Shown in pieces: positions 1 to 43,608 of a stretch of 43,608 bases of DNA. Source of the DNA: Paraspadella gotoi. Its lineage: Eukaryota > Animalia > Chaetognatha. The stretch spans positions 1,997,349 through 2,040,956 of the forward strand of contig CM119264.1 of NCBI GenBank assembly GCA_051294375.1, given 5' to 3'. The notes under the pieces are model-generated. The model saw only the letters and a program-made list of their open reading frames with translations, did not search any database and was not told the DNA's origin. A program made the position numbers and the translations under genes. The number at the start of each line of letters is the position of its first letter. Positions within the stretch are counted from its first letter, which is position 1.

Positions 1-529
1 TTTCTGTGAAACTGGACGGAATCGGGTCACGGAATTTGGGTGAATCTTTTTCACGTGATCGTGAATTCGTTGGACGTTATCTGGCCCGCAATCGCGACTG
101 CATCGTTGCGTCGTGAAATAACGTGGAGTCGCGTGAGTGAGCAATCGCGTGAGACGTGAAATTTGGGTATGAGGAATTAATGGTGATACCGTGAGAGGAG
201 GGGGCTTGTGTGATGTTTGGAGAAGAGAAGACGGATAAATAAGCGAGGAGGAAATCAGAGAGTTCTTGTAAAAGGAGAAAAAGGATTTTATTTTATTTTA
301 TTTAATTTCAACAAGTTTTGCTCAACGTTATCACAAGATTTTTTTACGATTTATTGAGCATAACAAGAACAAATAATAATAGCTAGGTAAAGTATTTGCA
401 TCAAGGAAAAATACACAAAATACAATATCAAAATAATAATTACAAAAATAATGCGAATCACTTTTCTTGACATCCTCATTTACATTTTTCTCTCATCAAA
501 ACAAAATCGCAAGATTCTCGTCCACTTTT

Positions 530-894
530 CTTTCCCTCTCTCAACCCTGCTCTCCCCCTGCTCCCTTTCACCTACTCCCCTCTCCTCTTCTCCCTCCTCA
601 TCCTTTTTCCACCTCCTCTTCCTCCTCCTCCCTCTCCTTCACCGCCCCCTCCTTCCCCCCCCCATCTCCCGCAGCCAAACGACGTTCGACTCAAATGGAA
701 ATCTTTTTTTCGCGCCACAGATTCTGAAGTGCGCGCACCGCTAAAATGCGCGGTACGATGAAATGCGCGCGCAGGTTGAAATGCTTCGCACGCGCGTGGT
801 TTTCGTACCCGTGAAAAAATCTCGTCCGTTCGTGAAGAGGTTGTGAAGGGGAGGGGGTGTGAGATGGGGGAGAGAGAGAGAGAGAGGGGGGAGG

Positions 895-958
<64 letters not shown>

Positions 959-995
959 GATAGGAGGGAAGTGGGAAGAGAAGGAGAGAGAGAGA

Positions 996-1031
<36 letters not shown>

Positions 1032-1113
1032 AGGGTAGGAGGGTAGTGGGAGAAGAGATAAGAGTAAGAGAGAGAGAGGAGAGGAGAAAGAGAAGTAGAT
1101 GAGAGAAGGAGAT

Positions 1114-1144
<31 letters not shown>

Positions 1145-1210
1145 GAGTAGGAGAAAGAGGAAAGAGAGAGAGAGAGAGGCAAAGAGAGAGAGAAGAGAGA
1201 AGAGAGAGAG
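530..1210. repeat. CT-rich low-complexity tract followed by long imperfect (GA)n microsatellite
   Basis: Directly visible; accounts for the Ser/Leu- and Glu/Arg-rich spurious ORFs here. Confidence 0.95.
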
Positions 1211-1628
1211 GGGGCGGGATCCGGAGGCGGAGAGCGATGTTCGGGCGTAGGTGGGTCGGGTAAGAGGTTTTGAAGGTGCGGAGATGATGTTGTCATGGGA
1301 GGGTGAAGTGTGAGGTGACTTGTGAGAAATGACGGGGTATGGATTGATAAACAAAAATGGCAAGGGAGTGATTCTCTGAATTAAACATTAGAGCCTTTAA
1401 TTTAAAAAGTAAAATGAAATAAAAAAAAAATTTTTTGGCATAAATTTTAAAAAGTCATAAACCAATTAGCAATTACAAATTTCGATTGTTCTTTTTATAT
1501 AATTTTTCTTTTTTTGCTCATTTTTAGAAATCTTTCATCCTTCAGAGAATTTGGAGAGCCGCTCCTTTCTCGAAAATTGATGGCTCCACTTGAAAACCCG
1601 ACGCGCCTCTATAGACGGAAGAGGAGAC

Positions 1629-1655
1629 AGACGACGACGGAGACGACGACGACGA

Positions 1656-1687
<32 letters not shown>

Positions 1688-1861
1688 AAATCGAAACCTC
1701 GACCCTTCAAAATGTTTGACGGGAAAATTGATGTAAAACTGTTTGAATCTGGAGTTGATGTTTTGGTTTAAACGAGAATTTATAACGAAATGTCGGTTGT
1801 AGTTTTTAATTGGAAATAATGTGTGAACGACGACGACGACGACGAGAGATGATCGATGATA

Positions 1862-1906
<45 letters not shown>
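1629..1906. repeat. (GAC)n and (GAT)n trinucleotide microsatellites
   Basis: gacgacgac runs at ~1629-1687 and ~1827-1845; gatgatgat run at ~1862-1906. Confidence 0.95.
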
Positions 1907-1908
<2 letters not shown>

Positions 1909-2892
1909 GAATACTTAAAATTAGGGTAACAAATCAATTGTGTTCGACGGAAACTACTCAGACGGCGGCGGTCGCGACGGGACGACAACGAATCAATTTT
2001 TACGACTTTAAATTTGTCAAAAAAAGAAAGAAAGAAAGAAAAAGATGAATTGTTTAAACCTCATGACGATTAACCTCGACTCACGAAGTCGCGGCCTCCA
2101 GCCTTTAAATCTAATTTGCATAGACACGCGTTTTCGTCTCATGCCTCATTTGCAATATTCGTGTCTCGATTCCGATTTTTCGTGAAACAAAAGAGAAACG
2201 AGAGGAAATTTGAGAAGAAATAAAAGAAAAGATTTTTTTTTTTATCCGAGCGACGTGATGTTTCGGTTGAGTCTTTTGTCTTCCGCTCAGAACTTTTTAT
2301 GAAATTGGTACAACAGATACAATAATTATTCTTTCATTTAATTAAAAAGCTATTCTTGACTCTGATTTGAAACAGGCGATGGTGGGTTAAGGCCTCCATC
2401 ACTCTTACAAGATTGCAGGTCCCTGCAAACTTTAAATCAAAATTCTTACACTGAATAATTTATTCACTCCCAGTGTGTCTGGCTTCCTTCCTAATGAAGT
2501 GGTAAAACGTTTCAAAGTAGGTTTCAATTGTATAAAAGGATCTCTTCTTAAGTATATTGTATATATTGTATATTATTGTATATATTATATTGTACTCTGC
2601 ACTAGCATCAAAATAAAAGGAGGTGAATTTTATGAATGTTATCTATTAAGTTATTATCTTGTTTAGTTCAGGTTATTTTTAAATTATCAAATCTATTGCT
2701 TCAATTATATTTTTCCCCTTTATTTAAGTAACAGTTGAAGCTCTTACTCTTAATCCGACACAGACTCACACACTCTGTCTCACACAAAAAATTCATTAAT
2801 TCTTTAAATAATTCGTTCACTTCCTTTATCTCGCACGCACCCATTTCTATGCCATCTTCGCTTTAGCTATTCACGAAATAAAAAATTTTGAA

Positions 2893-2893
2893 A

Positions 2894-2958
<65 letters not shown>

Positions 2959-3043
2959 TCTTCTCAACCATCCCTGCTGCGAAAAAGAAAATAAATTACT
3001 GATGTCCTTTTGTTTTACGACTCTTTCCCGTCGCCCCCGGCTA

Positions 3044-3128
<85 letters not shown>
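2893..3128. repeat. (CT)n and (GA)n microsatellites
   Basis: Directly visible. Confidence 0.95.
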
Positions 3129-3131
<3 letters not shown>

Positions 3132-4104
3132 AAACTATCTGCTATCTCAAGGAAAATGGGCAAGAAGCCGCTTTAAGCAATTACCATTTTTGTTTATCAG
3201 TTTTCTTTTTTTTTGGTTTTTTTTATTGTTTTTGTTATTTAATGTTTATTTTTTATTTTTTTTATTTATTTTTTTTATCATTTTCTCGTGTTTGCCTCAA
3301 GTTGTTACACTATTTTATTTTCTTTCTTTCCTTCTCTTTCCTTTCCTTCTCTTTTCCTTCTTTCCTTTCCTCCTCTTTTCCTTTCTTCCTTTCCTCCTCT
3401 TTTTCCTCTTTTTCTTTCCTCCCTTTTCGCGTCCAATTTTTCCTTCCGTCTCTCGACGAGGGTGTCAAAAAAAAATGAATTTCCCTAAATCTGATCTTTT
3501 TATCACCTTCACTCATCTCATCTCATCTCATCTCATCAATTCCAACTCTTTTTCATCTTCTCAACTCAATTCTCAACCCTTTTTCATCTTCTCAACTTAA
3601 TCTTAACTCTTTTTCAAATTTTCCCCAAATATTTATTTTTAGTTTTTCAGTTCTACCTCACACTTTTTTAAACTCATTTTAAACAGAATGTACCTTGCAA
3701 CTAAATCTTATCTTGTCCCAAAATAACGATTTTTCTCCACTTTTAACGAGTTTCATCAAAAATGTCAGCCCTCCCTTTTTAACGAAGTTTCTCCCTTTTT
3801 AAAAAATCATCCGCTTCTCTCGCTGTAGTTAAGATGATCTTTAGAGATTCTATTACAGTGAAAACCCCTTATTTCTCTTCGCCTTTTGTTTATCAATCTA
3901 ATCCTCGATCGCGGATCGATAGTTTTTCGGTGGGGGAGTTAATTTGGGCGCCTCTGGCTGTAAAAAAAGACGAAAGCGATAAGGAGAAACAAAAGAGCAA
4001 TGCAGACGAAGAAAAAAGTTGGTTTTGAATATATGTAAACTTATTTAAGTAAAGAGAAAAAATTGAGATAGTTTTAACAGTTCGACAGTTAACCTAATTT
4101 AAAC

Positions 4105-4583
4105 TGAGGCGACTTACCACCGGTCTCTCTCTCTAAACCCTTTCCTCTCTCCTCTTTCTTCGAGCCGGTCTATTCCACACGGTCACTTTGCCCTAGCTTT
4201 GACAATGACCTTAGATTGACCGGACACAGTATAGGGCCGAGGCGACCGTAAGGTCAAGTTGGTCCGGGCGATGATAAAAGTTACTTATCTTAAGTCGGGA
4301 GACACCAATGTAGAAGACGAAAATAATAATAATAAAGTGAGGAGAAGGTGAAGAATTGTGACGCATGTAAGAGAAGTAGAAAAGAAGTGAGACTAGCTCT
4401 CTCCTGATCCACTTTTATCATGCCCGGACCAACTTGACCTTACGGTCGCTCGCCCTATTATGTGTCCGGTCAATCTAAGGTCATTGTCAAAGCTAGGGCA
4501 AAGTGACCGTGTGGATAGACCGCTCGGAGAAAGAGGAGAGAGGGAAGGTGTTAGAGAGAGAGACCGGTTGGTAAGTCGCCTCA
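4105..4583. repeat. ~175-bp inverted repeat with ~130-bp spacer
   Basis: 4105-4281 (gaggcgacttaccac...gatgataaaagt) is the reverse complement of 4411-4583 (acttttatcatgcccgg...gtaagtcgcctca); the arms differ mainly by single-base indels. Confidence 0.9.
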
Positions 4584-5025
4584 AAACAGAGATTAATTTA
4601 CGTCCATGCGAATACAATTTAAAAGTCAACTTAAGTTATGAACAATGAAGTAATGAAAGCAATGAAAAACTAACAGCTTTAATAAGATATAAATACAGGC
4701 AAAACTAAATACAATAAAACTAAAATAATTAGATAATAAAAAAGAACCAACTAAAACGAAGGCGACAGGTGATCCTCGTCTTCGTCATCTCCACAGGAAA
4801 CCTTGGGTTTTTTCTTTCATTTTTCCGACGAAAGAAGAAAGAAAATAAAAAGGAAAAAAAGAACCCAACGTCGCAAAAAAAAAAGAATGAAAGAAAACCC
4901 GACGTCCCAATAAAAAAAAGCTGCTCTTTTGTTGATTTGACGTGAGGATAAGAAAAAGATTTGGAAAAACGAAACTCGATTTCAATTTTGACATTTTCGA
5001 GAGAGAGGGGAAATTGAAAATTGGC

Positions 5026-5028
<3 letters not shown>

Positions 5029-5096
<68 letters not shown>

Positions 5097-5305
5097 CCTT
5101 TGTCCGAGAGCGTGCGGAGTCTGCCTATTTTTGTCCATTTTCTTCACTTTGTCCTGTTCTCCTGTTGGTCGTTCCACTCATTGCAAAATGATCATTTTCT
5201 GTTTTCTTGCTTTTTCGTCAAACTGACCAATTCAGTTTTTCTTTTTGTTTCCGTCTGTCGCTTAGATTTCAGTCATTGTTTCTCTTTTACTTCGCGTTTT
5301 CTTTG

Positions 5306-5346
<41 letters not shown>

Positions 5347-5445
5347 CTCAGGTAAATAAACAAACAAGCTGAGTCCCCGCCCACTGGAATGTTTTCTTTG
5401 GTGAAATACTACGCTTTACTATTCTTTCCTCTCTTTTTATTTCCA

Positions 5446-5497
<52 letters not shown>

Positions 5498-5510
5498 TTT
5501 TCTCTCTCCC
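5029..5510. repeat. Three (CT)n microsatellite tracts
   Basis: Tracts at ~5029-5094, ~5307-5344 and ~5445-5510. Confidence 0.95.
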
Positions 5511-6054
5511 GGTTTTTAAAAAATTTTACTTATGATCAATTAACGTAATAAAAATCTATATAATTCATTAATTTCAAAAAATATAATTGCTTTGTTTTCA
5601 ACCAAAAACAAATACCAAATAGAATAAATCCCAAATACCAAATACAATAAGAGAGCCAGGAAAAGCAAAAGCAAACATACAGATATAATACTGAGACATA
5701 ATTTCATAAAGCAGATGGCGATGCTGCAACCGGTAGTTTGAAGTGTATTTAAATTCATGAAATTGATATTCGTTTAAAATTTTTTTTTTACTGTGAACAA
5801 ATATAAAATTTGACAATTTACCTACAGTGATATCAATTTTTATCAATTTAATCAATTAACCAGGTTTCCGTTAAGATTAACTTTATCACTAATTAATCAG
5901 TACTAATCAGCATCTGCAAATATTATTTGAAAACTATCATTTTGGATGGCAATTAAAATTAATTAATTTTTGTTTATAGTTTTGCTAATATTTATAGAAT
6001 ACATGGACTCAACGTTTAAAAAATCGTTTTTCATTGTCCAAAAAAAAAAAGTTA

Positions 6055-6207
6055 TTAAATGTCCACAGAAGATCCACAACTGTCCGGATTGAGATAATCA
6101 TATGGGGTTCCACCCTTTTTTACGATATCCTTGTTTCTTTTGTCCACAATTTTCTTTAAACTGTCAAAGTCTTTCATCAACTCCTTGTGGGCCTTGGGTA
6201 CTAATTC
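6055..6207 (-). CDS. Terminal exon of a lipoxygenase-family gene (upstream exons not found)
   Basis: After a tttag acceptor the minus strand reads ELVPKAHKELMKDFDSLKKIVDKRNKDIVKKGGTPYDYLNPDSCGSSVDI*. This fits the lipoxygenase C-terminal pattern RN...PYxYLxP...SxxI, ending in the terminal Ile that ligates iron. Confidence 0.7.
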   Translation of the reverse strand, partial: ELVPKAHKELMKDFDSLKKIVDKRNKDIVKKGGTPYDYLNPDSCGSSVDI

Positions 6208-7424
6208 CTAAATTGGGTTATCAATAGAAAAGTTGTTTATAGTCCTTTTTTTTCAAATTTTAAACATAAAATTTGACATAATTGACAAATTCGTTTTTTC
6301 ATAAATCCTTCTAAGTTTGAACGGATCATCCCTCTGAATATAATTTTTGATTTAAATATACAGAATGTGCAAAAAAAAAAGAGGACACTCTTCAAACTTA
6401 AGTTGCGCTCGTTTTACGCACATATTATAAAAATTTATGAATGATAAATGTAGATTTTGAAATGGGAAATCCATATGTGTTAAGTTAAGTTAAAAGAAAA
6501 TCGATCCAAGCATTCAAGAGCTATAGCTCCCGAAAGACAAGTGGTCAAAAACATTCGTCATTTGAGTCACTACAAAAAAAACATTTTTTAAGATCTGCCA
6601 AAACCCGAAGATACTTTTTAGCCTTAATTTATGGGCATTTTATATTATGTTTTCTAAAAATTTGTGAATGGGGTAACATAAAAAAGAATCTAAAAGAATA
6701 GGACGAGACTCCCTTTCAATAGAAACCAATTATTGATGGCGATTATGATACCCAATAATTGATGCGATGAACAACCAAGATCGATGTGATGAATCCAAAA
6801 TGATGATCATGATAAATAATAATATTGTCGATCGGTAATAGCCCATGACATGATGTGATGATTATTCATGTCAATAAACTAAATATAACAAAGTAATGAT
6901 GAACAAAACGACAAGATGACGACTCCTGAAATTTTTACACTAAACAGGGTCGCGACCCGGTCGTCTTTTTTTTTTTTTTTTTTTTTTGGCGCTGCAAGGC
7001 CGCAAACCGGTGTAGATGGACTTTTTGATGGCCCAAACGGCAAACCTCTGACAAAAGATGAGGAGAGAGAGAGAGTTAGGAGAGAGAGACGAGAATCACG
7101 ATTTAGGTCCCACATTGAATATAAGAAAGTGGGGAGAAAGTTGGCCGTCGGGAAATAAAGGGGGGCGGAGGGAGGTGGAGAACTGGATATGTTGTGGGTT
7201 GTGAGCGGTGACTGAAAGGGTGATTATCATAAGTGATGATGATGCGAGGATGCGATGATTATAATAGGTCTTGGGGGTATGTCATTTAAGGCCCTGCAAA
7301 GGGTCGAGACGATTCTTTGCCAACCATTCACAAAAGGAGGACAGATGAATTTAAAAAACCGTTGGACAAAAAAGTAGAAGAACCTCAAAATCAATTTATT
7401 CTTGTTCAAAAATGTTCACCGTAT

Positions 7425-7850
7425 TTCTCTCTCTTCTCTCTCCTCTTCCTCTCATTACTCTCTCTCTTTCTTTCTTTTACTTTTCTTTCTCTTCCTCTCT
7501 CCTCCTCTCACGCTCTTTCCCTCTCCTCTCCCCTCTTCTACCTCCCCCCTCCTTTCCCCCCTCTTCCCCCTCCCCCCCCCTCCTTCCCAGCTCGTCCCTC
7601 TCTCCTCTCTTATCTTTCCCCGTCTCCGCTCTCTCTCTCTCTCTCTCTCTCTCATTCTCTCTCCTCTCCTTCTCTTTCTCTATTTTTCTTTTTCTCTCTC
7701 CTCTTTTTCTTTCCCCTCTCTCTTCTCTCTCCTCTCTCTCGCTCTCCTCTCTCTCTCTCTCTCTCTCTCCTTCATTCTTCTCTCTCTTTTTTTTTTTCCT
7801 CTCCCTATCCGTTCTCTCCTCCTCTTCATTTTCGTCCCCTCTTCTCCTTG
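7425..7850. repeat. CT-rich low-complexity/microsatellite tract abutting a gap
   Basis: Directly visible. Confidence 0.95.
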
Positions 7851-7950
7851 NNNNNNNNNNNNNNNNNNNNNNNNNNNNNNNNNNNNNNNNNNNNNNNNNN
7901 NNNNNNNNNNNNNNNNNNNNNNNNNNNNNNNNNNNNNNNNNNNNNNNNNN
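7851..7950. other. 100-N scaffold gap
   Basis: Run of exactly 100 N; continuity across it is not guaranteed. Confidence 1.
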
Positions 7951-8042
7951 TGGCGAACAAATTAAGAACTTTGTTCTGAAACATTTTATTTAGAGTCACA
8001 ACTGCTGTGAGAAAGAGAAGGGAGTTCTGATTTTTGTTTTAA

Positions 8043-8340
8043 AATAGGAACTAAACTCTGTGTTCTAAGTATTTCGGGCAATGAAATATGAATTTGTCAA
8101 TGCATTTTTCCTCGTCTGATGTTTTACCTGTTTTACCTGTAAATGTTTTTAAATAGCAACTAAACTCCGTATTCTTAGTTTTTCGGGCAATGGAATATTA
8201 AGTTGTCAATGCATTTCGCCTCTTATGACGTTTTATCTGTTTTACCTGCAAGTGTTTTCAAATAGGAACTAAACTCCGTATTCTAAGTATTTCGGGAAAT
8301 GTGTTTCGCCTAGAGTGATGTTTTACCTGTTTTACCTGCT
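8043..8340 (+). repeat. ~109-bp tandem repeat, about 3 copies
   Basis: Units begin aataggaactaaactc / aatagcaactaaactcc at ~8043, ~8152 and ~8261, each ending with ttttacctg motifs. Confidence 0.9.
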
Positions 8341-8572
8341 TTCTGAAAGGATTATTTCAATGAGATAATTTCCCTTTCTCTTTTGATTGGTAGGATCGAT
8401 CGCGCCACTTTGACGCCTTCTTCTAGAACTTTCCATCGTCTCATCTCTGATGCCATAAAAAGAGGTGACATTTTTTGATAGACTTCATCCAAACTCTTCT
8501 GTTCTCAACTTGCTCCAGGTTCCATTCTTCAATTCAGAATTTCAAAGCCTCTCATTGTTCTCAATCATTAAA

Positions 8573-11500
8573 ATGGTAAGCTTTATGAATTCGATTTGTT
8601 TCGTTTTCGTTTTGTTGTGCTTGATATTAGTAAAGAAATAACTCCAGATAGCTTCTTATTATATAATCAATTAATCATATCTCCTTTTTTCGAGCCCAGA
8701 TTCGGTTTCCGAGTAAACTACTGGGTCAAATTTGATAACAATTTATATACGTAAAGCGTTCCTATGGTCATCCAAATGGAACTATCGTATCGAGTTGATG
8801 TTTGATGTTCAATCCCTGAGCCGAGATATGGGGGGGAATGGCCCAATTTTTTTTGTTATTACGATTTTTTTTGCAGGATCAGTTGCATTTATGTCTTAAT
8901 AATGAAAAAAATCATTTTATTTGTCTTCACTGTGATTTAACAATGAACAAATGAACAATGAAACAAGCCTTCTAGTTTTTTCCATCAGTTTCAAAACTAA
9001 TAAACATTCAGTAAACTAAATGTTTAATTGTTTATGGTGGACTAAAATCCACCAACCATTCATCAGCGGCCATTGGTGCCGGAGGCAAGTCATTCGCCTC
9101 CCAACCCAAAGGTTCGGGGATCTAGCCCGGTGGCCGCCGAGCAGTTAAGAGGGACGGGGCGCTTTATCTGCCTGTAACACGGTGTCACAGCCTGAGGGAC
9201 TGCTTATATTGAACAGTTCTGTCACTAACACATAATAATAATCACTGTCTCTTCATGTTTATGAAAATTGAGATAAAATATTGTTTTTGTTTATAAGAAG
9301 TAGTCTATGCAGCTATTTTTGCTAAAAAAAAAATTGTCACGAAATTTTTGACATATTTCTCCCTAACTTATATCTCGGCGAAGAGGTTGAATTTTAAAAT
9401 TCACCTCGATAGTTCTATTTATAATGGTTAAAATGATTTTAACTAAATATATTTATTTTAACGGTTAATTTTGGTTAATTTTCAATCATGATTTTTTCAA
9501 AATTTTTAAAATAAGTTTCGTCCGTGTGTTTGAGTCCGCTGCTTCAGGAGCCGCAGCAAGGGGGCATCGATGGAAAAAAGTGCCACAAAACTATAGTTAA
9601 AACTTTTTTGTTCTTTTTTATTATAGGCTTCTGCTTCATGGCCCAATAATACAGGCAAGTACATTTTTTACTTAAAACTTTTTCTTTAAAGTTTTTTTAG
9701 CCGGATCTGCTTATCAGCAGATGATAATTCTTTCAATTTGTGATCAAAACTAATCATAGCAGATCGTACCATACCAAACCAGTGGCTAAGCCAATACATG
9801 TAAATCGCTTGCAAAGGATTAAACTGATCTGTTACTTTGGTAAAAACAAATAATTTTTTTTAACTATCATTATTTTTTCACTTGCATAATTTTTTTAACT
9901 TGCATAATTTTTTCAACTCGCATAATTTTTTCAACTCGCATAATTTTTTTAACTGGCATAATTTTTTCAGCTTGCATCATTTTTTTCCATTCGCATAATT
10001 TTTCATTTCGCATAATTTTTTCTAATTCCATCATTTTTTTAGCTTTCTTCAATTTTTCAAATTGCATCAATTTTTCACTTTAATTAATTAATTAAAACAT
10101 TTTAGTAAGCTTTAGTAAGGAAAATTCAAGTCAACTTGACTTTGGTTTTTTTTATACTAACTCATTTCCACTCCTCGATTCCATCGAAATGTCATATCCT
10201 GCTCAATCACGCACTTAACTACCCAGACACAAAATTTCATCTCAATCTATCCATCCAATTATGATTAATTGGAGTAATTATGGGTTAAAATTAGTAAAAA
10301 GAATTTATTATCATTATTATTATCATTATCATCATTCGATGTTCTTACATGATTTAAGTGAATGAGCGACAAAATTGAGGTGGCGGACCGACGGACCGAC
10401 AAAGTGGATTATAATTATTATAACAAAAATTATGTCCGTCTGTGTAGTCTGTGTAGGTCCGTTTGTCTGTCCGTCCGTACCCCCTAAGCAATGAACGCCA
10501 ATTACTTATGAGTGGATGAGGCGATTTACTTGAAATTTTGTGTGTGAGTAAAGAAGTGTGTGATTGAGCTGGAAATCAAGTTTCGATAGAATCCTCCAAG
10601 TGGAAAGGAGTTTAAATGGAAAATATAAAAAAGCTGTTTCACTATTTGATTATGCTTTTTATTTCTGTATTAAATGTAAATGCAAACTGTAATAATTAAT
10701 TAATTAATCAATTGATTCATAAATTAATTAACTTTTTAATTAATTAATTAATTATCTGATCAGCTGCTTACCGTTAATGATCGTGGGCAGATCCGTTTGC
10801 TTTATTTAAGGTTATGCATTCAAGTATGGTGGACTAAAATCCACCAATCGTTCATCAGCGGCCATTGGTGCCGGAGGAAAGTCATTCGCCTCCCAACCCA
10901 AAGGTCCGGGGTTCTAGCCCGGTGGTCGTCTTAGAATTTCCGAGGGACCGGGCACTGAACCCGCCTGTAACACGGTGTTACAGCCTGATCCGAAGCTCAG
11001 GGACTGCTTATCTTGAACAGTTCTGTCACTAACGCATAACAATAATTACTGGCTCTTCATTGGTGAGCCCGCCTTCAGAACACAACAGCAACAACAACAC
11101 TTTCAATCGACATGCCTCAACTTGGTGACGCACTTTCCACCAACAACAACAATTCACTGAAGAGACGCAACAGCCTTCTCACTAACACATAACAATAATT
11201 ACTCTCTCTTCACAAGATTTGTAATTCATCATCGACAATTCATGAATTTCAGATTGTGAAATGAAATTTGTTAATTTAAAAATTTTTAATTCAAAATTCA
11301 TAATTAACAATCGTCAGTTGACGATCGTCAATTCATGATCATCAATTTAGACGACTATGGCCGCGATCAAGACGACTACGGCCGACGATTCGAGCGACCT
11401 TTTCGTCCCCGTTGGGTCACTTGATACTAACGACGTTTCTCTCTCTTTCTGACTCGTGCTCTCCTCTTTATAAGTCGACACCATTCAACCTTTCAACCTT

Positions 11501-11576
11501 CATTGTTATGTATTTTTCTCACGTTTTACATTGTAATAAATGTATATTATCATAAACATTGTCTCCTTGATCAATG

Positions 11577-11627
<51 letters not shown>

Positions 11628-12418
11628 AAGACATAATAAATCATAACAGATTTCTTAATAAATCAATAAGAGAATACATCAATCAATCCTTCAATCAACT
11701 GATCAATCCGCCAATCAATAATTCTAACTAAGGACGAACGGACGGACAGACTGACGGACATAATTTGTTTTTTTTTTGCATATTTTATCATGTTCTGACG
11801 TGATCTAAGTGTAAGATTGTGGGGGTGGACCGATGGACCGACAAAGTGGATTATACAGTCGGAACTTCTGATAAGCAGATCCGACTAAAAAGTTCCTTTT
11901 TAGATTTTTGATGTCGTTTGAATTTCATCGACTGAATCTTACTTTCTTCGCCAATAACGAGAGAACCAACAATACAAATGACGACTAATTACTGATAAAC
12001 CGGAACGTGACAACCGATTATTATCTCAATTTACTATTTTACAGAGGTTCAACTGAAAAACAGGAGCTCGGGCCTTCTGCTAACCAGCGAAAATGGAAAT
12101 ATCTCCACGAAGGAATTTAATTCAAACTTGGAGCAAAAATTTCATAAGAGGGAGATTTCAGAGGGCACTTACTACATTCTCGATCAGAAGGAAAATTACG
12201 TTACAAACTTTGATTGTAACGTCTATGCACAATCAGCGAAAGATAGCGACGACAAAAGCCAACAGTGGCGTTTGGAGGAAGTCAACGGTTACTTTCACAT
12301 TATATCTGAGGTGAACGGTCTTGTCATCACCTCGAATGACAATAGTAATTCCTGTCAAATGACGGAAAAAGATGAAGAGTCCTTCGAGCAGATGTTTTCC
12401 GTAATTCCTGTGGAATAA
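8573..12418 (+). CDS. Ricin-B / beta-trefoil lectin-like protein, ~134 aa; coding exons 8573-8575, 9627-9654, 12045-12418
   Basis: Splice signals: aaaATG|gtaag at 8573; tag|GCTTCT...ACAG|gcaagt (GC donor at 9655); ttttacag|AGGTT at 12045. Phases agree and give MASASWPNNTEVQLKNRSSGLLLTS...EQKF...SQQW...EQMFSVIPVE*, with three Q-x-F/W repeats. AATAAA at 12512. No signal peptide. Confidence 0.8.
9033..9255 (+). mobile_element. Solo LTR of tRNA-carrying TRIM, in lectin intron 1
   Basis: TATGGTGGACTAAAATCCACCA...CTCTTCA flanked by a 4-bp direct repeat TGTT (9029-9032 / 9256-9259). Confidence 0.9.
9692..10800 (+). mobile_element. DINE-1/Helentron-like non-autonomous repeat, in lectin intron 2
   Basis: T-run start, subterminal inverted repeats cggatctgc (9702) / gcagatccg (10787), internal gtccgtctgtccgtcc tetranucleotide repeats. 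Homologous copies occur elsewhere in the window. Confidence 0.6.
9870..10075 (+). repeat. 18-bp minisatellite (approx. cgcataattttttcaact)n
   Basis: About 11 degenerate units; explains the repetitive KIMxVE ORF on the minus strand. Confidence 0.9.
10825..11212 (+). mobile_element. TRIM copy: 5' LTR 10825-11059, PBS 11061-11073, short internal region; PPT and most of the 3' LTR deleted
   Basis: 4-bp TSD CAAG (10821-10824 / 11213-11216). The LTR ends ...CTCTTCA followed by t-TGGTGAGCCCGCC. The last ~33 bp of the LTR recur at ~11180-11212. Confidence 0.9.
10858..10929 (+). other. tRNA-like (Gly-CCC-resembling) cassette inside the LTR; same cassette in the other LTR copies
   Basis: Acceptor-like stem GCGGCCA/TGGTCGT (perfect TGGCCGC in the 9033 copy), A-box-like TGGTGCCGGAGG, TCGCCTCCCA anticodon-loop-like region, B-box-like GGTTC(T/A)AGCC. 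The anticodon stem does not pair, so it is not a functional tRNA. Confidence 0.75.
11730..11890 (-). mobile_element. 5' fragment of the DINE-1/Helentron-like repeat
   Basis: ggacggacagac repeats and ...gataagcagatccgactaaaa, the reverse complement of the 9692 element start. Confidence 0.55.
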
Positions 12419-12717
12419 GTGTGGTTTATTGTGTTCTGTGAAGTAGATATTGAAAAAATATTATCTGCAGAAAAAGTTTAGATTTTTTATTTTTAGATGA
12501 ATACAATTAAAAATAAATGTTTTCACTTATTTAGTAATGGACAATACAATAAGCTATACAATATTCTTTAACAACGAATGTAAGCTATTTCGATTTTTCT
12601 TTCTGTTTTGCACCAGATACAAGGTCCTTTTGTAAAAAAGTTTTAAAATTGTTCCTGAGACCATTCCGCACATTAAAACAATATTTTGCTTTTATTTGGG
12701 TACAGGTTGTTACACAA

Positions 12718-13246
12718 TAGAGTGGAGCTATCAAGAACAAAAATTGTATTTGAGTTAATTAAAAATGATAATTTTATTACATGTCTATTCATTATTAAAA
12801 CCCATTTTTTTTAAACAAAAAACAAACTTTGTTTTCTCTTCTACAACATGTTTCAAAAAATTTTAATGTCTTCAGCGTCAAAAACAGGAAATAAAGGTCA
12901 AAAAACTTCTGTTTTTCACTCTTTCTGGTAGATGATAAAACCTTTTATCATTTTACGTACCCTTAACATTAAAATTTCATTTAACATATTTTACAAAAGT
13001 TTTTTATTTTATTCTGACGAATCCAAATCCGTTCTTTAAATTAATTTTAAAAATCATTTTAGTAAACATTGTATAAATAATTTTTAAAATTGTATGTGCT
13101 TGTAAGGATATTACTTCAAAGGAAATATAATTAGCTCTACTGTTATGCTTAAAATTTTTTTAAAGGGCATGAATTTTTTGAATTACTTACATATAAATAG
13201 AAAAAAATATTATTAATTCGCTTTTTCTTTTCATCGCTCCACCGTA
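12718..13246 (-). mobile_element. hAT-type MITE
   Basis: TIRs TAGAGTGGAGC / GCTCCACCGTA with a perfect 8-bp TSD TTACACAA (12710-12717 / 13247-13254). Inverted homolog of 14689-15315. Confidence 0.9.
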
Positions 13247-13587
13247 TTACACAATAATTCCCAAAATATATGCAGGATCCTAAACTATAATGGTGAGCCG
13301 TGGCACCTTTAATTGTCAAATATAAAAATTGCTTAAGCTAAGCTATGTTATCAAGTTTTTTCTTTGTGATGATCTTTCAGTAGGGAACTTTAAAATTAGT
13401 TTAGGAATTTCACGGAGAGCTTGCTAATCAATCACGACTTTCTACTTTATATCTACATACCAATTCAGAGTACTAGCTGTGACTTGTAGTGAAAATTAAC
13501 TTGGAACAGAAGAGAGATGAATTGTACCTTAGATGACGGTAATTGGAGGTGAGGCATCTTTACTTCTCTGTCTCGGTTTGTGTCACT

Positions 13588-13628
13588 AGTCTCTTTGGTG
13601 GCCAGGGTTCGAATCCCACCACCCGCTA
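13588..13628 (+). pseudogene. 3' half of a tRNA-Leu-like sequence (variable arm plus T arm); tRNA or SINE relic
   Basis: AGTCTCTTTGGTGGCCAGGGTTCGAATCCCACC resembles the variable and T arms of eukaryotic tRNA-Leu; no 5' half is visible. Confidence 0.45.
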
Positions 13629-14632
13629 CCCGCTACCACCAGTCCACCACACTTAATAAAAGGGAGACAGATTGAATCAAAATCGAAAAGCAGTGGCTCT
13701 TTATACAATGAAATCGAAACAACGACACGTGTGAGGCGGCTAACTTGGCGAAATTATTTTGTTAGAAAATTGAGACAAGTTTTCCGTATTTTTTATCAAG
13801 ATGTAATCATTCGAAAATCATGAGCCAAATTAGAGAATAAAAAGTCAAAACAATGGTAAAACAATTCGCGGTCAAAACTATCGAAAGGCGAGAAAACAAT
13901 TGTATTGGTTTAGTGGCTCAATTAGGTTGACCCACTTAACGATCAAGTAGTTGATTCGTGATTGACACAATTTGTTCGTTGTTGTCGTCGTCGTCGTTGT
14001 TGTTGTTATCAGATGAGCTTCTACACAGGTGAGATTCGCCGGTGGATGGAAGCCTATTGTCTCATTTCTTTAATGAAGAATGTAGTTTTAGTTCTAATAA
14101 GTTGTATAAACAATCAATAGCAATATTGCATTAGAAAGAACAACCTAATCAATTTCTCTTTTTAATTTAAAAAAAATAACTTTTTAGTTTTAAATACTAC
14201 TTATTGAATAATCAGAGTAATTACAAGTAAAGTAATTAATTTTAAAAATAACAATTATATAACTTTTAAGCTATACTAAAGAAAATTTAATCAACATCAA
14301 CTTCCGGTCAATTGTGCGTGGGTCAAACGCAAAATCTGATTGACGACTCCTTGTTTATCCACTTAAAATTATACTAAAACCATTGTAAATTTTTCGACTG
14401 TATGGTGAGAAAAACGCAGTGTTCCTCCAACTCAATATTAATATTAATATTAATTGAATAACATTTCTATTTTTATCTCGCTAGACGGGCTTAAGCCCTC
14501 TGGTTAAACTCTGCAGGAAAAAAATGTGCTAGATAGCGCCCTAAATTATGCTAAAAATAGCTAGATTTTTTTTACTGTGCTAAATATCTTGTAATGCAAA
14601 ATTGTTAAGAGAGTAAAGAGAAATGAGCCTAT

Positions 14633-15918
14633 TGAAGAGACAGTGATTATTGTTATGTGTTAGTGACAGAACCGTTCAATATAAGCAGTAGGGTGGAGTG
14701 ATGAAAAGATTGAGTGATTGAACATTATTTTTTTGCTGCCTATGGACATATAATTAATGAATTTTAAATCCTTTTAAAAATTTTTTTAGCATAACAGTAT
14801 AGCAAATTCAATTATTTATGTAGTAATATCCTTATAAAATCGTTAAATTACAAAATAATTTTTTTTTATTTTGAAAAACTGATTTGGATTCGCGGTAAAA
14901 AACTAAGAAACTTTTATAAAATATATTATATGATATTTTAATGTTTAGATCACAAAAAATGACTAAAATGTTTTAACATATATATGTTTCTACTACAGAT
15001 AATAAAAAAGTCAAGAATATTTACCTTTTTTCTTATTTTAAACATTGAAGATGACAGATTTTTTGATAACATGTTTTATATTTTTGATTCAACTTTTTAT
15101 GAAGAATCTGAATCTTTATTAAAAGTTTTATAAAAATTTTTTTTAAAATTTACTATTTTATAAGGATATTACTACAAATATATATATTTTGCTATTCTGT
15201 TCCCGAGATAATATGAACGAAATATTTTTTGTACTAGTTAATCATACTATCTCACATCTAAATATCATTGTTCGATCATTCAAATAATTTTTTTGTTCTT
15301 GAGTGCTCCACTCTAATAAGCAGTCCCCGAGCTTCGGATCAGGCTGTAACACCATGTTACAGGCGGGTTAAGCGCCCCGTCCCTCTTAACTGCCAGACGA
15401 CCACCGGGCTAGAACCCCGGACCTTTGGGTTGGGAGGCGAATGACTTGCCTCCGGCACCAATGGCCGCTGATGAACGGTTGGTGGATTTTAGTCCACCAT
15501 ACATCCCCCCCTCCGTAGGGAGAAGTCTGTTGCGTCTCTTCAGTGAATTGTTGTTGTTGGTGGAAAGTTCGTCACCAAGTTGAGGCATGTCGCCTGATGT
15601 GTTGTGGCAGAAAGTGCATCGCCGGTTGAGCATGTCGCCTGAAAGTGTTGTTGTGGTGTTGTGTTCGGAAGGCGGGCTCACCAATGAAGAGACAGTAATT
15701 ATTGATAAGTGTTAATGACAGAACCGTTCAATATAAGCAGTCCCTGAGCTTCGGATCAGGCTGTAACACCATGTTACAGGCGGGTTAAGCGCCCCGTCCC
15801 TCTTAACTGCCAGACGACCACCGGGCTAGAACCCCGGACCTTTGGGTTGGGAGGCGAATGACTTGCCTCCGGCACCAATGGGCGCTGATGAACGGTTGGT
15901 GGATTTTAGTCCACCATA
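14633..15918 (-). mobile_element. Full-length TRIM: 5' LTR 15918-15685, PBS 15683-15671, internal region, PPT 15514-15504, 3' LTR 15501-14633 split by a hAT MITE
   Basis: Two nearly identical LTRs. On the element strand the PBS reads TGGTGAGCCCGCC and the PPT reads GGAGGGGGGGA. The flanks (ctat / aggt) do not form a TSD in this copy. Confidence 0.9.
14689..15315 (+). mobile_element. hAT-type MITE inserted in the TRIM 3' LTR
   Basis: TIRs TAGGGTGGAG / CTCCACTCTA and a perfect 8-bp TSD ATAAGCAG (14681-14688 / 15316-15323). Confidence 0.92.
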
Positions 15919-18141
15919 AGGTGTTTCGCAGCAGTAATTTTCAAACAGACCAACAATCAACTGACGCCATAGTGTCTTGCACTTGTAAAGTTGCTTTAAC
16001 TAGTATTACAGAAATACACAAGCATCTCAAATGAAAATCGGTATTAACCAAATATATTGACTTTATTGTATAAATGATAGCAATCCGGTATGGTAATTAA
16101 CTTGAGTGTTAAAATAAAGAAATAAATAATAAAATAAGCAAATAACATATTTAATACAAATTTATATTGCCAGAATAAGTGTTTTTTATACCTTGTCCAA
16201 TGCCGTAGATTGAAAAACCTTAATTTTTTTTCACATTTTGAATATGCCAGATTGTATGTTATATGCCAGAACATTTGTTATTAGCTAAATGGTCTGAAAT
16301 TATGCCTCTCTCCTTCTATTGCACAAATTTTGTTTACCATTTTTGAAATAAAATCGTTGTTGAAATAAAATTTCAAACTTTTTTTTAAATATTTACTACA
16401 CAACAAAAAGAAAGGACAATAAACAAAGTTTTTATATTTGTTATTTATTTATTTTATATTATGTTTCACCTCAGTTATTTTCTGTCTTTTTCCCTCTTAT
16501 TTTTTGACATTACTTAAGTTGTCCTCACACGTTCAGCCAAATTATTTACTAGTTATTTCGTCTGTCTTTTGTCATTCTTGTCCGAGTCGTAATTTGGCGA
16601 GACTCATGATCAATCTTTAGTTCGTTTTATGACTAAATCTTCATCTCTACTTTTCATTCATCATATACTTGAACACCTGATATCACGAGCGTGATATATA
16701 CCAAGTTATTTTGTATTGGCCTGCCTTGAATGACTATTAAAAATTTACTTTGGAAACTGTCAAGATTGCTAGTTGCACACTGATTTTCAATGAAAATAAT
16801 ATCTATAAAACAGACCTTATCCCTAAATTTTTGTGGGCTGAGATGAGTAAAAACAAGTCAGCACAAAGCTCTATGAAAGTTTTTAAAAAATGAGGTTTTG
16901 AAAAAATACATTCTGCGCTACTTATTTACCTCAGTGTAAGCAGAGGAGTGCAAAAGGAAATTATATCTCTAAACTCAAACTTTAACTTTTGATGCTTTTT
17001 AAAGATAGTGATTATGAGCTTCTATCTTTTTTAAAATTTAATAGCTATCATTGACATTTTTATTATAATTCAGTGTCTTCCTTTACTTTATTAGTGCATC
17101 CTATGTATTGAAATAAGATTCGAATACTAAGTTTTAATTGTATACCTTCTTTTTTTGCATTTATATTATCAAATAAGCTAAGTCTCTAAATTAACCGATT
17201 TTAACCGTTTACGGTTAAAAAAGTCGATTTTTAACGGTTAACCGACGTTGTAAAAAAATTAAGGAATTAAGGAAACATTACTCTTGGCGGGACGAAAAGG
17301 GCGCCTCGCCCGACGGATGGCGCAGCACGCGATCGTTCTCGTGATCGTCGTCGTCGTCGTCGTCTTCGAAGCAGCGAGGAGGAAGATATGATATTGAAAG
17401 AAAGTTTTAATTGATTGGCTGAATGAATGTATGATTGATCGTTTGGTTGATTGATTCATTGTTGGTTGATTTATCGATTTATGACTCTTGATCAAACGAT
17501 TTCATTAATGATTTAGCGATGTAGACATCGAGTGTTATTGTTCATTGTTCAATGTTCTTTCAAAATCATTTTTCAATTCTATTTAATTGTGTGTTCTCAT
17601 CATCACAGTGACTGCGAGATTTCAATTTATCCGCATGATTATTATAAAACAATTTGTTATACAGTACATTATCAGTAATATTTATAAAATTTATGAAATA
17701 ATGACGTCTTTCAAACCTAGAAAATTGTCACTTTTCAATCACGTAAATGAAAACATTATATATTAATCTTTAATATTCAGGACAAAGAAACATAATTTTT
17801 TTCTAATAACAAGAGTCAAACAATATACATCATACATAGATGCAATATACTTGTAGCAAATATATATATTTTGTTATCAAAATGCTGTTGTCGACAACGA
17901 AATTTTGCATTTTGTTTACGATGTAAATCAAGAACCTCTGAAGCCGTGATGCCCATTGGGGTAACGCTTGGGATGGTGAGTTCCCCCTCTGGGCCAATGT
18001 GATTCGCTGAACGATGGTGGATGTGAGGCGGCGTGAATATACCGCCACAATAGTCACAATAATCACATCGACCGGCCCCGTCTACAATGCCCATTTGTTT
18101 TTCCTCGCCTCTATATTCGCCAGAGGGAGGAGGACGAGTCC

Positions 18142-21100
18142 CTACGCAAATGCGTAGACCTCGATCTCGCAAAGAATAAACCTGATCCACTTGATGGGTT
18201 CGACCTCCAACTTGATCGAGTCGCCCAGTATTCCCTTTCCTCCGCAGCTCAACGCCATCTTGTCAGGATGCTTCTGGAAGAACGCGGGGTCGTCGACGCT
18301 GCCGCAGTCGCTGCAGTAAAGACGGCAGGGTCGCGGCAGAACTGTGGCAATCTCCTCCTTTCATTTTTTTTAAATTGCCACATTTTAGTATCCCTTTTTA
18401 GTTGCGCGAGTACTCGCGGAGCAACTCTGTAAGTCACTTTTTGGTCGGTCCGTCGGTCGGTCGGTACGTTTGTCCGTCGGTCTGTCTCATTTATATTAAT
18501 AAAAGACGATATTTTGATGCAGTGCATGTCATAAATACACGGGCAAAGAAAGCTTTTTAATCATGTCATTTCACGTCATATCATGTGATCAAAAGGAAAT
18601 GCATGTGAAAATAAAGTCACTGCGGCACAACACATTGGAATTATCGTTCTTGGGTTAATAAGATTTAATTACAAAAATATTTATCTTTTCTTATTTTTTT
18701 AAAAGTTATCTTACTATTGTTTTCTATAAGATGGCCGGGACCCGCTATGTTATTATGAATGCCTTGAACCACCATAGCCTGTCAGGGGCAAGTCATTCGC
18801 CTCCCAACCCAAAGGTCCGGGGTTCAAGCCCGGTGGTCGTCTAGCAGTTAAGAGGGACGGGGCGCTTAACCCGCCTGTAACATGGTGTTACAGCCTGATC
18901 AGAAGCTCAGGGACTGCTTATATTGAACGGTTCTGTCACTAACACATAACAATAATTACTGTCAGTTCAATATCATCTAAAAGCTAAGAGAGAGTGCTAT
19001 ACAAATATTTATTCTTATTTTAAAAATCATTAAGAGTTTTAGAGTAATGATTTTTTAAATTTAGTCTCGATATAGGGTCCCACCCCTGTATAATAAATTT
19101 TTTGTCAACAGAGTTTTTTTTTAGACCGACAGCTCTGCCGCACCCTATTTTTTTGTTTCCGCTAAGAATCGTGGCCGAAACTCCGGACATTTTTTTGTAC
19201 TTGAGGACAATCCATCTCACTGTCACAATAGTGGAAGAAAAATATATTGGTTAAATAAAAAAATGTAAATATGTATGCATTAGTGATGAAATCTCTCAAT
19301 TATGGATAGTTAAAAACTTTTAATTTTAATCAATTTAATCTACTTATTTTGATGGCTTTAGGATTTCAGATAAGGGTTCTCAGTATAACCTTTCTACGGG
19401 TAAGTTTAATCCGTTACAGTTGACTAAGTAATTGAGAATGGTTTGCGAGAGTAACAATTTTCTCGTTTATCAGTAAATTACTTACGAATAATTTCATTTA
19501 AAATCAGAGAGGATATTTCTATTTTAGTTCCCCATTACCTGCAACTCGTTTCGAAAGAGGAATTTCTATGGTGTATTTCGTGGCAATGATTGCATCTACG
19601 CAGGTGTCCACTGTTCCGTCTGTCAGACGCCGTAAAATTTCTGGTGGAAGTTTTATACCTGTTCTCCCATTTATAAAGTTAGATCTGATTTTTGCTGATA
19701 AGGCGAGGTTTTTTTGAGCTGAAGATAAGTGAGAAAAAGAGAGATAAAAAAAATTTAATGAAAATTCTTAACAGCGCTTCTACAGTGAAGAGTATTATAT
19801 ATTGACTAGATGATTTACCTTCACATTTTTCACCGACCCAGGCGGTCCCAGGCTTACAAATGCATTCTTTGCCATCCTTCCTCATAGAAGCGTGGCATTC
19901 TTTTACGCAAAACATTCCATCCTTTGAATATATTTTTTTATTTTTGCACTTTTTGCAACGGCCAAGATCGTTAGCTTCGTGACAACCGACGCATTCTTCG
20001 TGACAATTCAACTCGCATCGTCCTTTGATCAAAATCAAACCTTGGCCGCACTCGTTCACCACACGAACGTCGCTCACGCTGATCTTCCTTTCGCCGGCTC
20101 CGAAAGTGAAGTAGATCGAATTGAACTTCATGGGCTTGGGAAAAGTGAAAGAGGACAGCACGACGCCCACCTCCTTCTCTTCCGGGGCTTTCCCGTAATC
20201 TATTCTCAATCTTCCATTCGGTTTTGAGAAGCAGACGAAAAATCCCGAGAAGAGATTTTCTTCGCCGAGAGTCGCACTGAGCGGACTCTCGGACACCCTC
20301 ATCGTTCTCATAGCACTGTAGAACGACACTCCCGTGGGCGAAATGCGAATGTAATTCCAGGTCTTGTAATCCTGCGGAATACCCGCGGATATGAGGTAAA
20401 TATTGCCCATGGACGCTCCCTGAAAGTATATACAGGACCTTTTTCCTCCGATCTGTAATCTATGGCTGTTCGTCCATTTGAGTTTGCAGGGAACGAAACC
20501 NNNNNNNNNNNNNNNNNNNNNNNNNNNNNNNNNNNNNNNNNNNNNNNNNNNNNNNNNNNNNNNNNNNNNNNNNNNNNNNNNNNNNNNNNNNNNNNNNNNN
20601 NNNNNNNNNNNNNNNNNNNNNNNNNNNNNNNNNNNNNNNNNNNNNNNNNNNNNNNNNNNNNNNNNNNNNNNNNNNNNNNNNNNNNNNNNNNNNNNNNNNN
20701 NNNNNNNNNNNNNNNNNNNNNNNNNNNNNNNNNNNNNNNNNNNNNNNNNNNNNNNNNNNNNNNNNNNNNNNNNNNNNNNNNNNNNNNNNNNNNNNNNNNN
20801 NNNNNNNNNNNNNNNNNNNNNNNNNNNNNNNNNNNNNNNNNNNNNNNNNNNNNNNNNNNNNNNNNNNNNNNNNNNNNNNNNNNNNNNNNNNNNNNNNNNN
20901 NNNNNNNNNNNNNNNNNNNNNNNNNNNNNNNNNNNNNNNNNNNNNNNNNNNNAAGAGAGAGATTCAATCAGCACGCACTATAGACGTGAGAGGCGGTAAA
21001 TCCAGAAATTGCCCGCCGCCATAACCGGATTTTCTAGCTCCTCAGTTTTAGAAGAGTTGTTCACTCAGTGGCTTGATAGCATCGTGACAACGTCAGAACC

Positions 21101-22346
21101 GTTCGAGTTTACTCTCGGAAAATTGAGCAGCATTTCTCAATATGAATATAGAGAGTTTATTCGGTGACGATAAATCCAAATCGGCGATGTTTCCAACCTG
21201 CTGGTTCATTGAAAAACGATCCCGTAAAGGGTTTAAACATATTTCGAAAGTGTAGTCACAGTTGTCGACAAAGATAAGAACAAAATTCCTATGAAAAGAA
21301 GATTACTGGCAAATATGGTAGTTCCAAGCAGAAGTTTCATGGACAGATTATTACAGGGCTAAACTAGCCTTAGAGAGAGCCGAGACTTTTTACATGGCCG
21401 AAGGACCGTTTTTCGAGCCGCAATTTCGACATGAAATGGAGGAGAAGTGGTTGTGAATCTGACATTATTGATTATGTCAAAGACCGGTGAATCTGAAACT
21501 AATACTTTGCTTAAATTAAAATCCATCAAACACATTGAATTCAAAGTTGTGTTCACATGAGATAGTGATTTTGAAAGGGGTTCCAAAAGATGCGGAGTAA
21601 CTACGTAAAGTTTCTTCAACCATAGATGGTTCACCAAATATCCGAGAACCAAGTACCTCAAAGAGTTCAGTTGCGCCAACAGCGGGGAAGAGAAATGAAA
21701 TCTGTGTCGCAAATTTGCCTTTGATCTACGACGAGACAACCGGTTATTTTGACCCGATAAACGAGAAGAAATTCAAGAGAGTGGCTTGGTGGTTGAAAGG
21801 TCCCCGTGGCATCCATCGTGTCTGTGAATGGATGAAAGGAATTGAAAGCGAACATCGGATCGATCAGAGTTTCAAATCTGCCTCCAGAATGGCGATCATT
21901 TGACGTGCCGAACCAGCTCCGCTCGAACTAGATTGAGAGGATTTTGTTTCGGATTCCCGCGTCCCTTTGCTCTTGGCGCTGGCCGATCCGGCCCCGGAGC
22001 CGGTACCAAACCCGATGGAGCTTCCGATTTGTTGTCCAACTTGCGCTCCCGCCGGCCCGCCCTTCGCTTGACCGATCAAGCTTCCGATTAAGCCCAAATT
22101 AACGCCAAAGTTTTCTCCATTGCTGAGCGACTTTGCTTCCATCTGAAACATCGCTTGTTGTTCAGAGGTTGCAGCCTTTTCTTGCAAGTATCTTATATAA
22201 TTTGCCGAATTTTTAAAGGTTTCCGTACGCACCGAGTAATCGTAAATACCAAATGCATTCATGCAATCTGGGACATCCTTGTTCATGAACTTAGCTTTTC
22301 CCGCACAGGTCCTCTGTATCACGCTTTTTTTGCGACTCTCCGCCGA
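18142..22346 (-). CDS. MACPF/perforin-like multidomain protein, copy 1 (5' end cut at 22346; block 20953-21862 flipped). Exons: large exon ending 19819, 19718-19539, 19219-19144, 18310-18142
   Basis: All three 3' introns are GT-AG with matching phases, giving ...CHEECVGCHEANDLGRCKKC...KCE-AQKNLALSAK...LTDGTVDTC...VRWIVLKY...GDCGSV...FILCEIEVYAFA*. NLAL / DG..TC / LCEIEVY is the F-type lectin pattern. The MACPF N-terminal part SAESRKKSVIQRTC... lies at 22346-21864. Confidence 0.8.
18787..18969 (+). mobile_element. 5'-truncated LTR of the TRIM family, in the last MACPF intron of copy 1 only
   Basis: ggcaagtcattcgcctccc...ttca matches the LTR from within the tRNA-like cassette to the CA end. 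Confidence 0.9.
20501..20952. other. Assembly gap (452 N) inside MACPF copy 1
   Basis: Size is close to the sequence missing relative to copy 2 (~23790-24185). Confidence 1.
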
Positions 22347-22769
22347 TCTAAAGTAATGCATAGAGGTCCCTGCAAGCTCTTCAATCAAAGACTCTCTCAC
22401 AGTCTCGTTTATTCACCTCCCAATACCCGCTTTCATCCAATGAAGTGTATAATATTTCAAAGACATGCTTCAATTGCTATGAAAAGCACACTCCCTTAAG
22501 TATTCGACTCGGTGACACTACTTATTTACTCCGCTACCATCAAAATACAAGACTACATTTTATTAAATTGGTATGTCAGACTATGGTTATTTATTTGACG
22601 AAATTTACTATTTTTATGCGAATGTTTACATGTTGAGCATGCACACCTACATAAGTAGCGTTTATATCTTCTGAAGAAACTTAAATTTCAATTTAAATTT
22701 TCTTTCTACTCTTTTTTGAAACCAAAAAAATCGCTTTTTAAAGGGGCCGCGCGCAAAGCCAACAAATAG

Positions 22770-25700
22770 CTGTTTTAGTAAAACTTGCGGTCCAAAAAAT
22801 ATTGGCAAGGTTTGGTAAAGCCCTCGTCGTTAAGGCGGCCGATCAGTGGTGGCGATGGCAAGCAAATGCCAGCAATGGCCAGAAGTAGCCAAACCGAACT
22901 TCGACGTCGACGACAAAAAATTGAAAAACCTGAGATTGATTGGAAAGACGAGGCGAGAGAAGCCTTGCAGCTCTCAAGCCACGGGAGGCTAAAAAGTCAC
23001 TTTTCAAAGGCTCAGGGTTCGAGGGCATCAAAGAATTCAAACCCTCGCTGAAGTCGAGTGCAGAGGGGCAGGGCCCCGGCCAAAGAGTCGGAAGTGGCAG
23101 AAAACAAGCGCGCCTCTCTCTAGCCATGGGCGTCGGCACTGGGTTGATGAACCGGCTGTTTTGCAACAACTACAAAAAGGAGATCCGTCGTGCTACGACT
23201 TGCGCAGACTCTCCCTCTGTGTCAACGATCAGAGTCGACGCCGCAATTCCTCGGGTTGGTTCGACGGTCGCGGGCTACTATCGTCGGGGGCGCAAATAAA
23301 AGACTGATACAGGAGGACTCTGCGGGCAAAGCTAAGTTCATGGACGAGAGGGTCCAGAGTTGCATGAATGCATGTTATTTACATTACTCGGTGTACGTAG
23401 GAAACCGTTTAAAATTCCGCAAATTTATATAAGATACTTGCAGAGGAAAAAGGCGGTCAACCTATCTGAACAACAGCGATGTTTCAGATGAAGCAAGACT
23501 CGCCCTCAGAATGGGACGAAACTTGTGGCCGTTAATTGCTTGAATCGGAGCTTATTCGGGTCACGGAGCGGGCGCGGCGGAGGGGGCGCGCAGTTGGACA
23601 AGGCAAGTCGAGAAGCTCCATCGGGTTTGGATGCGGAGACCGCTTCCGGGCCGGGATCGGCCAGCGCAAAGCAAGGGGTCGCGGGGATCTGAGAACAAAA
23701 TCGTCGCTCTAGATCGTGCAGCTGAGGCGTGGTTCGGCCCGTTATGATCGCCGGATGTGCGTAGGAGCAGATGTTGGAAACGTCTGACAGCTGTCGTTGA
23801 CCGAACTCAAGCCGCAATGAGTGGTTGAACGATAGACTGGTTTGTCAAATCCTCACTACTCGCGGAGCTTCTATGTGTAACAAGCAACGCGCCGTAAGTT
23901 CGAGAAACTTCAGTGGGTTGAGGTGGGGAACTCATTTACGTCAAGGCGGCCAAATTCGGTGGCGAAATGAGAATCGATGAAAGACGGTTCGAGGAAAGAA
24001 CGACATTCATCGACGAGTCGCCGCGCGCTCAGTCAGAAATTCGGGAATGATGGCGTCCTGAGAAGCAGGTTTCAAACAAGAGAGCCGAGGTGGCGCTCTC
24101 GGTCGGAGGTAAGCATTCAGTAGACAAACAGGCTTCGCGGAAGGAAAAACGCGCGGCGAAAATAAATCAGAGATGGGAGGTGACGCAAAGAGGGTCTCAA
24201 TCCCCTTCATGAACCACTATAGACGTGAGACGGTAATCCAGACATTGCCGCCGCATCACCGAATTTTCTACTCCCAGTTTAGGAGTTGTTCATCCGTGGC
24301 CTGAAGCATCGTGACAACTCACGGTTCAGTTACCTCGAAAATTGGCGCATTTTCAATATGAATATAGAGAGTTTATTCCGGTGCGAAAAATCAAATCGGG
24401 ATGTTCCACTGCTGGTTCTTGAAAACCACCCGTAAAGGTTTAAATATTCGAAAGTGTAGTACAGTTGTCGACAAAGAATAGAAATTCTCATAAAGAAAAA
24501 TTACGCATAATATGGTAGTTCAAGCAGAAGTAATGGACAGATTATTACAGGCTAAACTAGCTTGAGAGAGCCGAGACTTTTACATGCCGAAGGACCGTTT
24601 CGACCAGCAATTTCGCATGAATGGAGGAGAATGTTGTGAATCTGACATTATTGATTATGTCAAAGACGGTGAATCTGAACTAATACATTGCTTAAATTAA
24701 AATCCATCAAACACATTGAATTCAAGTTGTGTTCAACATGATATTTGGTTTGAAAGGTTCCAAAAGATGCCGAGTACTACGTAAAGTTCCTCAACCATAG
24801 ATGTTCACCAAATATCCGAGAACCAAGTACCTCAAAGATTCAAGTTGGCGCAATAGCGGGGAAGGAAGAATACTGTGTCGCAACAATTTGCTTGATCTAC
24901 GACGAGACACCGGTTATTTGACGATAAACGAGAAGAAATTCAAGAGAGTGCTTGGTGGTGAAAGGTCCCGTGGCATCCATGTGTCTGTGAATCGGATGAA
25001 GAATTGAAAGCGAACATCGGATCGATCCGTTTCGTTCCTGCAAACTCAAATGGACGAACAGCCATAGATTATCAGATCGGAGAAAAAGTCCTGTATATAT
25101 TTCAGGGGCGTCAATGGGCAAATATTTACCTCATATCCGGGTATTCCGCAGGATTACAAGACCTGAAATTACATTCGCATCTTCGCCCACGAGTGTCGTT
25201 CTACAGTGTTGTACGAACGAGAGGGTGTCCGAGAGTCCGCTCAGTGCGACTCTCGTGCGAAGAAATCTCTTCTCGGGATTTTCGTCTGCTTCTCAAACCG
25301 AATGGAAGATTGGAATAGATTACGGGAAAGCCCGGAAGAGAAGGAGTGGCGTCGTGCTGTCCTCTTTCACATTTCCAAGCCATGAAGTTCAATTCGATCT
25401 ACTTCACTTTCGGAGCGCGAAAGGAGATCAGCGTGAGCGACGTTGTGTGGTGAACGAGTGCGGCCAAGGTTGATTTTGATCAAAGGACGATGCGAGTGAA
25501 TTGTCACGAAGAATGCGTCGGTTGTCACGAAGCTAACGATCTTGGCGTTGCAAAAAGGCAAAAATAAAAAAATATATTCAAAGGATGGATGTTTTGCGTA
25601 AAGAATGCCACGCTTCTATGAGAAGGATGGCAAAGAATGCATTTGTAAGCCTGGACCGCCTGGGTCGGTGAAATGTGAAGGTAAATCATCTAGTCAATAT

Positions 25701-27949
25701 ATATATATCTTATCATGTAGAAGCGCTGTTAAGAATTCATTAAATTTTTTTTATCTTCTCTTTTCTCACTTATCTTCAGCTCAAAAAACCTCGCCTTATC
25801 AGCAAAATCAGATCTAACTTATAAATGGGAGAACAGGTATAAACACTTCCACCAAAATTTTACGGGGTCTGACAGACGGAACAGTGGAGACCTGCGTAGA
25901 TTGCATCATGCCAAGAAATACACCATAGAAATTCCTCTTCGAAAAACGAGTTGCAGTAATGGAAACTAAAATAGAAATATCTGATTTTAAATGAATTATT
26001 TGTATAGTAATTTACTGATAAACGAGAAAATTGTTACTACTCTCAAACATTCTCAATTACTTAGTCAACTGTAAACGATTAAACTTACCGTAGAAAGGTT
26101 ATACTGAGACCTTATCTGAAATCTAAAGCCAATCAAAATAAGTAGATTAAAAAATTGATTAAAATTAAAGTTTTTAACTACTCCATAATTGAGAGATTCA
26201 TCACTAATGCATACATATTTACATTTTTTATTCTAACAATATATTTTTCTTCCACTATATGTGACAGTGAGGATGGGATTGTCCTCAAGTACAAAAAATG
26301 TCCGGAGTTTCGGCCACGATTCGGCGGACAACAAAAAAATAGGGTGCGGCAGAGCTGTCGGTCTAAAAAAAACTCTCTTTGAAAAAAATTTATTATACAG
26401 GGGTGGGACCCTATATCGAGACTAAATTTAAAAAATCATACTCTAAAATCTTAATGATTTTAAATTTTTAGATGATATATTAATTTTTTTGAATTCTTTG
26501 AAATTAGGCTTTTTGATGCAGCAAACTGCTCGGTTTAAAACATTTAAAAAAAATTAGTTTGTTTTATTGTATATAAAAGTAAAAACCCCAAAAAAACTTT
26601 TGCACTAATTTTATTATTGTGTATTAAATTGTTCAGACAGCAGACGTAAGTTTGTCTCGATATAGGTCCCACCCTGTATAATCCGAATTTTAAAAGATTA
26701 TTTTTAAAGTATACGTAGCATCCGTCTAGAATTTTCTGAGACGGCAAGCTCTGTAACTCGATACAAATGATAATTTAAAGAGAGCTTTTGTCTGATATCG
26801 AGTTACACATATGGCTACTCCCCCTTCGGTACGCCATTGCTCTACGACCAATTTGGACATCAAACTATTTAAAAGTAGCTTCGCCAGATTGAACCTGAAC
26901 CTTTTACGTAGGTTGAAATCCAGCCGCTAAGCACTCGGCCAAATTATTTTCCTAAAAAAATTGTACAAATAAATTATATAAGAGTAGGCTCGCTTTTAAT
27001 TTTTTTGGGAAACAAAAAATTCAACGTTCGAAGGCAGAGATTCGACATCCGAGTCCCAAGTTTCCCGATTTGTGACGGAACGTCGCAACACGACGACGAT
27101 TATTACAAGATAGCGATATCTGACTTATTTTTAATGTTTGAAATTGAGAAAAGTCAGAGGCAGTTGCCTCGTTAAGCCGTGACGTCGAATGTTTTCACGT
27201 TGCTTTTAAGTGTTTTATTAAGTTTTTTAACCAGTTGCTTATGTGACAACTGAAATGTTTTATACTCGTCACCTATTGTATAATATTAATAAACTAGATT
27301 GAGAAATGAAAGAATGAAATCGTTTTGAAAAAATAATTAATAGTTTTCATTTGCATAAAACAAGTTTGAGCAAACGATGTCTGATCTACCTACAATATTA
27401 AGCGGTAATAAGCTATACGATGATATTCTTGGTAATGTTTTCTGATTTTCAATTTGTGATTTAACAGATCATAAATGTTACATTTTTAAGGATTTTAAAT
27501 ACATCTTGCCAACATATATCCAGCCAGCACTTACTGTAAATAAATCTAATAGTACAGATACAAATGTAATATTAGACATTAATATAATATCAGAAAACAA
27601 AAATCTTACTCTTTCAGTCTATGATAAAAGGATTCCTTTTCTTTTGAAGTAGTTAATTACCCATATATTGTACAGTGTATTCCTAGAAGCAGCACTCGGT
27701 GTATTTATAGCAATTAATCAGATATGCAAGAATATGTTCGTGTTTACGATTTTTCATCGAGAGCAATAAATTAAGCAAAAAACTACAAAGTCAGGGATAT
27801 TTATTTAGACTTAAGAAAAATGGGAATTAATTTTTCAGTAATTATAGAACTAATAAAAAATATATGTTACTGAGTTAATCTATTTTCAAAAAAGATTATA
27901 CATGATGTTCTAGTAAAATAATAAGGAAAAAATTACAAATTATACACTA

Positions 27950-27980
<31 letters not shown>

Positions 27981-30900
27981 TCAACAATATTTTTAAATAC
28001 TTATTTAACTATTTAACTCTTGATTTAACTTGTTTTTAACTTTACTAAATTAACTTTATGTTAACTTTACATTAACATACCATTAATTATCTAACTTATT
28101 ATTTAACAATTATTTTACTTATTAAATTATTTATAATTTACAATTATCAACTTAATAAATTTCTCTAAATTAATAATGCTGTGATGCCAGGTTTGTTTGT
28201 TTAAGATTAAACATCCAAAACATTCCTTAAATATAAGATAAGCAACAACGGAGCATCACCATTTTGTGATGGCTCGCCTATATACCTGGAGATATTGGAT
28301 TAAAGAGCGAATCCATAAAGGTATAGGTTCCCAACTGATGACCTTCCCATTGTAAAACATAAATGATAAAAAAAAATAAAAAAAAAAAAATAATTAACAA
28401 AATAGGATTAAAGAAAAATAAATTTTCATAAAGTATTTTAAAATATATATTCACATAAAGGTTGCCCCTATAGACCTTTCCCGTATGAATCCCTATAGAA
28501 CATACATCTCTACATTAAGTCTCCCATGGTAAAAAAAATCATGTCATATACATTGGTCCCCCTCAAAAATTACCATGCCCACCCCTGTCTTTCAGCTCTA
28601 TATATTATGATTTCTTCATTATGACTTTTAACAGAAAATGCATGTTGTGATATCTATAAGAAAATAGACATATATAATCTAACCTTTTTGTATAGATGCT
28701 TCCCTCTATTTCCAGAAGACACCTGACTCCCTTCCAAAATGAATTATTATTAAATAAAACATTTTAAAATAGAAAGGCAACTATATTTGAATAATAATAT
28801 AAGAATTAAATATAATCCTTCATAAAATATTAAAATATATTAGAAAATAACAAAATATGTGAAAACAATAATTTGCAAATTTTCGATAAACAAGTTTGAG
28901 CAAACAATTCGGATCTGCCCACCAATCAATTATTTGTAAATCAAATAATAATTCAGGTTAATTAATTATTTTTTTGATGGATTAATGATGATTAAATTAA
29001 TTATTTAATTAATTGATCTTTTTTAAAAAGGAAAAAAAAGCTATATCAATTGTGAAACAAGTTTTTTGTTTTTTTCTATTTAACTCTTCCACTCAAACGA
29101 TTCCATCGAATTGATTTCCAGCTTAATCACACATTTCTACCCCATCAAAATTTCAAGTCAATCGCCCCACCACTCATGAGCAATTGTGTTCAAATAGTAA
29201 ATTTTTTTCCATTCAAACTCTTTCAGCTTGGACGATTCCATCCGAAATTCATATCCAGCTTAATTACAATTCCCTACCCACAAAATTGTCTTCGAATCCA
29301 TCCAATCCAATCACGCCAGTAATAGTTTTTTTCTAACTGTGGACGAACATAATTTTTTTGGCATAATTTATTATAAATTCGATGTTCTGACTGATATAAG
29401 TGAATGCCGACAAGACTGAGGGACTGACAAGTGGAAATTTTAGAGTCAGAATCTGCTGAAAGCAGTTCTACTAAAAAGAAAAGAAAAAACAAATTTATAT
29501 TTAGGATTTTAAATGTTTTTTTTAAATAACGAGATGGCCCGAGTGTGTTAAAAACTAAGATTTCGACGCAGAATGTAATTGATTCGAATCACTCATCAAG
29601 CGTCTACAACTTTCTACAAACTAAACTTGCTTAAGGAGTGCCCGAAATAATGGTCGCTCTAGAGCTACATGGCTTATCTCGATAGGATTGGGACAGAGTA
29701 GCCATAGCTGACGTACTCTGATTAACAGACAAAAACTCCCGCTTTCTAATAATTCAGTTCTACGTCCGAGTTACATGAGGCTTGCCTGTCTCATAATTCT
29801 AGACTACGAGTACTGTTTACACAAATTTAAAAATGCACTATGATTTCAGAAAACGATGACCACATGTTTAGGAAGTTAACCTTTATAGCGAATTAAATTA
29901 CCCTAAAGAAAAAGAAATTTCTGACCACATGCTGGCCGGTATATTAATTACCGCCTCACACTCCACCACTTCTCCTTCACTCAACAATTCAAATTGGAAC
30001 CAATGTAGGGTATCATCAACTCATCCCGAAGGTTAGATATGTGCTGTCCATCCCACAGTTTCCTAACTAGACTTCCCTTCTAATTGTTGGTTGGCCACAG
30101 GCGAGACAGAACGTTCCCCTCAAGATTACAACTCCGCCGCCTCTATGCTGGACTCTTGGCGATGGAGCTCCACTGGTCCAGGTCAGAAGCCTCCAAACTT
30201 CCCATACCAAGGTGAGACTTCGCCTCGCCCATTGGCCCATTTGGGCATCACAGCAACCCGGCATGTTGCGTAATCACCGTCCTACCTTGGCAACGTTAGG
30301 GTATAAAAAAGAAAATAGTACTTAACTTTCCCTGTCAATTAACTTAATTGTCTGTCTTGTACCTGCTTACAAATCTGGTATACATTAGTACCAGTATATT
30401 TACTTAATATTTTTTCTAAACTTTAGACATACATTATATCTTGCTTATTCGAATATCCATCGTTTATTTTCTCCGTTTTCTTTTCCAGGTTCTGGTTATT
30501 AATCCATAATAGCGTACACTACGTTTAAATAGTAAGCTATCCATTTTATTTTAAAAAATATTGCTAACTTCCCGCCTACAGGCACTATGGTGTTCAAGCG
30601 AACTTTCACAGATAACCAATACACAAGGATCTACACGCTCCAGTATGTCTATTAGATGAACCAATGACGTCAAGATATCATTTTTTAAAAATCAAGTTAT
30701 GAAAAAACAACAAATTTCCGACTGCTTCTCTGTCTATCTTTATCCACCTCTGATTTACCCAGAAAATCTGTATTACCCAAGCACCCACGCGTATATATCC
30801 AATGTGATTGTCCCCCCCGCACTGTGTAAGATCTTTGTTGTTTCATATCTATGGTCCTTCTTTGATCACATATAATGACGTGTGAAACTTGCAACCACTG

Positions 30901-31217
30901 CGATTTCAAAAGCTTTTCCTTTCCGCTGGTATTATTATGAACACTGACTCCGACTCAACATATCGTCTATCTATCTATGCAAATGAGAACAGGACCCGTA
31001 GCCAACCCGATATACCGATCGTGTGCCGACCGACCGGCACCGACCATAAGTGATCTTACAGAGTGCTCCGCGAGTACTCGCGCAACTAAAAAGGAATACT
31101 AAATGTGCTAAAATTATGCAAAAAAACGAAATCGGACGATTGCTCCCAGTATCTGCTCCGCAATCCTCCGTCCTACTTGCAGCCGATGCCGGCTGCCGTC
31201 GACGACCGCCGCGTTGC
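22770..31217 (+). CDS. MACPF/perforin-like multidomain protein, copy 2 (indel-rich consensus). Large exon to ~25680, exons ~25779-25955 and ~26268-26343, last exon from ~31182 into the gap
   Basis: Allowing single-base indels it reads QFLGVGFDGRGYYSAESRKK at ~23245-23300 and the MACPF signature WGTHYVKAAKFGG at 23924-23963. The remainder matches copy 1. The true start codon is unresolved; a gtatgt donor lies at 22571. Confidence 0.75.
26398..26676. mobile_element. Tc1/mariner-type MITE
   Basis: TIRs CAGGGGTGGGACCCTATATCGAGAC / GTCTCGATATAGGTCCCACCCTG flanked by TA on both sides. Only one end (to ~19088) survives in copy 1. Confidence 0.8.
28888..29477 (-). mobile_element. DINE-1/Helentron-like repeat
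   Basis: Begins aaacaagtttgagcaaacaattcggatctgccc (reverse complement of the family 3' end) and ends ...agcagttctactaaaaa. A short end fragment also occurs at ~27358-27410. Confidence 0.6.
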
Positions 31218-31242
31218 NNNNNNNNNNNNNNNNNNNNNNNNN
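31218..31242. other. 25-N gap lying between the two copies of the duplicated unit
   Basis: Exactly 25 N; a second 25-N gap is at 38332-38356. Other gaps: 39964-40173 and 41731-42067. Confidence 1.
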
Positions 31243-31527
31243 TCAGTTAAACCAAAAATAAAGAGAGGTCGTTTTATAGAATTGAAACATTAAAAAGGAC
31301 CCCAATAATACAATTCTTTACAAATGTGACGAGTACTCACAAGAAACTTAACAAAAACGCAAAAACATCTTCAAGTTCAAATGTTTTCAAATGTTCAAAT
31401 ACAACATATATATACTATATATTATTTTTCACTACTTATTTTGTTTCTTTTCTATACTCAAAAAAAACAATTGTTACAATGAAATTGATGTAAAAATGGG
31501 TAATGTAAATTTTCCACACTAACCCTT

Positions 31528-33498
31528 TCACACTTTTTTCCCCCACCACAATAATGACTTCCCATCTCCAACCCAACTTTCTCCCAGCCTTCTCTCTCAT
31601 CCAAAGGACGAATCTTCCTGTATTCAGCGACCCGAAATCTTACGGCCGAATTCGTATTCGCGTTTCGCCGCTGGGAGTTCGCTCGACTGCTCAACGCCAA
31701 TGTCTTCACCGTTTTCTCTTAGTCCGCTCGCCGTCGAGTCGCTAAGGTAAACGAGGGGCGTTCTGTGCGCTCGAGGGATGCGCGAAAGCCGGCTCGGACG
31801 GAGAGTTGGCGAAGCCGGCCCCGCCGGATCTGGGAATGCCCCAAGGGTGGATAGGCCGCTTGGCCCGGGAATAGGGCCGGCGCTGAAGCCGCCTGCCGTG
31901 GGAAGTATTTCGGGTATTTTTGGGAGGACGCCGAGCCCGGCTGAATTTTAGAGAAAATTAATTTAATGATTAATTAATTACTAAAAAATATCAATTGAAA
32001 GTTAAAAAATCATTTCAACTAAAAAAATTGGATCAACTATTTAAACCTCGTGTTGCACGAGTTAGGGTATTCAATTGAGTTCCTGCTGTGAACGTGGACG
32101 TCTCATTCCTTGTGTCAGCTGAAATATGAATAATGGAATTTTATTTAAGGCCTTGGTGCCTAACTAATAAAGCCTGGTTTTAATGTAAATGCGTTTGAGT
32201 ATAGAAATTGACATTTTGGTTCCCAAAGAAAAAACCAAGAACGGTAAATTCAAATTGTTGCGCCGCAGTGACTTGCCTGATCACGTTATATTTTTCGTGA
32301 CATAAAATGAAGTGTTGACATGACATGATGGCAACAATAACATGACCACAATAAACTTTCTTAGCCCCGGTCTTTATTTAAATGATACGCACGATGATTG
32401 GAATTCCGTCGTTTTATCTATATTAGTTTTAGGATTTCTGAAGGTGGCGCTTGCAGACAAGACCGACATTACCAAAAGACGGAGCGACCGACAGATGCGA
32501 CGAAAAGTGGACTTAAAGAGCTGCTCATCCGCCATCACTCGCGGCGCTACTAAAAATAGTTACTTCAGTTGCGCAACACATCAGATGATCTTTTTCTTAC
32601 CGACTTAGTTTGATAACATGTTGGTTACAGTGTCAACTACTTACTTCCATCTTGGAATTCCAATCAGTATCCCGTTGACAGTAAATAAAAAGTGTCCTCC
32701 AGGTTTTAAACATAATAACGAATGTTCCTTAAGACTTTCGCTTTGATTCTTCACAAAAAGTTGAACTGACAAACAACTTCGTGCGAAATAAATCATAAGG
32801 CCGATTCCCATTTCTGCGGGAAAGTAGATACTGTCACCGTGAAAATCTCAGTGCTCTTCTTTTAAAGTTTAAATCCAATGATAGGCGACGATTTGCAAAA
32901 CGTTTTTGCAATTTGTGACGTTTGCTGGAATGAGGTCAATACCCGGTCACGCTTAATTGGAGCTTAAAGAAAAACAGAGATTTAAGATTTAATATGTAGA
33001 CCAGGTTGTTGCATAAACAAAATTGTGAGTCTTGGTACCGTTTTTATCTGGTACAAAGCTAATTTGGAAACCCGTGTGCCAAATATCCTGTAACCTTGTA
33101 CCAAGTCAAGAGGCAATACTACTTGAAGGAATAATAATTTTTAATTAGTTGTACCGATTACTTATCAAAGAAACACCTAACACTTAACATGTCTGTAAAA
33201 AAAGTATATTCATTAATTGCTGATAATGAATCCATATGTTTTACCTTTATTATTTTATTCAATTTTTCTTAAACTCCATTTTCTTAATTTACCAATCGTC
33301 TCCACTTTTACGATGGAGTTCCCAAGGATCCATTCAGCGAATTTGTTTTCCGTATGTCTCTCCAGGCCGCATCCAAAATCAATCAATCCGTTTCAACAGA
33401 AGGGATGAATTCTCAAAAAATTAGAGGCAAAGACTTGCCAAGCTTTAAGCGCGCTGAAGTCATTCCATAATCGCACGTGAGTGAACATTGAAGCCCAT
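31528..33498 (-). CDS. Class I SAM-dependent methyltransferase (JHAMT-like), copy 1, indel-rich
   Basis: Reverse complement of 40941-42978. DFGCG at ~33365-33385, TGIDL at ~32930-32950, LKPGGHFLF at ~32685-32710; gtaagt donor at ~32640-32645. Confidence 0.7.
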
Positions 33499-34126
33499 TT
33501 TTTTGAAAAAAAAGAAAAATCAAATCCTAAACATTATATGTTATAACATCTTTTTCAGTTTTTATTTTTATACTCAAAACAAATAAATTATTGGGTAAAA
33601 CAAAAGATTATATTTCTAGAAAATATATGCGTTTTTTCTCAATGAAAGACGTGTTATATTTTTTAAAGCCAAGACTTATAAAATAATGAGCATTGGTTGA
33701 CAGCTCTTCAATTTGTAATTTTTCGTAGGGTGCAAGCAGTGCTGCTTTCGAACTAGAACCGGAAAGTCAGTAGCAAGAAAGCTTCAACAACAATTTTTCC
33801 TCTCTCTCTCTTCTCTCTTAGCTAATTAGCTTTCTTAATTCCTAGACTTACAAGGACTTCAATCTGGCACCGTATACTAACAAGGACTGAATTAAACTCG
33901 TAATTCTTTCACTGTGTATTATTTTATACAATTTATTAGTAGAATACTTGACGTTTATTTTGTTCTAAAAAAACGTTCAAATTTCAGTTTCGTGGCTGAT
34001 TTGTTATTATAAAAAAATATGTATAATTCGTGCATTTCCGTTCTTTTAATTTTAAAAAACTGACGCTGGATTTGGTTCCCTTGGACGAAGGCTCTTTGAG
34101 CTTGAAATCGTGAAATTGCGTTAAGT

Positions 34127-35076
34127 GATTCTGACTCTATAATCCTCTTTGTCGGTCCGTCGGTCCACCCCCCCAATCCCATGTCGGGCATTCACTTAGG
34201 AGTCATGTCCAAGAACATCAAATTTATGATAAATTATTGCCAAAATAACATTATGTCCGCTCCGTCGTTCCGGTCTGTCCGTCCCACCTTACCAAATAAA
34301 AACGACCAATTCACTGCGGTGATTGATGGGTGAATGGATTAAACTCTAAGGCATTTTGGGCTGGTGAGGGGTAAGGAAGTGTGGTGCTATTGAGGCGGGA
34401 TATGATACGTATTCGATTGAATCATGCGATGAAAATGAGGTTTGATTACATAAAAAAGAACATTCACTATCTTTAACGCCCAATTGAACTTCGGAGGAAT
34501 GGGCAATTTGACTTGAATTTTTTAAGTGTGTGATCTAGGCTGGAAATTTAGTTTCCCCGATCTGGAATTCGCTTTGAGTGAATGATTTAATTGAAAGAAA
34601 AAACAAAAAATACTGTTTTCTAATTGATTATCTTCTTTTTCTTTTATAAAAATGCCAAGCAAGTATTAAATAATCAAATAATTAATCAGTTATTTAATCA
34701 ATTATTAATCAAAAAAACAAATTTAAATCAGCCATTAATCATTCAATAATTATTCAAAATGCAATTTATTTATCTATTAATTTAATTATCATCAATCATT
34801 TATTTATCAATTAATTATTATTTATCAATCATCAAACAATCAATTAATCAATACAATCAAGAAATCAATCATATTCGCATTTATTGTCGTGCGTCGACTT
34901 CATTGTCATCGTGTTCTTTTGTTGCTGTAGTTGATAAAAAGATCTAAAAAAACAAACATTTTGGATTCATTAACATAATTAATTAAGCAATTAATAATTT
35001 AATTAATTTAAAACTAACATTAATATTTACCGCTAATGATCCGTTGGCAGATTCTCACATTTTTGCTCAAACTGTT
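34127..35076 (+). mobile_element. DINE-1/Helentron-like repeat; duplicate pieces at 38357-39050 (+) and 39482-40350 (-)
   Basis: tttgtcggtccgtcggtccacccc core, gtcc repeats, AATC-rich tract and the ggcagat...ttgctcaaac(t)tgtt 3' end. Confidence 0.6.
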
Positions 35077-35811
35077 TTTTTAGTTTTGAAAGCAGATTAG
35101 AATCCTATAAAAAGTTATAAAAGAAAATATAAGTCTTATCAAGATTCTTTTCATTAAGTTTAGCTAAAAATCATAAAAACTTTATTTTTTATACTAAATT
35201 TTAATTATATGGTTAATAATAATATTTTTGGGGATTTGACCGACTTAATTGAAATAATTTCTAAAAAGAGTTATATTTTCCTTTCATCACACTTTCTCGT
35301 GAGGAATTCGAATCTGCCTTAAAAAAAAAAATTAAAGATTTGACATTGTCTTATGGTTAGACTAAGATAAATGAGGTCGTATGCGAAATTGAAAAATAAA
35401 AATATTAATGTGTTTTTTTAAAATGCTTACAGTACCAAAGCCTTTTCATGATCTATTTTCTCATCTTAATTCATTAATATATTTATTTTTAAGTTTAAAG
35501 AAAAGGGGAAAAATTCGATGTTAAGTTAACGTTCAACTTCCGTCATTTGCGTGGGTCTAACGCAAAATCTGATTGCACGACACCTTTGTAATCGTTTAGC
35601 ACGCTAAAAATTATTACTAGAAAACTTGAACATTATTGCGTAAAAATTCTTAAACTTGCATGGTTTAAAAAAAACAGTGTACTGCAAACATCTGTCTCAC
35701 TGTGGCATGTGGGGATTCCCAAAAACTCGCTTTCAATTCGTCATAATTGACAGCAAGGCGAATACGCTGGAGAAATAACCGAGTCGCTTTAGAAAGCAGT
35801 ACGGCTCTTGA

Positions 35812-35868
35812 TATAAAAGCTAATGCCAGGCCCGTCTTTCTAAAAAACGTTCATCGTGGAAGGTAAGT
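35812..35868 (+). promoter_or_regulatory. Candidate TATA box and first, probably non-coding, exon donor of the MACPF gene
   Basis: TATAAAA at 35812 and AAG|GTAAGT at 35863, upstream of and co-oriented with the MACPF 5' segment at 36396-37333. A mirror copy lies at ~37870-37930. Confidence 0.45.
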
Positions 35869-36395
35869 TCTTTTTCAAGCGCACGTTTTCTTCTGTTTTA
35901 TACTGAGTTTAATTTAGCTTATTGTATTGGTTACAAACGCGACTCTCAGTTCTTGATTTCGTCGATAGTACAGTGTTACTCATAGAAACAATTGATTATG
36001 CTATTTTATATTTTCTTCTGCCGTGCACGTTATTATTTATGTTAGTATTTTTTAAAACTATGAATCATCTAGTTTTAAATATTCTAAACATTTCTTTTTT
36101 CTAAACGTTGCATTAGAAACATGCGAGTAAAAATTTACCTAATCTCCTCGTTTTGATTGGCGTCGTGCGGTTCGCGAGTTCGTCAAAGGAGCGGGTAATT
36201 TTAGAATTAAATGTAACTAGACTTTTTGCGAGTAAAATTTGATGTCACCTTTCAGGAATGTTTTGTGTCATACTATGAAAATTTGTAAATAAATATATAA
36301 TAAACAATTCTATAGATAAAAGTATCCATTCATTCAATAATGCAATAGCTATTTTGCGCCTGACTTGAGAAGGCTGCTGTTTAGTCCCTCCCATC

Positions 36396-37333
36396 TCTTA
36401 CCAAGCTAATGCATAGAGGTCCCCTGCAAGCTCTTCAATCTAAAGACTCTCTCACAGTCTCGTTTATTCGACTCCCAGAGTACCGGCTTTCCTATCTAGA
36501 TGAAGTGATAATATTTCAAAGAATGCTTTCAATTGCTATGAAAAGCACACTCCCGTTAAGTAATTCGATCGGTCGAATACCTATATTTACTCCGCTTATC
36601 CATCAAAATACAAACTAATTTTATTAATTGGTATGTCAGACTATTGTTATTTATTTGACGAATTTATATTTTCTATGCGACAGTCTTACATTTCGGATGC
36701 ACACCTAAAAGCGTAGGTTTTATTCTGAAGAAACTTAAATTTCAATTTAAAATCTTCTTTTCTATCTTTTTTGAAAACCAAAAAAATCGCCTTTTCAAAG
36801 GGGCGCGGCAAAGCAACAAATACAGCTGTTTTAGTAAAATTCGCAAAAATAAATGGCAGGTTTGGTAAAGCCCTCGTCGTCTAAGGCGGCCATCAGTGTG
36901 TGCGAGCGCAAGCAAATGGCCAGCAAAATGGCCAGAAGTTAGCCAAACCAACTTCGACGTCGACGACAAAATAATTGAAAACCTGGAGATTGATTGGAAG
37001 GACGAGGGAGAGAACCTATGCAGCTCTCAAGGCCACGGGAGGCTAAAAATCACTTTCAAAGGCTCAGGGTTTCAGGGCATCAAAGAATCTAAACCTCGGC
37101 TGAAGTCGAGCGTGCAGAGGGGAGGGCCCCGGCAAAGAGTCGGAAGGGGCAGAAAACAAGGCGCTCCTCTCTAGCCCAGATGGGCGTCGCACGGGTGATG
37201 AACCGGCTGTTTCTGCAACAACTACAAAAAGAGATCCGTCGTGCTACGACTTTGCGCAGACTCTCCCCTCTGTGTCAACGATCAGATCGACGCGCAATTT
37301 CCTCGGGGTTGGGTTCGCGGTCGGGCTACTACT
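36396..37333 (+). repeat. Second copy of the MACPF 5' segment (direct repeat of 22347-23280)
   Basis: Colinear from aagctaatgcatagaggtccc to gggctactac; the reading frame is cut at GYY by the junction at 37333. Confidence 0.92.
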
Positions 37334-40300
37334 GATGGAGGCCTTAAACCAGCAAAGCCTGTCCAAAGTCAGGCGCAAAATAGCTTATTTATTGAATGAA
37401 TGGATACTTTTTATCTTAAATATTTTTATTATATATTTTATATTACCAATTTCATAGTATGACACAAAAACATTCCTGAAGGTGACATCAAATTTTACCC
37501 AAAAGTCTAAGTTACATTTAATCTAAAACTTACCCGCTCCTTTGACGGACTCGGCGAACCACACGACGCCAATCAAAACGAAGGAGATTAGATAAATTTT
37601 TACTCGCATGTTTCTAATGCAACGTTTAGAAAAAAGGAAATTGTTTAGAATATTTAAAACTAGATGATTCAATAGTTTAAAAAAATACTAACATAAATAA
37701 TCGTCGACCGTCAGAAGAAAAGATAAAATAGCATATCAATTTTTCTATGAGATAAAACTGTACTATCGATGCGAAAGTCAAGAACTGAGGTCGCGTTGTA
37801 ACCAATAACCAATAACGCTAAATTAAACTCAGTATGAAAACAGAAGAAAAACGTGCGTTGAAAAAAGAACTTACCTTTCCACCGATTGAACGTTTTTTAG
37901 AAAGAGCGGCCTTGGCATTAGCTATTTATACTCAAGTAGCCGGTCTGGCCGTTTCTAAAAAGGAACCGGTTATTTCTCCAGCGTATTCGCCTTCCTGTCA
38001 AATTATTGACGAAGTTGAAAAGGCGAGTTTTTGGGATGCCCCACATGCGACAGTGAGACAGCATGTTCATTACACTGTTTTTTTTTAACCATGCAAGTGA
38101 AAATTTTTACAATACTGTTCAGTTTCTAGTATAATTTTAAGTGCTTAAAACGATTAACAAAGGTGTCGTCAATCAGATTTTGCGTTAGTCCCACGCACAA
38201 TTGACCGGAAGTTGACGTTAACTACAACATTGAATTTTTCCATTTTCTTTAACTTAAAATTAAGAATTAATTAAGAATTAAGATGAGAATCGTAGATCAT
38301 GAAAAGGCTTGTACCTGTAAACATTTTTAAANNNNNNNNNNNNNNNNNNNNNNNNNATTAAAATAAATTTTTGTGTGGGTAAGGAAGTGTGTGATTGAGC
38401 GGGATATGAAGTTTCGATTGAATCATGCGAGTGAAATGAGTTTAAATGAAAAAAAAATTTCACTATTTGAACGCCAATTACTCTGGAGAGGATGGGGCAA
38501 TTGACTTGAATTTTTTTAAGTGTGTGATTAGGCTGGAAATTTAGTTCGATGGAATCGTTTGAGTGGAATGATTTAAATGAAAAAAAAACAAAAAACTGTT
38601 TTACTAATTGATTATGCTTCTTTTTCTTTTTAAAAATGCAAGAAGTATTAAATAATCAAATAATTAATCAGTTATTTAATCAATTAATTATATCAAAAAC
38701 AAATTAATCAGCCAATTAATCATTCAATATATTATTCAATAAATGAATTTATTTATCTATTAATTAATTATCATCAATCAATTTATTTATCAATTAATTA
38801 ATTATTTAATCAATCAATCAAACAATCAATTAATCAATCAATCAAGTAATCAATCATATCGCATTATTGTCGTCGCGCCTCATTGTCATCGGTTCTTTTG
38901 TTGTGTAGTGATAAAAAGTCTAAAAAACAAACATTTTGGATCAAATTAATTAATTAATTAGGCAATTAATTAATTTAATTATAAAACTAAATTAATTAAT
39001 TTACCGCTAATGATCGTGGGCAGATTCGACATTGTTGCTCAAACTTGTTTTTTTTAGTTTTGAAAGCAGATTAGAATTCCTTATAAAAGTTCATAAAAGA
39101 AATATAATCTATCAAGATTTTCATTAAGTTAGTAAAAATCAAAAAAACTTTATTTTTTATACTAAATTTTATTATAGGTTAATAATAATATTTTTGGGGA
39201 TTTTGACCACTTAATGAAATAATTTTCTAAAAAGAGTTATATTTTCCTTTCATCAACTTTTCGTGAGGAATTCGAATCTGCTTTAAAAAAAAAATTAAAA
39301 TTTTGATCATTTCTTATGGTTAGACAAATAAATGATGGTCGAATGCGCAAATGAAAATAAAATATTAATGTTTTTAATTAAATTTTAGTATAAAAAATAT
39401 AGTTTTTTGATTTTTTGATTAAGACTTATATTTTCTTTTATGAACTTTTTATAGGAATTCTAATCTGCTTGCAAAACTAAAAAAACAAGTTTGAGCAAAC
39501 AATGTCGGATCTGCCCACAATCATTAGCGGTAATTAATTAATTTAGTTTTTATTGATTAAATTAATTAATTATTTGCCTAATTAATTAATTAATTTGATC
39601 CAAAATGTTTGTTTTTAGATCTTTTCATCACTAATCATAACAAAAGCAACGATGACGATGATGGCGACGATGACAATAATGCCGATAACGATTGATTTAC
39701 TTGATTGATTGATTAATTGATTGTTTGATTGATTGATTAAATAATTAATTAATTGATAAATAAATTGATTGATGGAATAATTAATTAATAGATAAATTGA
39801 TTTATTGAATAATATATTGAATGATTAATTGGCTGAAAATTTGTTTTTGATTAATTTGTTTTTGATTAATTAATTGATTAAATAACTGATTAATTATTTT
39901 ATTATTTAATACTTCTAGCATTTTATAAAAAGAAAAAGAAGCATAATCAATTAGTAAAACAGTNNNNNNNNNNNNNNNNNNNNNNNNNNNNNNNNNNNNN
40001 NNNNNNNNNNNNNNNNNNNNNNNNNNNNNNNNNNNNNNNNNNNNNNNNNNNNNNNNNNNNNNNNNNNNNNNNNNNNNNNNNNNNNNNNNNNNNNNNNNNN
40101 NNNNNNNNNNNNNNNNNNNNNNNNNNNNNNNNNNNNNNNNNNNNNNNNNNNNNNNNNNNNNNNNNNNNNNNNNCACGAGTAATTGGTGTTTTTTGGTAAG
40201 GTGGGACGGACAGACCGACGGACGGACGGACATAATTTTTTTTGCATAATTTATCATAATTTGATGTTCTGACATGATCTAAGTGAATGCCCAACAAGAT

Positions 40301-40940
40301 TGGGGGGGTGGACCGACGGACCGACAAAGAGAATTATAGAGTCGGAATCTACGGTAAGAATTTCACGATTTCAAAGCTCAAGGGCTTTGTCAAAGGGAAC
40401 CAAATCCAGCGTCAGTTTAAAATTAAAAGAAACGGAAATGCACGAATTATATTTTTTTATAATAACAAATCACCAAACTGAAATTTGAACGTTTTTTTAG
40501 GACAAAATAAACGTCAAGTATTCTAACTAATAAATTGTTATAAAAATAATATACAGTGAAAGAATTACGTGTTTAATCAAGTCTTTTAGTATCGGTCCAG
40601 ATTGAAGTCCTTGTAAGTCTAGGAATTAAAAGCTTAATTACTAAGAAGAGAGAGAGAGAGAAATTGTGTTGAACTTGTCTACTGAACTTTCCGGTTCTAG
40701 TTCGAGCAGACTGCTTGCAGCCTTACGATGACACAAAATACAAATTGAAGAGCTGTCAACCAATCTCATATTTTAAGTCTTGGCTTAAAAAATATAACAT
40801 CTATCATTGAGAAAAACGCATATATTTTCTAGAAATATAACTTTTTGTTTTACCATAATTTATTTGTTTTGAGTATAAAAAATAAAAACTGAAAAAAGAT
40901 GTTATAATATATGTTAGGATTTGAATTTTTTTTTTCAAAA

Positions 40941-42978
40941 ATGGCTTCAAATGTTCACCAACTGCGATTATGGAATGACTTCAGCGCCAAAGCTTAGTAA
41001 GTCTTTGCCTCTAATTTTGAGAATTCATCTTTCTCTTCTTTTGAACGATTGATTGATTTTGGATGCGGCACTGGAGAGACAACGGAAAAAATCGCTGAAT
41101 GGATCTTGGAACTCAATCGTAAAAGTGGACAAGATTGGTAAATTAAGAAATGGAGTTTAGAAAAATTGAATAAAATAATAAAAGTAAAACATATGGATTC
41201 ATTATCAGAATTATGAAATATACTTTTTTTACAGACATGTAAGTGTTTAGGTGTTTCTTTGATAAGTAATTGGTACAACTAATATAAAAATTATCTATTC
41301 CTTCAAGCTATATTGCCTCTTGACTTGGTACAGGTTACAGGATATTTGGCACAGGGTTTCCATTACTTTGTACCAGATAAAAACGGTACCAGACCTCACA
41401 ATTTTGTTTATCAACAACCTGGTCTACATATTAAAATCTTAAATTCTCTGTTTTTCTTTAAGCTCCAAATTAAGCGTGAGTGACCTGGTATGACCTCATT
41501 TCAGCAAACGTCATAAATGCAAAAACGTTTGCAAATCGCCGCATCTGGAATTTTACTTTAAAGAAGCTGATTTCGGTGACGTATCGCACTTTCCCGCCAG
41601 AAATGGGAATCGAGACTTTGATTAAGGTCACGAGTTGTTTGTGTCAGTATCATTTTGTGAAGAATCAAGCGAAGTTTAAGGAACATTTCGGTTTATTATT
41701 GGTTTAAGAACCTGGAGGACACTTTTTCATNNNNNNNNNNNNNNNNNNNNNNNNNNNNNNNNNNNNNNNNNNNNNNNNNNNNNNNNNNNNNNNNNNNNNN
41801 NNNNNNNNNNNNNNNNNNNNNNNNNNNNNNNNNNNNNNNNNNNNNNNNNNNNNNNNNNNNNNNNNNNNNNNNNNNNNNNNNNNNNNNNNNNNNNNNNNNN
41901 NNNNNNNNNNNNNNNNNNNNNNNNNNNNNNNNNNNNNNNNNNNNNNNNNNNNNNNNNNNNNNNNNNNNNNNNNNNNNNNNNNNNNNNNNNNNNNNNNNNN
42001 NNNNNNNNNNNNNNNNNNNNNNNNNNNNNNNNNNNNNNNNNNNNNNNNNNNNNNNNNNNNNNNNNNNTGGTTAATATTTTCTATATTTATGGTAGGATTT
42101 TTTTGAAGCTTAATATTAACAATATTGCCATCATTCTATCGTGGCCGGTATAAGAATATATTAAAAAAACCTCTGGCTTTGTTCGTCAGAGCTTAGTCCT
42201 ATGTTACATCATATCATGTCACATCATTTTATGTCACGAGAAATATACGTGATAAGGCAGTCACTGCAGCGCAACACATTTGAATTACCGTTCTTGTTTT
42301 TTCTTTGGAACCAAAATGTCAATTTCCTATACTCAAACGCATTTACATTAAAACCAGGCTTATTAGTTAGCACCAAGGCCTTAATTAAATTTCATTATTC
42401 ATATTTCAGTTGACACAAGGAATGAGACGTCCACCAATCAGCAGGAACAATTGAAACCCTACTCGTTCACACGAGGTTTAAAAGTTGTTCCAATTTTTTT
42501 TAGTGAAATGAATTTTTTTATTTCAATTTGATATTTTTTAGTATAATACTACTAATTAATCATTAATTAATTAATTTCTCTAAATTCAGCCGGGCTCGGC
42601 GTCCTCCCCAAATACTCCGAATACTTCCCACCAGGCGGCTTCAGCGCCGCCCTATTCCCCGGCCAAGCGGCCTATCACCCTTGGGGCCTTCCAGATCCGG
42701 CGGCCGGCTTCGCCCAACTCTCCGTCGACGCCGGCTTCCGCATCCTCGACGCACGCAACGCCCTCTTTACTTACGACTTCGACGGCGAGGCGGAACTAGA
42801 GAAAACGGTGAAACAATTGGCGTTGAGCGTCGAGCGACTCCCAGCGGCGAAACGCGACGAATTCGCCGTAGATTTCGTCGCTGAATACAGGAAGATTCGT
42901 CCTTTGGATGAGAGAGAGGCTGGGAGAAAGTTGGGGTTGGAGATGGGAGTCATTATTGTGGTGGGGGAAAAAGTGTGA
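40941..42978 (+). CDS. Class I SAM-dependent methyltransferase (JHAMT-like), copy 2. Exons ~40941-41137, ~41463 into gap, possibly ~42410-42475, and 42590-42978
   Basis: Motif I ERLIDFGCGTGETT at ~41043-41085, then GIDL / ADF / PGGHF motifs when indels are allowed. The last exon reads ...LPDPAAGFAQLSVDAGFRIL...FTYDF...ERLPAAKRDEFAVDF...IIVVGEKV*, resembling JHAMT-type C-termini. Substrate unknown. Confidence 0.75.
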
Positions 42979-43608
42979 GGGTTAGTGTGGAAATTTACAT
43001 TACATTGGTTACATCAATTTCATTGTACAATTGTATTTTTTTGAGTATAGAAAAGAAACAAAATAAGTAGTGAAAATAATATATATATATATATGTTGTA
43101 TTTGAAACATTTGAAAACATTTGAACTTGAGATGTTTTTCGTTTTTGTTACGTTTCTTGTGAGTACTCGTCACATTTGTAAGACATTGTATTATTGGGTC
43201 TTTTAATGTTTCAATTCTATAAAACGACCTCTCTTTTTTGTGTTTACTGAATAAATAGTGTTTATTTGTTTTCCTCAAAGTAAATATCAATATTAATCGA
43301 GCAACATTTCTATTTTTAGTCTTTGATTTCTGTGACTTTGTTTCCTGATTTGGCCGAACTTCTGTCACGCGACAGAACGAGACCAAAATCTGAATATTCA
43401 CTCCCACTCCAAAAAAAATGGAGCAGAGAATTTCGTTTTGAATTTTTACGACAAAAGGGAAACAAAAGCGAAACAAGAGAGAAACAAAAGCGAAACAATA
43501 GAGAAAGAAAAAAGAAACAATAGAGAAACAAAGAAAAGTCACGGGGCAACGAATTTGAATGGACGGAGCACCCATTCCACTTTTCACGGCGCTCGAATCT
43601 CTGACTCT

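What the first reader, a model, noticed from the sequence alone, without database searches (positions are those of the whole stretch)
9033..18969. Miniature LTR retrotransposon whose LTRs carry a tRNA-like Pol III cassette
Seen: four copies within 10 kb (solo LTR 9033-9255, TSD TGTT; partly deleted copy 10825-11212, TSD CAAG; full LTR-PBS-internal-PPT-LTR copy 14633-15918; truncated LTR 18787-18969). The intact element is about 650 bp with no gag or pol. Each ~235-bp LTR contains a 72-nt tRNA-like segment with A/B-box-like motifs. It looks like a SINE at first, but the PBS, PPT, paired LTRs and fixed-length TSDs indicate an LTR mechanism. Established: plant Cassandra TRIMs carry 5S rRNA in their LTRs, and I recall tRNA-carrying TRIMs with 4-bp TSDs in animals being named Helenus. 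Inference: this is a Pol III-transcribed non-autonomous family of that type, mobilised by a Gypsy-like partner and probably undescribed in this lineage.
Basis: partly seen in the sequence, partly recalled or inferred. Interest (0 to 1): 0.8.

Follow-up and report, generated by a model that had tools for sequence, protein, structure and literature searches.

The report
tRNA-bearing miniature LTR retrotransposon (Helenus-type)
This is a real, much-repeated, gene-less jumping element of about 650 bases whose two end repeats each carry a decayed tRNA look-alike that likely serves as its promoter; the type was described in 2024 as Helenus, so this is a new family of a known kind, with one odd extra, a second predicted tRNA-shaped fold in each repeat.

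Summary
Confirmed with corrections. The family has 234-nt LTRs (TA...CA), a 183-nt internal part with a tRNA-Trp-like PBS and a PPT, and no coding capacity (651 bp). Two of three two-ended copies have 4-bp TSDs. The 'full' copy has none, carries a 627-bp hAT-like MITE in its 3' LTR, and is probably a recombinant. Public contigs end sharply at both LTR termini with heterogeneous flanks, which argues against a SINE. The tRNA-like unit (LTR nt 34-106) fails Rfam, but a tRNA covariance model built without it ranks all five LTR copies first in the window. B box and acceptor stem are intact; A box, D arm and anticodon stem are decayed. This fits Helenus/TRIMp3 (PMC10886601), with no sequence match to the published families. 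Pol III transcription and the Gypsy partner are inferred, not shown. The host lineage was not determined. Not seen in the Helenus paper: no T4 terminator, and a second predicted tRNA-shaped four-way fold (nt 108-183) in 3 of 5 LTRs. This scan noted Helenus-type elements before on other DNA, none sequence-similar.

The parts
9033..9255 (+). Solo LTR with an 11-nt internal deletion; 4-bp duplication TGTT at 9029-9032 and 9256-9259; B box mutated
10825..11059 (+). 5' LTR of the internally deleted copy; 4-bp duplication CAAG at 10821-10824 and 11213-11216
10858..10930 (+). tRNA-like unit (LTR nt 34-106): A-box-like 10866-10877, B box 10910-10920, 7-bp acceptor stem, broken D and anticodon stems, CCC in the anticodon position
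11060..11178 (+). PBS (11060-11073) and shortened internal region; the PPT and most of the 3' LTR are deleted
11179..11212 (+). Last 34 nt of the 3' LTR
15685..15918 (-). 5' LTR (234 nt) of the two-LTR copy; 5' flank ACCT; tRNA-like unit 15885-15813
15736..15811 (-). Second, predicted tRNA-shaped four-way fold (LTR nt 108-183); also at 15394-15319 (-) and 18843-18918 (+); broken in the 9033 and 10825 copies; not tRNA-like in sequence
15671..15684 (-). PBS, one base after the LTR end; 12 of 14 letters equal to the tRNA-Trp-type PBS printed in Fig. S2 of PMC10886601
   Evidence: majority letter at 15672 makes it 13 of 14
15534..15542 (-). Internal 9-nt complement of the LTR 3' end, predicted to pair with it and to close a stem over the PBS
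15502..15514 (-). Polypurine tract (11 nt) plus a TG dinucleotide before the 3' LTR
15316..15501 (-). First 186 nt of the 3' LTR (2 differences from the 5' LTR)
14689..15315 (.). 627-bp non-coding element with 10-bp terminal inverted repeats and an 8-bp duplication (15316-15323, 14681-14688), hAT-like by recalled criteria, inserted into the 3' LTR
   Evidence: loose ends at 14689 and 15315 in run X9
14633..14680 (-). Last 48 nt of the 3' LTR; 3' flank ATAG does not match the 5' flank
18787..18969 (+). LTR lacking the standard first 51 nt; the low-copy sequence upstream (18768-18786) completes a better tRNA fold than the standard head

Best explanation
[quoted passage not shown] SHOWN: paired LTRs, PBS, PPT, fixed termini in many contigs, 4-bp duplications in two copies, and a tRNA-like unit with an intact B box. 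INFERRED cycle: TFIIIC would bind the A/B boxes and Pol III would start near LTR nt 34. The sense strand has no run of four T, so the polymerase would read through the internal part and the whole 3' LTR and stop at the first T-run in the flank (29-71 nt downstream in the four loci). R would then be about 200 nt. A host tRNA-Trp would prime at the PBS, the PPT would prime the plus strand, and strand transfer would restore the 33 nt upstream of the start. The partner's integrase would trim the TG beside the PPT and insert with a 4-bp duplication. Later LTR-LTR recombination would give solo LTRs and the non-matching 'full' copy.
For: Anatomy. Fixed ends with unlike flanks: in X1, 116 contigs leave at the 5' terminus and 78 + 72 at the 3' terminus, flank agreement 0.41-0.43, with the same termini in X5 and X9. 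In one search, 127 X1 contigs continue into the standard 5' part and 145 into the standard 3' end. tRNA origin: a CM from 64 tRNAs chosen without regard to the LTR ranks the five LTR copies 1-5 of 12 hits in the window, full length. A profile HMM is reached by 0 of 1000 shuffles for four copies and 24 of 1000 for the solo LTR. The B-box pattern has 5 matches in the window against 0.86 expected, 4 of them in LTRs. Two common variants in the acceptor stem (18837, 18840) turn G-U into G-C pairs. The match to the published definition and sizes.
Against: Rfam finds no tRNA in intact LTRs and ARAGORN none at default. The A box lacks the TRGCY and YGG that most Helenus LTRs have. The only two-LTR copy has no TSD. 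The absence of T4 is not significant given composition (47% of shuffles also lack it). A TATA-like and a poly(A)-signal-like word near LTR nt 183 and 217 would also suit Pol II. No autonomous partner lies in the window, and no host tRNA-Trp was available to verify the PBS.
Confidence: 0.74

Rival explanations
1. An ordinary Pol II-driven TRIM in which the tRNA-like piece is a relic of an old SINE or tRNA insertion in U3, no longer used as a promoter.
For: Weak A box and broken cloverleaf. TATA-like word at LTR nt 183 and AATAAT at nt 217 sit where a short-R LTR would have them. There is no Pol III terminator.
Against: The B box shows no variant at 5% or more in X1 and X9 apart from the locus's own letter at 18826, and it is exact in 4 of 5 LTRs. 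The TATA and poly(A) words are non-canonical. The element is short, as in other TRIMp3.
Confidence: 0.15
2. A two-module LTR: the first unit is the Pol III promoter, and the second, tRNA-shaped fold would be cut by RNase P or RNase Z in both LTRs. That would give a unit-length RNA without R that must circularise or dimerise, as retrozyme RNA does after hammerhead cleavage.
For: A strict cloverleaf descriptor matches LTR nt 108-183 in 3 of 5 copies and 0 of 3000 shuffles, while detecting 44 of 64 real tRNAs. Fold z -2.1. None of the six variants at 5% or more in this unit breaks a core stem. No terminator is present. Two published Helenus LTRs with the same Trp-type PBS show, by eye, a hammerhead core at the same relative place. 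Retrozyme precedent: PMC4918200 passages.
Against: The descriptor's tolerances were set after seeing the fold (three parameters sit at its limits), and it has one unrelated hit in the window. The fold is broken in both copies that have TSDs. Most variants are CpG transitions, so they say little about selection. No ribozyme or tRNA family matches it. In the 18787 copy the closing stem has pairing probability of only about 0.24.
Confidence: 0.07
3. A tRNA-derived SINE (or a DNA MITE) whose tandem or nearby copies only look like LTRs.
For: tRNA-like head, high copy number, many single units, one copy without the standard 5' part, one without TSD.
Against: Copies begin 33 nt upstream of the tRNA-like start, which target-primed copying of a Pol III transcript would not retain (established mechanism). 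The 3' ends are sharp, with no common tail. A PBS and a PPT sit exactly at the junctions, the internal part exists in other contigs, including organisms B and C, and the ends are not inverted repeats.
Confidence: 0.04

Closest known systems
Helenus (TRIMp3), Kojima 2024, PMC10886601 (main text read whole; supplement parts 1, 5, 6, 7, 9, 10, 11 of 11 read, all parts searched by motif)
   Same: Non-coding TRIM under 1 kb (published 311-1263 bp), tRNA-derived sequence in each LTR with the B box kept and the tRNA fold decayed, PBS, PPT, 4-bp TSD as in animal families, solo LTRs. PBS of the Trp type, as in Helenus-2_SyJa and Gypsy-32_NVi. Short spacers between PPT and LTR.
   Different: None of six LTR/PBS motifs occurs in the published consensus file. 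The LTR starts with TA, where most but not all published ones start with TG. The A box is weaker. The tRNA unit sits near the 5' end with about 130 nt after it; by eye, most published LTRs that I read have it in the 3' half followed by a T-run, though the fish families also lack the T-run. It has a second predicted four-way fold.
Cassandra and Ajax (5S rRNA-bearing TRIMs; PMC10886601, passages of PMC7215508)
   Same: Small-RNA-derived Pol III-type promoter inside the LTR of a non-autonomous element.
   Different: 5S rather than tRNA origin. Cassandra terminates inside the 3' LTR with an 18-nt R, whereas this family has no T4. Ajax makes 5-bp TSDs.
Plant retrozymes (PMC4918200, passages)
   Same: Non-autonomous LTR element with a structured RNA module in each LTR and Ty3-gypsy-like PBS, PPT and LTR ends.
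   Different: No hammerhead or other Rfam ribozyme here; no circular RNA shown.

Membership tests
Helenus / TRIMp3 | Two LTRs around a short non-coding internal part, total under about 1 kb | tested here: met
   234 + 183 + 234 = 651 bp. The only stop-to-stop frame of 100 codons over the element has no Pfam match above cut-off.
Helenus / TRIMp3 | tRNA-derived sequence inside each LTR | tested here: met
   Own CM and HMM rank the LTR copies first. ARAGORN at 85% threshold calls pseudo-tRNA-Gly(CCC) in 2 intact LTRs, against 21 of 1000 shuffles. Not met at Rfam level.
Helenus / TRIMp3 | B box (GGTTC) conserved | tested here: met
   Exact in 4 of 5 LTRs.
Helenus / TRIMp3 | A box (TRGCY and YGG in most families) | tested here: inconclusive
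   TGGTG...AGG at LTR nt 42-53 fits the general A-box pattern (recalled) with one mismatch, but not the two words reported for most Helenus.
Helenus / TRIMp3 | PBS complementary to a host tRNA 3' end | tested here: inconclusive
   Right position. 12 of 14 letters (13 of 14 in most contigs) equal the Trp-type PBS in Fig. S2. The host's own tRNA set was not available.
Helenus / TRIMp3 | PPT before the 3' LTR | tested here: met
   11 purines plus TG.
Helenus / TRIMp3 | Fixed-length TSD (4 bp in animals, 5 bp in fungi and plants) | tested here: met
   4 bp in 2 of 3 two-ended copies, p 8e-5; absent in the third. A genome-wide table was not possible.
Helenus / TRIMp3 | tRNA-like unit is not the element's own primer | tested here: met
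   Its 3' end matches the PBS complement at 5 of 10; the best duplex is reached by 251 of 2000 shuffles.
Helenus / TRIMp3 | Transcription by RNA polymerase III (shown only for Cassandra) | not testable with these tools
   Only contigs were available; no listed holder is on record as RNA.
Helenus / TRIMp3 | Autonomous Gypsy partner sharing the PBS | not testable with these tools
   No genome held; none in the window.
tRNA-derived SINE | 5' end at the tRNA start | tested here: not met
   The 5' end lies 33 nt upstream of the tRNA-like unit in the window copies and in over 100 contigs of X1.
tRNA-derived SINE | Poly(A) or simple-repeat tail, variable-length TSD | tested here: not met
   Sharp 3' end with heterogeneous flanks; both TSDs seen are 4 bp.
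Retrozyme | Self-cleaving ribozyme in the LTR | tested here: not met
   No Rfam ribozyme family at E<=10 on either LTR scanned.

The most novel reading that the evidence does not exclude
The LTR is a two-module RNA machine: a deliberately unfolded tRNA copy that only recruits Pol III, followed by a sequence-unrelated tRNA mimic that host RNase P/Z cuts in both LTRs in place of a terminator. It would be a retrozyme-like route run by host tRNA-processing enzymes, with the hammerhead-bearing wasp Helenus-2 families as the ribozyme version of the same design.
Probability: 0.07. Interest if true: 0.75.

Novelty: new member of a known kind. Interest (0 to 1): 0.33.

Why it matters
As it stands, it adds an abundant and fairly young Helenus-type family in a host whose genes find no relatives in a 5.8-billion-protein search. 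That probably extends the range of Pol III-type TRIMs to another lineage. Pol III transcription has never been shown for any Helenus according to PMC10886601, and a high-copy family with a sharp predicted start is a convenient test case. How such elements end their RNA without cutting off the transcript in the 5' LTR is open. This family (no terminator, second fold) and the apparent hammerhead in two published families make that question testable.

Tried and rejected
No genome is held, so no genome-wide TSD table or partner search. A metagenome scan with a 20-nt LTR word gave one hit, L001, a chance match inside a bacterial gene. Distant blastn against phages gave only 28-nt matches at E 7. 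A masked LTR motif found 98 loci in viral contigs, 93 of them ARAGORN tRNAs of 11 types and 5 cut by contig ends. I discount this because I chose the masked positions knowing tRNA anatomy; searches are the unbiased repeat. Rfam's 19.7-bit tRNA hit depends on low-copy flank. Self-priming was rejected. Known ribozymes in the LTR were rejected. The lack of T4 is not significant against shuffles. ARAGORN at 80% is too permissive (23 calls in the window, 102 of 1000 shuffles), and its mitochondrial mode gave nothing useful. Similarity of 18700-18786 to the LTR was at best 10 of 1000 shuffles among 8 comparisons, not significant. Host lineage: three homolog searches on two proteins found nothing, the exact look-up found 0 of 3, Atlas hits were leads only, and the representative search did not complete. 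No RNA holder was listed; run X9 is only guessed to be RNA. Organisms B and C and the biofilm run hold only 1-2 low-depth contigs each, which could be contamination, so no host-range claim is made. Summed contig depth was not converted to a copy number. Searches for prior description: six paper searches; among the listings, only PMC10886601 describes tRNA-bearing TRIMs as its subject. Repbase, Dfam and subscription journals were not searchable.
Full report
Observation. The window holds five LTR copies at four loci between 9033 and 18969, and none elsewhere. They are 89-97% identical. The LTR is 234 nt and runs TA...CA. The two-LTR copy on the minus strand reads LTR 15918-15685, one base, PBS, internal part (183 nt in all), an 11-nt purine tract, TG, and a 3' LTR starting at 15501. 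That 3' LTR is interrupted after 186 nt by a 627-bp element with 10-bp inverted ends and an 8-bp duplication, hAT-like by recalled criteria. Both of its ends show up as loose ends in run X9, and a diverged relative lies at 12842-13246. Without it the element is 651 bp. The solo LTR at 9033 and the deleted copy at 10825 each have a different 4-bp duplication; the two-LTR copy has none (2 of 3; chance 8e-5). Its LTR tail is also more diverged from its own 5' LTR than the rest (4 of 48 against 2 of 186, p 0.017), so I infer that it is a recombinant of two insertions. An assembly join cannot be excluded, because the window beyond 19 kb is full of error-rich inverted duplicates.

Family behaviour. 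No genome is held, so I laid public contigs on the element. Twelve of 14 listed runs hold part of it, nine of them, all organism A, at half or more of the words. In X1, X5 and X9 contigs leave the reference sharply at the LTR's first and last base: in X1, 116 at the 5' end and 78 + 72 at the 3' end, with flank agreement of only about 0.43. Only the best-supported rows were shown, and 1248 more were not. The second laying showed 127 X1 contigs continuing into the standard 5' part upstream of 18787 and 145 continuing into the standard 3' end. So this is a dispersed family with at least a hundred distinct junctions per end and no common tail. In X1, 44 contigs match three further bases, ATA, and 27 match ATAT, against 2-3% and 1% expected from composition. 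This hints at an ATAT-type target preference, but the denominators are incomplete. Contigs cannot pair the two flanks of a copy, so TSD length rests on the two window copies.

Is the tRNA likeness real? Standard tools say no. ARAGORN finds nothing, Rfam finds no tRNA on two intact LTRs at E<=10, and its one weak hit uses flank. I therefore collected tRNAs by a generic D-arm motif unrelated to the LTR, kept 64 of 132 distinct ones (at most six per amino acid), and built an HMM and a CM. The HMM matches the anticodon-to-T-arm part; 0 of 1000 shuffles reach the score for four copies and 24 of 1000 for the solo LTR. The CM, without filters, ranks the five LTR copies 1 to 5 of 12 hits in 43.6 kb, aligned over the whole model, at 16.7 bits (E about 7e-4, rough) for 10858-10931. 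A real tRNA would pass 29 bits in Rfam. The B-box pattern has 5 matches against 0.86 expected, four in LTRs. The acceptor stem pairs 7 of 7 in the best copies, and two common variants turn its G-U pairs into G-C. The D arm and anticodon stem are broken, and the A box is weak. The unit is a decayed tRNA derivative with CCC in the anticodon position, not a working tRNA. The training tRNAs come from viral contigs, so the source isotype cannot be named. The unit is predicted to fold into a different three-way structure (z -1.8 to -3.5).

PBS and partner. The PBS equals the Trp-type PBS printed for Gypsy-32_NVi and Helenus-2_SyJa at 12 of 14 letters. Nearly all contig depth carries the other letter at 15672, and an organism C contig does too, giving 13 of 14. 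The tRNA-like unit cannot be the primer. A 9-nt internal stretch is predicted to pair with the LTR end and to bury the PBS in a stem. A 4-bp TSD and a Trp PBS point to Gypsy by the pattern reported for animal Helenus; no partner was seen.

Mechanism. The sense strand has no T4 from LTR nt 34 to the end of the 3' LTR. Only 9 of 191 window tiles of 417 nt lack T4, but 47% of composition-matched shuffles do, so this fits read-through without proving it. The first T4 lies 29-71 nt beyond each copy. I therefore infer Pol III initiation near nt 34, run-off termination in the flank, a long R, tRNA-Trp priming and integration by a Gypsy-type integrase. The 33 nt upstream of the predicted start are present in all complete copies, which LTR strand transfer explains and SINE copying does not. 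The main rival is Pol II transcription with a relic tRNA piece.

An extra feature. Directly behind the tRNA-like unit, nt 108-183 can form a four-way junction with tRNA dimensions: a 7-bp closing stem, a 17-nt middle hairpin, and a 5-bp arm stacked on the closing stem. A descriptor finds it in 3 of 5 LTRs, 0 of 3000 shuffles, one unrelated place in the window and 44 of 64 control tRNAs. The descriptor was tuned after I saw the fold, and the fold is broken in the two copies with TSDs. It has no tRNA sequence similarity. While reading the supplement I noticed that the two published families with the same Trp PBS have their tRNA part early in the LTR, followed by what looks by eye like a type III hammerhead. 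The paper's text mentions hammerheads only in a reference title. That suggests, without showing, that some TRIMp3 LTRs carry an end-processing module. I give this reading 7%.

Comparison and novelty. Helenus (PMC10886601; main text read whole; supplement parts; parts 2-4 and 8 only searched) is defined by this anatomy and covers fungi, six animal phyla and one plant. No defining feature tested here failed, two are inconclusive, and two cannot be tested. None of six motifs from this element occurs in the published consensus file, so it is a separate family. The host is a eukaryote of about 36% G+C, with a ricin-type lectin domain gene (E 6e-10) and weak leads to methyltransferase-FA and F5/8 domains. 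It is probably an animal, but two proteins found no homologs, so the lineage is undetermined and 'new lineage' is likely but unproven. Earlier notes of this scan report Helenus-type elements in at least 18 other genomes (unchecked), none similar in sequence and none on a second cloverleaf. PMC7215508 and PMC4918200 were read as passages only; other papers were seen as listings only.

Verdict. Real, correctly read by the first stage apart from details, and a new member of a known kind. Interest 0.33.

Noticed in passing
PMC10886601 supplement, Helenus-2_SyJa-LTR and Helenus-2_SyUm-LTR: By eye both consensus LTRs contain a complete type III hammerhead ribozyme (core, three stems, a 12-bp loop-loop complement) downstream of the tRNA-like part; the paper's text does not mention it. 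These would be Helenus-retrozyme hybrids. Not run through any tool.
   Followed up: partly
window 18730-18786: Low-copy sequence upstream of the 'truncated' LTR completes a better tRNA fold than the standard head (top CM and ARAGORN score). If the copy began at 18730 its flanks would be ATAA / ATAT. It may be a rare variant LTR with a different 5' module rather than a truncation. Unexplained.
   Followed up: partly
window 14689-15315 and 12842-13246: High-copy 627-bp hAT-like MITE family inserted in the LTR, with a diverged partial copy 1.4 kb away.
   Followed up: yes
window 10864-10873 (LTR nt 40-49): The A-box-like stretch also reads like an LTR end followed by the first letters of the His-type PBS printed in Fig. 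S2; probably coincidence.
   Followed up: no
window 13540-13680 (+) and about 26860-26950 (-): Further tRNA-like pieces unrelated to the LTR: a perfect B box at 13606-13616 and a SINE-head-like stretch (weak).
   Followed up: no
window 19020-43250: Long inverted duplicates at 78-92% identity with many small indels and short N gaps, probably uncorrected long-read or amplification artefacts; gene models there are unreliable.
   Followed up: partly
window 27400-27900 (+): By eye, a broken remnant resembling the end of a Penelope-type reverse transcriptase (recalled motif); two short pieces gave no Pfam support.
   Followed up: partly
window 12044-12418 (+), 18145-18360 (-), 19679-20500 (-): Exons for a ricin-type lectin domain, an F5/8-like domain end and a cysteine-rich membrane protein; the two that were searched found no homologs among 5.8 billion proteins.
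   Followed up: partly
window 15672 and the matching site 11072: Both window copies carry the rare letter in the PBS where nearly all contig depth has the other, suggesting a shared local sub-lineage or a different individual.
   Followed up: no
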